Source: Candidatus Nealsonbacteria bacterium (lineage in GTDB: Bacteria > Patescibacteriota > Minisyncoccia > Minisyncoccales > JAGMDC01). Taken from it: a stretch of 64,000 nucleotides of DNA. The first letter of the stretch is position 1, and every line of letters starts with the position of its first letter. Location of the stretch: NCBI GenBank assembly GCA_030612885.1, contig JAUWMZ010000002.1:5834-69833 (forward strand), read 5' to 3'. A model generated the notes under the pieces. It was not told where the DNA came from, searched no databases, and saw only the letters and a list, made by a program, of their open reading frames with translations. Shown in pieces: positions 1 to 64,000 of the stretch. The translations under genes were made by a program, and so were the position numbers.

Positions 1-17
1 ATAATCATTTGGGGAAT

Positions 18-1778
18 ATGGCAAAAAATATTCAAAAAATAATTTGGTTTAGTGTTGGTTTAGCGTTTTTGTTTAGTGTTGGTTTAGCAAAGCCGGCTTT
101 AGCCGGTAGTGCTTCTTTATATCTATCTCCTTCCAGTGGGACTTATGCTATTGGAGATAGTTTTTTAGTGGAAGTTAAAGTTAACAGCAGTGGCCAGGCA
201 ATTAATGCAGCTGAAGGAAATTTGGTTTTTAATCCAGATGAGGTTGAAGTGATTAAAATTTCTAAAAACAATTCAATTTTTGGTTTTTGGACCAGTGAAC
301 CAAGTTTTTCCAATTCCCTGGGAAATATAGTTTTTGGTGGTGGAACGCCTGATAGCTTTACTGGCAATTCAGGAACTATTATTACTATTACTTTTAAATC
401 AAAAACTATTGCTTCGGCTCAGGTTAATTTTTCTTCTGGTTCTGTTTTAGCAGCAGATGGCAAAGGGACAAATGTTTTAGATAATATAATTGGCGGTGTT
501 TATACATTAAAAGCGAAAATCACTATTCCGCCGAGCGAGGAAGTTCCCCCTGAATCAGAATATATTCCTCCAGCAACGCCAGGAGGAGTTCCATTTGCTC
601 CAGTGGTTTTTTCTTCTACTCATTCTGAGTCAAATAAATGGTATTCCAACAATAATCCAGAGTTTTCTTGGAAAGTTCCTTCTGATGTTACAGCCGTGAA
701 GTTATTGATAAATAAAATACCCTTTTCTCTTCCTGTAATTCTTTACGGTTCAATTACAGAAAAGAAAATTGAGAACCTTGAAGATGGAGCTTGGTATTTT
801 CACATTAGATTTAAAAATGAGCAGGGCTGGGGAGGAATTATTCATAAAAAAGTTTTAATTGATACTGAACCACCACAGCCGTTTGAAATAAAAGTTGATG
901 ATAAAGGAGATTCTACTAATCCCAGTCCTATTTTACATTTTCAAACGACTGATTCTCTTTCTGGAATAGAATATTATGAAGTAAAAATTGGTGAAAATGA
1001 TGCTGTATCAATTACTGCAGCAGCTGTAGAGAGCAATTCCTATAAAATACCTGCTCAAGAACCTGGGATGCATACTATAATCGTAAAGGCATTTGATATG
1101 GCTAGTAATTCAACAACGGCTACTACTGATATTATAATAGAGCCAATAGAGCTACCAATTATTACTGATTTTTCTCAAATAATTCAACTAGGGGATATTT
1201 TAACAATTAAAGGAACTTCTCAATATCCAGAGGCCACGATTAAAGTATTGATTAAAGAAGAAGGAGAGGAAACAATAACAGGAGATGTAAAAACAGACAA
1301 GGAAGGAAATTGGGTTTTCGTTTATGATAAAAGTTTAGATAAAGGGACTTATCAAGTTTGGGCAAAGATTATTGATAATAGAGGCGCTCAAAGTAATTTA
1401 ACAGAGAAAATTACAATAGCTGTTTCTTTACCGACTATAATAAAATTTGGCGAAATAGCTATAGATTATCTCACGGTGATTATCACCCTTGCGGCTTTAA
1501 TTGTAGTTTTAGTATTAATTATTTTTTATGCTCGGTATCAAGTCGCTCTTTGGAAAAAAAGAATTAGAGAAGAAACCAAGGATGTAGAGACGGTCCTTCA
1601 GGCTAATTTCAAAACCTTAAGAAAGAAAACAGAAAAACAAATTGAATACTTTAATAAAAAACCTGGCTTAACTAAAAGAGAAAGAGAAGTCCACGATAAA
1701 TTAAAAGACGCCTTAAAAATGTCTGAAGAATTTATTAAGAAAGAAGTTGAGGATATAAAAAAACAATTAAAGAAATGA
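18..1778 (+). CDS. Secreted/surface protein with N-terminal signal peptide, beta-rich cohesin/Ig-like repeats, C-terminal TM helix and a charged coiled-coil tail
   Basis: ORF track 9..1778. The internal ATG at 18 gives MAKNIQKIIWFSVGLAFLFSVGLAKPALA, a typical signal peptide. A hydrophobic helix (LTVIITLAALIVVLVLIIF) lies near the C-terminus and is followed by a K/E-rich tail. The ORF is open to the window edge, so the true start is uncertain. Confidence 0.6.
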   Translation: MAKNIQKIIWFSVGLAFLFSVGLAKPALAGSASLYLSPSSGTYAIGDSFLVEVKVNSSGQAINAAEGNLVFNPDEVEVIKISKNNSIFGFWTSEPSFSNSLGNIVFGGGTPDSFTGNSGTIITITFKSKTIASAQVNFSSGSVLAADGKGTNVLDNIIGGVYTLKAKITIPPSEEVPPESEYIPPATPGGVPFAPVVFSSTHSESNKWYSNNNPEFSWKVPSDVTAVKLLINKIPFSLPVILYGSITEKKIENLEDGAWYFHIRFKNEQGWGGIIHKKVLIDTEPPQPFEIKVDDKGDSTNPSPILHFQTTDSLSGIEYYEVKIGENDAVSITAAAVESNSYKIPAQEPGMHTIIVKAFDMASNSTTATTDIIIEPIELPIITDFSQIIQLGDILTIKGTSQYPEATIKVLIKEEGEETITGDVKTDKEGNWVFVYDKSLDKGTYQVWAKIIDNRGAQSNLTEKITIAVSLPTIIKFGEIAIDYLTVIITLAALIVVLVLIIFYARYQVALWKKRIREETKDVETVLQANFKTLRKKTEKQIEYFNKKPGLTKREREVHDKLKDALKMSEEFIKKEVEDIKKQLKK

Positions 1779-1781
1779 AAT

Positions 1782-3026
1782 ATGAACAAAGAATCAGTAT
1801 CAATTATTAGTATTTTCGCTAATATTTTTTTAGGCATTAGTAAATTAGTGGTTGGTTTTATGATTAACAGCGCTGCTTTAGTAGCTGACGGTATCCATTC
1901 AGCCACTGATTTTGTATCTTCTTTAGGTGTTTATATCGGTATTAAGATGGGCAAGAAACCAGCTGATATAGAGCATCCCTACGGCCATTATGCTCTTGAG
2001 ACCATCAGCGGATTGGGAGTGGTTATTCTTTTAGTTATTTCAGCTGTCTGGATTATTTATGAAGGCTTGGGAAGTATTATTAGCAAAAATGTTATCCAAT
2101 TAGGTTCCATAGGAATTATTGTAGTGGTTGTTTCCATTTTTCTCAACGAAGCAATGGCTCGCTTGAAATTAAAATATGGCAGAAAAGAAGAATCCTTGGC
2201 TTTAATTGCTGATGCCGGACACTCCCGGGCTGACGCTATTTCTTCAGTCGGTGTTTTGGCTGGCTTGTTAATCGCGTCATTAGGTTCAGGTTATTTTTTA
2301 TATGCTGATGGGTTGCTCGCTATTTTTATTGGTTTATATATTCTAAAAAAAAGTTATAGTTTAGGTCGGGAAGTAATAGATAATTTAATAGGGATAAGAG
2401 ATGAAAAAGCAGAAGAAATAATTAAAAAATATCTTCAGCAAAAAGATATTTCTTTGACTTCTCTAAAAACCCGAAAGATTGGGCAAATTACTTCTGCGGA
2501 AATCACTATTAAGCTGGATGCCCGTTTAAAGGTAGAAGAAGCAGAAAAAGTGTCTAAAAAATTACAAAAAGATTTGTTAGAGCGAATTAAAAACTTGAAA
2601 TATATTGTTGTTCAGATTGAATCCCATAAAACAAGGCAAGGGTATATCAAGCCAAGATGGGGAAAAGGATTTGGTTTTCGCCAGCAGTTTGTCCTGCCTT
2701 TGGGACCAGAGAAAAAAGGTTATAGGATAATTATTCCTTTTAAAGATGGAAAATTTTATTCAGATTTTGGAGCGCCGGAATATTTACTGGTGGACCGCGA
2801 AGCTGACCGTGCCGGCCGCATTTTAGAGAAACAAGTTGTTCAAAATCCCTTTTTTCAAGAAGGTATGGGCGGTGGTATGAGGTTCGCTAAATCACTTAAC
2901 CCAGATGAAGTCATTACCCAAAAAATAGGTCCTGGCGCTCAAGAGCGATTAAAGGAATTGAAAATCAAACTAACCATTATTAAGGGTGAGGAGTTCGAAC
3001 CAGAATCAAGTTTAGAAGCGAAATAA
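1782..3026 (+). CDS. Cation diffusion facilitator (CDF) transporter fused to a C-terminal NifX/NafY-like (Nitro_FeMo-Co family) domain
   Basis: The N-terminal half has CDF membrane motifs (HSATDFVSSLGVYIG, H-x3-D, SRADAISS) followed by the cytoplasmic dimerisation domain. The C-terminal ~130 aa (FGAPEYLLVD ... GMGGGMRFAKSLNPDEVITQKIGPGAQERLKELKIKL) matches the G-x-G...A..L...GVDVVI..IGxxA...L pattern of dinitrogenase FeMo-cofactor-binding-like (MTH1175/NifX) proteins. Confidence 0.7.
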   Translation: MNKESVSIISIFANIFLGISKLVVGFMINSAALVADGIHSATDFVSSLGVYIGIKMGKKPADIEHPYGHYALETISGLGVVILLVISAVWIIYEGLGSIISKNVIQLGSIGIIVVVVSIFLNEAMARLKLKYGRKEESLALIADAGHSRADAISSVGVLAGLLIASLGSGYFLYADGLLAIFIGLYILKKSYSLGREVIDNLIGIRDEKAEEIIKKYLQQKDISLTSLKTRKIGQITSAEITIKLDARLKVEEAEKVSKKLQKDLLERIKNLKYIVVQIESHKTRQGYIKPRWGKGFGFRQQFVLPLGPEKKGYRIIIPFKDGKFYSDFGAPEYLLVDREADRAGRILEKQVVQNPFFQEGMGGGMRFAKSLNPDEVITQKIGPGAQERLKELKIKLTIIKGEEFEPESSLEAK

Positions 3027-3163
3027 AAGAATTTTTACCATAATATTATCGAAATCGGATTTTGATACTCCAAAATTATTGCTTTCTACCACCAATGTTA
3101 ATAAAAGATTGGCATTGGAGATTTTGACGCTGGAACTGTAATTCGTAGGATACTAAAAAAATT

Positions 3164-3196
3164 CTCGCAAAAAGATTTGCGAGATTATTTATTTTG
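3164..3196. terminator. Bidirectional rho-independent terminator between convergent genes
   Basis: CTCGCAAA-aaga-TTTGCGAG forms an 8-bp stem (3164..3184) followed by ATTATTTATTTT, and is preceded by an A-run on the other strand. Confidence 0.6.
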
Positions 3197-3205
3197 GGCT
3201 GATAC

Positions 3206-3967
3206 TTATAGAATAGTCGCTAATGTCATTGCTATAATTCCGGCCGTCAAAGTCGTTATGAGGTTATTTATATTTGTATCATAGTGCCTAAGGAATTTCC
3301 ATTTCCACTGTTCCAAAGTAGAGCCGAAAACGCTGTCTAACACTGCTCCAAGAAATCCACTGATAACGCAGATTCCGAATATGGTTATTGGATATCCCCA
3401 GACCAAGAGAAGCCCGCTAATTATAGTTGAACCCAGCAAGAAAGACATTAGACCTTTCGTACTTACTGCACCGGCAGTTCCGACTTTTACTCGCTTCCAT
3501 GTAATAATTGAACGAGGTTTTCCTTTGGAAGTTTGCCCTATTTCTGTTCCAAGAGTATCAGCAGCAGCCGTTGCCATCGCTGCCATCAGCCCTAAAAAAT
3601 AGAGTTGGCAGTGGATAGGATTATCTCCCGTAAATCTCGCTGTAATATAGAAAACACTAAATAGTGTTGCTGCTCCTCCATTCGCCACTACATTCAGGCA
3701 AGTTCGTGGATCCTGTGCTACCTCTCGGTATTCTTTGAGTTGTTTTTTGTAATGTGAAGCGATGTTGCCGACTACAAAAAACATCACCAAAGGCATTGCC
3801 CATTTCCAGCCGCCGGCTGATAGACACAGCAAACCGACTACTCCAGTACTGATTATCGCTGATTTATCAATCTTTTGTTTTTGGTAGGCAACATATAGAG
3901 CAATTACTGCTATTGCTAAAATACTGAGCGACGCAGGATTAACCACATTTTCTATTATTTTTTCCAT
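3206..3967 (-). CDS. DUF92/TMEM19-like integral membrane protein
   Basis: Polytopic membrane ORF with the DPRTCLNVVANGGAATLFS motif characteristic of the DUF92 (TIGR00297) family. Confidence 0.55.
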   Translation of the reverse strand: MEKIIENVVNPASLSILAIAVIALYVAYQKQKIDKSAIISTGVVGLLCLSAGGWKWAMPLVMFFVVGNIASHYKKQLKEYREVAQDPRTCLNVVANGGAATLFSVFYITARFTGDNPIHCQLYFLGLMAAMATAAADTLGTEIGQTSKGKPRSIITWKRVKVGTAGAVSTKGLMSFLLGSTIISGLLLVWGYPITIFGICVISGFLGAVLDSVFGSTLEQWKWKFLRHYDTNINNLITTLTAGIIAMTLATIL

Positions 3968-4142
3968 CCTTTACACCTCCTTTTGTTTCCATATTTTTTA
4001 ATATAATGTTCTGTTATCTCCTTTTTAGCACACTCAAAAAAATTTGACAGGGTTTGAAAATCTGCTAAACAGAAGATAGCAAGCGGAAAAAAGTTCTTTT
4101 CAAATTAAATATCCCGCTTGACTAAAAAAAAGAGGTGATAAG

Positions 4143-5078
4143 ATGACAAATCTGAATGGGATAAAAGTGAAGAACAGGCTTTTTGTTTCTTCCGGGGCTT
4201 TGGCTTATGGTTCTAAACAAAAACTGTTTATTGATCCCACTATATTTGGGGCAATAACAACCAGAACTTTAACATTGGAACAGCGACAAGGAAATTTTGG
4301 AGTTAGTCCAGTAAAACCTGATGGGATTTCAGAACAGATACTTTGGGGTATTCAGATAATAAAGAAACGGCCAACAGTTTTGCGGAAAATTCCCGGCGGA
4401 TGGATTAACGCTTTTGGTTGGTGGAATATCGGCGTTGAGAACTATATTAACGATGTTTATCCAAAAACAGAGGAAGTTTCCAAAATTGTCTCTATCGGAG
4501 GGTTTTCCATAGAAGAATATCTGGAAATGATTAGGCGGTTGAATGATTTAGCAATAATAGCCATTGAAATAGACGTCTCTTGTCCTAGTGTTAAAATTGA
4601 CTGGGAAAAAGATGTTCTTCTTTTTGGAAAGCTGATGAAGCAATGCAGAGAAACAAGCAGGCATCCTTTAATAGTAAAGCTAAGTATAAAAGGAGATTAC
4701 TTAACAAGAGCGCATATAGCAGAGGATATTGGCATAAATGCTGTTCACGCAATAAACACTATTAGGGGTTTACTCCTAAATCCGAAGACAGGAAGACCAT
4801 TACTGAAAGCAAAATATGGAGGCGTTTCAGGTGAACGGATAAAAGTGATTGCCCTGCGAGTAGTTTCTGAAATGAGACAGGAAATAGATATTCCGATTTT
4901 TGGTGGCGGAGGAATTTATAACTGGAAAGATTGTCAGCAGTTTTTCTGGGCCGGAGCTGATGCAGTAAGTTTTGGCAGTGTTCATTTTTTCCAACCCTGG
5001 AAACCAACCTGGATTGTCAGATTACATCAGAAAGAAGCAGAAAAACTTGTCCAAAAAATAAAGAAGATAAGAAAATAA
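4143..5078 (+). CDS. Dihydroorotate dehydrogenase-family flavoenzyme (PyrD-like; possibly dihydropyrimidine dehydrogenase-like)
   Basis: N-terminal substrate-tunnel region (NRLFVSSGALAYGSKQ), INAFGWWNIG, IVKLSIKGD, GGVSGERIK (GGLSG-like motif) and the FGGGGIYNWKDCQQFFWAGADAVSFGS C-terminal FMN-binding motif. Sits next to pyrF and a pyrE-like gene. Confidence 0.6.
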   Translation: MTNLNGIKVKNRLFVSSGALAYGSKQKLFIDPTIFGAITTRTLTLEQRQGNFGVSPVKPDGISEQILWGIQIIKKRPTVLRKIPGGWINAFGWWNIGVENYINDVYPKTEEVSKIVSIGGFSIEEYLEMIRRLNDLAIIAIEIDVSCPSVKIDWEKDVLLFGKLMKQCRETSRHPLIVKLSIKGDYLTRAHIAEDIGINAVHAINTIRGLLLNPKTGRPLLKAKYGGVSGERIKVIALRVVSEMRQEIDIPIFGGGGIYNWKDCQQFFWAGADAVSFGSVHFFQPWKPTWIVRLHQKEAEKLVQKIKKIRK

Positions 5079-5167
5079 AAACTATGGACGTTTATACGTC
5101 CCTTTTTTTATTGTTTTTATTGCCATATTTTTTATTGCCATACCATTTATGTTTTGCTATATTAATA

Positions 5168-5190
5168 TTAACGAGAACATTTCTCGTTAA
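5168..5190. repeat. REP-like perfect palindrome TTAACGAGAACATTTCTCGTTAA (family A), 5' of the RAYT gene
   Basis: Self-complementary 23-mer. The extended consensus AATTTAACGAGAAnnTTCTCGTTAAATT is shared with copies at 5389, 5932 and 42191. Confidence 0.8.
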
Positions 5191-5200
5191 ATTAAAATAT

Positions 5201-5935
5201 ATGTCAATAAAAAGACCCCTATTAATTAATGGTCAGATATATCATATTGTATTACGAGCAGTAGAGGGCTCAAATCTTTTCATTGATGATTATGATTATT
5301 TAAGAATAATTCATGACTTGTTTGAATTTAATGACGAAAATCCCGCTCCATCAAATTTTCGTGTTGCTCAACACTTTAGAGTATCTAATTTAACGAGAAA
5401 TGTTCTCGTTAAATTGGCAGAAAAGAAAGGAAGGGAAAAGAGAAAAATGTTAGTAGAAATTTTAGCTTTTTGTTTGATGCCAAATCACATTCATTTGCTG
5501 GTTCGCCAGCTAAGAGAAGGCGGGATTAGTAAATTTATGAGAAAGATCGGTGCAGGATATGGGCTTTACTATAATCAGAAATATGAAAGAAAAGGTCATC
5601 TATTTGGTGGAAGATACAAAATAGTCCTTATTGAGAATAATGAGCAGCTGAAGACAGTATTTGTTTATATTCATACAAATCCAGTTGCAATTATATTTCC
5701 TCATTGGAAAGAAAAGGGAATTAAAAATTTAAAAAAGGCAATGGAGTTTTTAGAGGCAAAATACAGATGGTCCAGTTATCCAGATTATTTGGGAAATACA
5801 AATTTTTCCTCATTAACCAATCGAGAATTTTTAACGAAAACAATGGAAGGGACAAAAGGCTGTAAAGAGTTTGTTAATGGTTGGTTAAAATATAAAAGGG
5901 AACTCGCTGGTTTCGAAATAGTAGCAATAAATTAA
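5201..5935 (+). CDS. REP-associated tyrosine transposase (RAYT; Y1 HUH transposase, IS200-like / Transposase_17 family)
   Basis: YHIVLRAV ... FCLMPNHIHLLV (HUH motif) ... GHLFGGRYK (catalytic Tyr) ... YIHTNPV ... WSSYPDYLG matches the widespread TnpA_REP family. The ORF-track start at 5084 reads through an upstream REP palindrome, so the ATG at 5201 (MSIKRPLL) is more plausible. The gene is flanked by REP palindromes at 5168 and 5932 and contains one internally. Confidence 0.75.
   Translation: MSIKRPLLINGQIYHIVLRAVEGSNLFIDDYDYLRIIHDLFEFNDENPAPSNFRVAQHFRVSNLTRNVLVKLAEKKGREKRKMLVEILAFCLMPNHIHLLVRQLREGGISKFMRKIGAGYGLYYNQKYERKGHLFGGRYKIVLIENNEQLKTVFVYIHTNPVAIIFPHWKEKGIKNLKKAMEFLEAKYRWSSYPDYLGNTNFSSLTNREFLTKTMEGTKGCKEFVNGWLKYKRELAGFEIVAIN
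5389..5411. repeat. REP-like palindrome TTAACGAGAAATGTTCTCGTTAA inside the RAYT coding sequence
   Basis: Same palindrome family. Translated in frame as NLTRNVLVKL within a variable loop of the transposase. Confidence 0.8.
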
Positions 5936-5954
5936 CGAGAAATGTTCTCGTTAA
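5932..5954. repeat. REP-like palindrome overlapping the RAYT stop codon
   Basis: TTAACGAGAAATGTTCTCGTTAA, with the TAA stop of the RAYT gene inside the left arm. Confidence 0.8.
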
Positions 5955-6124
5955 TTTTTGGATTGGGCGTTAAGATGTGTCCTTTTTTTAATTCTCAATC
6001 CTTGACACAATCTTAAGGGTTTGATAGGAAGAAAATAGAACCTTTTGAATAACATATGAGTTGAATGAAATATAGAGTAAAGGTTTAATAGGATGAAAAA
6101 ATTTAGGAGGTGAAAAAGAAAAAA

Positions 6125-6865
6125 ATGGGAGAGAAAAGAATTATCGTAGCTTTGGATAATGTAGAGGAACAGAAAGCATCATTGATTATGCAGGAACTAA
6201 GAGGACAAGTATATGGATTTAAGGCGAACGATTTGTTAGACAAGATTGGTCCGAGAGAGTGCATCTATTCTATTAAGCAATATGGGAGAGTGATGGCAGA
6301 TCCAAAACTTTGCGATATTCCTAATACCGTTGGAAATAGAATTGGGGTATATTTTGGTGCAGTCCAGGACCCTAACGGAGAGACAAAAGTAGTGGAAGAA
6401 TATCAAGCAAACATAGTAACAGTAATGGCTTGCGCTGGCATGCCAGCATTACAAAAGGCCGTGGAAGTAAAAGAGAAGCTTAAAGTTCCGACAGAAATAG
6501 CAGTAGTGACAGTATTGACTTCATTGAATGAGGAAGAATGCAATCTCACGCTTGGAGGACCGGTGAAAGCAAAAGTTTTGCAGTATGCTCGGAATGCAGC
6601 GTTTGCTGGATGCGACGCCATTGTTTGCTCGCCACAGGAACTTCTATTCTTAAGACAATTCCCAGAACTTGATGGTTTAAAGCGTATCATTCCGGGGATT
6701 AGGCCGAAAGGAGCAAAAGTGAATGACCAAAAAAGAATAGATACCCCGGAGGAAGCAGTAAGAAACGGAGCAGACAGAATAGTGATGGGCCGAGCGATAA
6801 CGGAAAGCGATGATCCATTGGGCGTTGTTCAGAGCATCAATAAATCTATTGAGAATATAGGTTGA
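6125..6865 (+). CDS. pyrF: Orotidine-5'-phosphate decarboxylase
   Basis: RIIVALD N-terminus and the ODCase signature K-x-x-DIPNT (DPKLCDIPNTV). AGGAGGTG RBS upstream of the ATG at 6125; the ORF-track start at 6110 is a GTG inside the RBS. Confidence 0.75.
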   Translation: MGEKRIIVALDNVEEQKASLIMQELRGQVYGFKANDLLDKIGPRECIYSIKQYGRVMADPKLCDIPNTVGNRIGVYFGAVQDPNGETKVVEEYQANIVTVMACAGMPALQKAVEVKEKLKVPTEIAVVTVLTSLNEEECNLTLGGPVKAKVLQYARNAAFAGCDAIVCSPQELLFLRQFPELDGLKRIIPGIRPKGAKVNDQKRIDTPEEAVRNGADRIVMGRAITESDDPLGVVQSINKSIENIG

Positions 6866-6927
6866 AAAGATTTTGTCGGGTGTTTCTTTTTTTGCCCGAC
6901 TGTAAATTTTTAGGAGGTGAAAAAAAA

Positions 6928-7626
6928 ATGGATATAGAAGAAGCAAGACATATAATGTCTTTAGGAGAAGTAAGTCGAGAAGTGAAGGATATGTTTGAGA
7001 TATGCAATGCTTTGTGGATTTATCAAGGATCACCGAATGAACCCCATGCTCTTTTAACAAAAGGAGGACATAGTGACGCATATTTCAATGTAAACGCAGT
7101 GACTCAATTTCCGAATTTCCGACGGCGGTTAGGATTGGACATAATGCTAAAGTTAGCGGATGCAGGGATTATAATGAAAGACGTAGATGTGGTGGTGTCG
7201 TCAACTTATGCCGCTACTTCTATTGGACAGGAAGTAGCAGATTATTTGGACGCAATGTTTGTTTTTACAGAAAAAGACGGAAAGGACCAAATATGGTCCG
7301 GGAGATTTGAGATTCCTTCTGGAGCCAGAGTATTACAAGTCGAAGAGCTAATTACTACTTTGAGTACTACCGAGAAAGTGAGAGGAGCGGTATTGAAAGA
7401 TAATTCTGATCCAGTTGAGTTTATAGAAAAAGATGGAAAAGTAGTAGTGGCTACGATTGTTCATCGACCGTCAAAGTTACCAATGAACTATTCCAGCTAC
7501 GAAGTCATGGCATTGATGGAAGTGGAGGTTCATAATTGGGATCCTGAAGAATGTCCGCTCTGTAAACAAGGATCGGAAGCATTGAAACCAAAACCAAATT
7601 GGCAGAAGTTTTTACAGGAAACCTAG
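6928..7626 (+). CDS. Type I phosphoribosyltransferase, orotate PRTase-like (PyrE-like) with C-terminal CxxC zinc ribbon
   Basis: PRPP-binding motif VLQVEELITTLSTTEK, which corresponds to VLLVDDVITTGGT with DD replaced by EE. N-terminal GGHSDAYFN region. AGGAGGTG RBS before the ATG at 6928. C-terminal CPLCKQG. Confidence 0.55.
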   Translation: MDIEEARHIMSLGEVSREVKDMFEICNALWIYQGSPNEPHALLTKGGHSDAYFNVNAVTQFPNFRRRLGLDIMLKLADAGIIMKDVDVVVSSTYAATSIGQEVADYLDAMFVFTEKDGKDQIWSGRFEIPSGARVLQVEELITTLSTTEKVRGAVLKDNSDPVEFIEKDGKVVVATIVHRPSKLPMNYSSYEVMALMEVEVHNWDPEECPLCKQGSEALKPKPNWQKFLQET

Positions 7627-7654
7627 AGAGACGAAAAAAATAAAAAAATAATAC

Positions 7655-7686
7655 GGTTCTGATTTTCCAGAACCGATTTTTTTTAC
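7655..7686 (+). terminator. Rho-independent terminator after the pyrE-like gene
   Basis: CGGTTCTG-attttc-CAGAACCG 8-bp stem followed by TTTTTTTT. A second weaker hairpin and T-run follow at 7687..7715. Confidence 0.65.
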
Positions 7687-7740
7687 TTTCCGAGCGAAGC
7701 GAAAGGTTTTTCTTTTTAAGAAGTGTGATATAATATCATA

Positions 7741-8382
7741 ATGAGAAAAACAAAATTTATTGCTTTGGCAATTATTGCATTATCATTTTTGATTGGCATT
7801 TATTTTTACAACATGATGCCAGAGATAATGGCTTCGCATTGGAATGCCCAAGGTGAGGTTGATGGCTATATGACAAAATTTTGGGCTTTGTTTTTGATGC
7901 CCTTAATGTCTTTGGGATTGCTTTTACTTTTTCTGGTGATTCCCAAAATTGATCCCTTAAAACAAAATATTGAAAAATTCAGAAAATACTTTGATATGTT
8001 TATTGTCTTGATGCTTGGTTTTCTGTTTTATGTTTATCTGCTGACTATTTTTTGGAATCTTGGCATTAGATTCAGTATGACGCAACTGATGATTCCAGCT
8101 ATGGCCGCTTTATTCTATTACTGCGGAATTTTAGTGGAAAATGCCAAAAGAAACTGGTTTATTGGAATTAGAACTCCCTGGACATTGAGCAGTGAAAAGG
8201 TCTGGGAGAAAACTCATAAACTGGGCGGTAAGCTATTCAAAGGCGCTGGTCTGATTATTCTTTTGGGATTTGTTTTGGAAAGTTACGCCTTGCTTTTTAT
8301 TTTAGTCCCAGTATTGTTTGTTAGTATTTATCTAATTGTTTATTCATATCTTGAATATCAAAAAGAAGTAAGAAATAATTGA
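7741..8382 (+). CDS. SdpI/YhfL-family (DUF1648) membrane protein
   Basis: N-terminal TM helix, the PEIMASHWNAQGEVDGYMTK motif typical of DUF1648, and 4 TM helices. Confidence 0.5.
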   Translation: MRKTKFIALAIIALSFLIGIYFYNMMPEIMASHWNAQGEVDGYMTKFWALFLMPLMSLGLLLLFLVIPKIDPLKQNIEKFRKYFDMFIVLMLGFLFYVYLLTIFWNLGIRFSMTQLMIPAMAALFYYCGILVENAKRNWFIGIRTPWTLSSEKVWEKTHKLGGKLFKGAGLIILLGFVLESYALLFILVPVLFVSIYLIVYSYLEYQKEVRNN

Positions 8383-8384
8383 AA

Positions 8385-8409
8385 TCAACGAGAACCGTTC
8401 TCGTTGATT
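8385..8409. repeat. REP-like palindrome variant ATCAACGAGAACCGTTCTCGTTGAT
   Basis: Perfect 25-bp palindrome sharing the ACGAGAAC..GTTCTCGT core with family A, located in an intergenic position. Confidence 0.7.
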
Positions 8410-8429
8410 TTTGTTGATTTATAGACATT

Positions 8430-9962
8430 ATGAGTATTAAAATATTAAAAAAAACAATATCTGTTTGTCCGGAATGTTTTAAAGCAGGGGAAATTAAGAA
8501 AATAGACGCTCAAATTATTGAGGAGGAAGGAAAGGTTTGGATGAGAAAAGAGTGCCCCATACATGGTGTTTTTAAATCAATATACTTCAGTTCTCCAGAA
8601 CTTTATCGTAAATGGATGAAGTATCAGGCAGACGGAACAGGTGTAAAAAATGTAGAAATTAAAAGCCTGCCTGACCCGCATTTTCTCTATCCAAAACATT
8701 TTTCCCAAACAGTTCTGACAAATTTAATGGTTACCAATAGGTGCAATTTGCGGTGCAGCTATTGCTTCATGAACGCCGGTGCTGCCGGTTATATTTATGA
8801 ACCATCTTTAGGGATGCTGAAAAAGATGATGCAGGCAGTAAGATTAGAGAAACCAGTTCCTTCAAAAGCACTCCAACTTACCGGGGGAGAGCCAACAATT
8901 AGAAATGATTTAATAGAAATTATCAAAATAGCTAAAAATATGGGGTTTGTTCATATTCAGTTAAACACCAATGGCATACGGCTTTCCGAGGAGCCGGAAT
9001 ACTGCCAAAAAATTCAAAAAGCAGGAGTAAATACTATTTATATGAGCTTTGACGGCGTTTCAAAGCAAACCAATCCCTGGATAGAGGAAAATAAAAGAGC
9101 TATAGAGAATCTAAGAAAAGCAGGCATAGGCGTTGTTTTGGTTCCCACTGTTATCGCTGATTCCAATCTTCAAGAAGCAGGAGAGATTGTTAAATATGCC
9201 ATAGAAAATATTGATGTAGTAAGAGGAGTTAATTTCCAGCCGATTTCTTTTTGCGGAAGAGCAGGATTTGTGCCAGACGAGGTTAGAAAAAGAAAAAGAG
9301 TTGATTATGTAAAACTTTTTGAGGTCTTAGAGAATTCTTTTGATGGACAGCTCACCAGAGATGATTTCTATCCTGTGCCATTTGTCTATCCAATATCAAA
9401 ATTAGTAGAAAGATTAAGGGGTGAGCCACAGGTTGAATTTACTGCCCATCCGGGCTGCGGCGGAGCCACTTATATATTTATTCAAAATGGAAAACTAATA
9501 CCAATAACCAGATTCATCAATGTAGAGAAGTTAAGGCAGTTCATTAAAGAACAATCAGAAAAATCAGGGCCATTTTATAGAGCAAGGGTAACCGCTTCTT
9601 TTTTAAAAAACATTTCTAAATTTATTATTCAGGATAAGATACCAAAAGGTTTAGATATTAAAGAGATTTTAATAAGCGCTATTACCAAAGGTCAATATAA
9701 ATCATTGGGTAAATTTCATCATCAAGCCCTTTTTATCGGTTCAATGTGGTTTCAGGATGTTTGGAATCTTAATCTGGAACGGTTGAAAAGATGCGTTATT
9801 CATTATTCTACTCCGGAAGGCATAGTGCCTTTTTGCGCTTACAATGGTTTGGGATATGGCGATGAAATCCGGAAGAGGCATTCTATGTCTGTTAAAGAAT
9901 GGGAGAAAAAGACAGGCAGAAAAATGAAAGACGACCTTTGGAAAAACGGTCCTATATCGTAA
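8430..9962 (+). CDS. Radical SAM enzyme with N-terminal zinc ribbon and C-terminal Cys-rich domain (family not resolved)
   Basis: CxxxCxxC radical-SAM cluster motif (TNRCNLRCSYCF), the glycine-rich SAM motif LTGGEPT, an N-terminal CPEC...CPIHG ribbon and C-terminal Cys residues (HPGCGG, CVIHY, FCAYNG). Confidence 0.6.
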   Translation: MSIKILKKTISVCPECFKAGEIKKIDAQIIEEEGKVWMRKECPIHGVFKSIYFSSPELYRKWMKYQADGTGVKNVEIKSLPDPHFLYPKHFSQTVLTNLMVTNRCNLRCSYCFMNAGAAGYIYEPSLGMLKKMMQAVRLEKPVPSKALQLTGGEPTIRNDLIEIIKIAKNMGFVHIQLNTNGIRLSEEPEYCQKIQKAGVNTIYMSFDGVSKQTNPWIEENKRAIENLRKAGIGVVLVPTVIADSNLQEAGEIVKYAIENIDVVRGVNFQPISFCGRAGFVPDEVRKRKRVDYVKLFEVLENSFDGQLTRDDFYPVPFVYPISKLVERLRGEPQVEFTAHPGCGGATYIFIQNGKLIPITRFINVEKLRQFIKEQSEKSGPFYRARVTASFLKNISKFIIQDKIPKGLDIKEILISAITKGQYKSLGKFHHQALFIGSMWFQDVWNLNLERLKRCVIHYSTPEGIVPFCAYNGLGYGDEIRKRHSMSVKEWEKKTGRKMKDDLWKNGPIS

Positions 9963-9990
9963 AGTTTCTTGTGGATAACCTCGGATTTTC

Positions 9991-10023
9991 AACGGCGGAG
10001 GCAAAATTTGACGCCGTTTTTTC
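9991..10023 (+). terminator. Probable rho-independent terminator
   Basis: AACGGCG ... CGCCGTT 7-bp stem (14-nt loop) followed by TTTTTTC. Confidence 0.45.
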
Positions 10024-10048
10024 ATCGGAGTAAAATGAAATAATATAT

Positions 10049-13000
10049 ATGAAAAACAAAATTACCAAAATTAAAAAAAGAGACGGCAAAATAGTTAATT
10101 TTGAGCAAGATAAAATTACCAAAGCGGTTTATAAGGCCCTTACTTCCAGCGGCCAGGGCGATGGGAAAAAATCAAAAAGAGTTTCCAATAGAGTTCTTCA
10201 GATTTTGGACAGGAGGTTTAAGAAAGATGAAGTTCCTACTGTAGAACAGATTCAAGATATTGTTGAAGAAGTTTTAATTTTAGAAAATTTAGTAGAAACA
10301 GCTAAGACATATATACTTTATCGGGAGCAGAGAAGAAGAATAAGGGAAGCAATTACGGTAAGCGAGGAAGCAGTAGATAGAGTTGACCAGTATTTGGGAA
10401 AACTGGACTGGGAGGTTCAGGAAAATGCTAATATGGCTTTTTCCTTGCAGGGCTTGAACCATTACGGTGTCACTTATATCATAAAAAAATACTGGCTTAA
10501 TAAAATTTATCCCAAGACGATAAGAGAAGTCAATGAATCAGGCGATTTGCATCTTCATGATTTGGATTCCTTAGCATGCTACACTTTTTTTGGTAGAGAG
10601 GTAGTAATTGTCAAATTAAATGGTCAGATTAAATTAATTTCTTTGAAAGATCTCTATGAAGAACTTTCACAACCCGAGGTTTTGCTGAACAGAAAAGATG
10701 AGGCCTTTGCTAAGTATCCAAAAAACCTTTATATTTTAGATAAAAATGATTGGACAAAAGTTCCTCGAATGGTAAGGAAAAAAAGAAAAAGAAAAATGCG
10801 ATTTATCAAATCCGAACAGGGCAGGAGTGTTATTGTTACTGATAATCACCCCTTTATCATAAAAGGGAAGGAGAAAGAAAAGGAAATTATGGTTGAAGCG
10901 AAAAAAGTTAAAGAAAAAGAAAATTCAGTGTTTTCGGCTTTTATTCCAAATTTATTGAAATCTGAAAATTTATTTTCTAAAAGATATTTATATTTAGCCG
11001 AAGAGTTAGTTAATAAAAAATATCAAGACTTCTTTTTAGAAGGATTTGCGTGGCAGGACTTTATCAAAAATTGGCAAGGATCTCTAAAAATTGAAGGGAC
11101 ATTAAGTACCTCAAATAGCGCTAACAGTTTAAATAATAAATTGGAGCTCACTGAAGATTTAGGTTATTTAGTGGGTTTTTTTATTGCGGAAGGTAATTAT
11201 GATAGTTGGAAATTATGCATTACTAACGATGACAACAAAACAATTAAAAAAATTCAAAGAATTTGTGCTAATTTAGGAATAAGAAGCTACTTAAATAAAA
11301 ATAAAGAAAGAACTAAACAAATTAATATTAGCAGCAGCACCCTAAAACTTGTCTTTGAGAAAGTTTTTCAAATAAAGCCGTTAAGCATAAATAAAAATTT
11401 ACCGGCAGATATTCTAAACTATAATTTAGATTTTGTTAAAGGAGTAATTGCTGGAATTATTGACGGAGATGGTAGTGTATATCCAGATAACAAAGCCCAT
11501 GGCGCTTCCCAGGTTTTAATTAGAGTTTCTTCCAGGACAATGCTTGAACAAATAGCAACTTTACTTCAATTTTTCGGAATTATTGCCAGAAGCGGAGCAA
11601 ATATTGAAGATATCGGTAAAAGTAAGATTTTTCGAGGAAGAGAGATTGTCCAAAATTATCCTATCTACCGATTAAATTTTTCGAAAAAGAAAGGTGTTGA
11701 TTTTCCTTCTTCTAAATATAAACAGGCGAAGATAGCTGAAAGACATTGGAGAGCAGAAGAATACGGCTGGAATAAAGTTTTGAATAATAAATTTACTACA
11801 ATTCCAGATGATACAATTTACGATATTACCACTGACTCTTCTACTTTTTTAGCCAATGGGCTTTTGGTTCATAATTGTATGGGTTGGGATTTATATGATC
11901 TTTTACTGAAAGGATTTGGCGGTGTTTCAGGAAAAGTAGAAACAAAGCCAGCCAAACATTTCAGAGCAATTTTAGGTCAGGCAGTGAATTTCTTATATAC
12001 AGTCCAGGGCGAATGCGCTGGCGCGATCGCTTTTTCAAATTTTGATACTCTTTTAGCGCCTTTTATTCGCTACGACAATTTGAATTATCAGCAAGTGAAA
12101 CAGTCCCTTCAGGAATTTTTATTCAATATGGCCGTACCTACCCGGGTCGGCTTCCAATGTCCTTTTTCGAATGTCACTTTAGACCTTAAACCCTCTTCGG
12201 TTTTTTCTAATCAGCCGGTTATCATTGGCGGCAAACCGCAGAAAGAAACATATGGCGAGTTTGGGGAGGAAATGAAAATTTTTAACAGAGCTTTTTATGA
12301 AATAATGCTGGAAGGAGATAAATCAGGAAGACCGTTTCATTTTCCTATTCCAACTATAAATATCACTAAAGATTTTCCCTGGGATGAGCCGGCTTTTGAT
12401 GGTGTGTTTGAAGCATCAGCAAAGTACGGAACTAATTATTTTAGTAACTATATTAACTCGGAGATGAAACCAGAAGATGTGCGTTCCATGTGTTGTCGTC
12501 TTAGGTTAGACATGACAGAACTTCACAACCGGGGTGGCGGAGGGTTATTTGGTTCAGGAACATTAACCGGTTCAATCGGCGTGGTCACCATTAATTTACC
12601 AAGGATTGGTTATCTTTCAAAAACCAAAAAAGAATTCTTTAAACAACTTGAAAAAATGATGGATTTAGCAAGAGAAAGTTTAGAAATAAAAAGAAAAACT
12701 ATTGAGGATTTCATTTCCAAAGGTTTATACCCGTATTCCAAATTTTATTTATCAGGCATTAAAAAGGCGCGCAATACCTATTTCGCCAATCATTTTTCAA
12801 CCATAGGTTTGATAGGAACGAATGAAGCAATTTTGAATTTCTTAGGTGAAAACATTGGTTCCCGCAGAGGCAAAAAATTCGCCTTGGAAATTTTAGATTT
12901 TATGAGAGAGAAACTAGTGAAATATCAAAAAGAAACTGGCAATATTTATAACTTAGAACAAACTCCAGCAGAAAGCACAAGTTATAGATTGGCTTTAAAA

Positions 13001-13450
13001 GATAGAGAAAAATATCCAGATATAATTACTGCTGGAACCAAAGAAAATCCCTACTACACCAATTCTACCCAGCTTCCGGTTGATTATACAAATGATGCCT
13101 TTGAGGCGTTAAAACTTCAAGACGAAATTCAATGTAAATATACAGGAGGCAGCGTACTCCATCTATTTTTAGGTGAAAAAATTTCTGATATTCAAACCGT
13201 AAAGAGTTTAATTAAGAAAGTTTTTGAGAAGTTTCACCTGCCCTACATTACCATAACTCCCACTTTTTCCATTTGCCCGGTTCATGGTTATTTGAGCGGA
13301 GAGCATTTTGAGTGCCCAAAATGTCTTATTAAACAACCTTGCGAAGTTTATTCCAGAGTAGTAGGATATTACCGCCCCGTGACTCAATACAATGTCGGGA
13401 AGCAACGCGAATTCAAAGAGAGGAAGGAATTTAAGATAAAATCATCTTAA
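10049..13450 (+). CDS. nrdD: Anaerobic (class III) ribonucleoside-triphosphate reductase with ATP-cone, interrupted by an intein
   Basis: N-terminal ATP-cone, the LHLHDLD motif, a C-terminal glycyl-radical motif SRVVGYYRPV and a CPVHG...CPKC zinc ribbon. The extein is about 700 aa once the intein at 10577..11875 is removed. Confidence 0.85.
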   Translation: MKNKITKIKKRDGKIVNFEQDKITKAVYKALTSSGQGDGKKSKRVSNRVLQILDRRFKKDEVPTVEQIQDIVEEVLILENLVETAKTYILYREQRRRIREAITVSEEAVDRVDQYLGKLDWEVQENANMAFSLQGLNHYGVTYIIKKYWLNKIYPKTIREVNESGDLHLHDLDSLACYTFFGREVVIVKLNGQIKLISLKDLYEELSQPEVLLNRKDEAFAKYPKNLYILDKNDWTKVPRMVRKKRKRKMRFIKSEQGRSVIVTDNHPFIIKGKEKEKEIMVEAKKVKEKENSVFSAFIPNLLKSENLFSKRYLYLAEELVNKKYQDFFLEGFAWQDFIKNWQGSLKIEGTLSTSNSANSLNNKLELTEDLGYLVGFFIAEGNYDSWKLCITNDDNKTIKKIQRICANLGIRSYLNKNKERTKQINISSSTLKLVFEKVFQIKPLSINKNLPADILNYNLDFVKGVIAGIIDGDGSVYPDNKAHGASQVLIRVSSRTMLEQIATLLQFFGIIARSGANIEDIGKSKIFRGREIVQNYPIYRLNFSKKKGVDFPSSKYKQAKIAERHWRAEEYGWNKVLNNKFTTIPDDTIYDITTDSSTFLANGLLVHNCMGWDLYDLLLKGFGGVSGKVETKPAKHFRAILGQAVNFLYTVQGECAGAIAFSNFDTLLAPFIRYDNLNYQQVKQSLQEFLFNMAVPTRVGFQCPFSNVTLDLKPSSVFSNQPVIIGGKPQKETYGEFGEEMKIFNRAFYEIMLEGDKSGRPFHFPIPTINITKDFPWDEPAFDGVFEASAKYGTNYFSNYINSEMKPEDVRSMCCRLRLDMTELHNRGGGGLFGSGTLTGSIGVVTINLPRIGYLSKTKKEFFKQLEKMMDLARESLEIKRKTIEDFISKGLYPYSKFYLSGIKKARNTYFANHFSTIGLIGTNEAILNFLGENIGSRRGKKFALEILDFMREKLVKYQKETGNIYNLEQTPAESTSYRLALKDREKYPDIITAGTKENPYYTNSTQLPVDYTNDAFEALKLQDEIQCKYTGGSVLHLFLGEKISDIQTVKSLIKKVFEKFHLPYITITPTFSICPVHGYLSGEHFECPKCLIKQPCEVYSRVVGYYRPVTQYNVGKQREFKERKEFKIKSS
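10577..11875 (+). mobile_element. Intein (433 aa) with LAGLIDADG homing-endonuclease domain inside nrdD
   Basis: Starts at the Cys after HDLDSLA and ends at ...LLVHN, followed by the C-extein CMGWDL. Two LAGLIDADG-type blocks (LGYLVGFFIAEGN and VKGVIAGIIDGDGSV) are present. The flanking extein (HDLD ... C-MGWDL) is contiguous with conserved NrdD sequence. Confidence 0.8.
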
Positions 13451-13508
13451 CATCCAAATATTTCAATATATCGGTAATGTTTAAATGTTTAAATGTTAAA
13501 ATGTTTAC

Positions 13509-14225
13509 ATGCTTATCGGTGGTTTACAAAAAGTTACTTTAATTGATTATCCGGGCAAGGTTGCTTGCACGGTTTTTTTAATGGGCTGTAATTTTCGCTG
13601 TCCTTTTTGTTATAGCGGTGAACTTGTTTTGCCAAAAGAAATAAAAAAACAGCCAAGAATTTCAGAAAAAGTTTTTTTTGATTTTTTAAAAGAAAGGCAA
13701 GGATTATTAGAAGGAGTTGTTCTGTGCGGCGGCGAGCCGACTATTTCTGAAGATTTATTGGAATTCTGCCAGAAAATAAAAAAATTAGGATATTTGGTGA
13801 AATTAGATACTAATGGTTCAAACCCAAAAATGATTGAGAAATTGATAAAAGAAAGATTGATAGATTATGTGGCAATGGATATTAAAGCGCCGCAAAATAA
13901 ATATGGTTTTTGTTCAGGGAATAAAGCAGACATTAAAAATATCAAAAAAAGTGTTGAGTTTTTAAAGCAGGGAAAAATTGACTTTGAATTTAGGACTACG
14001 GTAGCTCCGGGATTAAGTGAATCAGATTTTTTAGAGATAGCTAACTGGATAGGGGTCCCTTCGACAAACTCAGGGCAAGCTCCAAAGTATTTTCTTCAGG
14101 AGTTTAATTCTCAAAAGCCGGTTTTAAATCCAGAAATTCTTAAACTTCCTGTTTTGAAACGAGAAGACATTGAGAAAGCTATTGAAACGATAAAACCAAA
14201 ATTTCAAACCTGCAAATTAAGATAA
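13509..14225 (+). CDS. nrdG: Anaerobic RNR activating protein (radical SAM)
   Basis: GCNFRCPFCY (CxxxCxxC) with the VVLCGGEPT motif, immediately downstream of nrdD. Confidence 0.8.
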   Translation: MLIGGLQKVTLIDYPGKVACTVFLMGCNFRCPFCYSGELVLPKEIKKQPRISEKVFFDFLKERQGLLEGVVLCGGEPTISEDLLEFCQKIKKLGYLVKLDTNGSNPKMIEKLIKERLIDYVAMDIKAPQNKYGFCSGNKADIKNIKKSVEFLKQGKIDFEFRTTVAPGLSESDFLEIANWIGVPSTNSGQAPKYFLQEFNSQKPVLNPEILKLPVLKREDIEKAIETIKPKFQTCKLR

Positions 14226-15718
14226 TGACTGCTTCTAAGATATTGCTTTGTTTTTGTTTATCTTTTATCATAGGAATTTTTTTCCCCGCACCTTTTGAAC
14301 TCAAAAGGTGCGGGGTTGATTTTTCTTTAGTAATATTATTTTTTCTGATTTTGGGAATTTTGTTAATCTCCGTTCCGCCTTTTTCCAAGAGAAGGGGATT
14401 GATAATTCTAGGATTTTGTATTTTATTTTTATCAGCAGGAATTTATCGCCAAGGGATTGCTGAATTAGAAATTACAAACAATGAAATGAAAAAGTATAAT
14501 GATTCAGAACAGAGCATTATTTTAATCGGAGAAGTTGTAAAAGAGCCGGATGTCAGGGATACTAACACAAAATTAACAGTAAGAGTGAAAGAAAGCAAAG
14601 TTTTAATTACTATCAAAAAATATCCTCAATATCAGTATGGAGATAAATTGGAAATTAAAGGAAAATTGGAGAGCCCGGCAGTTTTTGAGGACTTCAATTA
14701 CAAAGATTATTTAGCCAAAGATGGAATTTATTCAGTAATGTATTATCCAGGAATAGAGCTGTTAGAAAGAAAAAATTACACAGGTCTGACCTGTGTAATT
14801 TATAAAGGGATTTTTGGTTTTAAAAATAAATTAAGAGAATCAATTTTTCAAAATCTTTCGCCGCCCCAGTCCTCAATTTTAGGAGCCATAATTCTGGGTG
14901 ATAAAAGGCAGATTTCAGAACAATGGAAAGAGAAATTAAATATTACCGGTACCAGACATATTACCTGCGTATCAGGTATGCATATTATTATTCTGGCTGG
15001 GATTTTAATGTGGCTGGGAATGGCTTTAGGTCTTTGGCGGACTCAGGCGTTTTATTTTGCCATTATTTTTCTTGTTTTATTTATTGTGATGGTCGGCGCT
15101 CCTCCTTCAGCAGTCAGGGCCGGTATTATGGGCGGCCTTTTACTCTTGGCTCAATATTTGGGAAGAATGAATACTTCTTCCAGAGCAATTGTTTTTGTAG
15201 CAGCAGCAATGTTAGCCGCTAATCCCTTACTCCTTAAATCAGATGTCGGTTTCCAATTATCATTTTTAGCTGTTATGGGCATTATTTATTTAATGCCCAT
15301 TTTTCAAAATTGGTTGAAAAAGATTCCTTTAGAATCTCTTAAAAATATTCTTGCTATGACTCTATCGGCCCAGGTTTTTACTTTACCGATTTTAATTTAT
15401 AATTTCGGCTACATGTCTTTGGTTTCATTAATTACTAATATTTTAATTGTGCCATTGGTTCCTTTTATTATGATTTTTGGTTTTGTTTCCGGGTTATTAG
15501 GCATAGTTTGGCAGACCTTGGGCTGGGTTTTTTCCTGGCCTGCTTGGTTTTTGCTGACTTATGTTACGAAAATTATTGATTTCTTTTCTCAATTGCCTTT
15601 TGCCTATTTGACCATAGAAAACATCTCTTGGCTCTGGCTTTTAATCGCTTATTCAATTTTAGCTACCATCACTTGGCACTTAAACGAAAAACAAAAACTA
15701 AAGTTCTTGGAATATTGA
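14225..15718 (+). CDS. comEC: ComEC/Rec2-family DNA internalisation channel protein (DUF4131 plus competence domain; no beta-lactamase domain)
   Basis: Polytopic membrane protein with an OB-fold-like periplasmic segment and the competence-domain motif ITGTRHITCVSGMHIIILAG. Confidence 0.7.
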   Translation: MTASKILLCFCLSFIIGIFFPAPFELKRCGVDFSLVILFFLILGILLISVPPFSKRRGLIILGFCILFLSAGIYRQGIAELEITNNEMKKYNDSEQSIILIGEVVKEPDVRDTNTKLTVRVKESKVLITIKKYPQYQYGDKLEIKGKLESPAVFEDFNYKDYLAKDGIYSVMYYPGIELLERKNYTGLTCVIYKGIFGFKNKLRESIFQNLSPPQSSILGAIILGDKRQISEQWKEKLNITGTRHITCVSGMHIIILAGILMWLGMALGLWRTQAFYFAIIFLVLFIVMVGAPPSAVRAGIMGGLLLLAQYLGRMNTSSRAIVFVAAAMLAANPLLLKSDVGFQLSFLAVMGIIYLMPIFQNWLKKIPLESLKNILAMTLSAQVFTLPILIYNFGYMSLVSLITNILIVPLVPFIMIFGFVSGLLGIVWQTLGWVFSWPAWFLLTYVTKIIDFFSQLPFAYLTIENISWLWLLIAYSILATITWHLNEKQKLKFLEY

Positions 15719-15779
15719 TTTGACATATACCGGGTGTTTGTAAAAATAATAGATAATTGTGCTATAGCAAATCAGAGAT

Positions 15780-15809
15780 TTGATATATCAGACTAAAGTT
15801 TGTTATAAT
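15780..15809 (+). promoter_or_regulatory. Sigma70-like promoter (TTGATA-17 nt-TATAAT) upstream of the GH1 gene
   Basis: TTGATA at 15780..15785, a 17-nt spacer, TATAAT at 15804..15809, then AGGAAA and the ATG at 15816. Confidence 0.5.
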
Positions 15810-15815
15810 TAGGAA

Positions 15816-17003
15816 ATGGCAGAGATTTTAAAATTTCCAAAAGGGTTTTTATGGGGGTCGTCTACTTCTGCTTATCAGGTAGAGGGCGGCATTGAGAATT
15901 GCGATTGGGGAAACAGAGCAGGAATAGCCTGCGATCATTATAATCGGTATGAAGAAGATTTTGATTTGATAAAAAAATTAAATCAAAATGCACATCGTTT
16001 TTCAATTGAATGGTCGCGGATTGAACCAGAGCCAGGAAAGTTTAATCAGAAAGAAATTGAGCATTATAGAAAAGTACTTTTAGCTCTAAAAGAAAAAAAT
16101 ATTAAATCAGTAGTTACTCTTTGGCACTGGACCAACCCTATTTGGTTTATGAAGATGGGCGGCTGGGCAAATAAAAAAGCAGTAAAACATTTTGAAAACT
16201 ATACAAAGATTATTGTCAAAGAATTTAAGTATCTAATTGATTTTTGGGTTACTTTAAACGAACCAATGGTTTATATCACAGGATATTCAACAGGTAGATT
16301 TCCGCCTTTTCAAAAAAGAAATATTTTTAAGGCTAGAAAAGTTTTTAATAATTTAGTTAAAGCCCATCAAAAGAGTTATCAAATTATTCATACTCAATAT
16401 CCAAAAGCAAAAGTTAGTATTACTAAACTAACAAATTATTTTGAGCCAGCTAGAAAATGGTGTCTGATAGAAATATTTCTTGCTTGGATTGGCCATATTT
16501 TTTGGAATCATTGGTTTTTAAAAAGAATAAAAAACCAGCTTGACTATATTGGCTTAGATTATTATTTTCATCATAGGGTTGTTTGGTACCCGCCTTTTAT
16601 AAGAAATTTTAATAGAAAAACAACTGATATTGGCTGGGAAATTTATCCAAAAGGAATTTATTATGTGTTGAAATATCTGTCTAAATTCCAAAAACCGATT
16701 TTTATTTTAGAAAATGGTTTAGCTGATGCTAAAGACAAGAAAAGAAAAGAATTTATAAAAGACCATCTTTTTTGGGTTTATAAGGCAATTGATGAGGGAA
16801 TAGATGTTAGAGGATATTGTCATTGGTCTTTAATGGATAATCTGGAATGGGCTCAAGGATTTGAGCCAAGATTTGGCTTAATTGAAATTGACTATAAAAC
16901 AATGGAACGAAAACCTCGGTCTAGCGCTTATTATTATGCTGAGATTTGTAAAAGCAACTGTTTAAAAATTAAAAATTACAAAATTAAAAATTTTAGCTTA
17001 TGA
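15816..17003 (+). CDS. Glycoside hydrolase family 1 (beta-glucosidase-like)
   Basis: N-terminal GH1 signature FLWGSSTSAYQVEGG, acid/base TLNEP and nucleophile ILENG motifs. Confidence 0.75.
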   Translation: MAEILKFPKGFLWGSSTSAYQVEGGIENCDWGNRAGIACDHYNRYEEDFDLIKKLNQNAHRFSIEWSRIEPEPGKFNQKEIEHYRKVLLALKEKNIKSVVTLWHWTNPIWFMKMGGWANKKAVKHFENYTKIIVKEFKYLIDFWVTLNEPMVYITGYSTGRFPPFQKRNIFKARKVFNNLVKAHQKSYQIIHTQYPKAKVSITKLTNYFEPARKWCLIEIFLAWIGHIFWNHWFLKRIKNQLDYIGLDYYFHHRVVWYPPFIRNFNRKTTDIGWEIYPKGIYYVLKYLSKFQKPIFILENGLADAKDKKRKEFIKDHLFWVYKAIDEGIDVRGYCHWSLMDNLEWAQGFEPRFGLIEIDYKTMERKPRSSAYYYAEICKSNCLKIKNYKIKNFSL

Positions 17004-17935
17004 CTTGGCTTTCTATCATAATTTCTGCTTATTTTCTTTTGGCAATTTGCGCCTTGATTGATAAATATCTTTTGACCGGACCTATTCCTCATCCCAGGGT
17101 CTATGCTTTTTATGTTGGCATCTTGGGAATTTTTGTTCTTCTTTTAGTTCCATTTATTGATTTCTATATTCCAGAAACAAATCAAATTATTTTAAGTTTT
17201 TTAGCTGGTATTGTTTTTGTTCTGGCTCTTTTTTATCTTTATAAGTCCCTTCATCTTTTTGAGGCCTCCCGGGTAGTGCCGGCTATTGGCGGCTTTGGGC
17301 CTCTTTTTACTTTTGCCTTGATTTATGTTTTTTCTTTGGGTAAAGAGCTTCTGTCTTTCTCAGAAGTAATTGCTTTTATTTTATTAGTTTTAGGAAGCGT
17401 ATTAATCACTTTTAGAAAAGAAGCATTTATTACCTTAAAAGTTTTGCGATATTCTCTTTTCACAGCTTTTTTATTTTCTCTTTCATTTGTTTTGGCAAAA
17501 TATGTTTATTTGTCCCAGCCCTTTTGGAATGGCTATATCTGGATAAGAATCGGCGGCGTCTTTGCTGCTTTTGCTTTTCTTTTATTAAGTCCGGAATTAA
17601 AAAGAAAGATATTTAAGCCAAGGGTTTCTATGATTTCTTTTTTCTCAACTCTTGGTTTTAAAATAAAAACAACCGGCATTTTTCTTTTCAGTAAAGGGGT
17701 TGGAGCATTGGCTAATATCTTACAGAACTGGGCGATTGCTTTAGCGCCATTAGGGTGTGTGGCAATTATAAATGCTATTCAAGGAATTCAATATGTTTTC
17801 TTATTAATAATTGCTGTTTTGGTTTGTTTTAAGTTTCCCAAGATTTTAAAAGAAGAAATTTCAAAAAAAATTATTTTTCAGAAAACAATTGCTATTTTAT
17901 TTATTGGAGCAGGACTTGTTATTTTATTTTGGTAG
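17000..17935 (+). CDS. Polytopic membrane protein of unknown function (~10 TM)
   Basis: Hydrophobic helices throughout. Start overlaps the GH1 stop (ATGA coupling). Confidence 0.5.
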   Translation: MTWLSIIISAYFLLAICALIDKYLLTGPIPHPRVYAFYVGILGIFVLLLVPFIDFYIPETNQIILSFLAGIVFVLALFYLYKSLHLFEASRVVPAIGGFGPLFTFALIYVFSLGKELLSFSEVIAFILLVLGSVLITFRKEAFITLKVLRYSLFTAFLFSLSFVLAKYVYLSQPFWNGYIWIRIGGVFAAFAFLLLSPELKRKIFKPRVSMISFFSTLGFKIKTTGIFLFSKGVGALANILQNWAIALAPLGCVAIINAIQGIQYVFLLIIAVLVCFKFPKILKEEISKKIIFQKTIAILFIGAGLVILFW

Positions 17936-17976
17936 CGGGGTATTCCCACCGCCGAAATAAAAGCGTTTTTTAAAAT

Positions 17977-18969
17977 ATGCCTAAAATTTTTAAATATCTT
18001 TTGCTTGGATTATTAGTTTCTCTTTTAGTAATTTTTTGCTATTTTTTTATCGGTCAAGCACCAGAACAAGAAAAAATTACTTGGGGAGTGAGTTTTTCCC
18101 AAAAACATAGCCAAGGTTTAAACCTTGATTGGAAAGAAACGTATTTGGCTTTACTTGATGATTTAAAAATAAAAAATTTACGGCTAATTACTCACTGGGA
18201 TTTAATTGAGCCAGAAAAAGATAAATATGCCTTTGATAATTTGGACTGGCAGCTTAAAGAAGCAGAAAAAAGAGAAGTAGAAGTTATTTTAGTGATTGGT
18301 ATGAAAACTCCTCGCTGGCCAGAATGCCATATTCCTGATTGGGCAGAAAGTTTAAACAGAGAAGAAAGAGAAAAAGAGATTTTAGGTTTATTAAAAGAAA
18401 TAGTTTCAAACTATCGAGGTTCAACCTCAATAGTTGGATGGCAAATAGAAAATGAGCCCTTTTTTGAATTTGGTGAGTGTCCGGAAATCAGAGAGGAATT
18501 TGTAAAAGAAGAGATAGAATTAGTGAAAGCTATTGATTTTAATAACAAAAATATTATCATTACAGAAAGCGGCACTGGTTCTTTTTGGTTTAAGGGAGCA
18601 GAATTAGGCGATATAGTAGGTATTTCTTTATACAGAAAGGTCTGGTTTCATAAGCCCAGGATTTATGTCAATTATCCTTCTCCTCCAATTTTTTACTGGC
18701 GCAAAGCCCAAATTGTCCAAAGATTATTTAATAAAGAAGTAATTTGCGCTGAATTGCAGGCAGAACCCTGGGGTCCGGTTTTACTCTATGATTTATCTCT
18801 TGAAGAACAGGAAAAGACAATGAGTTTAGAACAATTCAAAAAGAACATTGATTTCGCCCAAAAAACCGGCTTAAAAGAATTTTATCTTTGGGGAGGAGAA
18901 TGGTGGTTCTGGCTCAAAACACAACAAAACCAGCCGGAAATTTGGCAGGAAGCAAAAAAACTTTTTTAA
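17977..18969 (+). CDS. Membrane-anchored TIM-barrel glycoside hydrolase, GH5-like
   Basis: N-terminal TM/signal sequence, the WQIENEP motif (NEP catalytic acid of clan GH-A) and W/Y-rich barrel segments. Confidence 0.5.
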   Translation: MPKIFKYLLLGLLVSLLVIFCYFFIGQAPEQEKITWGVSFSQKHSQGLNLDWKETYLALLDDLKIKNLRLITHWDLIEPEKDKYAFDNLDWQLKEAEKREVEVILVIGMKTPRWPECHIPDWAESLNREEREKEILGLLKEIVSNYRGSTSIVGWQIENEPFFEFGECPEIREEFVKEEIELVKAIDFNNKNIIITESGTGSFWFKGAELGDIVGISLYRKVWFHKPRIYVNYPSPPIFYWRKAQIVQRLFNKEVICAELQAEPWGPVLLYDLSLEEQEKTMSLEQFKKNIDFAQKTGLKEFYLWGGEWWFWLKTQQNQPEIWQEAKKLF

Positions 18970-18970
18970 A

Positions 18971-20542
18971 ATGGATATACCTTATTATTTAAAAATTGGC
19001 AAGGCGCCTGACGTTGAAAACCCAAAAGAAAGAATTATCTATAGAGCTTTTGAGGTTTTTCCTGGTGCTTTGGTTTGGCTCACCTTGGTTGGAATGTTTG
19101 TTTTATCCTGGTTCCGTCCGATCTGGGCAGCTATTTTTATTATTAGTTTCTGTGTTTATTGGTTATTAAGAAGTATTTATTTTTCTTCTTGTTTAGCTTT
19201 CTCTTATATAAAGCTTAATAAAAACTTAAATACTGACTGGCAAAGAAGGATAGCTGAATTATCGGTTTACAATCCTAAATTAGCGATTAAAGACTGGAAA
19301 GATATTTATCACTTAGTTATTTTTCCAATGTATAAAGAAAGCATAGAGATAGCCGGAGAAAGTTTTCAGGCATTAGTAGATTGTAATTATCCTAAAGATA
19401 AAATGATTGTCGTTTTAGGCATAGAAGAAAGGGCAGGAGAAGAAGCAGAAAAAGTAGCTCAAGAAATAGAAAAAGAGTTTGGCAATAAATTTTATAAATT
19501 TTTAATTACCAAACATCCAAACAATATTTCAGGAGAAATTGCCGGCAAGGGTTCTAATGAATGCTGGTCTGGCAGGGAAGTAAAGGAAAAAATAATAGAC
19601 CGAGAGAAAATTCCTTATGAAAAAATTATTGTTTCCAGTTTTGATATTGATACCCAAGTTTTCCCTCAATATTTTTCCTGTTTAACCTTTCATTATCTTA
19701 CTGATCCAGACCCGTTTCATTCCAGTTTTCAACCCATTCCTTTATATTTAAATAATCTTGAAGAAGCGCCTTTTTTTTCAAGAATTGTTGCCAGTTGTAA
19801 TGTTTTCTGGCAAATGATACAGCAGCAACGTCCGGAAAAGTTAGTTACTTATTCCTCTCATTCTATGAGTTTTAAGTCCTTAGTAGAAATGGATTTCTGG
19901 CAGAGCAATGTTGTTTCCGAAGATGCCGGCATATTTTGGAAATCATTTTTATTTTTTGACGGTGATTACAAAGTTATTCCTCTTCATTATCCTGTTTCCC
20001 AGGATAACTGTGTTGATAAAACTTTAAGAAAAACTGTTATCAATCAATACAAACAACAGCGGCGTTGGGCATGGGGAAGCGAAGGCATTCCTTATCTTTT
20101 ATTCGGCTTCTTCAAAAATAAGCAGATTTCTTTTAGAAAAAAGTTTCATTACGCGTTTTTAATGATAGAAGGATGTTGGGCTTGGGCAACCAATGCTTTG
20201 ATTATTCTTTTTTTGGGTTGGCTGCCTATTATTTTGGGTGGCAGTGAATTCAAGACAAGCTTGCTCTCTTATAATCTTCCAAGTATTACTGGCAATTTAA
20301 TGAAAATAGCTCTTTTTGCAGTAGTGGTCTTTTTGGTTGTTAATACTTTATTAATAGGTCTCCGTCCTTTTTATTTTGGCCGCTGGAAACATCTTTTTAT
20401 ACTTACGCAATGGCTTTTTTTGCCTTTTAGTTTAATAGTTTTTGGAGCCATTCCGGCTATTGATGCCCAGACCAGGTTGATGTTCGGCAAGTATATGGGT
20501 TTTTGGGTAACAGAAAAAGCCCGCTTTAAGAAAGAAATTTGA
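18971..20542 (+). CDS. Processive family-2 membrane glycosyltransferase (cellulose/chitin-synthase-like)
   Basis: QxxRW motif (QQRRWAWG), a preceding SEDAG (TED-like) motif, D-x-D (FDIDTQ), and N- and C-terminal TM helices. Confidence 0.65.
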   Translation: MDIPYYLKIGKAPDVENPKERIIYRAFEVFPGALVWLTLVGMFVLSWFRPIWAAIFIISFCVYWLLRSIYFSSCLAFSYIKLNKNLNTDWQRRIAELSVYNPKLAIKDWKDIYHLVIFPMYKESIEIAGESFQALVDCNYPKDKMIVVLGIEERAGEEAEKVAQEIEKEFGNKFYKFLITKHPNNISGEIAGKGSNECWSGREVKEKIIDREKIPYEKIIVSSFDIDTQVFPQYFSCLTFHYLTDPDPFHSSFQPIPLYLNNLEEAPFFSRIVASCNVFWQMIQQQRPEKLVTYSSHSMSFKSLVEMDFWQSNVVSEDAGIFWKSFLFFDGDYKVIPLHYPVSQDNCVDKTLRKTVINQYKQQRRWAWGSEGIPYLLFGFFKNKQISFRKKFHYAFLMIEGCWAWATNALIILFLGWLPIILGGSEFKTSLLSYNLPSITGNLMKIALFAVVVFLVVNTLLIGLRPFYFGRWKHLFILTQWLFLPFSLIVFGAIPAIDAQTRLMFGKYMGFWVTEKARFKKEI

Positions 20543-20615
20543 ACAAGGTTTTTAAATAAGATATAATTAAAAATTAAAACATTATTTAAAAATTAAAAAT
20601 TAAAAATTTTAACTA

Positions 20616-21947
20616 ATGATGTACGAATTACCAAAATTAAAGTTTCCAAAACTTATAAAAGCTCCTGAAAGCCAGAGAATAGAGAAAGGTTTTCTTTTGA
20701 GGATTTTAATATTAAGCATCCTTATTTCTTCTCTTTTTGGTTTTTTAGCCGGAGGATTTTTTAGTTATTATTTCTATCAGGAGGTAAAAGATTATTTTTT
20801 AGAATTAAATATTGGAATACCGGAAACTGAAAAAATAATTGAAAAGCATATTACAGAAAAGGAATATATCCCTCAAACCACTCAAGAGGAAAAAATTATT
20901 GAAGTAGTTGAAAAAACATCTCCAGCAGTGGTCAGCATAATAATTACCAAAGATGTACCAGTTATAGAACAGTATTACATAGATCCATTTGGTCAGGATT
21001 GGCCATTTGAGCTTCAAGTACCAGAATACCGTCAGAAAGGTACTGAAAAAAAAGAAGTTGGCGGCGGAACAGGGTTTATTGTTTCTGAAGATGGAATGAT
21101 TTTGACTAATAAACATGTGGTTTTGGACAAAGAAGCTGATTATACTGTTTTCACTAATGACGGTAGAAAATTCTCGGCTAAGGTTTTGGCTCGCGATCCG
21201 GTTCAGGATTTGGCTATCATTAAAATAGAACAGGAGATGACAACAAATTATAATGGCGATGCGGAGATTAAACCTTTTAGAGTAGCAAAGTTAGGCGACT
21301 CTTCTAATCTCCAGATTGGCCAGACAGTTATTGCTATCGGCAATGCTTTGGGAGAGTTTCGGAATACTATTTCCTTGGGAGTAATTTCCGGCTTAGGCAG
21401 GACTATTACTGCTTCTGGCGGCGGATTAGTAGAGACAATTGAAGATGTCATTCAGACCGATGCGGCAATCAACAAGGGAAATTCCGGAGGTCCGCTTTTA
21501 AATTTAAAAGGGGAGGTGATAGGCATTAATACTGCTACTGTTATCGGCGCTCAAAATATTGGTTTTGCTATTCCGGTCAATAAAGCTAAAAAAGACATTG
21601 AGCAGGTAAAGACAATAGGAAAGATTGTTTATCCTTTTTTGGGAGTTTGCTATGTTTTAATCAATGAAAAAATCCAAGAAGAAAATAACTTGTCAGTTAA
21701 TTACGGCGCCTTAATTATTCCTGGAGATACCGGGCAATCAGCTGTTTTTCCTGATTCACCGGCTGAAGAAGCTGGCTTAAAAGAAGAAGATATTATTTTA
21801 GAATTTAATGATGAAAAAATCAGTATTAATAATTCTTTAGCTAAGATTATTTTAAAATACAACCCTAATGATAGAGTGAAATTGAAAATTTTATCTGGCG
21901 ATCAAGAAAAAACAATCTGGATTACCTTAGCTGAACGCGAGGAATAA
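20616..21947 (+). CDS. htrA: HtrA/DegP-family periplasmic serine protease with PDZ domain
   Basis: N-terminal TM, catalytic His (TNKHVV), GNSGGPLLN serine motif and a C-terminal PDZ domain. Confidence 0.8.
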   Translation: MMYELPKLKFPKLIKAPESQRIEKGFLLRILILSILISSLFGFLAGGFFSYYFYQEVKDYFLELNIGIPETEKIIEKHITEKEYIPQTTQEEKIIEVVEKTSPAVVSIIITKDVPVIEQYYIDPFGQDWPFELQVPEYRQKGTEKKEVGGGTGFIVSEDGMILTNKHVVLDKEADYTVFTNDGRKFSAKVLARDPVQDLAIIKIEQEMTTNYNGDAEIKPFRVAKLGDSSNLQIGQTVIAIGNALGEFRNTISLGVISGLGRTITASGGGLVETIEDVIQTDAAINKGNSGGPLLNLKGEVIGINTATVIGAQNIGFAIPVNKAKKDIEQVKTIGKIVYPFLGVCYVLINEKIQEENNLSVNYGALIIPGDTGQSAVFPDSPAEEAGLKEEDIILEFNDEKISINNSLAKIILKYNPNDRVKLKILSGDQEKTIWITLAEREE

Positions 21948-22049
21948 AATGCCGAGAACGGTTCTCAATGATTGGGGTTGACATTTATTTAGGATTATTT
22001 ACTATAGATAATAGATGTGGATAATATAGTTCTTTTATGATATAAAGTT

Positions 22050-22108
22050 GGGAGCAGTATTTTAGTTTATCACTAAATTAAAATGTGGTAGATTAAAATG
22101 CTGCTCCC
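22050..22108 (+). ncRNA. Candidate structured RNA element: 15-bp stem with one G-U pair and a 29-nt loop
   Basis: GGGAGCAGTATTTTA ... TAAAATGCTGCTCCC. The single non-Watson-Crick position is T:G on the + strand, which is a U-G wobble; on the - strand it would be an A:C mismatch. Further helices follow (TGGGT..ACCCA, CAGAGA..TCTCTG). Confidence 0.3.
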
Positions 22109-22295
22109 TCAAAGATAGTTTCTCGGAAAAGGGGTATTAGTGATTGATCTGGGTCTAACAAACCCAAAAGCCCACAATCACATGTAAGATATGGGAAGAT
22201 AATCTCTTCCACAGAGAACTAGGGTTAGCAGTATGGAGCAGCACTCTCTGTTAAAAAAAATAGGAGGTGATAATGCCGAAAGGCAAAAGGAAAAA

Positions 22296-22652
22296 ATGAA
22301 CAAAAGATTGTTTGTGTCATTTGTTATGGCATTTGCGATAGCAGGAGCACTGCTTATACCGGTATCTGTAGCTCTGGGCCTGATGGTTTTAGGTATGACT
22401 TCAGAAACGACTGGAGTGGTTGGTTTAGCAGAACTGGCAGTCATAGGAATATGCGGAACAGTAATAATAGTAGTCATGTACATAGCGAAGAGGACTAAGA
22501 AAAGTCCGACATTTCCAAGAAACTCAGTCATGTATACAGTAATATCTACAGCGATATTTGCAAAGAACTCAAGATATCCCGTCAATATGAGCAGGATGAA
22601 AGCAAGCCCACAGAATCTAACAAAGTGTAACGGCTCACCTAGAGGTCTTTAA
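22296..22652 (+). CDS. Possible small 2-TM membrane protein (low confidence; region may instead be a structured RNA)
   Basis: MNKRLFVSFVMAFAIAGALLIPVSVALGLMVLGMTSETTGVVGLAELAVIGICGTVIIVVMYIAKRTKK. Competes with an antisense ORF at 22178..22585 and has a non-membrane-like C-terminal tail. Confidence 0.3.
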   Translation: MNKRLFVSFVMAFAIAGALLIPVSVALGLMVLGMTSETTGVVGLAELAVIGICGTVIIVVMYIAKRTKKSPTFPRNSVMYTVISTAIFAKNSRYPVNMSRMKASPQNLTKCNGSPRGL

Positions 22653-22809
22653 TTTCGACTTTCATTGCCGAGTAAAAACTACTATAAAACAGAAAAATTA
22701 TAGTTTTGGGCTTTAGTAAAACAGAAGATCAGATACTCCGACTGAGCATAAACACATCCCGCCTTCGCCCTACGGCTACGGCGGGCAAAGAAAAAATCAC
22801 AAAATACAT

Positions 22810-22847
22810 GGAGGTGGTACAATTTTTACCCCTCCCCTTTTTATTTA
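22810..22847 (+). terminator. Rho-independent terminator upstream of clpB
   Basis: GGAGGTGG ... CCCCTCC stem followed by CCTTTTTATTT. Confidence 0.45.
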
Positions 22848-22948
22848 CAAAAACTAACATCCGGTTTTAGATAATTATTTTTTTAGACCATTGGTTTCTT
22901 TTTAGCTATTGATTTTTCGCTTATTTTATAGTAAAAAGAAAGTGTATG

Positions 22949-25642
22949 ATGGGAGCAAATTTTACTCACAAAGCCCAGGAGGCGATACTCTTGGCTCAAG
23001 ATGTAGCCCGGGAAATGGGTCAGCAGCAAATTGATGCTTTGCATCTGCTTTACGCTTTATCTTCGCAAGAAGAAAGCGTGGTTTTGACTTTGCTTCAGAA
23101 ATTAGGCGTAGATATAGATGATTTAAAAAAGAAAACAAAAAAGGCCTTAAGCACAATCTCCAGCATTGCTAATCCTCAGGCATTTGGTCAGTTTTATTTA
23201 ACCCAAGATATGGCGAAAGTTTTAGACAGAGCCAGGCAGGAAGCGGTAAAAATGAATGATGAATTTATTTCCATAGAGCATATGTTTTTAGCTTTAATTG
23301 ATACTCCTACCAAAGCAAAAGAAATTTTAGAAAATGTTAATTTTATGTCGGCAGCCGGAGGCACAGCTGCTTTGGAATTAGGCAAGTTAAATTATCAGGA
23401 AGTTTTAAAAATTTTAAGTCAGATTAGGGGAGGCCAGAGAATTACTGACCCGGAACCAGAAACAAAATATCAGGTTTTAGAAAAATATGCCAGGAATCTC
23501 AATCAATTGGCTCGTCAAGGAAAGCTTGATCCAGTCATTGGCAGAGAAAACGAAGTCAGGCGTTTAATGCAGGTTCTTTCCCGTCGAACCAAAAATAACC
23601 CGGTTTTAATCGGTGAAGCCGGAGTAGGGAAGACCGCTATTGTTGAAGGATTGGCTCAGATAATTATCAGAAAAGATGTTCCGGAAAGTTTGAAAGAAAA
23701 AGAAATTATTGCTTTGGATTTGGGAAGTTTGATTGCCGGCACAAAATATCGGGGAGAATTTGAGGATAGAGTTAAGGCCCTGCTGAAAGAAATAAATCGG
23801 GCCGCCGGCCATTATATTTTGTTTATTGATGAAGTTCATACCTTGGTAGGAGCCGGGGCGGCTGAAGGAGCTATTGATGCTTCCAATTTGCTGAAACCGG
23901 CCTTAGCCAGAGGAGAGCTTCGGGCAATCGGAGCAACGACCCTAAAAGAATATCAAAAATATATTGAGAGGGATGCTGCTTTGGAAAGAAGATTCCAGCC
24001 TGTTTATGTCAGCGAACCGACAGTGGAAGACACCATTGCTATTTTGCGTGGCATTAAAGAGAAATATGAACTTCATCACGGTGTGAAGATTAAAGATTCA
24101 GCTTTAATAGCCGCGGCTGAGCTTTCAGCCCGCTATATTTCAGACAGATTCCTGCCTGATAAAGCCGTGGACTTAATGGATGAGGCAATGAGCGCTCTTC
24201 GTTTGGAAATAGAATCAGAGCCGGTCGAATTTGATGAATTTAGAAAAGAAATTCAGAAATTAGAAATTGAGAAACAGGCCTTAAATAAAGAAAAAGGACC
24301 TGGTTTAAAGAGACGATTGACCGTCATTAACCGCAAATTAGCTGATTTGAAGGAGAAAATAAAAGAGATTGAAATGCGCTGGAAAACCGAGAAAGAATTG
24401 ATTCAGGGAGTTAGAAATCTAAAAAAAGAAATTGATAACTTAAATTTTCAAGCCGAAGTCAGCCAAAGAGAAAACAATCTTCAAAGAGTAGCAGAAATAA
24501 AATACGGAAAGATACCAGAGCTTTTGAAAGAAATCAGCAAAAAAGAAAAAGAGCTGACCAGATTCCAAAAGAAAAAAGGAATGTTAAAAGAGGAAGTTTC
24601 CGAAGAGGATGTGGCGCGGATTGTTGCTTCTTGGACAGGTATTGTGGTCACTCGGTTGATGGAGGAAGAAGCAAAGAAGCTGGAAAGAATGGAGATGATA
24701 ATTTCTAAAAGAGTAGTGGGTCAGGAGCCAGCCATTAAGGCTATTTCCAATGCTATTCGGCGTTCTCGAGCCGGCATTGCCGAAGAAAATCGGCCTCTGG
24801 GCTCCTTTATGTTTTTAGGTCCTACTGGAGTAGGAAAGACAGAAACCGCTCGGGCTTTGGCTGAATTTTTGTTTAATGATGAAAATTCTTTGGTGTGTCT
24901 GGATATGTCGGAATATATGGAAAAGCATACTGTTTCCAAGATTATTGGCGCGCCACCTGGGTATGTTGGCTATGAAGAATCAGGCCAGTTGACAGAGAAA
25001 ATCAGGAGAAGACCCTATAGCGTGGTTTTATTGGATGAAATCGAAAAAGCTCATCCAGAGGTTTTTAATATTTTACTTCAAATTATGGAGGATGGCCGCT
25101 TAACCGACGCCAAAGGCAGAAAAGTTTCTTTTAAAAATACTATTTTGATTATGACTTCAAACATTGGTTCAGATGAGATCGCCGAAATGAGTTCTATAGG
25201 ATTTTTAGAAGAAAAAGGAGAGATTCGCCAATCTCTGAAAGACAAAGTTATGGCTGCTTTAAAAAATGATTTTAGGCCTGAATTTTTGAATAGGATTGAT
25301 GAGATTATTATCTTTAACTATTTAGGCAAAAAAGAGATTAAGAAAATAGTGGAAATTGAATTAGAAAAAGTGGCTCTTCGTTTGAAACACAAAAAGATTA
25401 CCTTAAATATTTCTCCTAAGGCAAAGGAATTTTTAGCGGAAAAAGGTTTTGACCCTAATTTAGGAGCCAGGCCTCTGAAAAGAGTAATCCAAAAACTGAT
25501 TTTGGATCCTTTGGCTTTAAGAATAGTTATTGGTTCTCTTAAGGAAGGGGAGAGAATTTCCGCTGATGTTAAGGACGGAAAGATTGTTTTAAACGGCGCT
25601 GGCTTTGAAAAAGTCCCAAAAAGAGAAAAAGTTTTAGTATAA
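22949..25642 (+). CDS. clpB: ClpB disaggregase chaperone (two AAA+ modules plus middle coiled-coil)
   Basis: Clp N domain, Walker [16 protein letters not shown], a long coiled-coil M-domain, a second Walker [10 protein letters not shown] and the signature GARPLKR. Confidence 0.9.
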
Positions 25643-25646
25643 AATT

Positions 25647-26393
25647 ATGTCTAAACTAGCCTTTCAAATAATACTTATTTTTATCATTGGAACAGTAGGC
25701 GGAATTTTTGCTGACCAAATTCTCTGGCCTTATTTTATAGAAAGGCCTCTTTTTTTAGAATATCGATTAGACCAGCCGCCGGTCTATATTAATGAAATAA
25801 GAGAAATTATCATTCAGGAAAATACTGCTTTAGAGATAGCCATAGAAAAAGTAGAAAAAACAGCTATCAGTATAAAAACAAAAAAGAAATCAGGGAAAAT
25901 TTTATATGGTTCTGGCCTGGTTGTTACTTCTGACGGATTAGCAGTTACCTTAGCTGAACTTGTGCCTTTGGGTTCAACATTTAATTTTTATATCAAAGAA
26001 GGCTCTGATTTTAAAAAAGTTAATGGGCAAGTTATAAAAAGAGATTTAAAAAATAATTTAGGCCTGATAAAAATTGAAAAAACAGATTTAGATACTACTG
26101 GTTTTGCTGATTTGGAAAAAATCAAATTAGGGCAAAGGATATTCCTTATAGGAACAGAGTTTGAAGCAAAACAATCAGCATCTATGTTATTGCCAAAAAG
26201 CTTTGTAAATCAAGGCATAATAAGTTCTTTTAATCAAGAATTAATTGCCACAAATATCTTTGAGAAAAATAACATATTAGGCAGTCCCTTATTTGATATT
26301 GAAGGCAATGCTTTAGGTTTGAATACACTTGACTCGGAAAACAGAATTATAACAATCCCAATCACTAAAATCAAAACCTTCCTCGGCTTCTAA
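25647..26393 (+). CDS. Membrane-anchored hypothetical protein with degenerate trypsin-like fold
   Basis: N-terminal TM. GSGLVVTSDGLAVT resembles the HtrA core but lacks the GNSGGP serine motif. Confidence 0.45.
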   Translation: MSKLAFQIILIFIIGTVGGIFADQILWPYFIERPLFLEYRLDQPPVYINEIREIIIQENTALEIAIEKVEKTAISIKTKKKSGKILYGSGLVVTSDGLAVTLAELVPLGSTFNFYIKEGSDFKKVNGQVIKRDLKNNLGLIKIEKTDLDTTGFADLEKIKLGQRIFLIGTEFEAKQSASMLLPKSFVNQGIISSFNQELIATNIFEKNNILGSPLFDIEGNALGLNTLDSENRIITIPITKIKTFLGF

Positions 26394-26407
26394 CTCACTA
26401 CTGTTTT

Positions 26408-26460
26408 TTTTCGCCAACTGACGAAACATTGCTAGGGAGGTTTTCGCCAACTAGCGAAAC
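26408..26460. repeat. Two imperfect 20-bp direct repeats TTTCGCCAACTGACGAAAC / TTTCGCCAACTAGCGAAAC
   Basis: Separated by 13 bp. Each contains a TTCG..CGAA inverted motif. Immediately upstream of the 380-aa orphan gene. Confidence 0.5.
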
Positions 26461-26483
26461 TTTGATATAAACCCATAAATAAC

Positions 26484-27626
26484 ATGCTGAGTATTCTGTT
26501 ATTAGATTGTTCAAAAGAATTAGCCGAAAAACTTAAACGTCAGGGTTTTGATGTTAGTTCGGGCACAATTGGTTTTTGTGATAAAAAAAGGCAACTCCCT
26601 TCTCAGGTATATGAAAAAGATATTTTTATATATAATCCGCGTTCTTTTAAAAAAGATAAACATGGATTTTATATAGAAAGCGATGATATAGAAGACTTAA
26701 CACCCGAATATAGTTTACACTATTTGTCAGAACACATTGAGAGAGGAGCTACGTTTTTAATTTTTATTAATCATGTATCTGATGATATAGAAAAACAAAA
26801 CGAAGCATATGATTGGATTCCATTTATGCCAGAAGCCTATTTTACAAAAGACCACCAGCCAATTGCTACGAGAGTTAGCAAAGACCTAAATTATAACTAC
26901 CTCGCACCCATTGTTTTACTAAAGAATCTGAGAATTCCTGTTTTACAAAAAATCAGCCCACCAAAACAAAAACAATACACATATACTCCAGATGTTTTTC
27001 ATCTATTTTTTAATAGAAATTACGAAATTTTAGGAGTTTTTATTAAACGAGGTTTGGGGCAATTAATAATTCTGCCCGAATATCAAAATAATGAAGAAAT
27101 CGTAGGTATTTTTCTTAATAGGGTAATGCCAAAAATTTACAGCAGAGAAACAAAAATTAATCTTATTGACCAATTTTTATCCCCCGAAGAATTAACCATA
27201 AGTAATGAGGTCCGGGAAGCAGAATGCGTTATTCAGGAGGCTAACGAGACATTAGAAGTTGCAAAAGAGAAATTAGCAAGTGCAAATCGTAATAAAATTC
27301 AAGTTATAAAAAATGATGAAACGGCTGTTTTAATACTAAATTATTACGATCTTGCTACACAGCAAGAAGATGTTGCACTTTTTTACCTCTATAAGATTAT
27401 TGAAGCTTTAGAAAAGAAATACGGTAGCGAAAAAGAGGCGAAAAGTATACTTATATGTAATAAAGAATGGAATCTAATAGGAAAAGTTGCGAATGTAAGT
27501 TATGCGGATATTCGGCATGCTCCTAAACCTGGCGAAAAAATTAGAGAGTGGACAGAAGAAGAAATCAAAAATTGTTTTACAGATGCTGAAAAAATAATCA
27601 ACATTTATTTATCAACCCTATTTTAA
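26484..27626 (+). CDS. Hypothetical 380-aa protein, no recognisable motif, adjacent to the R-M island
   Basis: Clean ORF with a C-terminal coiled-coil segment and no similarity I can assign to any family. Confidence 0.5.
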   Translation: MLSILLLDCSKELAEKLKRQGFDVSSGTIGFCDKKRQLPSQVYEKDIFIYNPRSFKKDKHGFYIESDDIEDLTPEYSLHYLSEHIERGATFLIFINHVSDDIEKQNEAYDWIPFMPEAYFTKDHQPIATRVSKDLNYNYLAPIVLLKNLRIPVLQKISPPKQKQYTYTPDVFHLFFNRNYEILGVFIKRGLGQLIILPEYQNNEEIVGIFLNRVMPKIYSRETKINLIDQFLSPEELTISNEVREAECVIQEANETLEVAKEKLASANRNKIQVIKNDETAVLILNYYDLATQQEDVALFYLYKIIEALEKKYGSEKEAKSILICNKEWNLIGKVANVSYADIRHAPKPGEKIREWTEEEIKNCFTDAEKIINIYLSTLF

Positions 27627-27644
27627 GACACTCCTAGAATGAAT

Positions 27645-27671
27645 TATGATTGATTTCCGAAGTCAATCAAT
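27645..27671. repeat. REP family B: ATGATTGATTTCCGAAGTCAATCAATA (7-bp stem TGATTGA/TCAATCA)
   Basis: An identical 27-mer recurs at 33547..33573. Confidence 0.65.
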
Positions 27672-27732
27672 AATAAATCACAAAAACGAATTAAATAGTT
27701 TTTTAGAAAAATCTAAGAATTTTTCTTTAGAA

Positions 27733-27778
27733 TAGATCCTACGAATCCTACGGGAATCCTGCGGGATGGCTTCCTGCA
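27733..27778. repeat. Three tandem ATCCTRCG(gga) units ending in hairpin CCTGCGGGATGGCTTCCTGCA
   Basis: gATCCTACGaATCCTACGGGAATCCTGCGGGATGGCTTCCTGCA. The 13-nt core CGGGATGGCTTCC is shared with the hairpin at 31946..31962 on the other side of the R-M island. Confidence 0.5.
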
Positions 27779-27808
27779 TGATTTTGGGTTATTCTTAATA
27801 AAGAGAGT

Positions 27809-28222
27809 ATGGTGGATAATCTTACAAAAAAACAGAGGAGTTTTTGCATGTCAAGAATTAGAAGCAAATGGACTTCTCCCGAAAAGAAAATACATAATTT
27901 TCTAAAAGGGTCTAAGGTAGTCCATAAGATGTATCCCAGAATTGAAGGAAACCCTGATATAGTAATAAAAAATAAAAAAATTGCAATCTTTTTTCATGGA
28001 TGTTTCTGGCATCAGCATCCAAAGTGTAAGTATGCTGTTAGGCCGAAGAGCAATAAAAAATTCTGGTTGCCGAAACTAAAAAAGAATGTTCAACGCGATA
28101 AAAAGAATATTAATTTTTTAAGAAAAAGAGGCTACAGCATTATTATTTTATGGGAGTGTGAGGTTAGGAAAGAAAAAAACTGGGAGAATACAAAAAGAAA
28201 TTTGTTAAAGAAATTATTATGA
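27809..28222 (+). CDS. vsr: Very-short-patch-repair (Vsr) T:G mismatch endonuclease
   Basis: Vsr signature FFHGCFWHQHPKCKYA, ~137 aa, directly upstream of C5-MTase genes. Confidence 0.8.
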   Translation: MVDNLTKKQRSFCMSRIRSKWTSPEKKIHNFLKGSKVVHKMYPRIEGNPDIVIKNKKIAIFFHGCFWHQHPKCKYAVRPKSNKKFWLPKLKKNVQRDKKNINFLRKRGYSIIILWECEVRKEKNWENTKRNLLKKLL

Positions 28223-29313
28223 AAAGGATAAAGAAATTAAACAATAAAGCAAATCCTACAGTGGTTGATTTATTCTGTGGTTGTGGGGGGCTTGCCAAGG
28301 GGTTTTCAGATGCTAGGTACAGAGTAATACTGGGAGTGGACAATGACGAATCCTCTTTAAGGTCTTTTAAAAAAAATATTAAAGGTAGTCAGATATTGAA
28401 TATTGATCTTTCAAGGCCTTCAGTTATGCGTAGTATAGAGGGAATTATTGGAAATAAGGGTATTGATGTAATTATTGCCGGTCCTCCCTGTCAGGGATTT
28501 TCTTTAACGGGTACTAGAAAATTCCATGATAAAAGAAATACTTTGTATAAAACAGTTTGGCGAGCAGTAAAAAAATTCTCCCCAAAGGCATTTCTTATTG
28601 AAAACGTTCCAGGCGTAACAAGTCTTTACGGGGGGGTGGCCAGGAAGGTAATAAAAAAGAGCTTTGAAGATCTGGGATATAATGTTGAAGGCCCTGAAAT
28701 ATTAAATGCAGCCGATTATGGAGTACCCCAAATAAGAAAAAGAGTATTTTTCGTAGGATTAAAACCGGAATTTGGTAGATTTGTTTTTCCTTCCGCGACT
28801 AACTCACCAGATAATTATGTTACATGCGGTGAGGCAATAGGTGATTTACCTGGAAGAGAAAAGGAGTTAGGGGTTGAGATAGATAAATATACTCTGCCTC
28901 CAAAAACCAAGTACCAAAGGTTAATGAGGAAGAACTATAGGGAACTCTATAATCACGTAGCTACGAATCATACTGAAATGGTGAAAAAAGTTATTGCTCT
29001 TGTGCCCCAGGGAAATAATCATAAAAGTCTGCCACCCGGTGTAGGCGAAAGCAGAAAGTTTAATGAAGCATGGACCAGATACGATAGAAGCAAGCCTTCG
29101 AAAACAATAGATACCGGACACCGTAACCATTTTCACTATAAGTATAATCGTGTACCAACAGTAAGAGAAAATGCCCGCCTTCAGTCCTTCCCTGATTTGT
29201 TTATTTTCTGCGGAACCAAAACAAGTCAGTATAAGCAGGTGGGCAATGCGGTTCCTCCTTTATTGGGTTATTCTCTTGCTGAAAAATTACGTTTTTATAT
29301 TATTGGGAGATGA
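28219..29313 (+). CDS. DNA (cytosine-5)-methyltransferase 1
   Basis: Motif I DLFCGCGG, motif IV GPPCQGFS, motif VI ENV and a C-terminal GNAVPP. Confidence 0.85.
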   Translation: MKRIKKLNNKANPTVVDLFCGCGGLAKGFSDARYRVILGVDNDESSLRSFKKNIKGSQILNIDLSRPSVMRSIEGIIGNKGIDVIIAGPPCQGFSLTGTRKFHDKRNTLYKTVWRAVKKFSPKAFLIENVPGVTSLYGGVARKVIKKSFEDLGYNVEGPEILNAADYGVPQIRKRVFFVGLKPEFGRFVFPSATNSPDNYVTCGEAIGDLPGREKELGVEIDKYTLPPKTKYQRLMRKNYRELYNHVATNHTEMVKKVIALVPQGNNHKSLPPGVGESRKFNEAWTRYDRSKPSKTIDTGHRNHFHYKYNRVPTVRENARLQSFPDLFIFCGTKTSQYKQVGNAVPPLLGYSLAEKLRFYIIGR

Positions 29314-30545
29314 AAACAGCAAACAAAAAATTCAATTTAATAGATCTTTTTGCAGGCTGTGGTGGTTTGACAGACGGGTTTGAACAGATGGATAAATACA
29401 ATACAGTAGCATGTATTGAATGGGAGACCGCTCCCTGTAAAACCTTAATTAGGAGACTTCATGACAGGTGGGATTATTCAGACGCTGAGAAAAGGGTTAT
29501 TAGATTTGATATACAGCGGACAGGAGAATTAATGAACGGATGGAAGAACGACGAACTATATGGTACAAATCAAGGTCTTAAAAAACTTGTTTTGGGTAAG
29601 AAGGTTCATTTGATTGTAGGAGGACCACCCTGTCAGGCCTACTCCGTCGCAGGCAGGATCAGAGACAAGAATGGTATGAAGGATGATTACAGAAACTATC
29701 TTTTTGAAAGCTATCTTCGTGTAGTAGAAGAATTCAATCCATTTCTTGTTATTTTTGAAAATGTTCCCGGAATGCTTACCGCTAAGCCTGGAGGTATTCC
29801 TGTAATAGAGAGAATAAAGAAAGCCTTTGACCAATCAGGCTATGAAATAGTGGATGATTTTAGGAAATATACCGTGATTAATTGTGCAGAGTATGGAGTT
29901 CCTCAGCTTCGTAAAAGAGTTATATTAATAGCACTGAATAAGAAATTTTTTAAAAATAATAATCAGAAATTGCTTCTTAAATTCTATAATGAAATAATGC
30001 CGGGATATAAAACAAAAAAGGTTTCCACTGTTCGTGATGCAATAAGTAATTTGCCTAAATTTACAGTTGCTCCTGAAAACTATTATGTTGAGGGAAAAAT
30101 TTATTCTCACAAACTTCATAAAAGCAAGATATTGAATCATGTCCCTAGATATCACAGTAAAAGAGATATTGATATATTTAGAGAACTAGCTGTAGACTTC
30201 GGCAACGGAAGGAAAATATACAAGTCAGCTGAAGATCTTAAGATTTTATATAAGGAGCGGACCGGTAAATTTTCAAATCTGCACAAATATCACGTATTGA
30301 ATTGGAATAAACCTAGCAATACGATACCTGCTCATCTATACAAAGACGGGTTAAGACACATACACCCGGACTTTAAACAAGCGAGAAGCATAACAGTTAG
30401 AGAAGCTGCCAGGCTTCAATCATTTGATGATAACTTTGTTTTTTTAGGTGGCCAGACTAATCAATACAAAATGATTGGTAATGCTGTTCCTCCTTTATTT
30501 GCAAAATTTCTTGCGGAAGGAGCCTATAGGCTTTTAAATTTTTAA
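29310..30545 (+). CDS. DNA (cytosine-5)-methyltransferase 2
   Basis: DLFAGCGG, GGPPCQAYS, ENVPG and a C-terminal GNAVPP. Start overlaps the stop of MTase 1. Confidence 0.85.
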   Translation: MKTANKKFNLIDLFAGCGGLTDGFEQMDKYNTVACIEWETAPCKTLIRRLHDRWDYSDAEKRVIRFDIQRTGELMNGWKNDELYGTNQGLKKLVLGKKVHLIVGGPPCQAYSVAGRIRDKNGMKDDYRNYLFESYLRVVEEFNPFLVIFENVPGMLTAKPGGIPVIERIKKAFDQSGYEIVDDFRKYTVINCAEYGVPQLRKRVILIALNKKFFKNNNQKLLLKFYNEIMPGYKTKKVSTVRDAISNLPKFTVAPENYYVEGKIYSHKLHKSKILNHVPRYHSKRDIDIFRELAVDFGNGRKIYKSAEDLKILYKERTGKFSNLHKYHVLNWNKPSNTIPAHLYKDGLRHIHPDFKQARSITVREAARLQSFDDNFVFLGGQTNQYKMIGNAVPPLFAKFLAEGAYRLLNF

Positions 30546-30549
30546 ACAA

Positions 30550-31533
30550 ATGCAGAAGGTTTATATTAGAAAACTTAATAGTCATGAACTTGGTTATAGA
30601 GGCGGTGAGGCAAAAAAAGCCGGTCGCTATATACTTGTTTCAAAAAAATGTGTCGCTTATTTTCCTCCATTAAGTGAACACATAAAGAACGACCACGTTT
30701 TTATCAGTATTATTCCGCCGAATTCCAATAAAAGCATCTTAACAAATTTTGTTTATCATAATAGTAAAATTATAGAGAAAAAGGTTGGTGGAAGAGATGA
30801 ATTTAGAATTTATCTAAACAAAGAGAATGATCCAGAACGCAATTTTTTTGAACCGAACGATATTGTTATTTTTCATCGATTAGAATCCCGTCGTCCTAAT
30901 GACCAGGAATATATTTATAGGGTTTACTATTTTCCTGTGAGAAATGTAGGAGAACACTATAAAAAGTTGGAAAAAATTCTCGCATCTGGTATTGTTTCAA
31001 ACTCACATGCAATTGTTCCAGTGAGCTCCATTCCTTTTGTAGGACTGAATCTTAGTCCACCATCTATAATCGTTGTTCCTCAGGAAGTTACAGAGGAAGC
31101 TTTTAAGGATCCGATTATTGAAAAGACCCTAGATATGGATATATTCTGTGGCATTGCAAAGAATAATTCATTTAGAGAGATAATAACATTCTTTTACAGC
31201 TACCAATGTGCTATTACCAGGACTTCAATCAGGCACGGTGAATTACTGAACGTTGAGGCGGCTCATATTATACCACGTGCCGATAAAGGTGGTAATAATC
31301 CTACAAACGGAATTGCACTGAATAGAGATCTTCACTGGGCATTTGATAAAGGCTTTTTTGTCATTGATACAGATTACAAGGTTTTAGTTCATCCGAAAGC
31401 TATTCATTTAACACCCTTGAAAAGTATAGCTAAAAAGACTATATTCTTGCCTCAGGATAAGAGAGCCTGGCCAAGTAAGGATTGTTTGGAATGGAGAAAA
31501 AAGAAATTTTACGGATTTTTTCTTAAATATTAA
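30550..31533 (+). CDS. Putative restriction endonuclease with C-terminal HNH nuclease domain
   Basis: HNH motif AAHIIPRADKGGNNPTNGIALNRDLHWAFDKG. Follows two m5C MTases and Vsr. Confidence 0.65.
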   Translation: MQKVYIRKLNSHELGYRGGEAKKAGRYILVSKKCVAYFPPLSEHIKNDHVFISIIPPNSNKSILTNFVYHNSKIIEKKVGGRDEFRIYLNKENDPERNFFEPNDIVIFHRLESRRPNDQEYIYRVYYFPVRNVGEHYKKLEKILASGIVSNSHAIVPVSSIPFVGLNLSPPSIIVVPQEVTEEAFKDPIIEKTLDMDIFCGIAKNNSFREIITFFYSYQCAITRTSIRHGELLNVEAAHIIPRADKGGNNPTNGIALNRDLHWAFDKGFFVIDTDYKVLVHPKAIHLTPLKSIAKKTIFLPQDKRAWPSKDCLEWRKKKFYGFFLKY

Positions 31534-31632
31534 GAACCATGTCATTATCAAAAGAATCGATAGAAAAATTTAAGAAGATTTGGAAGAAAGTCCGACTTTG
31601 ATAACTTTGAGTTATCAATTCTAAATAAAAAG

Positions 31633-31675
31633 AAGGGGAAATTTATTTAATTAAATTATTTCCCCTTTTATCTTG
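31633..31675 (+). terminator. Rho-independent terminator
   Basis: AAGGGGAAAT ... ATTTCCCCTT 10-bp stem followed by TTATCTTG. Confidence 0.5.
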
Positions 31676-31816
31676 ATGACCCGGAGGTTCTTGAGAATCC
31701 GCATAAGCGGGAAGTCTTTCACCTTTTGATTCCGCAGAGACTGGCGTCTCTGTTTCATTATCTCCTTCCTATCCTGTACGACTTAAGGAGCTCTCCAAGC
31801 GTTTTTTCGCAAGAAC

Positions 31817-31841
31817 CAGACAACCCGGGATTCGAACCCAG
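31817..31841 (-). other. tRNA 3'-fragment-like sequence (T-arm plus acceptor 3' strand only)
   Basis: The minus strand reads CTGGG-TTCGAAT-CCCGG-GTTGTCT-G, a canonical T-stem/loop (GTTCGAATC) plus 7-nt acceptor strand and discriminator. No complementary 5' acceptor strand, D arm or anticodon arm can be folded upstream. Confidence 0.35.
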
Positions 31842-31945
31842 TGCTCCGTCATAACAGCGGAAACAGCGCTTCCACAAACCTGCCCTTTTTATCCGAGCCA
31901 TTTACAGTTTATTCAATTTAATAATTTTGTCAAGCGAAAAAATCT

Positions 31946-31962
31946 CCGGGATGGCTTCCCGG
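31946..31962. repeat. Hairpin CCGGGATGGCTTCCCGG related to the 27758..27778 hairpin
   Basis: 6-bp stem, loop TGGCT. The 13-nt identity CGGGATGGCTTCC with the left-boundary copy brackets the Vsr/MTase/MTase/HNH block. Confidence 0.5.
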
Positions 31963-32045
31963 AGGAACTTTGACTATTGACAGGTTTAGATAAATAAGTA
32001 ATATCAAAATTAGCACAAATCAGCACAAATTAGGAGGTGAAATAA

Positions 32046-32654
32046 ATGTCTGTAAAAGAAAAATGGGTTAAAGAAGGGCTTGAAGACGAAGAAGAATTGA
32101 GAGTGTTAACGACAAGAGGTGTGGGACAAATTATTTTTTTGAACTACGCAGGAGTTTTTGAGATTAGAATGGAGAAGCCAAAATTGGCAGAACGAGTTTA
32201 TCGTTTTGAAAACGGAGAAATAACACCGCATACAGATTTTACTTTAGTTAGAATAGTTAATCTGGGTTTTTCCAGAGAACAGTTACTTACAGTGGCTCAA
32301 AACTATCCGTCTTGGGAATACTGTTTAGAAGGATTAGATCAGCCATACTCTCAAGATACGACTTTGATAGCTTTTGATTTCAAAGACAAAGAGGTTGTTA
32401 CTAATCGCGCAATACGAGGTAGATCCAGATATCATCTCATTGAATCTTGTTTTGATCGCCACTATCTAATCAAAGAAAACATTTTTTTTGACTCTCTCCA
32501 GGAGGCGAAAGAAGGGTGGAAGAGAATCGAAAAATTGGCAGGCACAACAGGTCATATTTTATTTTGCGCTCTCTTAGATGTAAGAGAGAACAAAATTTTA
32601 TCCAGAGCTATTTTTACAACATTGCGAGTGATAACCAAAGAAACTTACTGGTAA
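32046..32654 (+). CDS. Hypothetical 202-aa protein
   Basis: Strong RBS AGGAGGTGAAATAAATG and a clean ORF with no recognisable domain. Confidence 0.5.
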   Translation: MSVKEKWVKEGLEDEEELRVLTTRGVGQIIFLNYAGVFEIRMEKPKLAERVYRFENGEITPHTDFTLVRIVNLGFSREQLLTVAQNYPSWEYCLEGLDQPYSQDTTLIAFDFKDKEVVTNRAIRGRSRYHLIESCFDRHYLIKENIFFDSLQEAKEGWKRIEKLAGTTGHILFCALLDVRENKILSRAIFTTLRVITKETYW

Positions 32655-32742
32655 AAAACTCTTGCGAAAAAATAAAACCTCACAAAGGGCAATATAGTAT
32701 TTACTTGAGCCCGTTTTTTTTATTAGAGAAAAAGACCCGGAA

Positions 32743-32780
32743 AGCCACCGAGCACTCAATACTTTGAGTGCTCGGTGGCT
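32743..32780. promoter_or_regulatory. Perfect 17-bp inverted repeat AGCCACCGAGCACTCAA-tact-TTGAGTGCTCGGTGGCT (CIRCE-like core)
   Basis: GC-rich perfect palindrome in AT-rich DNA. The core AGCACTC-N8-GAGTGCT resembles the HrcA operator CIRCE (TTAGCACTC-N9-GAGTGCTAA) but with an 8-nt spacer. No T-tract follows on the + strand. Confidence 0.4.
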
Positions 32781-32906
32781 CAAGTTATCCACAGGTTGAC
32801 TAAAAGCAGAGTTTTTTTTATGATAATAAAAGGGATTTGTTCCTTTTTTTGTTTTCTGATATAGTGATTGTAGAGAAAAGCTTTTAAGGAGGAAAGCTTT
32901 TAGTTT

Positions 32907-33488
32907 ATGGACAGAAAATATATTATCAATATTAGTTTTACTGTTTACAAAGTGACAGAGCTTTTTTCAGAAGAAGAACCATTGAGAGCAGAAATCAGAA
33001 CACGGGTAAATGACATTTTAAATGATTTATTGATTTTTCAAAATAATCAGGAAATAGGTGTTAAAACAAATCTGCTTGGAGAAGAAATAATTGAGAACAT
33101 AAAAGATATTAAAAAATATTTTGAATTAGCGATAATTAAAAATTTAGCAAATCCTGTTAATTTCTTGGTTCTTCAAAGAGAATATGATAAAATAGCTAAA
33201 GCAGTAAAAAAAGAACTGGAAGAAGGTTCTCAATCTTACAAACCCAAACTTCCTAAAATTAAAAGAGAAGAAATTTCTTCCAGACAAAAAGAGATATTAG
33301 ATATTATAAAAGAAAAGGGAAAAGTTCAGGCAGGAGAAATTCAAAATCGTTTTCCAGAAATTAGCAAGAGAACTATTCAAAGAGATTTAGCTTTTTTAGT
33401 AGAACAAGGCCTAATTCAAAGGAAAGGAGAGTTTAGCGAGCAGTTTTACTATGATTCAGGGTATGACAAGGGTATGACAAGGGTATGA
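32907..33488 (+). CDS. Protein with C-terminal DeoR-like winged-helix HTH domain
   Basis: The C-terminal SSRQKEILDIIKEKGKVQAGEIQNRFPEISKRTIQRDLAFLVEQGLIQRKGE matches the HTH_DeoR pattern. The 3' end is encoded by the tandem GGGTATGACAA repeats. Confidence 0.55.
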   Translation: MDRKYIINISFTVYKVTELFSEEEPLRAEIRTRVNDILNDLLIFQNNQEIGVKTNLLGEEIIENIKDIKKYFELAIIKNLANPVNFLVLQREYDKIAKAVKKELEEGSQSYKPKLPKIKREEISSRQKEILDIIKEKGKVQAGEIQNRFPEISKRTIQRDLAFLVEQGLIQRKGEFSEQFYYDSGYDKGMTRV

Positions 33489-33522
33489 CAAAGTTAGGAG
33501 GGGTATGACAAGGGTATGACAA
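33459..33522 (+). repeat. Five tandem copies of the 11-mer GGGTATGACAA, interrupted once by AGTTAGGAG
   Basis: Three copies at 33459..33491 and two at 33501..33522. The 9-nt interruption is Shine-Dalgarno-like. The array overlaps the last codons of the wHTH gene. Confidence 0.8.
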
Positions 33523-33546
33523 GCACTAATTATTATTATAATTCAT

Positions 33547-33573
33547 AATGATTGATTTCCGAAGTCAATCAAT
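33547..33573. repeat. REP family B second copy ATGATTGATTTCCGAAGTCAATCAATA
   Basis: Identical to 27645..27671. Confidence 0.65.
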
Positions 33574-33622
33574 ATATCCACTATTATATTGCTTGGTTTA
33601 GCCGAGCAATACAGCTGAAAAG

Positions 33623-34123
33623 ATGAATAATCAAAAAAAATTCAGTAAAATATACGACCAATATATTGACAAAATATACCGTTTTGTCTTTTTAAAGGTT
33701 AGTTCTCAAGAAACAGCTGAAGATATTTGTTCAGAGGCATTTACACGGGTTTGGCAGAGCATGGATAAAGGTACAAAGATTGAAAATCCACAGGCATTTG
33801 TCTATCAAATTGCCAGAAACTTAATTACTGACCATTATCGTCAAAACAGTAAAATTAAGTTGGTTTCTATAGACAATTGCAAGGAAATACAAGATAATCA
33901 ACCTAATTTAGAAGAAAAAAGCTTGTTGATGTCAGACATCAACGAAGTAAAGCTGGCTTTAAATAACATTAAACCAGAGTATCAGGATATTATTATTTGC
34001 CATTATTTAGACGATTTATCTATTCCAGAAATTGCTGAAATTATGAATAAATCACAAGGAACAACAAGAGTGATGCTACACCGGGCGTTAAAAGCTCTTC
34101 GGGTTGTAGTTAATGAAGCATAA
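33623..34123 (+). CDS. ECF-type RNA polymerase sigma-70 family factor
   Basis: Region 2 (IYRFVFLKV ... FTRVWQS) and region 4 HTH (IICHYLDDLSIPEIAEIMNKSQGTTRVMLHRALKALR). Confidence 0.8.
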   Translation: MNNQKKFSKIYDQYIDKIYRFVFLKVSSQETAEDICSEAFTRVWQSMDKGTKIENPQAFVYQIARNLITDHYRQNSKIKLVSIDNCKEIQDNQPNLEEKSLLMSDINEVKLALNNIKPEYQDIIICHYLDDLSIPEIAEIMNKSQGTTRVMLHRALKALRVVVNEA

Positions 34124-34202
34124 CAAGGTAATACTTTTCCATTATAAACGTCATAATATTAATAGAGGCAAGAAAGCATAATTTTTGTATTTTTAAGGTC
34201 TA

Positions 34203-34970
34203 ATGACCGAGAAAGAACTCATTAAAAAAATTAAAGAACTTCAGCAAATTAAACCCAGTAAGGACTGGGTTATTTTGACGAAAGAAAAGATTTTATCAAA
34301 ACCATTAGTAAACGAAAAACCGGCTTCTATTACCATTGGAGAACGGTTCTCTAACATATTGTCGGTTTTTAATGTAAAGCCGTTTTTGAAACCAGCTTTA
34401 GCCACAGCGGTTTGCTTTTGTTTTTTAATAGGGGTTTTCAGTTTTGCTCAAAATGCTTTGCCTGGGGACCTACTTTATTCAGTGAAAAAAATAGCCGAGC
34501 AAGCAAAAATTAGTTTAGCTTCGGAAACAGAAAAACCTAAAGTTCAGTTGGAATTAACTCAAAAGAAATTAGATGAATTAACAAAGATAGCTGAAGAAAA
34601 TAAAGGTAAAAACCTGGCTTCAGCTGTTCAAGAAGTAGAAAAGGCAATGAAAGATACAGCTAAAAGCTTGAAAAAAGTGGCAATAGCAGGAAATGACGGT
34701 GAGATAGCCAAAGAAATTAAAGAAAAATTTGAGGCAATAGAAAAGCAACAAGAAACAGCAGAGGAAATATTAGGTATAAAAATTGATAGTGAAGAATACG
34801 ATGAATCAAAAAATTCTTATTATAAGATCTTAGTTGAGCGAGAAATTAAAGAATTAAAAGATAGAGCGCTGAATCCTGAACAGGAAGAATTACTCAAGGA
34901 AGCAAAAGAGCTTTTTGATAACGGGAATTACCAGGAAGCCCTTGCCAAAATATTCATTTTAAGTTATTAA
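34203..34970 (+). CDS. Putative anti-sigma factor / single-pass membrane protein with extracytoplasmic coiled-coil domain (DUF5667-like)
   Basis: Cytoplasmic N-terminus, one TM helix (ALATAVCFCFLIGVFSF), then LPGDLLYSVKKIAEQ and a K/E-rich helical domain. Sits directly after the ECF sigma gene. Confidence 0.5.
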   Translation: MTEKELIKKIKELQQIKPSKDWVILTKEKILSKPLVNEKPASITIGERFSNILSVFNVKPFLKPALATAVCFCFLIGVFSFAQNALPGDLLYSVKKIAEQAKISLASETEKPKVQLELTQKKLDELTKIAEENKGKNLASAVQEVEKAMKDTAKSLKKVAIAGNDGEIAKEIKEKFEAIEKQQETAEEILGIKIDSEEYDESKNSYYKILVEREIKELKDRALNPEQEELLKEAKELFDNGNYQEALAKIFILSY

Positions 34971-34999
34971 AAAAGGAAGATAGCTTCTGATTTTTTAAT

Positions 35000-35224
35000 A
35001 TGGCAAACGAAAATATTACAATTAAAGATTTAGATAAAGTTGAAGAGAATTTAGCCGGAATGATAAATAAGAGTTTTGATAAAACATACCAGAGATTAGA
35101 TAAAATGGACGAAAGATTAGAGAGAATAGAAATTAAATTAGAAAATGTTGTTTATCATAATGAATTTGAAATATTAGAATCCAGAGTTAAAGTATTAGAA
35201 GAAGCATTGGCTATTAAAAAATAG
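35000..35224 (+). CDS. Small coiled-coil protein (74 aa)
   Basis: Heptad-rich sequence of the form RLDKMDERLERIEIKLENV. Confidence 0.35.
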   Translation: MANENITIKDLDKVEENLAGMINKSFDKTYQRLDKMDERLERIEIKLENVVYHNEFEILESRVKVLEEALAIKK

Positions 35225-35438
35225 TTTTTATTATTTTAAAAACAACCAGTTTTAAAAAAAAGGTTGTCTACCTCGTTTAACGGGGTAAAGGTCGACAAAA
35301 AACAAAAGAAAAAAGAAATTGTTATACAAAAGAAACTGTTATAAAGACATTTTCTGAATGTGGCCAAACAGCCCAAAAAAGAATTCTTTATATTCAAAAG
35401 ATGTTGAAGGTCGATAACAGTGAAAAAAAAGTTTATAC

Positions 35439-35522
35439 CACGAATAATATCACGAATTACAATCACGAATACTCACGAATATTAGTGAAAATTAGTGATT
35501 TAGATTAGTGATTTATTAGTGG
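35439..35522. promoter_or_regulatory. Phased repeat array: 4x TCACGAAT then 4x ATTAGTGA (near-inverted), spaced 10-13 bp, upstream of the giant surface-protein gene
   Basis: CACGAAT at 35439, 35451, 35464 and 35474. ATTAGTGA/G at 35481, 35491, 35504 and 35515. ATTAGTGA is ATTCGTGA (the reverse complement of TCACGAAT) with one change. Confidence 0.6.
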
Positions 35523-35531
35523 TTAAGATAA

Positions 35532-38500
35532 ATGTCTAAAATGAAAAAAATCGTTGCTAGTATTACTACTTTGGCCTGCGCGTCAATGATGATGGGTATG
35601 GTTGTAATGCCGGCTCAGGCAATAACTGCTGAGGAATTGCAGGTTCAGATTGACGCTTTATTGGCTCAATTGACTCAATTGCAAACCCAGTTAGCCGAGC
35701 TTCAAGGTGTAACCCCAACCGTTGAAGGTTGTACCATCACCAGTTTTGACCGCAATTTGTCAATAGCAATGACTGGCGACGATGTTAAATGTTTACAGAT
35801 TGTTTTAAACACTGATTCTGTAACAAAATTAGCTGATTCTGGCGCTGGTTCTCCAGGAAATGAAACTTCTTACTTTGGTCCTATAACCAAAGCAGCAGTT
35901 ATCAAATTCCAGGAGAAATACGCTGATGAAGTATTAGCTTCTTGGGGTTTAACTTCTGGAACCGGTTATGTTGGTTCAACAACCAGAACAAAGTTAAATT
36001 CTCTTTTGACTGCTGAACCAGTAACTCCTACTGGTTGTGATTGTGATGATTGGGTAAATGTTGCTTGCGGAGGCGGTGATTGTACTGCCACCCAAATGCA
36101 GCAAACTCGAACCTGTACTCCAGAGGAAGGCGCTGCAGCTGATGTTTGTGACGGAGTAGCTGTTAGTCAGTGTGTGGCTGACGCAAGTTGTGTTGTTGCC
36201 GCTGAAGGAGCACTAAATGTGGCTTTAGCCGATGACACTCCAGCTGCTGCTACTGTTCCAGCTGCTACTACTACTAATAGAGCTGCTAATGTGATAATGA
36301 CCAAAGTGAACTTGACTGCTGGTGACGGGAATGTTACTATTACCGGCTTAAAAATTCTTAGGTCTGGTATTAGCAAGGACGCAGCTATTGATACCATCAA
36401 ATTATATGATGGCGCAACTAAGATTGGAACCAGTCAGAGCTTGGGTTCAAATTCTAAAGCAAACTTTAGTAATATTTCCATTGATGTTGAGGCAAACACT
36501 ACCAAGACTATTGATATTAAGGCCACTATGACTGGAGGAAGTACTTATAATGGAAATGTTATTGCATTAGGAATTGCTTCAGCTGATGATATTACTTCTA
36601 ATGCTACTGAAGTTACTGGTACTTTTCCATTAAATGGTAATAGTATGACTTTAACCTCTTCTGTCACTATTGGTACAGCTACTTTATACGATGGTTCAAT
36701 GGGAGACAGAAATGACACTGATTTAACAGTTAATCCAACTGATACTGATATTAGATTTGCCCAGGTTAAGATAATGGCTGGTTCAGCAGAAGGTTTTATT
36801 GTTGAAAATATAACAGCAGTTAAAAATGGAACTGCTGCTTCTGCTGATGTAACTAATATCAGATTAGTTAATGACACTTCTGGCGAGACCTTGGGAACTG
36901 TTGATTCTCTTGATGCTGATGGCAGGGCTGTATTCAGCGGATTAAATGTCAGTGTTGGCAAAGGTGGTTATATTGAATTGAGCGTTGTAGCTGATATGAA
37001 TAATTCTGGGGCTGGTAGAACCATAACCTTTGATTTACACGATGGAACCGATTATACTATTGATGTAACCGGTTCTACTTATGGCTATGGTATAGCTGTA
37101 ACCTTTGATAATTTCTGTATTTCAGGTGGTACTTGTAAACAGCAGACCATTAATCGAGGTTATTTAACAGTCCAGAAATCAGCTAGCACACCAGCTACTG
37201 GATATATTGCTATTGGAGCAACCCAGGTTGAAATAGCTGCTTTTGATTTTACAGCTTATGGTGAACCGATTAATGTTACTCAATGCCAGGTTTTAATTGA
37301 CCCAACTACTGGTGAAGCTGACCAGTTCACTAATATTACTGGTTATGATGGCGATGGTAATGTTCTTTTTGGTCCCAAAGATGGTAGTACTGCAACTGCC
37401 GATACTGATGAAACCTTAACCTTTACTGACGCTTTTACTTTGCCAATTGGGACTACAGTGGTTTACATTAAGACAAATGTTGCCAGTGATGTGACAGCTG
37501 AGGATACAGTTGATTTTGAGATTCCAGCTAATTCTGTAACAGCTAAAGGATCCACTTCTGGAAAGACCACTTATACTATTTCTGCCACTTCAGGTGATGT
37601 GCCTCCAACTGCAGCCCGTACCGGTAACACAATGACTATTCAAGGTCCTGCTTTGAAAGTTGTTACTGCTGGTACTCCAGCTGCTGGAGATGTAGTGAAA
37701 GGCGCTCAAAATGAGGTATTTGCTTATTTTGACCTTGATGCTTCTGCCTCTGGAGAAAATGTAAAGGTAACCCAGATTAAAACCCTTGATGCTAGTGGCG
37801 CTAGTGGTATTACTGCAAACACGAGTTACGATGAAGATATTATCAATTTAGAGTTATGGGGCGATCCTGACACCACTGATGCTGTTTCTGAAAATGTCAT
37901 ATTAGAGACAAGTACTTCAACAGCCACTCAGGATACTACTACTGTTCTTACTACCTTTACCTTTAAAACACCTTTGAAAGTTAAGAAAGGAACAACTAAC
38001 AGATTAACCTTGAAAGCAGATGTGACAGCAGATGCTACAGCAGCAGCCCATCGATTTTTACTTGGTACTAGTGGAAGTACTACCGGTCATGTTACCTCTG
38101 CTGGATGGTCAACCGGCACTGCTATTACTGAATCATATAGTGGTCAAGGACAGCAACAGACAGTTCAGACCACGGGTAAGTTGAAAGTAGTTGCTTCAGC
38201 TGATATACCAGCAAAAGCAATGTTTGTAGCAGGCACAACTGGTAATACTATGATGGAGTATCGAATGTATGCTATGTATGAAGATGTTGATGTGACTTAC
38301 TTCTATATTGCTACTGAAGGAACTGAAGTTGATGTTCGAGCTAGCATAGATAAGGTAAAACTGTATTATGACGGTGCACAAATTGGTGATGTTAATGGTT
38401 ATTCTTTAGATGTTGGCGGAGATGTCTATGTTACTTTGAGTGCTGGAGAGCTAACAGTGCCAAAGGATACTTGGAAGAACCTTGTGATAAAAGTTGACTT

Positions 38501-39368
38501 GACTGATAGAGCTCAATTGGTTGATGATGCTGATGTGGAAATTGGGTTAGGCGATTACACCAATCATGATGATACTGATTGGGGAGACGATAGCGCTACT
38601 GCTTCTGGCAAGTCCTATTACATGATAGCTACTGGTGCAAAATCTGGTACTACAATTACTAATGACCAGTCCACAGGTTATGTCAACAGCACTGCTACAA
38701 GCGCAGGTGTGATTTCAGCCAGCTACCAGCACTTTATGTACGATGGTGTTTTGGTGGTCAGCAAGAATTCTGCATCACCGTCTGGCAGCTTTACTGGCGG
38801 TGCTAATACAGAAGTATTAAGATTAGATTTGGAAGCAGTTGGTGATGATATTACCATTAATGAAATGGAATTCTGTGTTACTGGTTCTGAAACCACTGTT
38901 AATGGAACAGGTGACCTAACCATCAAGAACCTTGCTAAAACCACTACTTATGCCACAGTAACCCAAAGCGGTTATGATGCTTATTGGGATACTTTGTTAG
39001 GCGCTTCTGATTATTACCCATTGACCCCAGGTGTTAGTGGAGGTTCCTGTTTCTCTATTGGTGACAGTCACCAAACTGGTGAGACCGAAACAGGCAAATC
39101 AGGAAAGAATATAACACCGTTCTCTACTACCTTGCAGATTGCTGAAGGAACTACTAAAACCATTGTAGTTCTTGGTGACGCCAGTCGTTCTGGCACCACT
39201 GCCAGCAAGACCTTGCAGCTGAACTTACAAGCAAACTCAAGCGGTAGTTTTGATGCTACTACAGAAGGTATTGAATGGGAGAATAATACTGGAACTGATG
39301 TAGGAGACGAGACAGATGAGAGCGTTACTAATAACCTGCCAATTACTGGTGGTACATTGGTCTACTAA
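35532..39368 (+). CDS. Giant (1278 aa) secreted surface protein: signal peptide, coiled-coil, peptidoglycan-binding-like domain, Cys-rich module, long Thr/Ser/Gly-rich beta-repeat region
   Basis: Signal peptide MKKIVASITTLACASMMMGMVVMPAQA. PG_binding_1-like MTGDDVKCLQIVLN ... YFGPITKAAVIKFQEKY. A CxC-rich segment, followed by >1000 aa of low-complexity beta-strand repeats. Confidence 0.75.
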   Translation: MSKMKKIVASITTLACASMMMGMVVMPAQAITAEELQVQIDALLAQLTQLQTQLAELQGVTPTVEGCTITSFDRNLSIAMTGDDVKCLQIVLNTDSVTKLADSGAGSPGNETSYFGPITKAAVIKFQEKYADEVLASWGLTSGTGYVGSTTRTKLNSLLTAEPVTPTGCDCDDWVNVACGGGDCTATQMQQTRTCTPEEGAAADVCDGVAVSQCVADASCVVAAEGALNVALADDTPAAATVPAATTTNRAANVIMTKVNLTAGDGNVTITGLKILRSGISKDAAIDTIKLYDGATKIGTSQSLGSNSKANFSNISIDVEANTTKTIDIKATMTGGSTYNGNVIALGIASADDITSNATEVTGTFPLNGNSMTLTSSVTIGTATLYDGSMGDRNDTDLTVNPTDTDIRFAQVKIMAGSAEGFIVENITAVKNGTAASADVTNIRLVNDTSGETLGTVDSLDADGRAVFSGLNVSVGKGGYIELSVVADMNNSGAGRTITFDLHDGTDYTIDVTGSTYGYGIAVTFDNFCISGGTCKQQTINRGYLTVQKSASTPATGYIAIGATQVEIAAFDFTAYGEPINVTQCQVLIDPTTGEADQFTNITGYDGDGNVLFGPKDGSTATADTDETLTFTDAFTLPIGTTVVYIKTNVASDVTAEDTVDFEIPANSVTAKGSTSGKTTYTISATSGDVPPTAARTGNTMTIQGPALKVVTAGTPAAGDVVKGAQNEVFAYFDLDASASGENVKVTQIKTLDASGASGITANTSYDEDIINLELWGDPDTTDAVSENVILETSTSTATQDTTTVLTTFTFKTPLKVKKGTTNRLTLKADVTADATAAAHRFLLGTSGSTTGHVTSAGWSTGTAITESYSGQGQQQTVQTTGKLKVVASADIPAKAMFVAGTTGNTMMEYRMYAMYEDVDVTYFYIATEGTEVDVRASIDKVKLYYDGAQIGDVNGYSLDVGGDVYVTLSAGELTVPKDTWKNLVIKVDLTDRAQLVDDADVEIGLGDYTNHDDTDWGDDSATASGKSYYMIATGAKSGTTITNDQSTGYVNSTATSAGVISASYQHFMYDGVLVVSKNSASPSGSFTGGANTEVLRLDLEAVGDDITINEMEFCVTGSETTVNGTGDLTIKNLAKTTTYATVTQSGYDAYWDTLLGASDYYPLTPGVSGGSCFSIGDSHQTGETETGKSGKNITPFSTTLQIAEGTTKTIVVLGDASRSGTTASKTLQLNLQANSSGSFDATTEGIEWENNTGTDVGDETDESVTNNLPITGGTLVY

Positions 39369-39425
39369 GTTTTGTTGATTTCTGTTTGATTTCTCATTTG
39401 GCTTCCTTGTGAGCTAAATGGGTTA

Positions 39426-39466
39426 AAAACCCACCCCAAGTTTGGGGTGGGTTTTGTTTTTATTTT
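39426..39466 (+). terminator. Strong rho-independent terminator after the giant surface-protein gene
   Basis: AAAACCCACCCCA-agtt-TGGGGTGGGTTTT 13-bp stem followed by GTTTTTATTTT. Confidence 0.75.
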
Positions 39467-39511
39467 AAATATGTTATTATAAGACAATATAAAATAATAA
39501 GATTTTTAATT

Positions 39512-40186
39512 ATGAAAAGATATCAAAATATCATTATTTTTATTTTAGTAATAGTTATTATTGGAGCCGGATTTTTTGTTTATAAACAGAAAACTGAATT
39601 AAATCCAGAGTTAGAAGAACTTTTTTCTTTGTCTGAAGAAATAACCCTTACTGAAGAGCAGCAAAATAAATTTGATGAAGCAAGAAACAGTTTAAAAGAA
39701 AACCCTGATGATGCTTTAGCTATTATTGCTATTGCCAGAATAAAACATCAAGCACAGGATTTAAATGGTTCAGAGAGGGCTTATTTAATGGCGTTAGAAA
39801 TCCAGCCGACTAACACAATAATTCTTAATAATTTAGGAGATATTTATAATCAGAAAAAGAAATACGAAAAAGCAGCTGAAATGTATTTACGGCTTATTGA
39901 AAATAATCCTAAATGGGTGAACGCTTACAGGGAATTAGCAGCTATCTATAAATATCACTTGAAGGATAGATACCCGGAAATGGAGGAAATTTTATTACAG
40001 GGTTTAGAAAAGAGTAAAGAATTTACTGGAGAAGCACCAGTAGATTTTTACTCAATGTTAGCTGTTTTTTACAAAGAAACAGGGCAAATAGAAAAAGCAA
40101 TTGAATATTTTGAAAAAGTAATAGAATCAACTCCAGAAAATGAAGGAGCAAAAATAGAATTAGAAGAACTCAAAAAATTATTATGA
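39512..40186 (+). CDS. Membrane-anchored TPR-repeat protein
   Basis: N-terminal TM followed by TPR-like helical repeats (AYLMALEIQP, LNNLGDIYNQKKKYEKAAEMY). Confidence 0.6.
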   Translation: MKRYQNIIIFILVIVIIGAGFFVYKQKTELNPELEELFSLSEEITLTEEQQNKFDEARNSLKENPDDALAIIAIARIKHQAQDLNGSERAYLMALEIQPTNTIILNNLGDIYNQKKKYEKAAEMYLRLIENNPKWVNAYRELAAIYKYHLKDRYPEMEEILLQGLEKSKEFTGEAPVDFYSMLAVFYKETGQIEKAIEYFEKVIESTPENEGAKIELEELKKLL

Positions 40187-41265
40187 AAAAGATTTTAATT
40201 ATTTCTATCATTTTTATTTTATGCGGAAGCGGCTTGGCTCAAGCCTTGGTTTTAGATGATTTTGTGAACAATCAAGCTCCCAGTGCTTATTTTTATCCCC
40301 AAGAGTTTGATAAATTAGTAATGGATTTGACTATTTCTTCAGTGATAGATGGAACAGACAAACTTTCAGCCATCACTATAAAAAATACTGGGACAACTAA
40401 AAACAGAGATGATATTGAAAAGTTTAAACTTTGGAAAGATGCTGATGAGCCAGGTTTTCAGGGAATGGGAAAAGATAAAGAATTAGGCACTTTTACTTAT
40501 TATGCTTCAGATATAAGTTGGTATTTATCAGGTCTTGAAGAATCAGTCCCGGCAGAAGGTTTGAGAATTTTCATCAGCGCTGAGATTGCCAAAAACCCTA
40601 CCAGTAATCGCTCCCTTCAAATACAAATACCTTCTTTGTCTGATAAGAACAATAATGGAATTTTTGATTTGGGAGATTTAGGTATTTTTATGGAATCAAA
40701 AAACAATGGTCTTATTGATGAAGCCATTGTTAATTCCTATTCTCAAACAATCCGCGATTTTGTTATTGATAATCTTGCTCCAAAAACAGTTATTACTGAT
40801 CCAGAAGATAATTCAATAATTACTACTGAAAGCTACTTTATTAAAGGCGTATCCCGAGACCAAGGTGGTTCAACCCCTTCTTGGGTAAAGATTTCTATAA
40901 ACGATGGCGATTGGCAAGAAGTGGAAGCAATTGGCTCCAATTATTCTACTTGGCAGTATCTCTGGCAGAATTATACAGAAGGTGTTTTTACAATAAAAAC
41001 TCAATCAGAGGATTGGATAGGCAATAGAGAAACAATAGGCGATGAAATTACAGTAAGTGTTGATTTTCCAGAGGAACCGGGTGAAGAAGAAGAGCCAGAG
41101 GAAGAAGCTGAAGAAGAAATTATTGAAGAAGAAGTAACAGAGGAGGAAAAGCTAATTTCAGAAATGACAGAACAAGAACTTAAAGCGAAAATTATTGAAG
41201 TTCAGCAAAAAATTATTGAGCTTTTAAAACAGTTAATTCAACTTATTCAGTCAGAATTAATCTGA
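40183..41265 (+). CDS. Secreted protein with Ig-like beta domains and an acidic, coiled-coil C-terminus
   Basis: Signal peptide MKKILIISIIFILCGSGLAQA, a poly-E tract and a terminal coiled coil. Confidence 0.55.
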   Translation: MKKILIISIIFILCGSGLAQALVLDDFVNNQAPSAYFYPQEFDKLVMDLTISSVIDGTDKLSAITIKNTGTTKNRDDIEKFKLWKDADEPGFQGMGKDKELGTFTYYASDISWYLSGLEESVPAEGLRIFISAEIAKNPTSNRSLQIQIPSLSDKNNNGIFDLGDLGIFMESKNNGLIDEAIVNSYSQTIRDFVIDNLAPKTVITDPEDNSIITTESYFIKGVSRDQGGSTPSWVKISINDGDWQEVEAIGSNYSTWQYLWQNYTEGVFTIKTQSEDWIGNRETIGDEITVSVDFPEEPGEEEEPEEEAEEEIIEEEVTEEEKLISEMTEQELKAKIIEVQQKIIELLKQLIQLIQSELI

Positions 41266-43659
41266 TAAAGGTTCAAAACCCATCTCCTTTAAGAACTCAT
41301 TTATAGATGTTCTATATTCTGGATAGAATCGAGATATTTCCATAGCTTCTTTTTTCGCTTTTTCAAAATCACCTAATTCTTTATAGCAAGCAGCTAAATT
41401 AATACGGTATTGGACATTATTCATATTTATTTCTTTTAATTTGTAGTTGATATCACATATTGCCGGATAATCTCCAATACTTAAATAAACCTTGCGAAGC
41501 TCTAAAAGAGAATTTTCAGAATGTACGGGGTAGTTTTTTTGCTCAGCGATATTAATATTTTCCTGGGCTTTTTCAGTTTCATTTGAGTAAATATTGATTA
41601 AAGCTAAAATCCACCAGCATTCGCCTAATTCTGGATTTAAATTAATACATTTTTGAGCTTTTTCCTCGGCTCCTTTATAATCAGCAATCCAAAGATAAGT
41701 TTTTGCCCAGCTAATAAATATTTCTTGACGTTTTGGGCTTAGCTGCTCAGCTTGCTCAAAACATTTATTGGCTTGGTTTTTCCATTCTTCAACAAGTTCC
41801 GGATAAGCATTTTGATAATTTTCAAGCAAGATATTATAATAAGCTCCAAGAATAAGCCAATATCTTGTATAGCTTGGCCTTATTTCTATACTCTCTTTGA
41901 GAATTTCAATTCCTCTAGGCGCTAATCTAATGGTTTTTAAGGGTTCTCTTTGGATATAGGTATTAATGATATTGATATAATTTGCCCTTATATAATCATC
42001 CAAGAAAGTATGAACAGGCAGGATGTTTTCCATTCGCTTTACAGCGTCTTCGCATTGTCCTCTATTGGCGTTGTAGACAGCAACATTGCTCTCTTTGTTA
42101 ATTTGGAAAGGTTTAATATTATAAGCCCAGATAAACCAGATAAGCCCAATAAAGAGCAGGGGAACGATTATATTTCTATATTTATACAATTTAACGAGAA
42201 CATTTCTCGTTAAATTTAAATTGTATTCAATTTTATTCGTGGAATTCGCATTATATATTATGTGTAAAGAATAAGCAATTAATAAGAAAGAGATTAAATA
42301 AGTTGAAAATATATCAAAGCTGAAAAAATTAGCAGTAAGATAAGCTAAAAAAGTGGCTTGGAGTCCGTGGCAAATTAGAATTTGTTCAGGCCGCTTTTTT
42401 TTAATTTTCTGCAGTCCCCAAAATAAAACAGCAAAAAGCAAGAGATAAATTATTAAAGCCAGAATACCGGAGCTAACTCCTATATCAAATAAAAAGCTAT
42501 GTGCTCTGTCATACCAGGTTACAGGGATTGGTTCAGCAAGCATACTCATTCTGGCTAAAGATGGATCGTAATGTTTATCAAAAGCAATGGAGAAATTTTC
42601 TGGTCCGTAGCCAAGAATTGGTCTTTCTATTAACCCTTTTGAAGATATTTTCCAGACAGAAAATCGCGGGTCATCTAAAAATAAGCTAATTGAGAGCCGG
42701 GGTTTTAATTCTTGAAAAAGTTGATTTTCTTGAATAAATTGAGGAAGCTTTCCAGAAGTAGTGTTTATACAATAAATTCCATAAGCGCCGAGGATTAGAA
42801 GAATCCCGAAAAGCGCTTTTAACCAAACTATTTTTTTAGGATGGTGGTTCAACACGTTAAGTAATCTTCCATTTGGCGGAATTACTGCAGAGGTGTATTT
42901 GACAGGATAAAAAAAGAAAAAATAAGAAAAACCAATTATTAAACCGAGATAGGCAGCCCTGGCTCCGGTAATCAAGATTATAAAAAGAAACAATAAGAGA
43001 AAGGAGAAGTAAAAAAACTTTTTTTTAGTTTTTTGTTGTAGACCAAAAGCTAAAGTCAAAAAACTTAGAAGCAAAAGATAAATTGCTAAAAAGCTTGAGC
43101 CGCCGATGGTTGACCAAGGACTACCGGTTGTAACAAAGATATGACTAAGGATTTTAAGGTGCTGAAAAATAGCGATAATTGAGACAAAAATTCCAATAAT
43201 TATACTAAAATTCCAGATTTTTTGCCAGTCAGATTTTCGGAGAATTAAAAAGGCTAAAATAGCAAAGATTATGTAGAAAGCGAAATTAAGAAATCCGCCG
43301 GAACGGTAAGGAGAACCCCAAAAACTGAAAGCAGGGTTTTGGGAAAGCAGGGTAGCCAAAAAGTGAACTCCCAAAAGAGCCACTAAAAGCCAGAAAGCCA
43401 AGAAAACTTTACTTTGCTTATTTAATATATTTTTAATAATCAATGATAAATTATCATTTAATCTTTGGAAGAGAATTTGCCATAGAAAGACAAAAATTAT
43501 TAGAGATAAAATAATCCTAAAGACAATGGTTTTCCCCCAGTCAGGCGGCGAGAACCAAGGAGGCAAATTCCAAAGAGGCAGAGTCAAAATTAAAAAAAAT
43601 CCGATTAAGTAAATCCATTTAAATTTATTTTCAGAAAAAATTGCTTTATTATTTTCCAT
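41257..43659 (-). CDS. O-antigen ligase (Wzy_C)-domain polytopic membrane protein with C-terminal TPR repeats
   Basis: About 12 TM helices with the GARAAYLGLIIG Wzy_C-type motif, and C-terminal TPR repeats (cf. PglL/WaaL-like proteins fused to TPR). Contains an in-frame REP palindrome at 42191..42213. Confidence 0.65.
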   Translation of the reverse strand: MENNKAIFSENKFKWIYLIGFFLILTLPLWNLPPWFSPPDWGKTIVFRIILSLIIFVFLWQILFQRLNDNLSLIIKNILNKQSKVFLAFWLLVALLGVHFLATLLSQNPAFSFWGSPYRSGGFLNFAFYIIFAILAFLILRKSDWQKIWNFSIIIGIFVSIIAIFQHLKILSHIFVTTGSPWSTIGGSSFLAIYLLLLSFLTLAFGLQQKTKKKFFYFSFLLLFLFIILITGARAAYLGLIIGFSYFFFFYPVKYTSAVIPPNGRLLNVLNHHPKKIVWLKALFGILLILGAYGIYCINTTSGKLPQFIQENQLFQELKPRLSISLFLDDPRFSVWKISSKGLIERPILGYGPENFSIAFDKHYDPSLARMSMLAEPIPVTWYDRAHSFLFDIGVSSGILALIIYLLLFAVLFWGLQKIKKKRPEQILICHGLQATFLAYLTANFFSFDIFSTYLISFLLIAYSLHIIYNANSTNKIEYNLNLTRNVLVKLYKYRNIIVPLLFIGLIWFIWAYNIKPFQINKESNVAVYNANRGQCEDAVKRMENILPVHTFLDDYIRANYINIINTYIQREPLKTIRLAPRGIEILKESIEIRPSYTRYWLILGAYYNILLENYQNAYPELVEEWKNQANKCFEQAEQLSPKRQEIFISWAKTYLWIADYKGAEEKAQKCINLNPELGECWWILALINIYSNETEKAQENINIAEQKNYPVHSENSLLELRKVYLSIGDYPAICDINYKLKEINMNNVQYRINLAACYKELGDFEKAKKEAMEISRFYPEYRTSINEFLKEMGFEPLSD
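42191..42213. repeat. REP family A palindrome TTAACGAGAACATTTCTCGTTAA inserted in frame inside the Wzy/TPR gene
   Basis: Identical to the 5168 copy including the AATT..AAATT flanks. Translated as NLTRNVLVKL in the linker between the Wzy and TPR domains. Confidence 0.8.
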
Positions 43660-43713
43660 ATTAATTTATGATATAAAAAATAAGGACTATTAGCAAGCTG
43701 GTAAGCTAATAAG

Positions 43714-44127
43714 TTATTCTCCAAAAGCGTTTGGGAAGTGTTTGATTTCAGCTTTTTTCAAATCTAAATCTATTTTTATTGAAATAACATCAATTTGCCA
43801 TTTTTTATCTAATGGCATTTTGTTTTTGGAAAGCCAGATTTGAGCAGTTTTTATTATTTTTCTTTGTTTCTGGAAGTTTACTTTTTCTTCCGGCGGGATA
43901 AAGCTGTCTTTTAGATTATTATCAATATAGTTAAAGGCAATAGTTTTTACTTCAACAAAAGAAATTATATCATCTTTCTTGGCAACAATATCAATTTCTC
44001 CGGTTTTTGGTCCAAGAGCCAAACGGGTGAAAAAATTTCTGTCCAAGATTCTGTACCCTTTTTTCTTCAAAAAATTCTCGGCAATTTTTTCGCCCAATTC
44101 TCCGATTTGTTTTTTAGAAACAGACAT
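43714..44127 (-). CDS. yraN: YraN-family (UPF0102) endonuclease
   Basis: KKGYRILDRNF ... GEIDIVAKKDDIISFVEVK (restriction-endonuclease-like fold). The start probably lies at an internal Met (ORF track 43714..44187). Confidence 0.6.
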   Translation of the reverse strand: MSVSKKQIGELGEKIAENFLKKKGYRILDRNFFTRLALGPKTGEIDIVAKKDDIISFVEVKTIAFNYIDNNLKDSFIPPEEKVNFQKQRKIIKTAQIWLSKNKMPLDKKWQIDVISIKIDLDLKKAEIKHFPNAFGE

Positions 44128-44242
44128 GTTATTAAAGAAGTATAACATAAATTTATTAGAGTTTAAAAGATAATCAGGGGTTGACACCTATTGACACTTT
44201 TTGATATTATTAAAATAATACAAATTAATTCTAATTTATACT

Positions 44243-44488
44243 ATGCCTAGCATAAAACCAGATCAAGTATATACAACAGAAGAAGCTCGTGATTTTTTGA
44301 AGATAAGCGAGAGCACTATTAAACGTCATTTAAAAAACGGCATTCTTAAAGCTAACAAAGTTGGCGGCAGATATAGGATTTGGGGTAGAGAGATTTTGAG
44401 ATTGGTTTCACCAAAAGTTGAAAATAAGGCAGTTCAGGCATACCAAAAAGTAAAGAAAAGAGCCATAAAAACCATTGAAAAATGGTAA
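44243..44488 (+). CDS. Excisionase/MerR-like helix-turn-helix DNA-binding protein (81 aa)
   Basis: YTTEEARDFLKISESTIKRHLKNGILKANKVGGRYRI is an HTH_17/excisionase-type motif. Confidence 0.55.
   Translation: MPSIKPDQVYTTEEARDFLKISESTIKRHLKNGILKANKVGGRYRIWGREILRLVSPKVENKAVQAYQKVKKRAIKTIEKW
44461..44488. repeat. 28-bp direct repeat copy 1: AGCCATAAAAACCATTGAAAAATGGTAA
   Basis: Identical copy at 44908..44935. Contains the hairpin ACCATT-gaaa-AATGGT. Forms the 3' end and stop of the HTH gene. Confidence 0.8.
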
Positions 44489-44655
44489 CAACACTTAATT
44501 ATAAAAAATTTCTTAAAATAGTTGAAAAAACCAAAGAAAAAATTAAGCTTTAATTCAAAAATAATTATTTAATTTATCAAGGTATGAAATTTCTAAATGG
44601 CTTTGGATGTTAAACTAAGCTAAGTAGCAGTTATAATTTATAATAAAGATATAAT

Positions 44656-44925
44656 ATGGGAGATCGTATATGGTGGTTTGAAAACTGTCCACAATGTAAA
44701 ACAAAAGAATCGGTTGAGGTGTATGACGCGCCATCTTGTTTGCAATGGTTTAAAAAATGCGAGAAGTGCGGTTGGAGCGATGGAAAGGATTATTATGAAA
44801 TAGGTGAAAATGAGATTTGGCTTTTGATAGAAAAAGAATTGAAAGATTTAGTAAAGAAAAATCCAAAAGTTAAAAAATTTAGAGAAAAATTAAGAAAATT
44901 AGAGCAAAGCCATAAAAACCATTGA
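44656..44925 (+). CDS. Small zinc-ribbon protein (89 aa)
   Basis: CPQCKTK ... CEKCGW, i.e. four Cys in two CxxC pairs, plus a K-rich C-terminus. Confidence 0.5.
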   Translation: MGDRIWWFENCPQCKTKESVEVYDAPSCLQWFKKCEKCGWSDGKDYYEIGENEIWLLIEKELKDLVKKNPKVKKFREKLRKLEQSHKNH

Positions 44926-44935
44926 AAAATGGTAA
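44908..44935. repeat. 28-bp direct repeat copy 2
   Basis: Same 28-mer, read in a different frame, forms the stop of the Zn-ribbon gene. Confidence 0.8.
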
Positions 44936-44953
44936 TTTTAATAAAACTAAATT

Positions 44954-45865
44954 ATGAAAATTTTAGTTACTGGTGGGGCTGGTTTTATCGGTTCCCATCT
45001 GGTAGATAGATTAATAGAAGAAGAGTATAAAGTAGTTGTTATTGATAATTTATCTACTGGTAAAAAAGAAAACTTAAATCCAAAAGCGGATTTTTATAAT
45101 CTTGATATCTGCGATTTTGAAAAGATTAAACCTATTTTTCAAGATATTGATTATGTTTTTCATTTAGCTGCTATACCCAGAGTGCCAATTTCAGTTGAAG
45201 ATCCTGTTGGTACTTCAAAAGCAAATATCTTAGGTACGGTTAATGTTTTTAAAGCAGCAAGTGATAATAAAATAAAAAGAGTTGTTTTCGCTTCTTCATC
45301 TTCTGTCTACGGAAATCAGAAAGAACTGCCTTTAAGAGAAACAATGATGCCAGGGCCAATTAGTCCTTATGCTTTGCAGAAACTGGTTGGTGAACAGTTT
45401 GCTAACTTGTTTACTCAACTTTACAATACTCCAATTATTTCTTTAAGATACTTTAATGTTTTTGGGCCAAGAACTGACCTTGATTCTGATTACAGTTTAG
45501 TGATAGGGAAATTTCTCAAACAAAAAAGCCAAAATAAACCTCTTACAATTTTTGGTGATGGAGAACAGACAAGAGGGTTTTGTTATGTTGATGATGTGGT
45601 AGAAGCTGATATTAAAGCAATGAAGAAAGAAAAATTAAAAGGAGGGGAAGTAATTAATATTGGAAGTGAAAAATCTTTTTCTGTAAATTTTTTAGCTAAG
45701 TTGATTGAAGGCCAGATTCAATATTTACCTCCCAGACCAGGTGATGTTTTACACACAAAAGCTGATATTACTTTAGCAAAAAATCTTCTTAATTGGGAAC
45801 CGAAAACAAGTTTTGAAGAAGGAATTAAAAAAACCAAAGAATGGTTTGAAAATTACAAAAATTAA
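44954..45865 (+). CDS. NAD-dependent epimerase/dehydratase (UDP-glucose 4-epimerase-like SDR)
   Basis: GGAGFIGSHL Rossmann motif and the catalytic Y-x3-K (YALQK). Confidence 0.75.
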   Translation: MKILVTGGAGFIGSHLVDRLIEEEYKVVVIDNLSTGKKENLNPKADFYNLDICDFEKIKPIFQDIDYVFHLAAIPRVPISVEDPVGTSKANILGTVNVFKAASDNKIKRVVFASSSSVYGNQKELPLRETMMPGPISPYALQKLVGEQFANLFTQLYNTPIISLRYFNVFGPRTDLDSDYSLVIGKFLKQKSQNKPLTIFGDGEQTRGFCYVDDVVEADIKAMKKEKLKGGEVINIGSEKSFSVNFLAKLIEGQIQYLPPRPGDVLHTKADITLAKNLLNWEPKTSFEEGIKKTKEWFENYKN

Positions 45866-45878
45866 TTTAATCAAAAAT

Positions 45879-46712
45879 ATGCAAGAAAAATCTTTAAAAG
45901 ATTTAAAAATTGGTATCTGCGGTGTGGGCATGGTTGGAGGAGCGCTAAAAAATTACTTTGAAAAAATAGGCAGAAAACCTTTACTTTATGATAATAGTAA
46001 AGAGCTTGGTTCTATTGAAGAACTAAATCAGGCAGATATTATTTTCATTTGTGTTCCCACTCCTTATGGCAAAGAAAAAGGTTTTGATTTGTCATTTATT
46101 GAAAATGCTTGTCAGAATATTTCCGGTCAAAAAATTATAATTATTAAATCAACTGTTTTGCCTGGTACGACAGAGAAACTTCAAGAAAAACATCCCCAGC
46201 ATAAATTTTTATTTAATCCTGAGTTTTTAACCGAAATTACAGCTGACCAAGATATGAGTTATCCAGATAGACAAATTATTGGTTACACAAAAGAAAGCTA
46301 TAATATTGCTGGAGATGTTTTACAGCTTTTACCTTTAGCTCCTTTTGAGAAAATAATGCCTGCTACTGAATCTGAACTAGTCAAATATTTTGGTAATACC
46401 TGGTTTTCAACCAAAGTTGTATTTGCTAATCAAATATATGATTTATGCCAAAGATTAGGAGTTAATTATGAAAGGATAATGGAATCTGCTGCTGCTGACA
46501 AAAGAATTGGCAAAAGCCATCTTGAAGTAATACACAAGGGTTATCGGGGATATGGCGGTAAGTGCTTAAATAAAGACATTAGAGCTTTAATCCAATTTGC
46601 CGATGAGCAAGGGATTGATTTAAAACTACACAAAATAGTTGAAGAAATTAACAATAAGTTAATGAAAGAACAGAATATTGAAGATCCAGAAAAATTCTCT
46701 CAAAGAAATTAA
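45879..46712 (+). CDS. UDP-glucose/GDP-mannose dehydrogenase-family protein (short form)
   Basis: GICGVGMVGGAL NAD-binding N-terminus and the LFNPEFLTE motif. Confidence 0.55.
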   Translation: MQEKSLKDLKIGICGVGMVGGALKNYFEKIGRKPLLYDNSKELGSIEELNQADIIFICVPTPYGKEKGFDLSFIENACQNISGQKIIIIKSTVLPGTTEKLQEKHPQHKFLFNPEFLTEITADQDMSYPDRQIIGYTKESYNIAGDVLQLLPLAPFEKIMPATESELVKYFGNTWFSTKVVFANQIYDLCQRLGVNYERIMESAAADKRIGKSHLEVIHKGYRGYGGKCLNKDIRALIQFADEQGIDLKLHKIVEEINNKLMKEQNIEDPEKFSQRN

Positions 46713-46722
46713 CTGTATTATT

Positions 46723-47817
46723 ATGAAATTAGCTTTATTTTTTACAAGAGGGGTTTCTTTGAAAATTTGGGATGAGGTTGGCAGCCTAAATAGAGAAATT
46801 AAACCTTATCAAAGATTGGCAAAATATTTTGATGAAATATTTTTTTTAACTTACGGCAATAAAGATGACTTTGAATATCAGAATTTTCTTCCAGGAAATG
46901 TAAAAGTTTTGCCGAATGAGTGGAGAATACCATCCTTAATCTATAGTTTTTTATTACCGTTTTTATATAGAAAGGAATTAAAAAAAGCTGATATTTTTAA
47001 AACTAATCAGATGCATGGTTCTTGGGCAGCAGTAATAGCAAAATTCTTTTTCCAGAAAAAATTAGTGGTTCGTCAAGGATATCAATGGTCAACATTTGCA
47101 CAGAAAGAAGGAGTTAAACAATGGAAAATGCCAATAATTCGATTTTTAGAAAAATTGGCTTATAGAAAAGCTAATGTAATTATTGTCACTTCAGAAGGAG
47201 ATAAAAAATATATAGAAGAAAAATACAATATTTCATCAGAAAGAATAAAATACATTCCAAATTATATTGATACAGAGTTGTTTAGGCCGTTAAACATTCT
47301 GATAGAAAACAGAATTTGTTTTGTTGGGAGGTTAGAAGAACAGAAAAATTTATTTAATTTAATTGAGGCGAGTTCAAGTTTAGGCATAAAACTAGTGTTT
47401 TTTGGAAATGGTTCTTTGAAAAAAAAATTAGAAAATTTCGCCAAAGAATTAAAAGCAGATGTTGAATTTAAAGGGAATATTCCTAATAAAAATTTACCCA
47501 AAGAATTAAATAAAAGCAAATTATTTATACTGCCTTCTTTATACGAAGGTTGTCCAAAAGTATTATTGGAAGCTATGTCTTGCGGATTACCTGTAATTGG
47601 AACAAATGTTGATGGTATAAAGGAAATAATTAAACATCAGGAAAATGGTTATTTATGCAATACAGATGCCGATTCAATTAAAAAAGCAATTTTAGAGATT
47701 TTAGAAAATAAAATTTTACAAAAAGAAATCAGTCAAAATGCCAAAAAGACAATTATAGAAAAATTTAGTTTAGAAAAAATTCTGGAGAAAGAATTAAATT
47801 TATATAAAAAATTATGA
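46723..47817 (+). CDS. Glycosyltransferase family 4
   Basis: EGCPKVLLEAMSCGLPVIGT (E-x7-E GT4 motif). Confidence 0.75.
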   Translation: MKLALFFTRGVSLKIWDEVGSLNREIKPYQRLAKYFDEIFFLTYGNKDDFEYQNFLPGNVKVLPNEWRIPSLIYSFLLPFLYRKELKKADIFKTNQMHGSWAAVIAKFFFQKKLVVRQGYQWSTFAQKEGVKQWKMPIIRFLEKLAYRKANVIIVTSEGDKKYIEEKYNISSERIKYIPNYIDTELFRPLNILIENRICFVGRLEEQKNLFNLIEASSSLGIKLVFFGNGSLKKKLENFAKELKADVEFKGNIPNKNLPKELNKSKLFILPSLYEGCPKVLLEAMSCGLPVIGTNVDGIKEIIKHQENGYLCNTDADSIKKAILEILENKILQKEISQNAKKTIIEKFSLEKILEKELNLYKKL

Positions 47818-48750
47818 CATTTCCAAACAAAACTTTCCAAAACAAAATAAAATGGAGATTACAATATCTATTTAAATTATTAAAAACTTTATTAAAAGAG
47901 CCGAAAGGACATTTTTGGACATTACCTTTCTTTTTTAGCGATTTACTTCCTTCAGTATCTCCTTTAAGAAACAAAATCCATCAGAGATATATTAAATCAT
48001 TTATCTATACCTATAAATAAAAAAAACGAGATATATAATTTAGATTCTGATGAAGAAATATTAGATTTAAAACTTTTTAAGATTATAGCTAAAAAATCTC
48101 ACTATAAAGCAATTATTCGGCAATTTTTTGATTTAATATATCCTTATTTAGTAAAAAATCCTTTTATAATACGAGAAGGGCCCTATGAAAAAAATGGAGT
48201 AAAACTAAAGCCAGGGGATGTAGTAATAGATGCCGGCGCTTATTTGGGCATTTTTTCTATATTTGCTTCAAAAAAGATAGGACCAAAAGGGAAAGTTTAT
48301 GCTTTTGAACCAATTTCTGAAAACTATCAATTATTAAAAAAAACCATAAAACTGAATAAAGCTAAAAATATTGAACTAATTCCTTATGCTTTAGCTAAAA
48401 AAGAAGGATTACTCCCAATGGCGATAGAAGATGGGTCTTTTAATGCAAGTAGTGGATTTTTTAAAAAGGGTAATAAAAAGAGAATTGTAAAACAAATATC
48501 TTTAGATGAGTTTGCAACACAAAGAAAAATTTCAAAGATAGATTTTATAAAAGCAGATATAGAGGGGATGGAAAGAGAACTTCTTTCCGGCGCCCAAAAA
48601 ACAATTAAAAAATTTAAACCACGTTTGTCTGTCTGTACATATCACAGGCCAGACGATACAAAGATTATAAAAAAATTTGTTCAAAATTTTGTACCTCAAT
48701 ATAAAATTATTCAAACAGAAATGAAGCTATATGCCTGGAATACAAAATAA
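47814..48750 (+). pseudogene. FkbM-family methyltransferase apparently split by a +1 frameshift (47814..48020 in frame 0, continuing 47968..48750 in frame 1)
   Basis: The downstream frame encodes VVIDAGAYLGIFS ... VYAFEPISENYQLLKKTIKLNKAKN (FkbM motifs) and stays open back to 47968 with no ATG/GTG/TTG start. The upstream 68-codon ORF begins with ATGA coupling to the GT4 stop and ends in an A8 run. This may be a genuine frameshift or a sequencing error. Confidence 0.4.
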
Positions 48751-49543
48751 TATAAAAATCATTGCTATTTGCTTGATTAAAAACGAAGATTTATACATAG
48801 AAAGAGTCCTAAAGAATATTATTAATTTCTGTGATGAAATAATTGTTTTGGATAATATGTCATTAGATAATACCTTTGAAATAGTAAGAAAATTAGCCAA
48901 GAAATATAAAAAAATAAAATTATTTAAAATAAAAAATGCATTTAAATCACATAAATTTATTGAAAAATACGCCAACACAAACACCTGGGTATTTGTAGTT
49001 GATGGTGATGAAATTTATGACCCTGTTGGTTTAAGCCGATTAAGGAGAGAAATTTTTTCGGGAAAGCATCAAACAAAATGGCGAATAGTGGCTAATGGTT
49101 TACACTGTGAAGAGATAGATTTAAAATCCAAAATAGCTAAAGGTTATTTAGCGCCGCCATCGCGAGTAATGAAAAACCTTTTTAATTTTTCTATATTGGA
49201 ATCATGGAACGAGAATTATTCACAACGGCTTCATGGAATAAATTTAATTTTCAAAGAAGGATTTGATAAATCACTAAACTATAGAATTTGCGACAAATAT
49301 AATTGGGATAACTCTTATTTTAGGGCTTTACATTTATGTTTTGTAAATAGAACTAGTTTAGCTAAAAAATACAGAAATATTATAAGATTAAGCCCTGAAG
49401 AGGAATCTCGTGTATTTCCTTTAGCCAGAAATTTTATTTCCAATTTATTAAAAGGAAGAGTAACTTTTGCCAGTGCTTATAAGTTAAGAAAATACAGACA
49501 AGGCGAATTAGTGACCAAAGATATTCAGTCTTTTTTCCTTTAA
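48731..49543 (+). CDS. Glycosyltransferase family 2-like
   Basis: AICLIKNEDLYIERVLKNI ... IIVLDNMSLDNT ... VVDGDE (DxD). Confidence 0.6.
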   Translation: MPGIQNNIKIIAICLIKNEDLYIERVLKNIINFCDEIIVLDNMSLDNTFEIVRKLAKKYKKIKLFKIKNAFKSHKFIEKYANTNTWVFVVDGDEIYDPVGLSRLRREIFSGKHQTKWRIVANGLHCEEIDLKSKIAKGYLAPPSRVMKNLFNFSILESWNENYSQRLHGINLIFKEGFDKSLNYRICDKYNWDNSYFRALHLCFVNRTSLAKKYRNIIRLSPEEESRVFPLARNFISNLLKGRVTFASAYKLRKYRQGELVTKDIQSFFL

Positions 49544-49557
49544 AATTTTAGAAAAAC

Positions 49558-50799
49558 ATGGACCCTCTAAACAAATTTGTAGATAAGTTGCAAAAATATT
49601 TCCAGCTGGATATCAGATATTACATAAAAAATACTATTCATTTAGTTGTGTCTAGGGGAGTTGTCCTGGGTTGTGCCCTTATTCTTTCCATTCTCTTTGC
49701 CAGGTTTTTGTCCGAAGAGATATACGGACAATATAACTTTATCCTTGCTATATTAGGTATTCTATCTATTTTTACCTTGAATGGGATGGCTATTGCTATT
49801 ACGCAGGCAGTTGCCAATAAACATGATGGAGTTTTAATTACAGGTATAAAAGAGAAATTCAAGTGGAGTATTTTGGGCAGTATTGCAGCGTTGGGAGTGG
49901 GAATTTACTATTTTTTAAGCGGTTCTTTTTTATTGGGAAAATGCTTTATGATTTCCTCGCTATTTCTTCCCTTTGCTTATAATTTTCAAATTTATAGCGC
50001 TTTTCTTGCCGGTAAAAAGCAATTTAATAAAGCAGCTAAATATAGAAACATTACTGCGGTTCTTTCTTTACTAATGGTAGGCCTGGTAATTTACTTTTCA
50101 GGGAATTTAATACACATAGTTATTACGTTTTTATTTGCAAGCTTTTTACTTGAAGGATATTTTTTCAGATTGACCTTAAAAGAGATGAAAAGTCAAGACA
50201 AGGACCAGGACGCAATATCTTTTGGAAAACATTTATCGCTAATGAATAGTGTCAGCGTCATTGCGAATCAGGCCGATAAGATAATTGTAGGTATACTGCT
50301 TGGATTTCCTGATTTAGCCATTTATTCAATTGCTTCAGCAATTCCTAAAAATATAAGCACTACAGTAACTCCTATTTCTCGTGTGAGTTTTCCAAAGCTC
50401 TCGGTAATGAGTAAAAAGGATGCCTATTCAGCAGTTAAGAAAAAATACTTTTATTTAGTAATTCTCGCTGTTGTTATTTCAGTAATTATGGTTTTACTTT
50501 GTCCTTATTTTATTCCTTTACTCTACTCACAGAAATACTTGAGTTCTGTTCCTTATGCACAAATTTTATTTATAGGACTGATTTTTGTAATACCCACCCA
50601 GATACTTGGAAAAGCTCTATTTCCCTCGCAGAGAGAAATAGGTAAACTATATAGGTTTAGGATAGTGTATTCTGTTGTAGAACTAATACTTCTTTTTGTT
50701 CTTGCGCTGAAATTTGGACTTTTGGGTGTGGTTTTAGCGAGGTTATTGGGAGACATATTTGCAATGTTTTACTCTTTAAAGTTGACTGCCTGGATATAG
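49558..50799 (+). CDS. Wzx-like polysaccharide flippase (MOP superfamily)
   Basis: About 12 TM helices in a typical PST-family layout. Confidence 0.6.
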   Translation: MDPLNKFVDKLQKYFQLDIRYYIKNTIHLVVSRGVVLGCALILSILFARFLSEEIYGQYNFILAILGILSIFTLNGMAIAITQAVANKHDGVLITGIKEKFKWSILGSIAALGVGIYYFLSGSFLLGKCFMISSLFLPFAYNFQIYSAFLAGKKQFNKAAKYRNITAVLSLLMVGLVIYFSGNLIHIVITFLFASFLLEGYFFRLTLKEMKSQDKDQDAISFGKHLSLMNSVSVIANQADKIIVGILLGFPDLAIYSIASAIPKNISTTVTPISRVSFPKLSVMSKKDAYSAVKKKYFYLVILAVVISVIMVLLCPYFIPLLYSQKYLSSVPYAQILFIGLIFVIPTQILGKALFPSQREIGKLYRFRIVYSVVELILLFVLALKFGLLGVVLARLLGDIFAMFYSLKLTAWI

Positions 50800-50825
50800 A
50801 TTTTTTATATATTAAATGATTAAAA

Positions 50826-51764
50826 ATGAGGATTCTTAAATTTATAAAGAATTATAAATATATTTTCTCTTATAGCCAAACAAGTAAATTAGAAATTTTT
50901 CTTAATATTATTCAATTATTATTTTATAAATTAATTAATAAACGGTTTGTAGTGAAGGAAATTTACAAAAATAAAATGATTTTAAATTTAGATACACCAG
51001 GAATATCCAAAACCCTATTTTTATATGGAAAAAGAGAAATATTAGACACGGATATAATAATAAATGAAATCAAAAATAATATGAATGTTTTGGATATCGG
51101 TGCTAATATTGGTTTTTATGTTCTTTTAGAATCTTCTTTATTAGGTGATGGAAAAGTCTATGCGTTTGAACCTGATCCACGCAATATAAAGATATTGGAA
51201 AGGAACATAAGGCTAAATAATTTTTCTGATAAAGTTAAATTATATCCATATGCTATTGCTGAGAAGAATTGTATTAAGAAATTTAATTTATACAGAGAAA
51301 CAAATTTGAATAGTTTTATAAAAAGAAAAGAGCAAGGTACTTCTATTGATGTAAAATGCATAAAATTAGATGATTTTTCTGAAATAGATAAAATTGCTTT
51401 TATCAGAATGGATATAGAGGGATATGAATGTTTAGCCATTGATGGTATGATTGATTTCTTAACACGGAAAGAAAGTTTAAAATTACAAATAGAAGTTCAT
51501 CCTCGTTATTACGATAATAAAGAGTTTGATTTTAATAGAAGATTAAAATTATTAGAAAACTTTGGTTTTTATGTTAAATATTTGGTTTCAGCCGGTGTAG
51601 CAGAACCAGAACAGATTATAAATCTAGGATACAAGCCGATTAAAACTGCCAGAGAAGGGAAATTGACACATGGATTATATGAAAATGTAAAGATAGATGA
51701 TTTAATGAATTTTTTGAAAAGCGATATAAAAATAGTTAGATCAATACTTTTAGAAAAAAAATAA
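50826..51764 (+). CDS. FkbM-family methyltransferase
   Basis: VLDIGANIGFYVL ... KVYAFEPDPRNIKILERNIRLNN. Confidence 0.7.
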   Translation: MRILKFIKNYKYIFSYSQTSKLEIFLNIIQLLFYKLINKRFVVKEIYKNKMILNLDTPGISKTLFLYGKREILDTDIIINEIKNNMNVLDIGANIGFYVLLESSLLGDGKVYAFEPDPRNIKILERNIRLNNFSDKVKLYPYAIAEKNCIKKFNLYRETNLNSFIKRKEQGTSIDVKCIKLDDFSEIDKIAFIRMDIEGYECLAIDGMIDFLTRKESLKLQIEVHPRYYDNKEFDFNRRLKLLENFGFYVKYLVSAGVAEPEQIINLGYKPIKTAREGKLTHGLYENVKIDDLMNFLKSDIKIVRSILLEKK

Positions 51765-51773
51765 AATAAGGCA

Positions 51774-52739
51774 ATGAAAATTTTATATATAACACATGAA
51801 TATGGTAACAGATGGATTAAATACGCAACTTTTTTAAGACAGTTAGGACACAAAGTTGATTTAATAACATTGAAAGATAAACGAAGCCCTGATCAGGTAA
51901 CAGCAAAGCAATATTCTTCAAAATATGATATAGTATGGGTTTTTGCTGCTGATTATATTTGGTATAAAGTATTATCCGATGACTTTATAGATGCAGTCAA
52001 AAATGGTCAACCTGTCTTTATCGGCTATTGCACCTTATCAACAAAAATCCCTTTTAAAGATTGGGTTAATAGCTATAAAGTTTTTGATACTTGTTTTTTA
52101 CATAGTAAGTTAGTCACAGATATGGCTAAAGCTGCTGGATTAACTAATGTACATTATATGCCGTATGGTTTTGATATAGATGAATATTATAAAATCAATA
52201 TAAAAAAGAAATACAATGTTAGTTTTGTAGGATCAGCTCAAACTAATAAATCACCGGAGGATGATATTAGAGCGCAAATTATAAATGCACTTAAGGGGTT
52301 TGGTATAAGGGTTTTTGGTAAGAGTTTAAAAGGTAGAATAGATAAATCAATAAAAGTATCATCAATTAGCACGCATAGAGAAATGAATAAAGTGTATAAT
52401 CAATCAAAAATAAATCTAAATATACCTTTAATAAATTCCCTTCTTCCGGAATTTATAAATAAATACCACCCCAAAAATAGATTTTATGAAATACCAGGGT
52501 CGGGTAATTTTATGATTAGCGGGTATGCCGATGAATTCAACGAACAGTTCAATAACAATATCCATTGTGGTTATTATAATAATATTGACGATCTCTGTTC
52601 TAAGGTGGAATATTATTTGACCCACGAAAAAGAAAGAAGAGATATGTCCCTTGCCGGATATAATCACGCTCTTAAATATCATCAAACAATATTTAGATTT
52701 AGAGATATGATAAATATTATAAAAGAGAAGTATTTATGA
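51774..52739 (+). CDS. CgeB-like glycosyltransferase (DUF3880/Glyco_trans_1_2)
   Basis: The C-terminal RFYEIPGSGNFMISGY ... YYLTHEKERRDMSLAGYNHALKYHQTIFRFRDM matches the CgeB-family pattern. Confidence 0.5.
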   Translation: MKILYITHEYGNRWIKYATFLRQLGHKVDLITLKDKRSPDQVTAKQYSSKYDIVWVFAADYIWYKVLSDDFIDAVKNGQPVFIGYCTLSTKIPFKDWVNSYKVFDTCFLHSKLVTDMAKAAGLTNVHYMPYGFDIDEYYKINIKKKYNVSFVGSAQTNKSPEDDIRAQIINALKGFGIRVFGKSLKGRIDKSIKVSSISTHREMNKVYNQSKINLNIPLINSLLPEFINKYHPKNRFYEIPGSGNFMISGYADEFNEQFNNNIHCGYYNNIDDLCSKVEYYLTHEKERRDMSLAGYNHALKYHQTIFRFRDMINIIKEKYL

Positions 52740-53806
52740 TAGTTTTATGTTTAGGAACAAGACCCGAAATTATAAAGATGTCTCCCATTATAAGGGCATT
52801 AATGGAGAAGGGTTTAGATTACTTTGTTATCCATACAGGTCAACATTACTCTTACAATTTAGATAAAATTTTCTTTCACGAATTAGAGATTTCGACACCA
52901 AAATATAACCTAAATGTAGGTTCAGGTTCTCACGCAGAGCAAATAGGGAGAATGTTAATTAGTATAGAAAGGGTTTTGAAAGAAGAAAAGCCGGATATAG
53001 TATTGGCAGGATGGGATACAAATACTGGTTTAGCTAGCACTTTGGCGGCTTCCAAGCTACATATGAAAATTGGTCGTATTGAAGCCGGCTTAAGGAGCTA
53101 TGATAGACGAATGCCCGAAGAAATTAACAGGGTTTTAGCCGATCATATCTCAGATTATCTATTTGCACCAACAAAAGGAGCAAAGAATAATTTGCTAAAA
53201 GAGGGAATAGAGAAAAATAAAATCTTTGTTACCGGAAATACTATTGTAGATGCAGTATTCCAGAACTTAGAAATTGCAAGAAGAAAAGTGAATACCTTAA
53301 ACAAGTTAAATTTAAACCCTAATGCATATTTTCTAGCAACTGCTCATAGAGAGGAAAATACTGATAATAAAGAAAGACTAAAAGGTATTTTAGACGGCCT
53401 GAAATTAGTCCATTATGAGTTCAATCTACCGATTATATATCCAATTCATCCGAGGACAAAGAAAAAAATAAATAAATTTGGGTTAGAAATCCCAAAAGGA
53501 ATAAAGTTAATTGAACCTCTTGGATTTTTGGAATTTTTACATTTAGAAGCCAATGCCAAACTTATATTAACAGATTCCGGAGGCCTTCAAGAAGAGACTT
53601 GCATATTAAATGTGCCTTGTGTGACTTTAAGGAATAACACAGAGAGACCCGAAACAATTAAAGTTGGATCGAATATTTTAGCCGGAACCGATCCCCATAA
53701 AATCAGAGCGGCAGCGAAAAAAAGTTTGGCAGCACCAGCTAATTGGACAAATCCTTTTGGTGAAGGTAATGCCGCAGAAAAAATAATAGACATTCTTATA
53801 AAATAA
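52736..53806 (+). CDS. wecB: UDP-N-acetylglucosamine 2-epimerase (non-hydrolysing)
   Basis: LGTRPEIIKMSPII, HTGQHY, IEAGLRSYDRRMPEEINR and DSGGLQEE. Confidence 0.85.
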   Translation: MIVLCLGTRPEIIKMSPIIRALMEKGLDYFVIHTGQHYSYNLDKIFFHELEISTPKYNLNVGSGSHAEQIGRMLISIERVLKEEKPDIVLAGWDTNTGLASTLAASKLHMKIGRIEAGLRSYDRRMPEEINRVLADHISDYLFAPTKGAKNNLLKEGIEKNKIFVTGNTIVDAVFQNLEIARRKVNTLNKLNLNPNAYFLATAHREENTDNKERLKGILDGLKLVHYEFNLPIIYPIHPRTKKKINKFGLEIPKGIKLIEPLGFLEFLHLEANAKLILTDSGGLQEETCILNVPCVTLRNNTERPETIKVGSNILAGTDPHKIRAAAKKSLAAPANWTNPFGEGNAAEKIIDILIK

Positions 53807-53836
53807 TATAGAAAAAAAGAAAGTTATTAATCATTC

Positions 53837-54553
53837 ATGAGACCAAAAGATCGTGAAAATTGGAGATATTCTACCGGAAGCGATAATCCTATAGACATTG
53901 AGGAGAGAGTTATGTTTTCCCTTTTACCTAAATCGAATAAGGGTAAGTTGTTGGATATCGGCTGTGGGGTCGGCACAATTTCATTAGAACTTCAAAAGCA
54001 GGGTTTTGAAGTTTATGGAATTGATTTTTCCTCTGTAGCTATTGAAAAAATAAAGAAAATAGGTATCAATGCAATAGAATGCGATATTGATAAAGATGGG
54101 ATTCCATTTGAAGACAATTATTTTGATGTTGTTTGGGCAGGCGATGTTATTGAACATGTATTTGACCCTATATTTTTACTAAAAGAAATATCACGAGTAA
54201 TAAAACCAACAGGAAAAATATTATTAACTACACCTAACGACTTTAATTTAAAAAAAAGAATATCTATTTTTATCTCAGGCAGGTCGCCACAGTCTGATAT
54301 TTATAGAGAACTAGGTCAGTGCAAACATCACACTATGTTTAGTTTAGACTTGCTTGAATATATGTTGGAACAAGCGGGTTTAACTTTCTATTCCATACAT
54401 TCTATAATCAAGATACCAAAATTGAATAGAAAAAAGTATTGTAAGATTAAAACACTTGGAGCATTGTTCGGTTCAGTATTTATTGTGGAGGTCCATAACA
54501 AAGAATTATCTAATTTTAATTATGCCGCTAAAAATATATCGTCAAAAAGCTGA
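53837..54553 (+). CDS. Class I SAM-dependent methyltransferase
   Basis: LLDIGCGVGTISLEL (motif I) and DVVWAGDVIEHV. Confidence 0.7.
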   Translation: MRPKDRENWRYSTGSDNPIDIEERVMFSLLPKSNKGKLLDIGCGVGTISLELQKQGFEVYGIDFSSVAIEKIKKIGINAIECDIDKDGIPFEDNYFDVVWAGDVIEHVFDPIFLLKEISRVIKPTGKILLTTPNDFNLKKRISIFISGRSPQSDIYRELGQCKHHTMFSLDLLEYMLEQAGLTFYSIHSIIKIPKLNRKKYCKIKTLGALFGSVFIVEVHNKELSNFNYAAKNISSKS

Positions 54554-55325
54554 TTCCCCGAATTTTTGGGAGAAACATTGGGAAAAATTTTTAAAAGGAA
54601 ATTCCTTGAAAAATCATTACCAAAGTTCTGAAAATAGTCCTATCTTACAGGAGATTTTTGAGAGATATTTACCTAAAAGAGGAAAGATTCTTGAAGCCGG
54701 ATGTGGATTAGGAACATTGGTCTATTTATTAAGACAAAAAGGGTATAATGTTGAGGGAGTTGATTTTGCCAAAGAAACCATTAATTTTATAAAGTCGAAA
54801 TTTCCAGAGCTACCAGTAAAAATTGGTAATGTTTTTAATTTAGATTATCCTGATAATTCTTTTAAGGGTTATATTTCTTGGGGAGTGGTAGAGCATTTTG
54901 AAGAGGGACCAGAAAAAATTTTGAGAGAAATGGCAAGAATTTTAGACAAAAATGGAATAGTAATTTTAAGCGTTCCATATTTTAATCCTTTTAGAAAACT
55001 TAAAAAAATTTTCGGTTTTTATAGAAATCAAAAAGGAGATTTTTATGAGTACCTTTTTACCAGAGATGAAATTGTGAGATATATTAAGGAAGCTGGTTTT
55101 AGGATTATAAAAACCTATCCATATAATACTGTAAAAGGACTAAGAGACGAGGTTTTAGGTATGAAGCAATTACATGGATTTGTTATAGAACAAAAAAATA
55201 ATCCAGAAAAAGTTTTTAAAAAATCAAACAATTGTTCACAGTTTTTACTTAAAAAAATCATCAATAGTTTTCTAATGAGATTTTTATTCGCTCATATGGT
55301 TATAATTATTGCCAAGAAAATATGA
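54522..55325 (+). CDS. Class I SAM-dependent methyltransferase
   Basis: ILEAGCGLGTLVYLL and WGVVEHF. Start taken at the internal ATG at 54522 (ORF track 54456). Confidence 0.7.
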   Translation: MPLKIYRQKADSPNFWEKHWEKFLKGNSLKNHYQSSENSPILQEIFERYLPKRGKILEAGCGLGTLVYLLRQKGYNVEGVDFAKETINFIKSKFPELPVKIGNVFNLDYPDNSFKGYISWGVVEHFEEGPEKILREMARILDKNGIVILSVPYFNPFRKLKKIFGFYRNQKGDFYEYLFTRDEIVRYIKEAGFRIIKTYPYNTVKGLRDEVLGMKQLHGFVIEQKNNPEKVFKKSNNCSQFLLKKIINSFLMRFLFAHMVIIIAKKI

Positions 55326-56158
55326 AAGAAATAAAAAAGCCAAAAATATCTGTTATAATGTCGGTTTTCAACGGAGAGGACTATCTCAAAGAATCAATAG
55401 AAAGTATTTTAGAGCAGACCTACAGAGATTTTGAATTTATTATTATTGATGATGGTTCTAATAATGAAACAAAAGAAATCTTAAAAAACTTTCTCAAGAA
55501 AGATTCCCGGATTAAAATAATTACTAATAAAAAAAATATTGGCTTAACTAAATCTCTTAATAAAGCTTTAAAAATAACTAAATGTAAATATATTGCCCGT
55601 CAGGATGGAGATGATGTTTCTTTACCTCAACGGCTGGAAAAACAAATTGAATTTTTAGAGAACAATCCAAAAATTAAAATTTTAGGAAGTTTTGGCTATG
55701 GTATAAATCAAAAAGGAGAGATTTTAAGAAAAGAAATTCCGCCTACTTTTTTTCAAGAAGTAAAAAAAAATCTTATCAAAAAGAACCCCTTTATACATAC
55801 TTCAGTGATAGTAGAGAGAGAAACTTTGAATAGGGTTGGATCATATAATGAGAGATTTGAGACCACCCAAGATTATGAATTATGGTTTAGGGTTTTAAAA
55901 ATTGCCAAAGGAGAAAATTTGCCTTTGTTTTTAGTAAAGAAGAGATATTTATCTAAAATGGTTTCTCTTGAGAAAGAGAAAACTCAGCTGAAATATACCC
56001 TTTTTCTTCAAAAACAAGCGATAAAAAGAGGGGATTATTCAAAACTTTGTTATTTTTATCTTTTAAGGCCTTATCTTTCTTTAAAATGCCCCTTGTTTTT
56101 TAAAAAATTTTTAAGAAATTATTTGCTAAAAAGTAAAAATGTTTTTAAAAAAATATAG
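55322..56158 (+). CDS. Glycosyltransferase family 2
   Basis: ISVIMSVFNGEDYLKESIESILEQTYRDFEFIIIDDGSNNET ... RQDGDDV. Confidence 0.8.
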   Translation: MKEIKKPKISVIMSVFNGEDYLKESIESILEQTYRDFEFIIIDDGSNNETKEILKNFLKKDSRIKIITNKKNIGLTKSLNKALKITKCKYIARQDGDDVSLPQRLEKQIEFLENNPKIKILGSFGYGINQKGEILRKEIPPTFFQEVKKNLIKKNPFIHTSVIVERETLNRVGSYNERFETTQDYELWFRVLKIAKGENLPLFLVKKRYLSKMVSLEKEKTQLKYTLFLQKQAIKRGDYSKLCYFYLLRPYLSLKCPLFFKKFLRNYLLKSKNVFKKI

Positions 56159-57044
56159 TAATTTAATTTTAATTATTTTTTTTGTTTTTCTGATTAATAT
56201 GGCTACTTTAGTTCATATAAAAAATACTGAATTTCCTTTTATTAGTTTTTTTCATAAAGAAACAGTAAATGATTTTAATTTCAATGAATTAAATTTTAAA
56301 GTATCTCTTAGTCAAGAATTTAAGGAAAGAGTGTCTAATGATTTAGGCCCGGTTTTGCAAGATAAAAAAGATGTATTTTTTATTTCGTCTGTTTTAGCAA
56401 AGTATGTCCGCTCCCATTTATTTCATAAGAGCAATACAATTCATAATGTAGATGAAATTCTAGAGAGTCCTGATGAACATCCGGCAATTTGCTCTGGTTA
56501 TTCTAAATTTTTGGTCTCTCTTGCCCAAGCAATGGGATATGAAGCCAGGGTTATATGGTTAAACGGTCATACCGTAAGCGAGATATATTTTCCTGAATAT
56601 GGTTGGGTTTTAGTTGATACTAGTGGTAATTTAATATTTCAAGATAAAGATGGAAAATATGTTAGTTTGCTTTATGTCGTTGAACACTTTGAAGATGTGA
56701 TTCCCAAAAGACTTGTTGTTGAATCTCAACAAAGTAATATCTCTTCTAATGGTTATATTGTCTTTGATGATAATGATGTGATTGTAGTAATTGAGGGACC
56801 TCGACTTTTTGATTTTGATATCAGGACCAAATCTCCTAAAGTTTTAATCAATTATATTTTAGGAAAAGAAGATGTTGCACAAGGTATCCAATATACAGCT
56901 GGAGGAAGAGAAAGATTGGGTAATTATAGAATCTCTGTTATTGCATTAATTATTTTTGATTTTTTTGCTTTCATATTTTTTATTTGTTATTTATTTCTGC
57001 GGCGAGAATACCCCGCCGCTTGCGGCGGGGATGAAAGCCGTTGA
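56139..57044 (+). CDS. Membrane-anchored transglutaminase-like (Cys-His-Asp) superfamily protein
   Basis: N-terminal TM. AICSGYS (Cys), GHTVSEIY (His), VLVDTSGN (Asp). Confidence 0.55.
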   Translation: MFLKKYSNLILIIFFVFLINMATLVHIKNTEFPFISFFHKETVNDFNFNELNFKVSLSQEFKERVSNDLGPVLQDKKDVFFISSVLAKYVRSHLFHKSNTIHNVDEILESPDEHPAICSGYSKFLVSLAQAMGYEARVIWLNGHTVSEIYFPEYGWVLVDTSGNLIFQDKDGKYVSLLYVVEHFEDVIPKRLVVESQQSNISSNGYIVFDDNDVIVVIEGPRLFDFDIRTKSPKVLINYILGKEDVAQGIQYTAGGRERLGNYRISVIALIIFDFFAFIFFICYLFLRREYPAACGGDESR

Positions 57045-57100
57045 AAGAACTTGCCCGAAGGCCTGCCTGCCGGTAGGCAGGGATACCTCTTTTGTCCTTT
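57011..57100 (+). terminator. Two GC-rich hairpins (CCCCGCCGC-tt-GCGGCGGGG; CCTGCC-tgccggta-GGCAGG) followed by a T-rich tract
   Basis: Located in otherwise AT-rich DNA. The first hairpin overlaps the last codons of the transglutaminase-like ORF; the second is followed by CTCTTTTGTCCTTT. Confidence 0.45.
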
Positions 57101-57141
57101 AGGGTAGGGTAGTTCATATTTATTAAGAAATAAAAAAAATT

Positions 57142-59070
57142 ATGTGTGGAATCGTTGGAATTTGGGATTACAGGAATAGAATATCCAGAGAGATTTTAGA
57201 GAAGATGCGAAATAAATTAGCTCATCGAGGGTCAGATGATGCTGGTATTTTTATTGATGAAAAGACCAATATTGGTTTGGGCCATCAGCGGCTTTCCATT
57301 ATTGATTTGTCTCCTTTAGGTCATCAACCAATGGCGAATGATGACAAAAGTTTATGGATTGTTCTTAACGGCGAGATTTATAATTTTAAAGAAATTAGAA
57401 AAGAATTAGAAAACAAAGGATACAGATTCAAAAGCAACTCTGATACAGAGATTATTTTAAAATCATATCAGGAATGGGGGAAAGAAGCAGTCAATAAATT
57501 TAGGGGAATGTTTTCCTTTGCTATTTTAGATAAAAAAAAAGAGAAATTAATTCTTTGCCGGGACAGAGCCGGTGTCAAACCTCTTTATTATTATTTTGAT
57601 GGAAATTTATTTATATTTGCTTCAGAAATTAAAGCAATAATTTCCCATCCAAAAGTTAAAAAAGAAATCAATTTTGATGCCTTGGCTTTATTTTTAGAGT
57701 TCGGTTATATTCCGGAGCCGCATTCAATTTTTAAAAATATTTATAAGTTAGAACCCGGTCATTTTCTTGAAATAGATAAAAATAAGAAGATTAAAAAAGA
57801 AAAATATTGGGATGTAATTGATTTTTATTTAAAAGGATTTGAGGAAAAAAATAATGGTAAGGATTTTAAAGAGACAGAAGTTGAAGAAGAATTGGAAAGA
57901 ATTTTGATTGATTCTTTCAAGTTAAGGTTAGTTTCTGATGTTCCAGTAGGAATTTTTTTAAGCGGTGGAATAGATTCCACATTGGTTACTGCTCTGCTTG
58001 CTAAAAATACTGATTATTTATTAAAAACCTTTACAATAGGTTTTCAAGAAAAAGAGTATAACGAAGCTATATATGCTAAAAAAATTGCTCAATATTTTGG
58101 CACTGAACATTATGAAATGTTCTGCACTCAAAAAGATGCTTTAGATATTATCCCTAAATTATCTGAAATTTATGATGAGCCGTTTGGTGACAGTTCAGCA
58201 ATCCCGACTTATTTACTTTCAAAATTTGTTAGGAATCAAGTAAAAGTTTCTTTGTCTGCTGATGCCGGGGATGAGATTTTTTGCGGATATAATCATTATC
58301 AACAAATTAATAATATTTTTCAGAAGATTAACAGAATACCTTCCTCTGCTTTATTTTTGGGTAAAAAGAGTATTCAATTATTAAGTCCTGGATTATTAGC
58401 AAGTATAATTAAACCAATTACCAAGTATTCCAATCTCCAAAACAAGATTAGAAAGATAGAAAGAGTTTTAGACAAAAAAGACAATTTAAAAGAGGTTTTT
58501 ACAACTATTGATAGCTATTGGTTAAAAGATGAGATTGTAAGTTTACTTTTAAATGATTTCTCTTTTCCTAAAACTTTTTTTGATGAATTTGAAAGAGTAA
58601 AAAATTTAGACCCTATAACTCAAATGCAAGCTATTGATTATAAGACCTATCTTTGTAGTGATATTTTAACAAAAGTTGACAGGGCAACAATGGCAGCAGG
58701 CCTTGAAGGCAGGGAGCCATTTTTAGATCAAAATATTATTGAATACACGGCCAAATTACCCTTGAAATTTAAATATCAGAATGGGTATAATAAATACATT
58801 TTAAGGAAGGTTTTAGACAAATATCTACCCAAAGAATTGTTTGAGAAACCAAAAAGAGGATTTGTTGTTCCGATGAATGTTTGGTTTAGAGATAAATTAA
58901 AGCCATTATTAAAAGAATATTTAAATCCTAAAAAAATAAAACAAGAAGAGATATTCAACAGCAATCTTATAGAAAAAGAATTAAACGATTTCTTTTCTAA
59001 TAAATCAGTTGACATTACTCGTTTATGGTTAGTTTTAACATTTGAGATGTGGAAAGAAAAATGGGTATAA
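57142..59070 (+). CDS. asnB: Asparagine synthetase (glutamine-hydrolysing), AsnB-type amidotransferase
   Basis: N-terminal MCGIVGIW (Ntn Cys) and the PP-loop SGGIDS. Confidence 0.85.
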   Translation: MCGIVGIWDYRNRISREILEKMRNKLAHRGSDDAGIFIDEKTNIGLGHQRLSIIDLSPLGHQPMANDDKSLWIVLNGEIYNFKEIRKELENKGYRFKSNSDTEIILKSYQEWGKEAVNKFRGMFSFAILDKKKEKLILCRDRAGVKPLYYYFDGNLFIFASEIKAIISHPKVKKEINFDALALFLEFGYIPEPHSIFKNIYKLEPGHFLEIDKNKKIKKEKYWDVIDFYLKGFEEKNNGKDFKETEVEEELERILIDSFKLRLVSDVPVGIFLSGGIDSTLVTALLAKNTDYLLKTFTIGFQEKEYNEAIYAKKIAQYFGTEHYEMFCTQKDALDIIPKLSEIYDEPFGDSSAIPTYLLSKFVRNQVKVSLSADAGDEIFCGYNHYQQINNIFQKINRIPSSALFLGKKSIQLLSPGLLASIIKPITKYSNLQNKIRKIERVLDKKDNLKEVFTTIDSYWLKDEIVSLLLNDFSFPKTFFDEFERVKNLDPITQMQAIDYKTYLCSDILTKVDRATMAAGLEGREPFLDQNIIEYTAKLPLKFKYQNGYNKYILRKVLDKYLPKELFEKPKRGFVVPMNVWFRDKLKPLLKEYLNPKKIKQEEIFNSNLIEKELNDFFSNKSVDITRLWLVLTFEMWKEKWV

Positions 59071-59074
59071 AAAA

Positions 59075-60196
59075 ATGGAAAAAATAGCTTTTTTAATCAA
59101 TTCAATGGCAGGAGGTGGAGCAGAAAGAGTTTTGACTATATTATTAAAGAATTTGTCGCGAGAGAACAGAGAGTTTTTTCTAATAGTTTTAGAAGATAAG
59201 TTTAGTTATGAAATTCCAAAAGATATAAAAATAATCAAACTTTTTTCTAATTTGAAAGGTAATTTTAAAAAATTATTTGCCATATTTTTAGCAGCAGTAA
59301 AATTGAGAAAAATTATTAAGGAGAACCAAATTAATATTGTAATGAGTTTTTTAGAAAGAAGTAATTACATAAATATTTTAGCTAAAAATTATAGTTCTTC
59401 CCATAAGGTTTATATTAGCGAAAGAGCTAATCCCTTGAAATATTACTCAGGCAAAAATCCAAAATCAATTTTTAACTTATTTGCAATCAAAAGATTATAT
59501 AAAAAAGCTGACTTAATAATCCCAAATTCTTTAGGTGTTAAAGAAAGCCTAATTAAGGATTTTTCTATTAATCCAAAAAAAATTAAAGTAATCTACAATC
59601 CTATTAATATAAAAGAAATTCAAACTTTTTCCCAAAAGCCGTTAGAACCAGAGTATCAAAAAATATTTAAATGTTCTATAATTATTAATGTGGGTCGACT
59701 TATTAAAGAAAAGGGGCAAGAATACCTAATAGAAGCTTTTAAGGAGGTAAAAAAAGAGATTCCCAAAGCCAAGCTTTTAATTTTAGGAACAGGAGAACTG
59801 GAAAGCTATCTTAAAGATTTGACTAAAAAACTATGTTTAGAAAATGATGTTTTGTTTTTGGGGTGGCAAAAAAATCCTTTTAAATTTTTAACCCGGGCAA
59901 AAGTTTTTGTTCTTTCTTCTTTGACAGAAGGTTTTCCTAATTCCTTAATTGAAGCAATGGCTTGCGGAGTGCCGGTGGTTTCAACAAGCTGTCCTTCAGG
60001 ACCAAATGAAATTATTAAAAATAGAGAAAATGGAATTTTAGTTCCAGTAGCCGATGAACAAGCTTTAGCCAGGGCAATCATTGAACTTTTAAATGATTTT
60101 TCTCTAAGAAAAAGATTTTCTCAAGAAGAAAAAAGGCGGATTCAAGATTTTTCAGTAAAAAATATTATTTATCAATATGAACAACTCTTTTCTTAA
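59075..60196 (+). CDS. Glycosyltransferase family 4
   Basis: EGFPNSLIEAMACGVPVVST. Start at the internal ATG (ORF track 59042). Confidence 0.75.
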   Translation: MEKIAFLINSMAGGGAERVLTILLKNLSRENREFFLIVLEDKFSYEIPKDIKIIKLFSNLKGNFKKLFAIFLAAVKLRKIIKENQINIVMSFLERSNYINILAKNYSSSHKVYISERANPLKYYSGKNPKSIFNLFAIKRLYKKADLIIPNSLGVKESLIKDFSINPKKIKVIYNPINIKEIQTFSQKPLEPEYQKIFKCSIIINVGRLIKEKGQEYLIEAFKEVKKEIPKAKLLILGTGELESYLKDLTKKLCLENDVLFLGWQKNPFKFLTRAKVFVLSSLTEGFPNSLIEAMACGVPVVSTSCPSGPNEIIKNRENGILVPVADEQALARAIIELLNDFSLRKRFSQEEKRRIQDFSVKNIIYQYEQLFS

Positions 60197-61583
60197 AAAA
60201 TATTATATTCCTATTATTATAATTTCCATTATTTCACTGGGAATAATTGCTGTTTTAGATGAAGTTCTGGCAGTAGGGTTTATTCTTTTGGGTTTTCTAA
60301 CAGGGATTACTTTCCTTATTCTTTCTAAGTTCGGGTTCAAAAACAGAACCCTGTATTTACTTTTATTAATTGTCTTGGTAATTCATCTTGGCGCGGCTTT
60401 ATTTATTCATTATGCTGATTTTCAACCCTTTGGTACAGGAGGGGGAGATTTTACAAGTTATCATAAGATGGCAATAGAGATGTCTCAAGGTTTTAAGCAG
60501 GGAAGTTTTTCATTAGAAGGATTAGAAGTTTCCCATTATTATCCAGTTATTATAGGAATTATATATACTTTTACTTTACCAGAAATGCTAATTGGTCAAT
60601 TATTTGGAGTTTGGTTAGTAGTTCTCGGAGTTCTATTTACATATTTAATAATTATTGAAATTGGTGGCTCAAAAAAATGGGCTTTTTTAATTGGACTAAT
60701 TGTCAGTGTTTATCCAAGTTATCTTTTTTACGGTAGTTTATTGCTTAAGGATGCTTTAGTTGTTTCTTTAGCTTTAGCTGGATTATTGTTTTGTCTGAAA
60801 TTAATTAAAAATTTTTCATGGAGAAACTTCTTAGTTTTTTATATAATTTTAGCTGGTTTAATTCATTTTCGCTTTTATATTGGTTATGCCTTGCTTTTTA
60901 CTTTTATTTTATGCTGGTTGTTAACTTCTAATTTAAACTTAAGAAAAAGGGTTGTTTATGCTATTATTATTATTCCCCTTTTAGGATTTTTACCACAAAT
61001 TTCAGCAAACCAAGGATTTTTTGGCATAGATTCTTTTAAGGGATTCCTTAATCATGAAGTTCTTACTTTTTATCAAGAAAAAGCTTATAGTCCTCCACCT
61101 CAAGATTCTTCTTTAGAGAGTCAGGATTTATCAATATCTCCAGATTCTTCATTTTCAGATTCTTTTTACGATTCCAATCTCTTAATCAATGATTATCCAA
61201 AAGGGTATGCTTCTACTTGGGAAAAGAGAAAAATAAGTTTTGAGGAAAACCCTTTTAAATTTTTAGTAAATTACTTAAAATATTTTAGCTATATTTCATT
61301 AGGGCCTTTTCCTTGGCAGATGAAATATACTCGGCATTTGTTTGCTTTGTTTGAGACAATACCATTGTTTTTTTTGCTTTTTTTTATTATTAGAGGAATT
61401 ATACAATCTATTAGATGCCGTAATAAACTTATTATTCCATTAATACTTTTTAGTTTTATAGTTCTGTTAGTTATGACCGTCTTTTTTAACAACTATGGAA
61501 TTATTACCAGGATTCGCATTCCTGCTTTTATATCTCTTTTGTGTTTAATTCCATTTGGCTTTAAAAAATATGGAGAAAACTAA
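60177..61583 (+). CDS. Polytopic membrane protein, possible polysaccharide polymerase/Wzy-like
   Basis: More than 10 TM helices and a periplasmic loop. No firm motif. Confidence 0.45.
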   Translation: MNNSFLKKYYIPIIIISIISLGIIAVLDEVLAVGFILLGFLTGITFLILSKFGFKNRTLYLLLLIVLVIHLGAALFIHYADFQPFGTGGGDFTSYHKMAIEMSQGFKQGSFSLEGLEVSHYYPVIIGIIYTFTLPEMLIGQLFGVWLVVLGVLFTYLIIIEIGGSKKWAFLIGLIVSVYPSYLFYGSLLLKDALVVSLALAGLLFCLKLIKNFSWRNFLVFYIILAGLIHFRFYIGYALLFTFILCWLLTSNLNLRKRVVYAIIIIPLLGFLPQISANQGFFGIDSFKGFLNHEVLTFYQEKAYSPPPQDSSLESQDLSISPDSSFSDSFYDSNLLINDYPKGYASTWEKRKISFEENPFKFLVNYLKYFSYISLGPFPWQMKYTRHLFALFETIPLFFLLFFIIRGIIQSIRCRNKLIIPLILFSFIVLLVMTVFFNNYGIITRIRIPAFISLLCLIPFGFKKYGEN

Positions 61584-62994
61584 AATATTTATCATAGGTG
61601 CTGGTGAGGCGGCTAAAAAATTGCTTAGAGAGATTAAGTCCAATCATTTAAAATATGATGTTGCTGCTTTTATTGATGATGATAAAAAAAAGATAAATAA
61701 AAAAATTCAAGGCATAAAAATACTTGGTCTAATATCAGAACTTCCTGATTTAATTAAGCAATACCAGATAAAAGAGATATTTATAGCTATACCTTCAGCT
61801 GAAAGCCAGTTAATAAGAAAAATACTTCAGATTTCTCAAAAAGAAAATGTAAAATCTAAAATTATTCCCAGAACCATAGATATTATCAGGGGTTTAGTCA
61901 GCTTTGAACAGGTGAGGGAAATTAAACCCCAGGATTTATTGGGCCGTCCAGTAGTAAAGCATGATTTGAAAGTTGCTTCTCAAAAGTTAAGAAATAGAGT
62001 AATTTTAATTACTGGAGCTGCTGGCTCTATAGGTTCTGAACTGAGCAAGCAAATGGCTATATTAAGGCCCAAAAAGCTTATTTGTTTTGATTGGTGGGAA
62101 AATGGAATTTTTTATTTAGAAGATAAACTAAAGGTTTATGGTTATCCCAATATTGAATATGTAATTGGAAATATTCAAGATAAGAAAAAAATAGAGCAGA
62201 TTATTAGAAAGTATAAGCCAGACGTAATATTTCATGCCGCTGCTTATAAGCATGTGCCTTTAATGGAGAATAATATCTCTGAAGCTGTTAAGAATAATAT
62301 AATGGGGACAGAGAACTTGGCTGAAGCGGCAATAAAATATAAGATAAAAGATTTTATTTTGATTTCTACCGACAAAGCTATTAACCCCTCAAGCGTGATG
62401 GGAGCTACTAAGAGAGTGACAGAAAAATTAATGTATATATATGCTGATGCCCGCCAAAAAGCAACAAGGTTTACAGCAGTGAGGTTTGGTAATGTTTTAG
62501 CCAGTAATGGCAGTGTGGTGCCGTTTTTTGAAAAACAAATAAAAGAAGGAGGACCAGTCACTATTACTCATTCTGATATGGTTAGATATTTTATGAGTAT
62601 AGAAGAGGCTGTCCAGCTTATCATTCAATCCTGGGCCCTTGGTAAAAATGGAGAAATTTTTATTTTAGATATGGGTGAGCCGGTTAATGTAAAGAATTTA
62701 GCCCATCATCTTATTAGAGCTTATGGACATATACCAAACAAAGATATCAAAATTAAATTCATTGGTTCCAGGCCAGGAGAAAAATTATTTGAGGAAATTC
62801 TGTTAAATAAAGAAAAAGCTATTAAAACCAGGCATCCAAAGATATTTGTGGTTCAAAAAGAAGAAAAATTTAATTATGATAAATTTTTAGATAATTTAAC
62901 AAGGCTGAAAAATACTATTAATAAAGACAAGATAAATCAAAAAGAGCTTTTAAATTATCTTAAAAAACTGGTTCCTAATTTTAAGCATCAATAA
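61570..62994 (+). CDS. CapD/PglF/WbpM-type NDP-sugar 4,6-dehydratase/epimerase
   Basis: LITGAAGSIGSEL, the catalytic MGATKR ... E, and an N-terminal Rossmann domain. Confidence 0.75.
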   Translation: MEKTKIFIIGAGEAAKKLLREIKSNHLKYDVAAFIDDDKKKINKKIQGIKILGLISELPDLIKQYQIKEIFIAIPSAESQLIRKILQISQKENVKSKIIPRTIDIIRGLVSFEQVREIKPQDLLGRPVVKHDLKVASQKLRNRVILITGAAGSIGSELSKQMAILRPKKLICFDWWENGIFYLEDKLKVYGYPNIEYVIGNIQDKKKIEQIIRKYKPDVIFHAAAYKHVPLMENNISEAVKNNIMGTENLAEAAIKYKIKDFILISTDKAINPSSVMGATKRVTEKLMYIYADARQKATRFTAVRFGNVLASNGSVVPFFEKQIKEGGPVTITHSDMVRYFMSIEEAVQLIIQSWALGKNGEIFILDMGEPVNVKNLAHHLIRAYGHIPNKDIKIKFIGSRPGEKLFEEILLNKEKAIKTRHPKIFVVQKEEKFNYDKFLDNLTRLKNTINKDKINQKELLNYLKKLVPNFKHQ

Positions 62995-62999
62995 TTTCT

Positions 63000-63938
63000 A
63001 TGACTAATTCAAAAAAAACAATTTTAGTTATTGGCGGTGCCGGTTTTATCGGCTCCCATCTTTCAGAAGCTTTTTTAAACTTAGGCCATAGGGTTATTGT
63101 TATAGATAATTTTTCTACCAGCGCCATAAAAAAAATTGGGAAGACGCTTAAAATTTATAAAACAGATATTGAAAATATTAATAAAGTTAGGAAAATTTTC
63201 AAAAAAGAAAAGCCGGATATTGTTTATCATTTGGCCGGTGCTATAAATTTAAGGCGGCAAATTACAGATCCATTATTTATAAATAGTTTGAATTTTTTAG
63301 AAAGAACCAAAATAATTTTAGATTGTTGTAAGGAAAATAAAGTTAAAAAATTTATTTTTCTTTCCAGCGGAGGAGCAATTTATGATAACGCCAAGATTAT
63401 TCCTACTCCAGAAAATTATCCAGCCCATCCAACTTCTTTATATGGTTTGGCAAACTTAATGATTGAAGAATATATAAAACTTTATGACAAAGAGCATAGA
63501 TTAGATTATACTATTTTACGTTTGAGTAATGTTTATGGTCCCAGACAATGGAAAACAGGGATTATTCCTTCCATTATCATTAAACTTTTAAAAAAGGAAA
63601 AACCAATTATTTATGGTGATGGTAATCAATCAATAGATTTTGTTTATATTAATGATGTAATTAGTGCTTGTATTTTAACTATAAGCAAAGGAAAAAAAGA
63701 AATTTATAATGTTGGCAGCGGTAAAGATGTTTCTATTAATAAGATTTTTAGTATGATCAAAGAAATACTTAATCTAAAAATCAAACCAAAATATAAAAAA
63801 TCAACAAAAGAAGAATCAAGGAAAAGTGCTTTAGATATTAGAAAAATTAAAAAAGAACTTGGTTGGCAATCTAAAACAAGTTTTAAAGAAGGTTTATTAA
63901 GGACAATTGAAAGGTTCAAGCAAACCAGCCCTTTTTAA
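63000..63938 (+). CDS. NAD-dependent epimerase/dehydratase family SDR (catalytic Lys apparently replaced)
   Basis: GGAGFIGSHL. The Y-x3-K position reads YGLAN. Confidence 0.65.
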   Translation: MTNSKKTILVIGGAGFIGSHLSEAFLNLGHRVIVIDNFSTSAIKKIGKTLKIYKTDIENINKVRKIFKKEKPDIVYHLAGAINLRRQITDPLFINSLNFLERTKIILDCCKENKVKKFIFLSSGGAIYDNAKIIPTPENYPAHPTSLYGLANLMIEEYIKLYDKEHRLDYTILRLSNVYGPRQWKTGIIPSIIIKLLKKEKPIIYGDGNQSIDFVYINDVISACILTISKGKKEIYNVGSGKDVSINKIFSMIKEILNLKIKPKYKKSTKEESRKSALDIRKIKKELGWQSKTSFKEGLLRTIERFKQTSPF

Positions 63939-64000
63939 CTCTTTGTCTTTTTTTTACTTTAGGTTTAGATAAAAAATTTTAATCATTTTTTAGTTAGCAA

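Follow-up and report, generated by a model that had tools for sequence, protein, structure and literature searches.

One palindrome at three fixed places in and around a Y1/HUH nuclease gene of Patescibacteria, probably a REP/RAYT-type pairing

Introduction

What benefit RAYTs bring to their hosts is still an open question, and in this case purifying selection maintains a RAYT-like gene in streamlined genomes of ~1 Mb. The gene lies in a 64-kb window (the whole stretch of DNA that was analysed) of an ultra-small Patescibacterium and raises a question of its own, which is why the same palindrome should stand before it, inside it, and at its end. The original prediction described a classic REP/RAYT arrangement, with the internal palindrome as a third copy and further copies dispersed through the window. 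In the literature searched, we found nothing linking Y1/TnpAREP proteins with Patescibacteria beyond one annotation mention.

Results

The gene encodes an intact Y1/HUH nuclease

The transposase and its palindromes had been placed at 5084-5960. An ORF is indeed present at 5084-5935, but the true start is ATG 5201, where all homologues begin (MSIKRP or MPIKRP). The first 39 codons of the ORF, including its reading of the palindrome copy at 5168, are therefore non-coding. The features of the locus, and the two palindromes found elsewhere in the window, are as follows.

5135 to 5163, plus strand: sigma-70-like promoter of the Y1 gene (TTGCCA, 17-nt spacer, TG-extended TATATT)
5168 to 5190, no strand: upstream palindrome (UP), TTAACGAGAA-CAT-TTCTCGTTAA; dG -10 kcal/mol, z -5.8; ends 10 nt 5' of ATG 5201
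5201 to 5935, plus strand: Y1/HUH nuclease gene, 244 aa and stop codon (PF01797, motifs, model, dN/dS)
5387 to 5415, no strand: internal palindrome (IN), AATTTAACGAGAA-ATG-TTCTCGTTAAATT; in frame in the Y1 ORF, peptide NLTRNVLVKL
5929 to 5957, no strand: downstream palindrome (DN), AAATTAACGAGAA-ATG-TTCTCGTTAATTT; its left arm provides the TAA stop at 5933-5935
5965 to 5990, plus strand: intrinsic terminator, GGGCGTTAAGATGTGTCC followed by T7; likely the real terminator of the Y1 transcript
8382 to 8410, no strand: solo variant palindrome, AAATCAACGAGAAC-C-GTTCTCGTTGATTT; dG -12.4 kcal/mol; intergenic
42188 to 42216, no strand: solo palindrome with stems identical to IN; in frame in the Wzy_C/TPR gene 41257-43659 (minus strand)

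The protein belongs to the Y1/HUH transposase family, as had been proposed. Pfam PF01797 matches residues 60-159 with 48 bits against a cut-off of 23, the Y---NP signature is there, and the motifs HIHLL, GRYK, and WSSYPDYLG are all found. By contrast, the NCBIfam RAYT equivalog (NF047646) scores 45.9 bits, which is under its curated cut-off of 80 bits. The HUH motif NHIH supplies H96 and H98, the catalytic tyrosine is Y156 in YIHTNP, and the C-terminal region contains RWSSYPDYLG. In 69 sequences from two subfamilies, H96, H98, Y156, H158, N160, and P161 do not vary. The Y---NP motif is that of the TnpAREP/RAYT class (class 2 of Quentin 2018).

An AlphaFold model built with 20 close homologues only was unusable (pLDDT 42), and the deeper alignment of 69 sequences spanning the two subfamilies was used instead (pLDDT 86). 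The best structure match of this model in the PDB is 4ER8, the E. coli TnpAREP-REP complex (~16% identity), followed by TnpA of IS608, IS200, and ISDra2 (2A6M, 2F4F, and 2XMA among the matches listed). A sequence search of the PDB returned nothing beyond a marginal match to ISDra2 (E 0.09), and a Pfam scan (E<=0.1) detected no HTH family in the protein. The catalytic motifs and the fold identify the ORF as an intact Y1/HUH nuclease. The gene evolves under purifying selection (dN/dS 0.125, dS 0.31 against the orthologue in the close relative L087).

The palindrome is a perfect hairpin-forming repeat

The palindrome named in the original prediction is real and has copies at its own gene, but the 2-nt spacer given for it yields 0 matches; the true loop is 3 nt. 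The pattern TTAACGAGAA-NNN-TTCTCGTTAA has five matches in the window compared with 0.00 expected from 100 shuffles. Three of these are the flanking and internal copies that had been described, at 5168, 5390 (inside the ORF), and 5932, and the others are the further copies at 8385 and 42191, both of which match the pattern with the 3-nt loop. Core coordinates and loops are 5168-5190 (CAT), 5390-5412 (ATG), 5932-5954 (ATG), and 42191-42213 (CAT). The copy at 8385-8407 is TCAACGAGAACCGTTCTCGTTGA, with an outer stem altered by a compensated T>C/A>G change.

The repeat had been characterised as a self-complementary 23-29-mer, and perfect 29-mers with stems of 13-14 bp are found at four of the five copies (5387-5415, 5929-5957, 8382-8410, and 42188-42216), while the perfect stem of UP is 10 bp only. 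All five fold as stable DNA hairpins, with dG between -10 and -12.4 kcal/mol and z between -5.8 and -9.4. A degenerate copy claimed at 21953 does not belong to the set because it shares only GAGAAC-GTTCTC and does not fold (z -0.28). The GTAG/GTGG guide is absent at all five copies in the window, and Rfam has no family match anywhere in the window.

Three fixed places across the family

We compared 67 non-redundant Patescibacterial homologues, in 63 of which UP was testable. UP was found in 58 of these 63, at a median of -37 from the ATG, IN in 59 of the 67, at ~+179 nt into the ORF, and DN in 61 of the 67, at a median of +2 from the stop codon. In 47 homologues all three occur together with conserved offsets. 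Thus, the internal palindrome, which had been taken for a mere third copy, is a fixed-position feature of the whole Patescibacterial family. In a second subfamily (41-50% identical) the layout is the same but the palindromes, such as GGAAGTC-G-GACTTCC, are unrelated; this palindrome was predicted from the linker peptide 'EVGL' and then found on the DNA. Because the layout recurs in 59 of the 67 homologues with each lineage having its own palindrome, it represents a conserved variant of REP/RAYT and not a chance insertion. Family members number in the thousands: with E<1e-30 they form 431 clusters at 50% identity, and one subfamily alone has more than 7,800 matches.

The palindrome occupies three fixed places, namely the predicted transcription start, a disordered linker in the ORF, and a position on or just after the stop codon. 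At the first, the promoter matches consensus at 10 of 12 positions and has an extended -10; this is a consensus match only. It places the predicted transcription start at ~5170, within the left arm of UP, and at many homologue loci a -10-like box abuts the UP hairpin when judged by eye. At the second, the peptide encoded by IN (residues 62-72) is part of the variable linker that runs from helix alpha-A to the HUH strand, before H96, and the sole part of the model with low confidence (residues 50-80) contains this segment.

The palindromes of the family share one build of ~29 bp, with conserved AAT/ATT ends, a lineage-specific segment of 4-5 bp, and a conserved core of the CGAGAA type. In the family consensus, nothing but AAT/ATT flanks the stems, which are perfect. 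Since the stems are symmetric, orientation can be read from the loop only. UP and DN are inverted relative to each other in the window (CAT versus ATG) and at 27 loci, direct at 16, and otherwise arranged at 8, so the fixed inverted orientation of a REPtron is not conserved across the family.

The copies of a locus evolve in concert

Copies are more alike within a locus (median identity 87.5%) than between loci (58%), and IN matches UP or DN at >=80% in 45 of 57 loci compared with a background of 6%. At L087, IN and DN have the same half-compensated substitution. At L049, two paralogues 6 kb apart each have their own set of three without mixing. The 13-pair helix of IN is 87% paired compared with 69.5% in shuffles and has 128 double-change cells compared with 36. 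Its covariation score of 0.448 exceeds the 0.148 of the shuffles, none of 500 of which reach it, and slid controls score ~0.08. These data show that the copies evolve in concert, with compensatory changes.

IN is read in frame A ('xTRxVLx') at 50 loci, in frame B ('YENSSRS') at nine, and in a third frame in the second subfamily. One palindrome is thus kept across three reading frames, and DNA structure overrides protein sequence. We consider it probable that the locus is a pairing of the REP/RAYT type, in which a hairpin-specific Y1 (HUH) single-strand DNA nuclease is matched with its own cognate palindrome in a layout undescribed for the class.

Dispersed copies are bare palindromes

Copies do occur beyond the gene, as had been claimed, but they are few, with two solo copies in 63 kb. 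The flanks of homologues contain 13 extra copies in 385 kb where, by our estimate, ~0.007 are expected, and the density of dispersed copies is ~0.3 per 10 kb. At least four solo copies are intragenic, some of them in frame, for example in the Wzy_C/TPR gene and in AlaRS. The copy at 42191, which had been listed among dispersed copies, is one of these; it is in frame in the 800-aa ORF 41257-43659, where it again encodes NLTRNVLVKL, and the peptide lies in a loop that separates the Wzy_C domain from the TPR region. Full-length homologues of the host ORF exist. In L089, L095, and L096, the orthologous loop bears other palindromes, the one in L095 being 42 nt long, and an unrelated palindrome is present at 14773 in a coding loop of ComEC. 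The exact boundaries of insertion of the intragenic copies are indefinable because the host loops are themselves variable. The intergenic palindrome at 8382-8410 begins on the last base of the stop codon of an SdpI-like ORF (7741-8382) and ends 19 nt before a radical-SAM gene.

Four contigs of another Paceibacterales MAG also bear the exact palindrome of the window, and a Y1 gene is absent from the 4 kb around these copies. Solo copies are found at orthologous positions in genes that are only 54% identical, which argues for old age and stability, and against recent movement, of at least some copies.

Transcription signals and neighbouring genes

It is unlikely that the palindromes act without any DNA transaction, either as mRNA stem-loops (stabilising at the 5' end, for pausing or processing internally, and at the 3' end) or as double-strand operators bound by a dimer, with the Y1 protein as a possible regulator. 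UP overlaps the predicted transcription start, DN lies just before a terminator, and REPs downstream of genes are known to act as RNA elements (PMC3733652). The symmetric palindrome with its freely flipping loop would equally suit a dimeric binder of double-stranded DNA. However, RNA structure on the sense strand would give an excess of G-U-compatible mismatches, and over the three sites there is no bias of G-T over A-C (25 of each), while G-U pairs are rare in the stems; we therefore rejected it. DN is not needed as a terminator, since a separate intrinsic terminator follows at 5965-5990, and we also rejected this role. This explanation also does not account for identical 29-mers in unrelated genes (Wzy_C/TPR, AlaRS, and ComEC) and at other intergenic sites, nor for the invariant catalytic HUH motif and tyrosine, which a mere repressor would not need.

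The gene was thought to lie in a string of pyrimidine genes. Its neighbours are DHO_dh (the pyrD-like gene) and OMPdecase (pyrF), whereas the 'pyrE-like' ORF 6862-7623 has no Pfam match. In L087, the orthologue is at the same chromosomal place, in the order CDF, DHO_dh, Y1 gene, and region upstream of pyrF. We also considered whether synteny with pyr genes is conserved across the family; it is absent among homologues except in this close relative. A terminator at 5086-5110 similar to that at 5965-5990 closes the upstream DHO_dh gene. We considered whether the two terminators are a target-site duplication; there are just two copies and their loop lengths differ, and the likeness remains an observation.

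Chances seem poorer still that the ~790-bp unit from UP to DN is an autonomous, mobile insertion sequence like IS200/IS605, with the hairpins as its ends and IN as a by-product. The unit is of IS200 size and bounded by hairpins, the similar terminators bracket it as direct repeats, distant homologues have no conserved synteny, and many homologue matches are on short contigs. In four populations there are strain-level breakpoints 24-360 nt upstream of the gene. Yet these four diverging pairs are set against most of the clusters of near-identical genes, which share both testable flanks. The protein has the Y---NP motif of class 2 (TnpAREP) and not the Y---Q of IS200, the gene is present once in 64 kb with no tnpB adjacent to it, and the L087 orthologue has the same location, with a dN/dS that points to purifying selection. 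Both 'ends' are one symmetric palindrome with no distinct left and right, and it is the bare 23-29-nt palindrome that disperses, never the cassette. In the REP/RAYT-type reading, which we consider more probable, the Y1 gene would be a resident, single-locus, selectively maintained ('domesticated') relative of transposases.

That the palindromes are passive relics, generic selfish or slippage hairpins piling up where tolerated with no functional tie to the Y1 protein, would fit the disordered linker and the unrelated palindromes in the ComEC and L095 Wzy_C loops, but is very improbable given that the same three positions are filled in ~88-92% of 67 diverged genes and again in the second subfamily, that copies within a locus match and paralogues retain their own sets of three, and that the chance expectation is about zero.

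Discussion

In the REP/RAYT-type pairing that we favour, the enzyme would recognise the palindrome in single-stranded DNA where it extrudes as a hairpin, in the manner of TnpAREP and the TnpA of IS608, and would nick and rejoin the DNA there. Binding and cleavage of the hairpin are suggested by homology to 4ER8 at ~16% identity. Nicking and rejoining could both seed the dispersed copies and keep the copies of one genome alike. UP and perhaps IN may let the Y1 protein limit its own expression. We infer both this autoregulation and the copying mechanism.

The persistence of IN might simply reflect a linker that tolerates a palindrome. A bolder idea, which we regard as possible but tentative, is that IN is an obligatory cis site, so that the enzyme binds or nicks its own coding sequence as well as its transcription start, and that old palindromes are overwritten in place. 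Such a self-addressing module would be ancient and conserved across Patescibacteria and would serve autoregulation or copy-out. Overwriting in place would explain why all copies in a genome, including those in orthologous housekeeping loops, follow the current palindrome type of the lineage, and also how mutations arise in several copies at once. We know of no RAYT for which action on its own ORF or conversion of resident hairpins has been demonstrated.

Because the putative recognition site is in the promoter, the coding sequence, and the stop codon of the gene itself, enzyme and site are tied together as a compact unit that lends itself to synthesis and testing. Hundreds of natural enzyme-hairpin pairs are available in the family, their main difference being a segment of 4-5 bp, and one genome contains two orthogonal pairs. 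These pairs make up a ready data set for hairpin recognition by HUH enzymes and for orthogonal HUH tags.

Comparison with known systems

One system close to this locus is the REPtron of E. coli and Pseudomonas, a TnpAREP/RAYT gene flanked by REP/BIME (Nunvar 2010 PMC2817692; Ton-Hoang 2012 PMC3333891; Messing 2012 PMC3479197). Common to both are a Y1/HUH protein with Y---NP, for which 4ER8 is the best structural match, a gene bracketed by its own genome-specific hairpin with more copies dispersed and each paralogue having its own hairpin family, and low copy number under purifying selection (here one copy in 64 kb). A domesticated RAYT is recognised as single-copy, vertically inherited, and evolving like a housekeeping gene (Bertels 2017). 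Canonical REPs have GT[AG]G at the 5' foot of an imperfect hairpin and are extragenic with more than ~100 per genome. By contrast, the palindrome described here lacks a GT[AG]G guide, has neither bulges nor imperfections in its stem, and is not fixed in inverted orientation; it is a perfect, A/T-ended palindrome of 29 bp, often intragenic, with a conserved copy inside the gene. By our estimate its copy density is below that in E. coli or Pseudomonas by a factor of ~4-10. The protein is ~80 aa longer, has the WSSY C-terminal region, and scores under the NCBIfam RAYT cut-off. The label 'classic REP/RAYT' therefore does not hold, as the profile score, the lack of the guide, the perfect symmetric stems, the free orientation, and the few copies, several of them intragenic, all depart from it.

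REPs in frame within tnpAREP are described for TnpAY1 subclass 2.4 (Bertels group 4; Cyanobacteria and Bacteroidetes; Quentin 2018 PMC6006769). As there, the in-gene copies keep the reading frame and are in a peripheral, variable region of the protein. Here, however, IN is upstream of the HuH motif (residues 62-72 versus H96) and has no GTAG. It is at a fixed site, ~+179 nt in 88% of diverged genes, with covariation and three frames, and is always accompanied by copies on the transcription start and the stop codon. In the published table, the motifs of subclass 2.1 (TIRYT) fit best, with NH[IV]H, 'FQ' for WQ, Y[IV]HxNP, ~238 aa, and an 'SS' motif in the proximal tail, a likeness of motifs and length only. 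Subclass 2.1 is reported to lack REP-like sequences near the gene, to have terminal inverted repeats of the form GGGGWSAS, and to bear at its C-terminus a domain that is DnaA-like or an HTH, of the Bac_DnaA_C, HTH_23, or HTH_28 type (Di Nocera 2013 PMC3733652; Quentin 2018), whereas here hairpin palindromes and not GGGGWSAS repeats flank the gene, and the Pfam scan (E<=0.1) detected no HTH family.

The IS200/IS605 elements (IS608 and ISDra2) are alike in the HUH/Y1 fold, the hairpin-bounded gene, and the size of the unit, and IS200 also has hairpins with a second role in controlling expression. They differ in that our gene has Y---NP in place of Y---Q, has one palindrome at both ends with no separate left and right, lacks tnpB, is present once in 64 kb and not in many near-identical copies, and is at an orthologous position in L087. 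Similar to the Rickettsia RPEs and intragenic REPs (PMC3733652), the solo copies are short palindromic repeats in frame in loops of housekeeping proteins. However, they are much shorter (23-29 nt, ~8-10 codons) and tied to an adjacent cognate Y1 gene, and the palindrome in the same loop of one gene varies with the lineage. Together, these comparisons indicate that the kind of system, a pairing of the REP/RAYT type, is already known, and that what is new is the conserved three-site layout with a copy inside the gene in Patescibacteria.

The Y1 gene and its palindromes

In the window (33% G+C) we found five sites matching TTAACGAGAA-NNN-TTCTCGTTAA, where shuffles of the window gave an expectation of 0.00. 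The original prediction of a repeated palindrome holds, but the spacer is 3 nt and the form with a 2-nt spacer gave 0 matches. Stems are perfect over 13–14 bp at 4 of the 5 sites, forming 29-mers, and the copy at 8385 has an outer stem with a compensated change. All five were predicted to fold as DNA hairpins (dG –10 to –12.4 kcal/mol, z –5.8 to –9.4). A proposed degenerate copy at 21953 failed to fold (z –0.28) and was ruled out as a family member. There are no tRNA genes in the entire 64 kb (1–64000) and no Rfam families at gathering threshold across the same positions.

Features of the window (palindromes by start, from pattern matches with the 3-nt spacer)
5135–5163: predicted sigma-70-type promoter, TTGCCA-17-TG-TATATT, a good match
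5168: palindrome upstream of the Y1 gene (UP)
5201–5935, forward strand: Y1 gene, a Y1/HUH nuclease ORF of 244 aa
5390: palindrome inside the ORF (IN)
5932: palindrome at the stop of the ORF (DN)
5965–5982 plus T7: separate intrinsic terminator 3' of DN
8385: solo palindrome
42191: solo palindrome

The ORF noted earlier from 5084 exists, but the true start is the ATG at 5201 because all homologues begin MPIKRP or MSIKRP. The first palindrome is therefore in the leader, ending 10 nt 5' of the start codon, and the third provides the TAA stop codon. From the promoter match, transcription is predicted to start at approximately 5170, within the left arm of UP. As judged by eye, a –10-like box abuts the UP hairpin in many homologue loci. 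The adjoining genes are a DHO_dh-family gene and one for OMP decarboxylase, and no Pfam family matched the ORF that had been called 'pyrE-like'. Similar intrinsic terminators, GGACGTTTATACGTCC+T7 (5086–5110) and GGGCGTTAAGATGTGTCC+T7 (5965–5990), form direct repeats around the Y1 cassette, with a matching arrangement in the related metagenome contig L087. These may be a trace of the arrival of the cassette or merely a common terminator type.

The protein scored 48 bits with the Pfam Y1_Tnp model (PF01797; cut-off 23), which supports an enzyme of the Y1/HUH transposase family. Its YIHTNP motif is of the TnpAREP/RAYT class, but the 45.9 bits obtained with the NCBI REP-associated tyrosine transposase equivalog are below its 80-bit cut-off. 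Across 69 sequences drawn from two subfamilies, neither the HUH histidines (NHIH) nor the tyrosine motif (YIHTNP) varies. An AlphaFold model from this 69-sequence alignment had a pLDDT of 86 and a pTM of 0.83, and its only low-confidence stretch is residues 50–80, the IN linker. Among PDB structures it matched the TnpAREP-REP complex 4ER8 best, with TnpA of IS608, IS200, and ISDra2 next. Homologues of the protein carry Patescibacteria annotations (Nealsonbacteria, Parcubacteria, and Paceibacterota).

Three palindrome sites across the family

A metagenome scan gave 80 loci with homologues 53–76% identical. These were collapsed at 95% nucleotide identity to 67 genes, in which each of the three sites was scored for hairpins with 8 or more pairs.

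Hairpins at the three sites (site; genes; median offset)
UP; 58 of 63 testable; –37 from ATG (IQR –46 to –33)
IN; 59 of 67; +179 from ATG (IQR 172–184)
DN; 61 of 67; +2 from stop

All three occur together in 47 of the 67 non-redundant genes. The palindrome is lineage-specific (examples are TGCCGAGAA.., ATGTAACGAGGA.., ACAACGAAGC.., GTCGGGATC.., and TAGCGGGAAC..) and copies of one locus agree, with a median identity of 87.5% within loci versus 58% between loci. In 45 of 57 loci, IN matches UP or DN with an identity of 80% or above, compared with 6% of between-locus pairs. Each palindrome combines conserved AAT/ATT ends with a variable segment of 4–5 bp and an inner core that is conserved, mostly as ACGAGAAC. 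UP, IN, and DN share no fixed loop orientation. An inverted, REPIN-like doublet lies approximately 370 nt 3' of the Y1 gene in one locus (L076, ~1400–1460), DN copies are doubled or overlapping downstream of the gene in two others (L045 and L042), and one Y1 gene has two palindrome types downstream (L060).

At IN, conservation lies in the DNA and not in the peptide. This site is within the sole hypervariable linker of the protein. It is read as x-T/P/S-R-x-V/F-L-x in 50 loci (for example, NLTRNVLVKL) and one frame over, as YENSSRS, in 9 loci with a palindrome of like kind. Linkers of more distant representatives contain the recurring peptides EVGL, EVQP, GSDP, and RGRTS, which we predicted, before the DNA was fetched, to be other-frame translations of CGAGGTC-N-GACCTCG-type palindromes. 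DNA from a second subfamily (41–50% identical, with Brennerbacteria and Parcubacteria among its members) confirmed this; 'EVGL' comes from GGAAGTC-G-GACTTCC-type palindromes at +172 to +178, and matching palindromes are present both upstream (–45 to –58) and at the stop codon.

We measured covariation over a 13-pair helix in an unfitted alignment of 59 IN sites, using as controls 500 shuffles and partners slid by 1–3 columns.

Covariation at IN (measure; observed; shuffles; slid)
Paired cells; 87%; 69.5%; 37–41%
Cells with both sides changed; 128; 36; 19–31
Covariation score; 0.448; 0.148 (0 of 500 reaching observed); ~0.08

The helix has few G-U pairs. No sense-strand G-T bias was seen among transition mismatches, so there is no evidence of an mRNA-only structure. 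The data are compatible with a duplex palindrome, or with a DNA hairpin formed by either strand.

Each set of palindromes goes with its own gene

One genome (L049) has two Y1 paralogues 6 kb apart (3563–4333 and 9970–10735) that share 39% and 62% identity with the protein of the window. One paralogue has TGATGGATATC-G-GATATCCATCA at UP, IN, and DN, the other has CGGGGTCCGACCCCG at all three, and there is no mixing of the two. The set of three palindromes goes with its own Y1 gene. In L087 the outer stem is shifting from TTAACG/CGTTAA to TTGACG/CGTCAA, with UP changed in both arms and an identical single-arm change in IN and DN. This common change points to copies that change jointly and not each alone.

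Dispersed copies

Outside the Y1 gene, the homologue flanks (385 kb) contain 13 copies of the locus-specific palindrome, or 0.34 per 10 kb, with an estimated ~0.007 expected by chance; the window has 2 such copies in 63 kb. Four contigs of one Paceibacterales MAG also have the exact window palindrome, and a Parcubacteria MAG has it once; no Y1 gene lies within 4 kb of any of these copies. In-frame intragenic placement is common among solo copies. The 42191 copy is in frame within a Wzy_C/TPR membrane protein gene, of which full-length homologues exist, and MAG copies are in frame in an alanyl-tRNA synthetase and a ComEC-like protein. Read from sequence, the same peptide recurs because the palindrome has a single open frame out of three. 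With identical palindromes within unrelated genes and invariant catalytic residues in the protein, it is unlikely that these are purely regulatory hairpins or operators.

In a Wzy_C/TPR protein with 54% identity, a 29-nt CCGAGAAC-type in-frame palindrome (L089:11357–11385) occupies the loop at the same residue position as window 42188–42216. The orthologous inter-domain loop contains a 42-nt perfect in-frame palindrome at L095:2965–3006 and an imperfect in-frame one of ~40 nt at L096 ~4420–4480; the remaining orthologues compared have no palindrome there. This is either a hot spot or a case of turnover in place. Approximately 40 nt past the stop of the L095 gene is a second-subfamily-type palindrome, GGTTTGTTGAAGTC-C-GACTTCAATAAACC (3979–4007).

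The window has a single copy of another perfect palindrome of 29 nt, AAATTACACAGGTC-T-GACCTGTGTAATTT (14773–14801). It has like A/T ends and 1-nt loop and a different core, and is in frame (KNYTGLTCVIYK) in the DUF4131-Competence linker of a ComEC-like gene (14225–15718). No other Y1 gene lies in the window, and this palindrome may belong to a Y1 paralogue elsewhere in the genome.

Selection and gene order

Comparison of the Y1 gene with its L087 orthologue gave a dN/dS of 0.125 (dS 0.31), and gene order matches between the two (CDF transporter, DHO_dh, Y1, and the region 5' of pyrF). It follows that Y1 is an intact and apparently resident gene under selection. An autonomous IS200-like element is quite improbable given this purifying selection, a gene that is single in the window and at an orthologous position, dispersed copies that are bare palindromes only, and class 2 motifs; class 2 (TnpAREP-like) proteins have Y---NP and IS200 has Y---Q (Quentin et al., 2018; PMC6006769). 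Passive relics are more improbable still, as UP, IN, and DN positions are conserved and each paralogue retains its own palindrome.

Small gene insertions distinguish L087 from the window to both sides of Y1. In L087 an additional ORF of 139 aa follows DHO_dh and precedes Y1 (L087:2504–2923 versus window 5065–5128), and two additional genes, for a product of 177 aa and an HTH protein of 99 aa, separate Y1 from the region 5' of pyrF (L087:3957–4840 versus window 5997–6124). A DUF92 gene (window 3206–3967) is extra relative to L087. The place of the Y1 gene is thus a small indel-rich zone. In four pairs of near-identical Y1 genes from different samples (L073/L075, L056/L061, L013/L014, and L019/L018), flank homology is lost 24–360 nt before the ATG, which makes the 5' border of the cassette a recurrent breakpoint at strain level.

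Comparison with known systems

These data are best read as an enzyme and hairpin paired in the manner of REP/RAYT systems, with a layout specific to Patescibacteria. We infer the mode of action of the enzyme from homology. Within the literature, which we covered incompletely, we found no RAYT/REP system described in Patescibacteria and no description of a fixed set of sites at transcription start, ORF, and stop codon, of covariation of an intragenic REP copy, or of an intragenic copy used in three reading frames. By motifs and length (NH[IV]H, 'FQ', Y[IV]HxNP, ~238 aa, and an 'SS' tail) the protein best fits subclass 2.1, for which no REP was found (Quentin et al., 2018; PMC6006769), but it lacks the HTH tail of that subclass and the locus lacks its GGGGWSAS repeats. 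REPtrons are well-known systems (PMC2817692; PMC3333891), REPs in frame within tnpAREP were reported earlier for subclass 2.4 (PMC6006769), and intragenic REPs and RPEs are known in other genes (PMC3733652).

Follow-up and report, generated by a model that had tools for sequence, protein, structure and literature searches.

The nrdD gene, which encodes the catalytic subunit of class III ribonucleotide reductase, is interrupted in the 64,000-nt stretch of DNA analyzed here (the window) by what is very probably a mobile full-length intein. The element combines a Hint splicing domain with a two-motif LAGLIDADG endonuclease, lies between Tyr178 of NrdD and the active-site cysteine that is universally conserved in ribonucleotide reductases, and would use class 1 splicing started by a threonine at its position 1 (Thr1) as well as homing. 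Inteins in ribonucleotide reductases are routine, and the element is of an ordinary kind; the residue conserved as its putative nucleophile is unusual.

The interrupted open reading frame (positions 10049-13450, forward strand, 1133 aa) was identified as nrdD by its matches to NCBIfam PRK08270 (1011.6 bits, cutoff 548) and TIGR02487 (531 bits, cutoff 326) and to the Pfam families ATP-cone and NRDD. Both Pfam families are found in the N-extein (aa 1-178; 10049-10582, forward strand), which comprises the ATP-cone and the H168-L-H-D171 motif and ends with Cys177-Tyr178. The C-extein (11876-13450, forward strand), covered by PRK08270 and TIGR02487, opens with the cysteine at position +1 (Cys+1, precursor Cys610) and contains, intact and all on the forward strand, the finger-loop RSMCCRLR (12482-12505), the Zn-ribbon cysteines CPVHG...CPKC (13274-13324) and the glycyl-radical motif RVVGYYRP (13355-13378). 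The adjacent nrdG (13509-14225, forward strand), coding for the radical-SAM activase of NrdD (TIGR02495 NrdG2, 209.4 bits, cutoff 131), has its counterpart at the corresponding place of locus L001, which is syntenic, and a further radical-SAM gene is located upstream of nrdD (8430-9962). Both neighbors had already been named in an earlier sequence-only reading of the window. Rfam and tRNA scans found no RNA genes in the window.

The same reading had placed a 433-aa class 1 intein of the C...HN type with two LAGLIDADG blocks in NrdD, extending from Cys177 to Asn609 (10577-11875) and splicing ...DSLA to CMGWDL.... [quoted passage not shown] The intein-free syntenic orthologue of locus L001 (P0016, 95% identical) reads ...HLHDLDSLACY/CMGWDL... 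and is contiguous at window 10582/11876. At the DNA level, blastn homology to L001 stops at window 10582/10583 and 11875/11876, which corresponds to L001 6534/6535 in the intein-free insertion site ...GATTCCTTAGCATGTTAC/TGCATGGGTTGGGATTTATATGA.... This break cannot be slid, because the flanking bases differ between the window and L001 (A versus T on the left, T versus C on the right). Based on the orthologue and the blastn breaks, the intein is therefore an in-frame insert of 431 aa and 1293 nt (precursor Thr179-Asn609; 10583-11875, forward strand) in a conserved host protein whose orthologues are contiguous across the junctions and do not contain it, with Thr179 as its first residue and Cys177-Tyr178 belonging to the extein. 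In addition, position 6 of the TIGR01445 profile aligns to residue 184, so that profile position 1 falls on residue 179.

A cysteine is present at residue 177, two residues upstream of Thr179, and a C...HN element followed by Cys is the most frequent intein pattern. However, a start at Cys177 would yield a product without Cys-Tyr, although both residues are kept in 120/120 intein-free orthologues and DNA homology to the intein-free locus continues through their TGC TAC codons. The pattern x-Y-C-x-G-W-D-L is found in all 120 intein-free NrdDs, and the extein halves align contiguously with intein-free NrdD only when the corrected junction is used. Furthermore, the position of Cys177 is not that of the nucleophile, since it is occupied by Pro, Ala, Val, Thr, Ser or Gly in the allelic inteins. 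Cys177 as intein start was thus ruled out by orthologue alignment and DNA alignment, and the 433-aa reading retains hardly any probability. Choosing the nearest cysteine as intein start would here predict an incorrect mature protein, with two residues beside the catalytic cysteine deleted; in intein calling, whether automated or manual, junctions are best anchored on intein-free orthologues.

When NrdD was aligned to the T. maritima enzyme (4COI), Tyr178, the -1 residue, was found to be equivalent to Tyr124, and Cys+1 aligned on Cys125, whose equivalents are Cys79 in T4 and Cys175 in E. coli. Tyr124 and Cys125 have roles as active-site residues in T. maritima, the tyrosine in this particular NrdD subclass (PMC4493059), and the tyrosine is among the residues that a start at Cys177 would remove. 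The insertion point is hence located between two active-site residues and, as had been noted before, directly 5′ of the conserved catalytic cysteine. The earlier proposal that splicing is needed to rebuild NrdD is supported by this separation, as far as can be judged from the sequence. The 1133-aa precursor would have no active site until the 431-aa insert excises itself and joins ...LACY to CMGWDL..., and the predicted spliced junction reads ...SLACYCMGWDLYDLLLK.

The assignment as an intein of the LAGLIDADG type is borne out by profile matches in the middle of the reading frame, namely Pfam Intein_splicing (PF14890, 40 bits, cutoff 35.8), LAGLIDADG_3 and Hom_end as well as NCBIfam TIGR01445 and TIGR01443. 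A Hint fold with blocks A, B, F and G was recognized from the profiles, the block table, an AF2 model of the intein (pLDDT 83, pTM 0.88) and the Foldseek matches of this model, the best of which in the PDB were TliVMA, PhoVMA, PI-TkoII, PI-PfuI and PI-SceI (E = 1e-20 to 1e-11). A PDB search with the intein sequence returned weak matches to I-DmoI and VMA inteins only, so that fold comparison was needed. Block A (T-F-F-G-R-E-V-V-I-V) starts with the ACT codon of Thr1 (10583-10585, forward strand), the proposed initiating nucleophile. Block B (V-T-D-N-H-P; 10835-10852, forward strand) contains intein Thr86 at B:7 and His89 at B:10, with Phe instead of Trp at B:12; alignments A1 and A2 show no variation in its T, N, H and P and next to none in its D. 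Blocks F and G (I412-Y-D414-I-T-T-D ... L-L-V-H430-N431; 11816-11875, forward strand) provide Asp at F:4, conserved family-wide, Val at G:5 and His-Asn at G:6-7. The sequence LLVHN/C is located at 11861-11878, and HN/C is present in 48 of the 49 allelic C-junctions for which the N-junction was identified. The B:7 Thr-x-x-B:10 His arrangement, the F:4 Asp and the terminal His-Asn with Cys at +1 are those of a class 1 intein.

Both LAGLIDADG motifs were found as two stretches of PF14528 and by alignment to I-DmoI and to the family, and fold matches were obtained to I-DmoI and I-Tsp061I. Motif 1 is LGYLVGFFIAEGN (...FFIAEG...; 11159-11197, forward strand, also matched by Pfam LAGLIDADG_3), with intein Glu203 (11189-11191) as its acidic residue; motif 2 is KGVIAGIIDGDGS (...IIDGDG...; 11438-11476, forward strand), with Asp296 (11468-11470). 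With the solved class 1 LAGLIDADG inteins TliVMA (7QSS/7QSU), PhoVMA (7QST), PI-TkoII (2CW7), PI-PfuI (1DQ3) and PI-SceI (1VDE), the NrdD intein shares the Hint fold, the placement of the nested endonuclease between block B and block F, the block B TxxH, the block F Asp, the His-Asn terminus and a nucleophile at +1. In contrast, the solved inteins begin with Cys or Ser, whereas the NrdD intein and its clade begin with Thr, and they are only 13-18% identical to it and reside in other host proteins at other insertion sites.

Allelic inteins at the same Tyr/Cys site of NrdD were found in Patescibacteria, other bacteria and gut jumbo phages. Position 1 of the 58 allelic inteins preceded by Tyr at -1 is Thr in 32, Ser in 16 and Cys in 10 cases, and none of the 58 has a non-nucleophilic residue (Ala, Gly or Pro) there. 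The position-1 residue is clade-specific, with the Thr clades reaching a depth of about 30% identity, and Thr1 is retained over deep clades in bacteria and phages. Its codon varies synonymously between ACT in the window and in L003, ACA in L002 and ACC in L004. Codons for Thr, Ser and Cys are connected through single-base changes. The residue at F:2 co-varies with position 1, being Ile together with Thr1 and Val together with Ser1 or Cys1, albeit with only about 2-3 independent switches. Conservation of these three amino acids at position 1 could in part also be due to structure, if a small polar side chain is required there.

Judged from these residues, class 1 splicing initiated by Thr1 is the most likely mechanism. 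The Thr1 hydroxyl would perform an N-to-O acyl shift at the Tyr178-Thr179 bond, helped by Thr86 and His89 of block B and Asp414 of block F; transesterification would move the N-extein to Cys+1, Asn431 would cyclize with the aid of His430, and an S-to-N shift would restore the peptide bond, presumably with efficient splicing. Threonine is beta-branched, which counts against it as a nucleophile. The engineered S1T variant of the Tli pol-2 intein speaks for the Thr1 route, since it splices, and a position-1 Thr can thus do the acyl shift and permit splicing as proposed here (PMC2807308). In Tli pol-2 this Thr was introduced in the laboratory, whereas in the NrdD family it is natural and conserved in a large family.

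With Thr1 and Cys+1, the second step would convert an oxygen ester to a thioester. On general chemical grounds, this exchange is probably uphill, and a direct attack by Cys+1 therefore has to be considered. In such a route, resembling that of the class 2 intein KlbA, Cys+1 would attack the Tyr178-Thr179 bond itself and Thr1 would merely shape the active site. Class 2 inteins use Cys+1 in this way (PMC10663303), and Cys+1 is invariant in the NrdD family; however, this invariance is uninformative about the mechanism, because the host enzyme fixes Cys+1 anyway. Moreover, class 2 inteins carry a non-nucleophilic Ala1, whereas Thr, Ser or Cys is found in 58/58 alleles here, and B:7 Thr, B:10 His and F:4 Asp, which make up the complete set of class 1 helpers, are conserved. 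Direct attack by Cys+1 thus appears unlikely, though it deserves more weight than any other alternative to Thr1-initiated splicing. Class 3 inteins, such as MP-Be DnaB, likewise depart from Cys1 or Ser1, and in both classes position 1 is held by Ala, Pro or Gly. Class 3 is defined by a non-nucleophilic residue 1 together with Trp at B:12, Cys at F:4 and Thr at G:5 (PMC2807308). A class 3 mechanism was rejected: the WCT triplet is absent from the NrdD intein, which has Phe, Asp and Val at these positions and Thr as residue 1.

With regard to previous descriptions, a natural Thr1 intein was stated to be unobserved (PMC2807308), the definitions of the Perler laboratory allow Ser1, Thr1 or Cys1 (PMC5222942), and in reviews from 2020 and 2023 Cys and Ser are the sole position-1 residues listed (PMC7664689, PMC10663303). 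The relevant papers on Thr1 and inteins describe Thr1 as allowed in principle or as unobserved and nothing more. No report of natural Thr1 inteins was found in the literature searched, a weak negative as few subscription journals were covered, and a search for inteins in Patescibacteria gave nothing on topic. That the NrdD inteins represent a large natural class 1 family with threonine as the initiating nucleophile, for which no description was found, has somewhat less than an even chance of being true. If Thr1 is the working nucleophile, all three possible position-1 residues are used in nature. Dozens of diverged Thr1 sequences, along with Ser1 and Cys1 sisters from the same site, would then be available for mechanistic and engineering work, for example on thiol-insensitive ester-forming inteins or on slower or conditional splicing. 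The same-site Thr1, Ser1 and Cys1 alleles would also allow the adaptation of the Hint active site to different nucleophiles to be followed as in a natural experiment, and would raise the question why Thr1 is concentrated at one NrdD site.

The non-canonical Thr1 might also indicate a decaying remnant that no longer splices, leaving nrdD inactive and dNTPs to be supplied by another ribonucleotide reductase, which could be encoded elsewhere, as only 64 kb of the genome are visible. Contrary to this, the 3.4-kb reading frame is unbroken, all catalytic motifs of NrdD and of the intein are intact, nrdG is kept, and bacterial and phage inteins have retained Thr1 through deep clades. In comparisons with relatives, pN is about 0.2 in both intein and exteins despite saturated synonymous sites. 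For the intein including its endonuclease part, pN is about 0.20 versus a pS of about 0.73-0.86, and for L002 versus L003 the values are 0.10 and 0.68; pN/pS contrasts are given instead of a proper dN/dS because dS is saturated (pS > 0.7). As far as these substitution patterns tell, the intein is under purifying selection, and a non-splicing remnant is highly improbable. The acidic residues of both LAGLIDADG motifs are kept, and the endonuclease is probably active. It would cut intein-free nrdD alleles near ...GCATGTTAC/TGCATGGGTTGG..., and repair would copy the intein in. Indirect pointers to such site-specific cleavage are the purifying selection on the middle region of the intein and a pattern of presence and absence that does not follow the host gene.

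NrdD inteins have been noted before in Clostridium phage c-st/D-1873, Lactococcus phage 949 and the gut 'Jug' jumbo phages, and fragmentation of nrdD by inteins as well as by group I introns is known (PMC3653736, PMC12880540), with neither the insertion site nor the first residue of the phage NrdD inteins being given in these papers. Phage-like contigs (P0011, loci L005 and L006) have a Thr1 allele of the intein at the Tyr/Cys site that is also used in the window. A tblastn search with the window intein against 50,697 phage records gave no match at E <= 1e-3, and hence no tie could be made to the catalogued NrdD intein of Clostridium phage c-st; with the phage-type homolog P0011 as query, only NrdD extein parts were matched, in Lak and other phages. 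The group I intron of T4 nrdD is likewise a selfish homing element aimed at conserved nrdD sequence (PMC1865063), but it is unrelated in sequence and removed at the RNA level, whereas the NrdD intein acts at the protein level.

Judging from the sequences compared, the distribution of the intein is discordant with that of its host gene. The NrdD extein relatives at 93-95% identity (P0016, P0017, P0019 and P0020) do not contain it, and the nearest inteins, which are 67-68% identical, reside in NrdDs that are just 57-69% identical. Intein traffic in nrdD of Patescibacteria is very active: close relatives carry inteins at five or more sites, and three types of allele are represented among proteins of about 95% identity.

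The open reading frame at 10049..13450 (plus strand, 1133 aa) matches NrdD at both ends (PRK08270, 1011.6 bits against a cutoff of 548, and TIGR02487, 531 bits, both NCBIfam; NRDD and ATP-cone, Pfam) and intein models in its middle, namely Intein_splicing, LAGLIDADG_3 and Hom_end (Pfam) together with the N- and C-terminal intein splicing models of NCBIfam. With these matches, which lie far beyond chance, the intein that a sequence-only reading had placed within nrdD is real. The neighborhood also agrees with that reading, as nrdG (13509..14225; TIGR02495, 209 bits) follows nrdD and a radical-SAM gene (8430..9962, plus strand) precedes it. The rest of NrdD is intact, including the finger loop RSMCCRLR, the Zn-site cysteines and the glycyl-radical motif RVVGYYRP.

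An orthologue search with the joined exteins, in which Cys-Tyr was kept, matched thousands of NrdDs. The best match, P0016 from Candidatus Parcubacteria, is 95% identical and intein-free, and its contig (L001) is syntenic with the window (SdpI-like gene, radical-SAM gene, nrdD, nrdG, comEC). By blastn, window 7707-10582 corresponds to L001 3695-6534 and window 11876-13440 to L001 6535-8099. Since these blocks abut at L001 6534/6535, and since the break cannot be shifted because the flanking bases differ between the window and L001, the insert spans exactly 10583..11875, i.e., 1293 nt or 431 aa from Thr179 to Asn609. The sequence-only reading had described 433 aa starting with Cys177; the alignment to intein-free NrdD confirmed its C-junction Asn609/Cys610 (11875/11876) but contradicted its N-junction, the break being at 10582/10583, so that the intein begins with Thr179 and Cys177-Tyr178 belong to the extein. 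Independent support for this N-junction comes from TIGR01445, whose profile position 6 falls on residue 184 and position 1 therefore on residue 179. All 120 intein-free NrdDs inspected contain x-Tyr-Cys-x-Gly-Trp-Asp-Leu, and five of them read exactly HLHDLDSLACYCMGWDL. Homologues of the NrdD intein, found with the insert as query, have Val, Ala, Pro or Thr at the position of Cys177, always followed by Tyr-Thr, or once by Tyr-Ser.

The 40 nt around the insertion point are almost identical between the window and L001, apart from the flanking Cys codons (window 10577-10579 and 11876-11878 vs. L001 6529-6537), which differ synonymously (TGC...TGT vs. TGT...TGC). These differences could be endonuclease-target changes or due to chance. 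The precursor furthermore has Cys at both -2 (Cys177, 10577-10579) and +1 (Cys610). Under oxidizing conditions, the precursor could become trapped by a disulfide that links these two residues, which would be notable for an oxygen-sensitive enzyme; this idea is speculative because the -2 residue varies among alleles (Cys, Pro, Ala, Val, Thr, Ser, Gly).

When the joined exteins were aligned to T. maritima NrdD (4COI), Tyr178 corresponded to Tyr124 and Cys+1 to Cys125, and thus the intein splits two adjoining active-site residues. All RNRs share Cys125 (T4 Cys79, E. coli Cys175), which has a role in the reductive half-reaction, and Tyr124 is conserved within its NrdD subclass and directed at ribose O2′ and O3′ (PMC4493059). 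The unspliced precursor would not be expected to be an active reductase.

The intein contains block A (TFFGREVVIV, starting with Thr1), block B (VTDNHP, with B:7 Thr86, B:10 His89 and Phe at B:12), two LAGLIDADG motifs (LGYLVGFFIAEGN with Glu203 and KGVIAGIIDGDGS with Asp296), block F (IYDITTD, F:4 Asp414) and block G (LLVHN followed by Cys, with His430, Asn431 and Cys+1). Modelled with AlphaFold2 from 16 family sequences (mean pLDDT 83, pTM 0.88), it is closest to the endonuclease-bearing inteins TliVMA, PhoVMA, PI-TkoII, PI-PfuI and PI-SceI among solved structures (E = 1e-20 to 1e-11), with mini-inteins and I-DmoI ranking behind. A class 3 intein was considered and rejected, as the signature Trp B:12, Cys F:4 and Thr G:5 is absent.

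When 1.84 billion representatives were searched exhaustively and without a profile, 820 matched at E <= 1e-3, and the best 150 of these were parsed. In 58 of the 150, the N-junction is visible and lies at this same NrdD site behind Tyr at -1. Position 1 of these 58 is never a non-nucleophile, with 32 Thr, 16 Ser and 10 Cys. Five further Thr1 cases with ...PY/T flanks had failed the upstream-motif filter, and no intein of another host protein among the same best 150 of 820 started with Thr. The inspected C-junctions of the allelic inteins read HN/Cys throughout, except for one KN/Cys. The residue at position 1 is specific to clades in a neighbor-joining tree of 50 full-length members, and the Thr1 clades are deep there (~30% identity). 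The Thr1 codon reads ACT, ACA, ACT and ACC in four genomes, i.e., it changed synonymously with the amino acid unchanged. The series Cys-Ser-Thr should be mutationally easy because single-base codon steps join the three residues. Position F:2 (intein Ile412, window 11816-11818) is Ile in 26/26 Thr1 members and Val in 24/24 Ser1/Cys1 members, a covariation that is taken as a lead because only ~2-3 independent switches lie behind it; Ile may compensate for the extra Thr methyl or reflect phylogenetic inertia.

Class 1 splicing, which Thr1 would initiate, is the reading with the best support. The residues that assist the acyl shift at the N-terminus (B:7 Thr, B:10 His, F:4 Asp) are all present, as is the His-Asn pair for Asn cyclization; position 1 is confined to the three residues capable of the chemistry, and an engineered S1T intein splices (PMC2807308). 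The main rival, a class 2-like route in which Cys+1 attacks directly, draws on general chemistry, by which exchange of an oxygen ester for a thioester should be uphill; however, class 2 inteins have Ala1, whereas a nucleophile is kept in all alleles here. The element is real and of an ordinary kind: it is a mobile intein of the LAGLIDADG type that sits at an RNR active-site hot spot, and RNR genes with inteins are already known, nrdD of some phages among them (PMC3653736). Its N-junction is corrected here, and its predicted nucleophile, Thr1, is unusual and conserved in evolution. Reviews from 2020 and 2023 list Cys or Ser at position 1 and Thr at +1 only (PMC7664689, PMC10663303). No report of a natural Thr1 intein was found in the searchable literature, with most subscription journals and the current curated intein databases outside this scope, and priority can therefore not be claimed with confidence.

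Compared with L002 and L003, the two genomic copies nearest to it (inteins 67-68% identical), the window intein shows pS of 0.73-0.86 (synonymous sites saturated) and pN of ~0.20, alike in the Hint halves and the endonuclease part; pN of the exteins is similar (0.20-0.25), and L002 vs. L003 gives pN 0.10 and pS 0.68. These values indicate purifying selection on the intein over its entire length. Together with the intact reading frame and motifs, this selection makes a dead intein unlikely.

The intein is absent from NrdDs 93-95% identical to the window exteins (P0016, P0017, P0019, P0020). The nearest inteins reside in NrdDs merely 57-69% identical, from MAGs labelled Candidatus Staskawiczbacteria and Candidatus Saccharibacteria, and a 41%-identical copy occurs in a Melioribacteraceae MAG. 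By these comparisons, the intein distribution disagrees with the host-gene relationships. Such a distribution, with both LAGLIDADG acidic residues intact, would be expected of an active homing element. More distant alleles (27-34% identical), which share the Tyr/Thr...HN/Cys junctions, come from phage-like contigs as long as 329 kb that encode DnaB, 5′-3′ exonuclease, RecA and a baseplate protein similar to gp25; these contigs fit the fragmented nrdD described in gut 'Jug' jumbo phages (PMC12880540). On one of them, L005, the phage-type nrdD (P0011), which carries an allelic Thr1 intein, is also interrupted by two group I introns (7059-7325 and 7577-7854; Rfam RF00028, 83.6 and 69.4 bits) immediately past the '...FQQIV' terminus of the called protein, with a further Intein_splicing ORF downstream. 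The proteins P0011-P0015 appear truncated because of such introns and the further intein ORF.

P0018 (exteins 95-98% identical) lacks an intein at the Tyr/Cys site and carries another one at ~window 12491/12492. This LAGLIDADG-type insert of 331 aa lies between the adjacent finger-loop cysteines (RSMC/PLSG...LTHN/CRLR) and must begin with Pro because MCC has to be restored; it is class 3-like (Cys F:4, Thr G:5, Cys+1) but without the B:12 Trp. Close Patescibacteria NrdDs contain inteins after LQGE/C (P0001, a second intein), at FQ/C...GN/CPFS (P0061) and after GSGSKTG/C (P0081), so that, with the sites of the window and P0018, at least five insertion sites exist in one gene family.

No tRNA or Rfam family was detected across the 64 kb window, and Pfam gave no match at E <= 1e-5 for three long plus-strand ORFs (35532..39368, 1278 aa; 18971..20542, 523 aa; 60177..61583, 468 aa). 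The radical-SAM gene at 8430..9962 (plus strand) scores 575.8 bits against the NCBIfam equivalog cutoff of 450 for the archaeal tetraether (GDGT) lipid synthase Tes and has an HMPTM zinc-ribbon. This Tes-like gene is found here in a Parcubacteria-like genome of an ultra-small bacterium, and it occupies the same place in the syntenic L001.

Follow-up and report, generated by a model that had tools for sequence, protein, structure and literature searches.

The locus raises the question of whether a restriction-modification (R-M) block in a Parcubacteria (CPR) genome arrived as an island integrated into a tRNA gene. A sequence-only reading had proposed this for positions 27733-31962 of the window (the whole 64,000-nt stretch analysed here), with two related hairpins as limits and a 25-nt tRNA 3' fragment as the att scar. 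We consider it quite likely that three independent things instead lie side by side: an R-M cassette, dispersed hairpins and a resident small RNA (sRNA) gene (Table 1).

Table 1. Features of the locus, in window coordinates.
Feature	Position	Strand	Remarks
Single-gene module (380-aa protein, gene 26484-27626)	26442..27629	+	fills the left part of the slot; separate mobile module
Hairpin H2, left copy, TGATTGA-TTTCCGAAG-TCAATCA	27635..27672	+	second copy 33537-33574
Hairpin H1, left copy, CTGCGGGA-TGGCT-TCCTGCAT	27759..27779	+	terminator-like; immediately adjoins the cassette on its left
Mobile R-M cassette	27782..31590	+	extent set by DNA homology to copies elsewhere
Vsr very-short-patch repair endonuclease, 137 aa	27809..28222	+	PF03852 1.4e-20; PADLOC Vsr 1.2e-24
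m5C DNA methyltransferase M1, 364 aa	28219..29313	+	PF00145 3.1e-68; TIGR00675 197 bits
m5C DNA methyltransferase M2, 411 aa	29310..30545	+	PF00145 4.5e-56
Restriction endonuclease R, 327 aa	30550..31533	+	PF13391 HNH_2, 2e-12, residues 220-273
Small-ORF remnant, ~17 homologous codons, cut short	31539..31601	+	counterpart of the ORF behind the L200 nuclease gene
Resident small RNA gene, ~270 nt	31625..31900	-	predicted start ~31899; terminator hairpin 31667-31633, then U-run
L1-stalk mimic (23S H76 tip, H77, H78; E. coli ~2100-2180)	31708..31780	-	within the sRNA
tRNA-like domain of the sRNA	31818..31885	-	6-bp acceptor-like stem, central hairpin, T-arm; includes the 25-nt fragment
Hairpin H1, right copy, bidirectional terminator-like palindrome	31944..31964	.	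between the divergent sRNA and p202 promoters; conserved core
p202 unit: promoter, 5' UTR, gene 32046-32654 (orphan 202-aa protein)	31977..32654	+	core flank right of the slot

The R-M genes themselves were read correctly from the sequence as a complete m5C-type module. Four forward-strand ORFs (27809-31533) encode a Vsr endonuclease, two m5C methyltransferases and an HNH nuclease in the order V-M1-M2-R; ATGA overlaps join the first three (Vsr, M1, M2), confirming the overlapping start and stop codons noted earlier, and PCQ and ENV motifs are seen in the methyltransferase ORFs. Vsr scores 113.5 bits against TIGR00632, exceeding the cutoff of 97.85; judging from its family, it would repair T:G mismatches arising from deaminated m5C. 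As in m5C R-M systems, where the "V." prefix is standard nomenclature for such genes, it accompanies m5C methylases here. M1 has M.HaeIII and M.HhaI as relatives in the PDB, and its orthologue is co-inherited with M2 and R in every case. M1 and M2 share only ~29% identity, and these dissimilar enzymes most likely would divide the protection of an asymmetric site between them, one strand each.

The step from two methylases to an asymmetric site is in line with what is generally known of Type IIS/IIA systems, in which, as in this cassette, the nuclease gene adjoins two separate methyltransferases (PMC4081073). It is strengthened by the build of the nuclease, whose AF2 model (pLDDT 92.3) combines an N-terminal B3-like DNA-binding pseudobarrel (~residues 1-160) with a C-terminal HNH nuclease domain (~205-320). 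Foldseek matched the N-terminus to BfiI-C (3zi5, TM-score normalised to the target 0.70), EcoRII-N (3hqf, 0.61) and plant B3 domains, and the C-terminus to the HNH domains of VcaM4I, TagI and ScoMcrA. DNA would thus be read by a monomer-type B3-like (EcoRII-N/BfiI-C-like) domain and cut by a separate HNH domain, and this modelled, Type IIS-like build fits an asymmetric site. BfiI and EcoRII likewise join such a pseudobarrel to a separate catalytic domain, but theirs are PLD and PD-(D/E)XK, respectively, whereas that of the cassette nuclease is HNH (PF13391). At least 540 homologues of equal length exist, and the literature searched contained no restriction enzyme described as combining a B3-like with an HNH domain.

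The HNH fold also suggests another role. The enzymes closest to it in fold, VcaM4I, TagI and ScoMcrA, are modification-dependent, and the best NCBIfam match of the nuclease, below cutoff, is a phosphorothioate-dependent restriction enzyme, so that the protein might be a modification-dependent (Type IV/IIM-like) nuclease rather than the methylation-blocked partner of M1 and M2. However, orthologues of both methyltransferases adjoin the nuclease in all contexts examined, across phyla and with gene order shuffled, whereas PUA-HNH modification-dependent enzymes typically have no neighbouring methyltransferases (PMC6765204). Moreover, the N-terminal domain is of the sequence-reading B3-like (EcoRII-N/BfiI-C) type rather than a base-flipping sensor of the SRA, EVE or PUA kind. 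We therefore regard a modification-dependent nuclease as very unlikely and treat R as the restriction partner of M1 and M2.

The extent of the cassette follows from its copies elsewhere. By blastn, 27782-31590 matches positions 249-4056 of L200 at 88% with sharp edges, and 27781-31532 matches L198 and L199 at 78.6%. The four-gene block recurs across unrelated genomes and phyla; with its order unchanged, it was found in unrelated contexts at 91%, 79% and 46% nuclease identity. The Omnitrophica copy adjoins a large serine recombinase, and the M1+M2+R trio is also present, in shuffled order, on two viral contigs. At this locus, between Trypsin_2 and DeoR, the cassette was found in none of the 80 related species examined, and the empty-site comparison suggested earlier thus yields relatives that hold the locus without R-M genes. 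Because the same block is missing here and yet occurs in unrelated contexts, its sequence distribution indicates horizontal acquisition. On the right, L200 homology ends at ~31590 and core homology to the relative L011 begins at ~31583-31596, placing the predicted recombination junction at ~31590, inside a small ORF whose L200 counterpart is 59 aa long.

The site of acquisition is flanked by the conserved ClpB-Trypsin_2 genes on one side and by p202 and the DeoR-sigma operon on the other. Between Trypsin_2 and DeoR, the 80 related species have from ~0.25 kb (L062, L075) up to 9 kb, and in the closest relatives unrelated genes fill this space. It is a hypervariable slot of the Parcubacteria genome, now occupied by an ordinary mobile R-M cassette. 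To the left of the cassette lies a single-gene module whose exact span is matched by L005-L007 at 89% and by L003/L004 at 83% identity (blastn); those copies have unrelated surroundings with many defence and recombinase genes. Its 380-aa protein has no matches in Pfam, NCBIfam or PADLOC. The R-M cassette would have recombined into the slot beside this imported module. On the right flank, the p202 promoter is conserved (TTGACA-16-TAATAT, 31977-32004), and a search of 1.8 billion proteins gave 24 representatives for p202, whose AF2 model has a pLDDT of 46, too low for use.

The sequence-only reading had the R-M genes bracketed by hairpins. The 13-mer CGGGATGGCTTCC indeed has just two exact copies in the window, at 27762 and 31947, both of which form hairpins (H1) with the loop TGGCT. 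Chance alone yields many exact repeated 13-mers (502 in the window versus ~254 in simulations), and rarity holds only for those rich in G+C (2 observed versus 0.3 expected); the repeat thus owes its significance to a hairpin family in relatives and not to the 13-mer itself. The left hairpin abuts the cassette (27779 versus 27781/2), but the right one lies ~355 nt past the junction at ~31590, separated from it by the resident RNA gene. The left H1 looks like a terminator on the plus strand; the right one does so on the minus strand, where a T6 tail follows.

Members of the H1 family with compensatory stem changes occur in L011, L012, L052, L090 and L093; among others, there are five H1-type palindromes in 12.6 kb of L011 and a cluster around a Y1 transposase gene in L052. 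The right H1 has positional counterparts in L011, L090 and L093 that differ by compensatory C/G swaps, and L091 has a different hairpin there; in relatives without R-M genes the right H1 still lies upstream of the p202 promoter. At the flanks of other cassette copies, H1 was not found. The H1 hairpins belong to a REP-like family of dispersed palindromes, which also resemble intrinsic terminators, and a role of the two hairpins as island borders or att sites falls with their dispersal, their absence from other cassette copies and the retention of the right one where R-M genes are missing. At most, the left H1 may have been a recombination-prone spot for cassette entry. A second palindrome, H2, is a 38-nt repeat whose copies are 89% identical, with a 27-mer exact at two places only.

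Both palindromes raise the possibility that Y1-transposase activity (IS200/IS605- or REPtron-like single-strand transposition) moved the R-M block, with the hairpins as ends or targets. In L052 and L090, H1 and H2 are cognate palindromes of Y1 transposase genes, with upstream, in-frame internal and downstream copies; in L090, H2 stands upstream of a Y1 gene and in frame within the same gene. In addition, a Y1 gene accompanied by a palindrome of its own lies in the window, the two H1 copies share one strand, as the left and right ends of IS200/IS605 elements do, and only 2 nt part the left H1 from the start of cassette homology. However, this sole Y1 gene of the window uses a palindrome different from H1, and neither end of other cassette copies carries H1. 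The right H1 belongs to the core of cassette-less relatives and is parted from the junction by the sRNA gene, and a right junction inside a truncated ORF is typical of illegitimate or homologous recombination, not of precise transposition. Transposition of the block by a Y1 enzyme is thus improbable, and recombination of the cassette into a slot that already had its right hairpin is preferred.

Like REP elements with their RAYTs and the end hairpins of IS200/IS605, the palindromes are short, G+C-rich, dispersed and intergenic, show compensatory stem changes and flank Y1 (HUH) transposase genes. The Y1 protein of the window has the RAYT model as its best NCBIfam match, but scores below its cutoff (45 versus 80). 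Unlike in REP/RAYT systems, each Y1 gene here also holds its palindrome in frame within the coding sequence, many copies are laid out, with an A-run and a T-run, like bidirectional intrinsic terminators, and the 64-kb window contains just two H1 copies.

The case for a tRNA-integrated island also draws on the fragment at the right edge. Genomic islands prefer the 3' ends of tRNA and tmRNA genes. In the window, in L011 and in L090, variable DNA begins within ~35-60 nt of the 3' end of an RNA gene that resembles a tRNA, a spacing that recalls this preference; the R-M genes are plainly foreign to the locus, the cassette copy L198 has a tRNA-3'-like 24-mer ~220 nt upstream, and the serine recombinase next to the Omnitrophica copy also fits. 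Positions 31817-31841 (minus strand) do form a canonical T-arm (CUGGG-UUCGAAU-CCCGG) with the following strand. Nevertheless, the statement that no tRNA body remains was mistaken: a matching 5' acceptor strand (31885-31880) remains, as does a central hairpin, and the element lies in a predicted transcription unit that is conserved. The search proposed for the fragment's origin gave no parental tRNA and no second copy in the window; the window has no integrase, and no integrase or recombinase was found in or beside the block. Fragment and right hairpin are conserved (88%) in L011 and L090, both without R-M genes, the real junctions are 27781/2 and ~31590, and the hairpins are dispersed and missing from other cassette copies. 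An island integrated into a tRNA gene is largely refuted, and we rate it as extremely improbable. Instead of an integration scar, the "tRNA fragment" is part of a resident, undescribed sRNA gene that is, from these comparisons, older than the insertion.

This gene has the best promoter match of the region (TTGACA-16-TAAACT, 31933-31906), and its promoter and terminator are both conserved in three species. The ends of the RNA are joined by a closing helix P1 (31900-31892 with 31685-31677), and the fold including this helix and the terminator has z = -2.7. Its orthologues in L011 and L090 are 86-91% identical, equal to neighbouring coding genes and above neighbouring spacer (71-78%), and an embedded 35-codon ORF shows a non-coding substitution pattern (codon positions 1/2/3 = 5/3/1, hand count in orthologue alignments). 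In the composite structure 97% of cells are paired, versus 35-48% when slid, and the changes between orthologues are neutral to the structure. Covariation within the family is thin (4 double changes; 32 of 500 shuffles reach the observed score), because only three closely related genomes are known to carry the sRNA; two local pairings are alternative (133-190 versus 190-203, numbered from 31900). The gene was not found at this locus in L010, L091 and L093, and is therefore dispensable or located elsewhere there. An 18-mer scan of metagenomes gave no further homologues, and no Rfam family covers it.

We propose a long stalk, built from P1, P2 and a helix resembling H76, that bears a tRNA-like branch composed of an acceptor stem and a T-arm elbow; at its tip the stalk would imitate the head of the 23S rRNA L1 stalk. 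In the tRNA-like domain, an acceptor-like stem pairs 31885-31880 with 31823-31818, and the T-arm (31841-31824) has the canonical UUCGAAU loop. A T-stem C-G pair is U-A in L090, and an acceptor G.U is replaced by A-U and G-C (RNAalifold, pair counts); a weak cloverleaf (mascRNA) alignment was obtained for the window and L090. Neither ARAGORN nor Rfam identifies the domain as tRNA or tmRNA, and no clear D-arm or anticodon loop was found, so the tRNA-type elbow is only putative. Bacterial Y RNAs (YrlA) and tmRNA also combine a stem of the 5' and 3' ends with a tRNA-imitating module containing a canonical T-arm (PMC4201824). However, YrlA RNAs are 80-130 nt long, with a GNCGAAN0-1G motif and a same-strand Ro60 gene within 4 kb, none of which holds for the sRNA, and Rfam gave no match. 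It differs from tmRNA in having no tag reading frame and no ARAGORN or Rfam match, and its T-arm is not 3'-terminal.

The L1-stalk mimic matches positions 2135-2206 of the LSU_rRNA_bacteria model (cmscan, 37.8 bits, E = 2.5e-10), as does the corresponding segment of the L090 orthologue (34.9 bits, E = 2.2e-9). For covariation, the mimic was compared with a true 23S gene and with two copies outside the ribosome: in the alignment of six sequences, 95.4% of cells pair, 9 of 18 pairs have compensatory changes, and the unpaired motifs are invariant. The order seen in the sRNA recurs on a giant-virus MAG contig, where a genuine tRNA precedes an L1-stalk mimic (51.2 bits) by ~11-25 nt.

A tRNA-like element followed by a 23S-like segment is also an order recalling rRNA operons, and the region could be a non-functional relic, either a decayed operon piece (spacer tRNA plus internal 23S fragment) or a chance capture. 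The patchiness of the sRNA among close relatives agrees with this, and one viral example (L309) has 94-96% identity with the L1 stalk of enterobacterial 23S across 72 nt and could have been captured recently or be chimeric. Against decay stand the strong promoter and terminator conserved in three species, the closing helix and an interspecies identity matching that of the flanking protein genes. Only ~72-103 nt of the 2.9-kb 23S model are present and, relative to true 23S, all four helices carry compensatory substitutions while every unpaired L1-stalk motif is kept, which is a signature of selection on the fold. We consider a relic unlikely and favour a functional sRNA.

On the ribosome, the L1 stalk is a binding site of protein uL1 and also stacks against the elbow of the tRNA in the E site. 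By analogy, the sRNA would most likely bind uL1 and/or dock a tRNA elbow, that of its own tRNA-like domain or of a cellular tRNA, serving as a decoy or sponge and not as a coding or integration element. Extra-ribosomal imitation of the uL1 site of 23S rRNA (helices 77/78) is known from the L1-interacting mRNA leaders of rplK-rplA autoregulation (PMC3616713). These sites, however, comprise ~37-41 nt directly upstream of rplK or rplA and only the protein-binding core, whereas the sRNA element spans at least 72-103 nt and keeps the whole head, including the tRNA-contacting T-loop motifs; it is also part of a predicted stand-alone, terminated transcript with no ribosomal protein gene nearby, and a tRNA-like domain is attached to it. 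Interdigitated T-loops grip the tRNA elbow in RNase P, T-box stem I and the 23S L1 stalk, which docks it on the ribosome (PMC4810234), and the sRNA keeps the motifs of the L1-stalk platform (AGGAUAGG ... UGAAAxAC). Compared with these elbow-gripping RNAs, its platform is a sequence homologue of the L1 stalk itself, not a convergent motif, and this putative docking platform is covalently linked to its tRNA-like partner.

The restriction–modification (R-M) cassette occupies positions 27782–31590 on the plus strand and encodes a Vsr endonuclease, two m5C methyltransferases (M1 and M2) and an HNH nuclease; domain matches bear out this gene content, which the sequence-only reading had proposed. The first three genes are tightly packed and joined by ATGA overlaps. 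The Vsr gene clears the curated model TIGR00632, and PF00145 spans the full length of M1 and M2, which share ~29% identity and both display the FxGxG, PCQ, ENV, QxRxR and GNAVPP motifs. Residues H239, N253 and H262 of the nuclease are unchanged in 52 homologues, so that the catalytic motifs are intact in both methyltransferases and in the nuclease. The nuclease gene adjoins both methyltransferase genes and is co-inherited with them in unrelated contexts. The cassette is an ordinary Type II R-M system.

Genes of the R-M cassette, with positions in the window, strand and domain evidence
Gene	Position	Strand	Evidence
Vsr	27809–28222	+	PF03852 1.4e-20, 73 bits (cutoff 27); TIGR00632 113.5 bits (cutoff 97.85)
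m5C methyltransferase M1	28219–29313	+	PF00145 3e-68
m5C methyltransferase M2	29310–30545	+	PF00145 4.5e-56
HNH nuclease	30550–31533	+	C-terminal HNH_2 domain

At least 540 proteins of ~330 aa, distributed over many phyla, make up the family of the nuclease; a PDB sequence search returned no relative. Its AlphaFold model, built with 52 homologues, is confident (pLDDT 92.3). Foldseek matched the N-terminal half to the DNA-recognition domains of BfiI (3zi5, target TM 0.70) and EcoRII (3hqf, 0.61) and to plant B3 domains, and the C-terminal half to the HNH domains of VcaM4I, TagI and ScoMcrA. The predicted structure thus separates recognition (B3-like pseudobarrel, N-terminal) from cleavage (HNH, C-terminal), and Type IIS-like enzymes are built on this modular principle of a sequence-reading pseudobarrel with the nuclease domain kept apart. 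Such enzymes usually come with two strand-specific methylases (PMC4081073), and the earlier proposal that two methylases serve an asymmetric site is plausible and somewhat strengthened by the model. Because orthologues of both methylases are constantly present, the nuclease would more probably act in a conventional, methylation-blocked mode than in a modification-dependent one (compare PMC6765204). The combination of B3-like and HNH domains has perhaps not been described before and could confer a new specificity.

A search for the recognition site by k-mer avoidance in the window revealed only general palindrome avoidance (GATC, CTAG, TGCA) and depletion of AGNCT/CTNAG; none of these signals is assignable to a recently acquired R-M system. 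Counts over the whole window fall far below expectation for GATC, CTAG, TGCA, CATG and GGCC and for the 5-mers AGNCT and CTNAG (z down to -11.8), which may reflect earlier, different restriction pressures on the lineage.

Judged by homologues of the flanking genes, the window comes from Patescibacteria/Parcubacteria, close to Nealsonbacteria and Minisyncoccales. The cassette lies in a variable slot of an otherwise conserved gene order, found in 80 related species: ClpB, Trypsin_2, the slot, a DeoR-type regulator, a sigma factor, a 255-aa protein and a 1278-aa protein. The slot ranges from ~0.25 kb (loci L062 and L075) to ~9 kb. The Vsr, M1, M2 and HNH genes, as well as a 380-aa gene, are found at this locus in none of the 80 species, and the closest relatives carry unrelated cargo: seven ORFs in L011 (zinc-ribbon, transglutaminase-like, Cys-rich and TPR proteins), and a Y1 transposase, a ~200-aa ORF and a ~1600-aa LTD protein in L010 and L090. 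On these grounds the R-M genes are foreign to the locus, as had been suspected when a check for an empty site in relatives was proposed.

The same Vsr–M1–M2–HNH order recurs elsewhere. In L200 the nuclease is 91% identical, with a 59-aa ORF and a HEPN_AbiV gene downstream; in L198/L199 it is 79% identical, and the block lies between a glycosyltransferase and an SNase gene; in L202/L203 (Omnitrophica) it is 46% identical, with a large serine recombinase adjacent. Two viral contigs carry the orthologue trio of M1, M2 and nuclease with the nuclease order shuffled. At the DNA level, homology covers 27782–31590 with L200 (88%) and 27781–31532 with L198 (78.6%). The right edge, 31590, falls inside a small ORF that succeeds the nuclease gene in L200 and of which ~17 homologous codons are kept in the window (31539–31601), while core homology with L011 starts at 31583–31596. 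No integrase or recombinase domain was detected in any ORF between 26484 and 33488. A pair of AT-rich 21-nt direct repeats borders the cassette (27704–27724 and 31561–31581, 18/21 identical); given this composition, such a pair was considered attributable to chance.

A second imported module (26442–27629), 83–89% identical to loci in other genomes, fills the left part of the slot. The 380-aa protein has ~146 homologues (E ≤ 0.001) across phyla, including Giovannonibacteria and Terriglobia, and matches nothing in Pfam, NCBIfam or PADLOC. Its gene occurs elsewhere among R-M, ThsB-TIR, Mrr and recombinase genes, a neighbourhood that makes it a candidate defence gene. Between the Trypsin_2 and 380-aa genes lies a tandem pair of 27-nt units (TTTTCGCCAACTGACGAAACATTGCTA; 26408–26467) with a small hairpin in each, and L011 has a similar unit (6552–6604) ahead of an unrelated ORF.

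Two hairpins sharing a 13-mer had been read as the borders of the island. The 13-mer CGGGATGGCTTCC is indeed exact at 27762 and 31947, within a hairpin in both cases, and occurs nowhere else in the window. The window holds 502 repeated 13-mers vs ~254 in simulations, G+C-rich ones being rare (2 vs 0.3); by itself, repetition of a 13-mer carries little weight. The hairpins (H1, core CGGGATGGCTTCCCG; 27759–27779 and 31944–31964) belong to a dispersed family with five copies within 12.6 kb of L011 and compensatory outer-stem changes in L012, L090 and L093. About eight copies cluster around a Y1 transposase gene in L052, upstream, downstream and as an inverted pair in-frame within the transposase coding sequence. 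A second palindrome family, H2, is represented in the window by hairpins at 27635–27672 and 33537–33574 (copies at 27647 and 33549); the Y1 gene of L090 has H2 upstream and in-frame internally and H1 downstream. The Y1 gene of the window itself (5203–5935; region 5170–5956) is arranged as in L052 and L090, with a third palindrome, TTAACGAGAAATGTTCTCGTTAA, at 5170, 5392 and 5934. Dispersal in intergenic DNA and association with Y1 genes (L052, L090 and the L011 copies) are features of REP elements and their RAYT transposases, but the best NCBIfam match of the window Y1 protein, the REP-associated tyrosine transposase model NF047646, stays below its cutoff (45.4 bits vs 80).

Many copies have the A-run, stem and T-run layout of bidirectional terminators. 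The right H1 copy lies just upstream of the -35 box of the promoter of p202, a gene for a 202-aa protein (32046–32654), in the window, L011, L090 and L093; the same spot holds an unrelated hairpin in L091 and none in L010. Only the left copy touches a junction (27779 vs 27781/2), and no H1 flanks the cassette copies elsewhere. Given the dispersed family, the position of the right copy at a conserved promoter and the lack of H1 beside other cassette copies, the hairpins are REP-like, terminator-like elements of the host lineage rather than island ends, and the true edges lie at 27781/2 and ~31590.

As an observation on the Y1 (RAYT/IS200-like) genes of this clade (window 5170–5956, L052 10735–11721, L090 675–1485), each carries its own palindrome upstream, downstream and in-frame inside, the last located between the N-terminal strand and the HUH motif. 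Short tandem repeats GGGTATGACAA(G) run across the 3′ end of the DeoR-type gene (33459–33523), with the H2 hairpin and the sigma-factor gene following directly.

As one more Vsr/m5C system the R-M cassette is routine, and the main value of the region lies in the RNA encoded beside it. A T-arm-like 25-mer is present on the minus strand at 31817–31841, as the sequence-only reading had noticed; its explanation as an att remnant stripped of its tRNA body does not hold, as the element occurs in L011 and L090, both without R-M genes, and the 25-mer forms the T-arm and 3′ acceptor strand of a tRNA-like branch within a resident minus-strand RNA gene (sRNA, ~31900–31625). The 31596–32032 region is 88% identical in L011, and its RNA part 91% identical in L090. 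The best promoter match of the region (TTGACA-16-TAAACT, 31933–31906, minus strand) precedes a segment with 43% G+C vs ~31%, and a long hairpin followed by a U-run marks the 3′ end (31667–31625).

Folding and RNAalifold join the two ends of the sRNA by a 9-bp helix. The tRNA-like branch comprises a 6-bp acceptor-like stem (31885–31880 with 31823–31818), a central hairpin and a T-arm with the loop UUCGAAU. Structure is preserved through a C-G to U-A change in the T-stem and G.U to A-U and G-C changes in the acceptor stem, and the G.U pairs work on the minus strand only; within-family covariation is modest, as it comes from three close sequences. A composite model consisting of P1, the tRNA-like branch, P2, a small hairpin, a ~15-bp H76-like helix and a head fits all three sequences, with 97.1% paired.

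The element failed ARAGORN and the Rfam tRNA and tmRNA models, giving a weak mascRNA-type cloverleaf alignment (14.7–17 bits). ARAGORN found no tRNA or tmRNA gene in the window, Rfam found nothing at gathering score over the whole window, and the 13-mer of the T-arm occurs in the window once. A permuted tmRNA was rejected: the candidate 5′ acceptor strand downstream of the T-arm fails in L011, and neither ARAGORN nor Rfam gave a match. SRP RNA, RNase P RNA and 6S RNA were likewise set aside, with motif-level likeness by eye only and no Rfam match at E ≤ 10. YrlA, a bacterial Y RNA, measures 80–130 nt, carries GNCGAAN0-1G in its Ro-binding stem and lies within 4 kb of a same-strand Ro60 (TROVE) gene (PMC4201824). 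The sRNA is ~230–270 nt long, its 5′ strand reads GGCUCGGAU, and no Ro60 gene is among the window ORFs scanned, so YrlA was rejected as well. The ORFs within 4 kb (methyltransferases, HNH nuclease, p202, DeoR, sigma factor and the 255-aa ORF) all lie on the opposite strand, and none of those scanned has a TROVE domain. A 35-codon ORF inside the sRNA with an SD-like GGAGA is explained otherwise: the SD-like site follows from the L1-stalk consensus (GGGAGG...UGAA) described below, and the ORF is non-coding because changes fall mainly at codon positions 1 and 2 (5/3/1 at positions 1/2/3, hand count in alignments A2/A3).

The sRNA is patchy, being present at this locus in three of six close relatives. 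Among ~200 loci, nhmmer found it in the window (and its duplicate contig L001), L011 and L090 only. A metagenome scan with an 18-mer of the sRNA gave, among the matches listed, chance matches only, mostly to one human-gut gene; a viral scan with the T-loop pattern yielded no homologue, and a search of a cultured-phage database yielded 23S contamination only. A separate observation concerns L198, where a tRNA-3′-like 24-mer (GGTTCGAGTCCCGATAAGAGAGCA, ~1895–1925) lies ~220 nt upstream of the 79%-identical cassette copy and is unrelated to the sole tRNA (Val) of that locus.

The part of the sRNA at 31780–31708 (minus strand) matches positions 2135–2206 of the Rfam bacterial 23S rRNA model (37.8 bits, E = 2.5e-10), a score below the gathering score of the family and seen only when the 236-nt stretch is searched alone, as the match is filtered out in larger searches. 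The matched segment comprises the H76 tip, H77 and H78, i.e., the head of the L1 stalk. In the L090 orthologue the same match extends into H76 (model 2119–2249, 34.9 bits, E = 2.2e-9). A 23S rRNA gene as such was rejected, with a match of 72–103 nt only and no LSU match at gathering score in the window, compared with 2214 bits for the true 23S gene in L326.

We aligned the three sRNAs with the 23S gene of L326 as control and with two extra-ribosomal viral copies. Standard pairs occupy 95.4% of cells vs 39–47% when the partners are slid, and compensatory double changes affect 9 of 18 pairs. The H77 and H78 helices are retained together with the invariant unpaired motifs AGGAUAGG, GGAG, UGAA, CGCCAG and UGAAAxAC. 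Compensatory pair changes combined with invariant unpaired motifs point to selection for a three-dimensional module and not to a recent copy. The main rival reading takes the region to be a decayed relic of an rRNA operon; this is unlikely, because the sRNA has a promoter, a terminator, a closing helix and a covariation pattern.

In the ribosome, uL1 is bound by the L1 stalk, which also stacks, by way of interdigitated T-loops, on the E-site tRNA elbow; tRNA-elbow platforms of this kind likewise serve RNase P and T-box leaders (PMC4810234). Our best reading, drawn by analogy, is that the sRNA would bind uL1 and/or the tRNA elbow as a decoy or sponge. Known L1-interacting mRNA leaders are ~40 nt long and lie directly before rplK or rplA (PMC3616713), whereas the sRNA is larger, stand-alone, terminated and joined to a tRNA-like partner; no ribosomal protein gene is among the window ORFs scanned, and a leader of this type was rejected.

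A comparable pair occurs in a giant-virus MAG (L304, IMGVR_UViG_GVMAG-M-3300009182-46_000001; 5683–5861), where a tRNA-Phe (anticodon AAA, 54.8 bits) is followed ~11–25 nt on by a compact L1-stalk mimic (LSU model 2125–2216, 51.2 bits, E = 8e-15) outside any 23S gene. This example suggests that the design of tRNA plus L1 stalk recurs in mobile genomes. In another viral contig (L309, IMGVR_UViG_3300000032_000059; 15–75), a 72-nt L1-stalk head, 94–96% identical to enterobacterial 23S, has flanks that are not rRNA, and reflects either capture of an rRNA module or a chimeric assembly.

One group of Parcubacteria lacks protein uL1, and some CPR bacteria lack helix 78 (bioRxiv 10.1101/2022.01.07.475337). 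These losses in the Parcubacteria lineage and the analogous giant-virus pair make it attractive, if rather speculative, to regard the sRNA as a new class of ribosome-mimicking RNA, a free-standing E-site pair of "tRNA elbow plus L1 stalk" that sponges uL1 or captures tRNA elbows in cis or in trans. If true, L1-stalk-type platforms for the tRNA elbow would gain a fourth natural context, and for the first time one with homology to the rRNA module itself. With its tRNA-like domain linked to a faithful L1-stalk mimic, a conserved sRNA predicted to be transcribed independently implies that rRNA modules may be redeployed as stand-alone RNAs. It also offers a testable handle (uL1 binding, tRNA-elbow docking) on the ribosome biology of CPR bacteria, in which L1 stalks are often reduced.

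The neighbouring p202 gene encodes an orphan protein (AF2 pLDDT 46) for which a family search gave no match. Its promoter and 5′ UTR (31977–32045), in which the motif AGCACAAAT is duplicated, are near-invariant in six relatives (the window, L010, L011, L090, L091 and L093) and surpass the gene in conservation. In L327, which carries a distant p202 homologue (profile E = 1e-43), an apparent complete tRNA gene lies upstream on the same strand (~313–388), and a link of the p202 family to tRNA or tRNA-like genes is possible. Elsewhere in the window (10049–13450), the anaerobic ribonucleotide reductase NrdD is split by an intein with a LAGLIDADG homing endonuclease domain.
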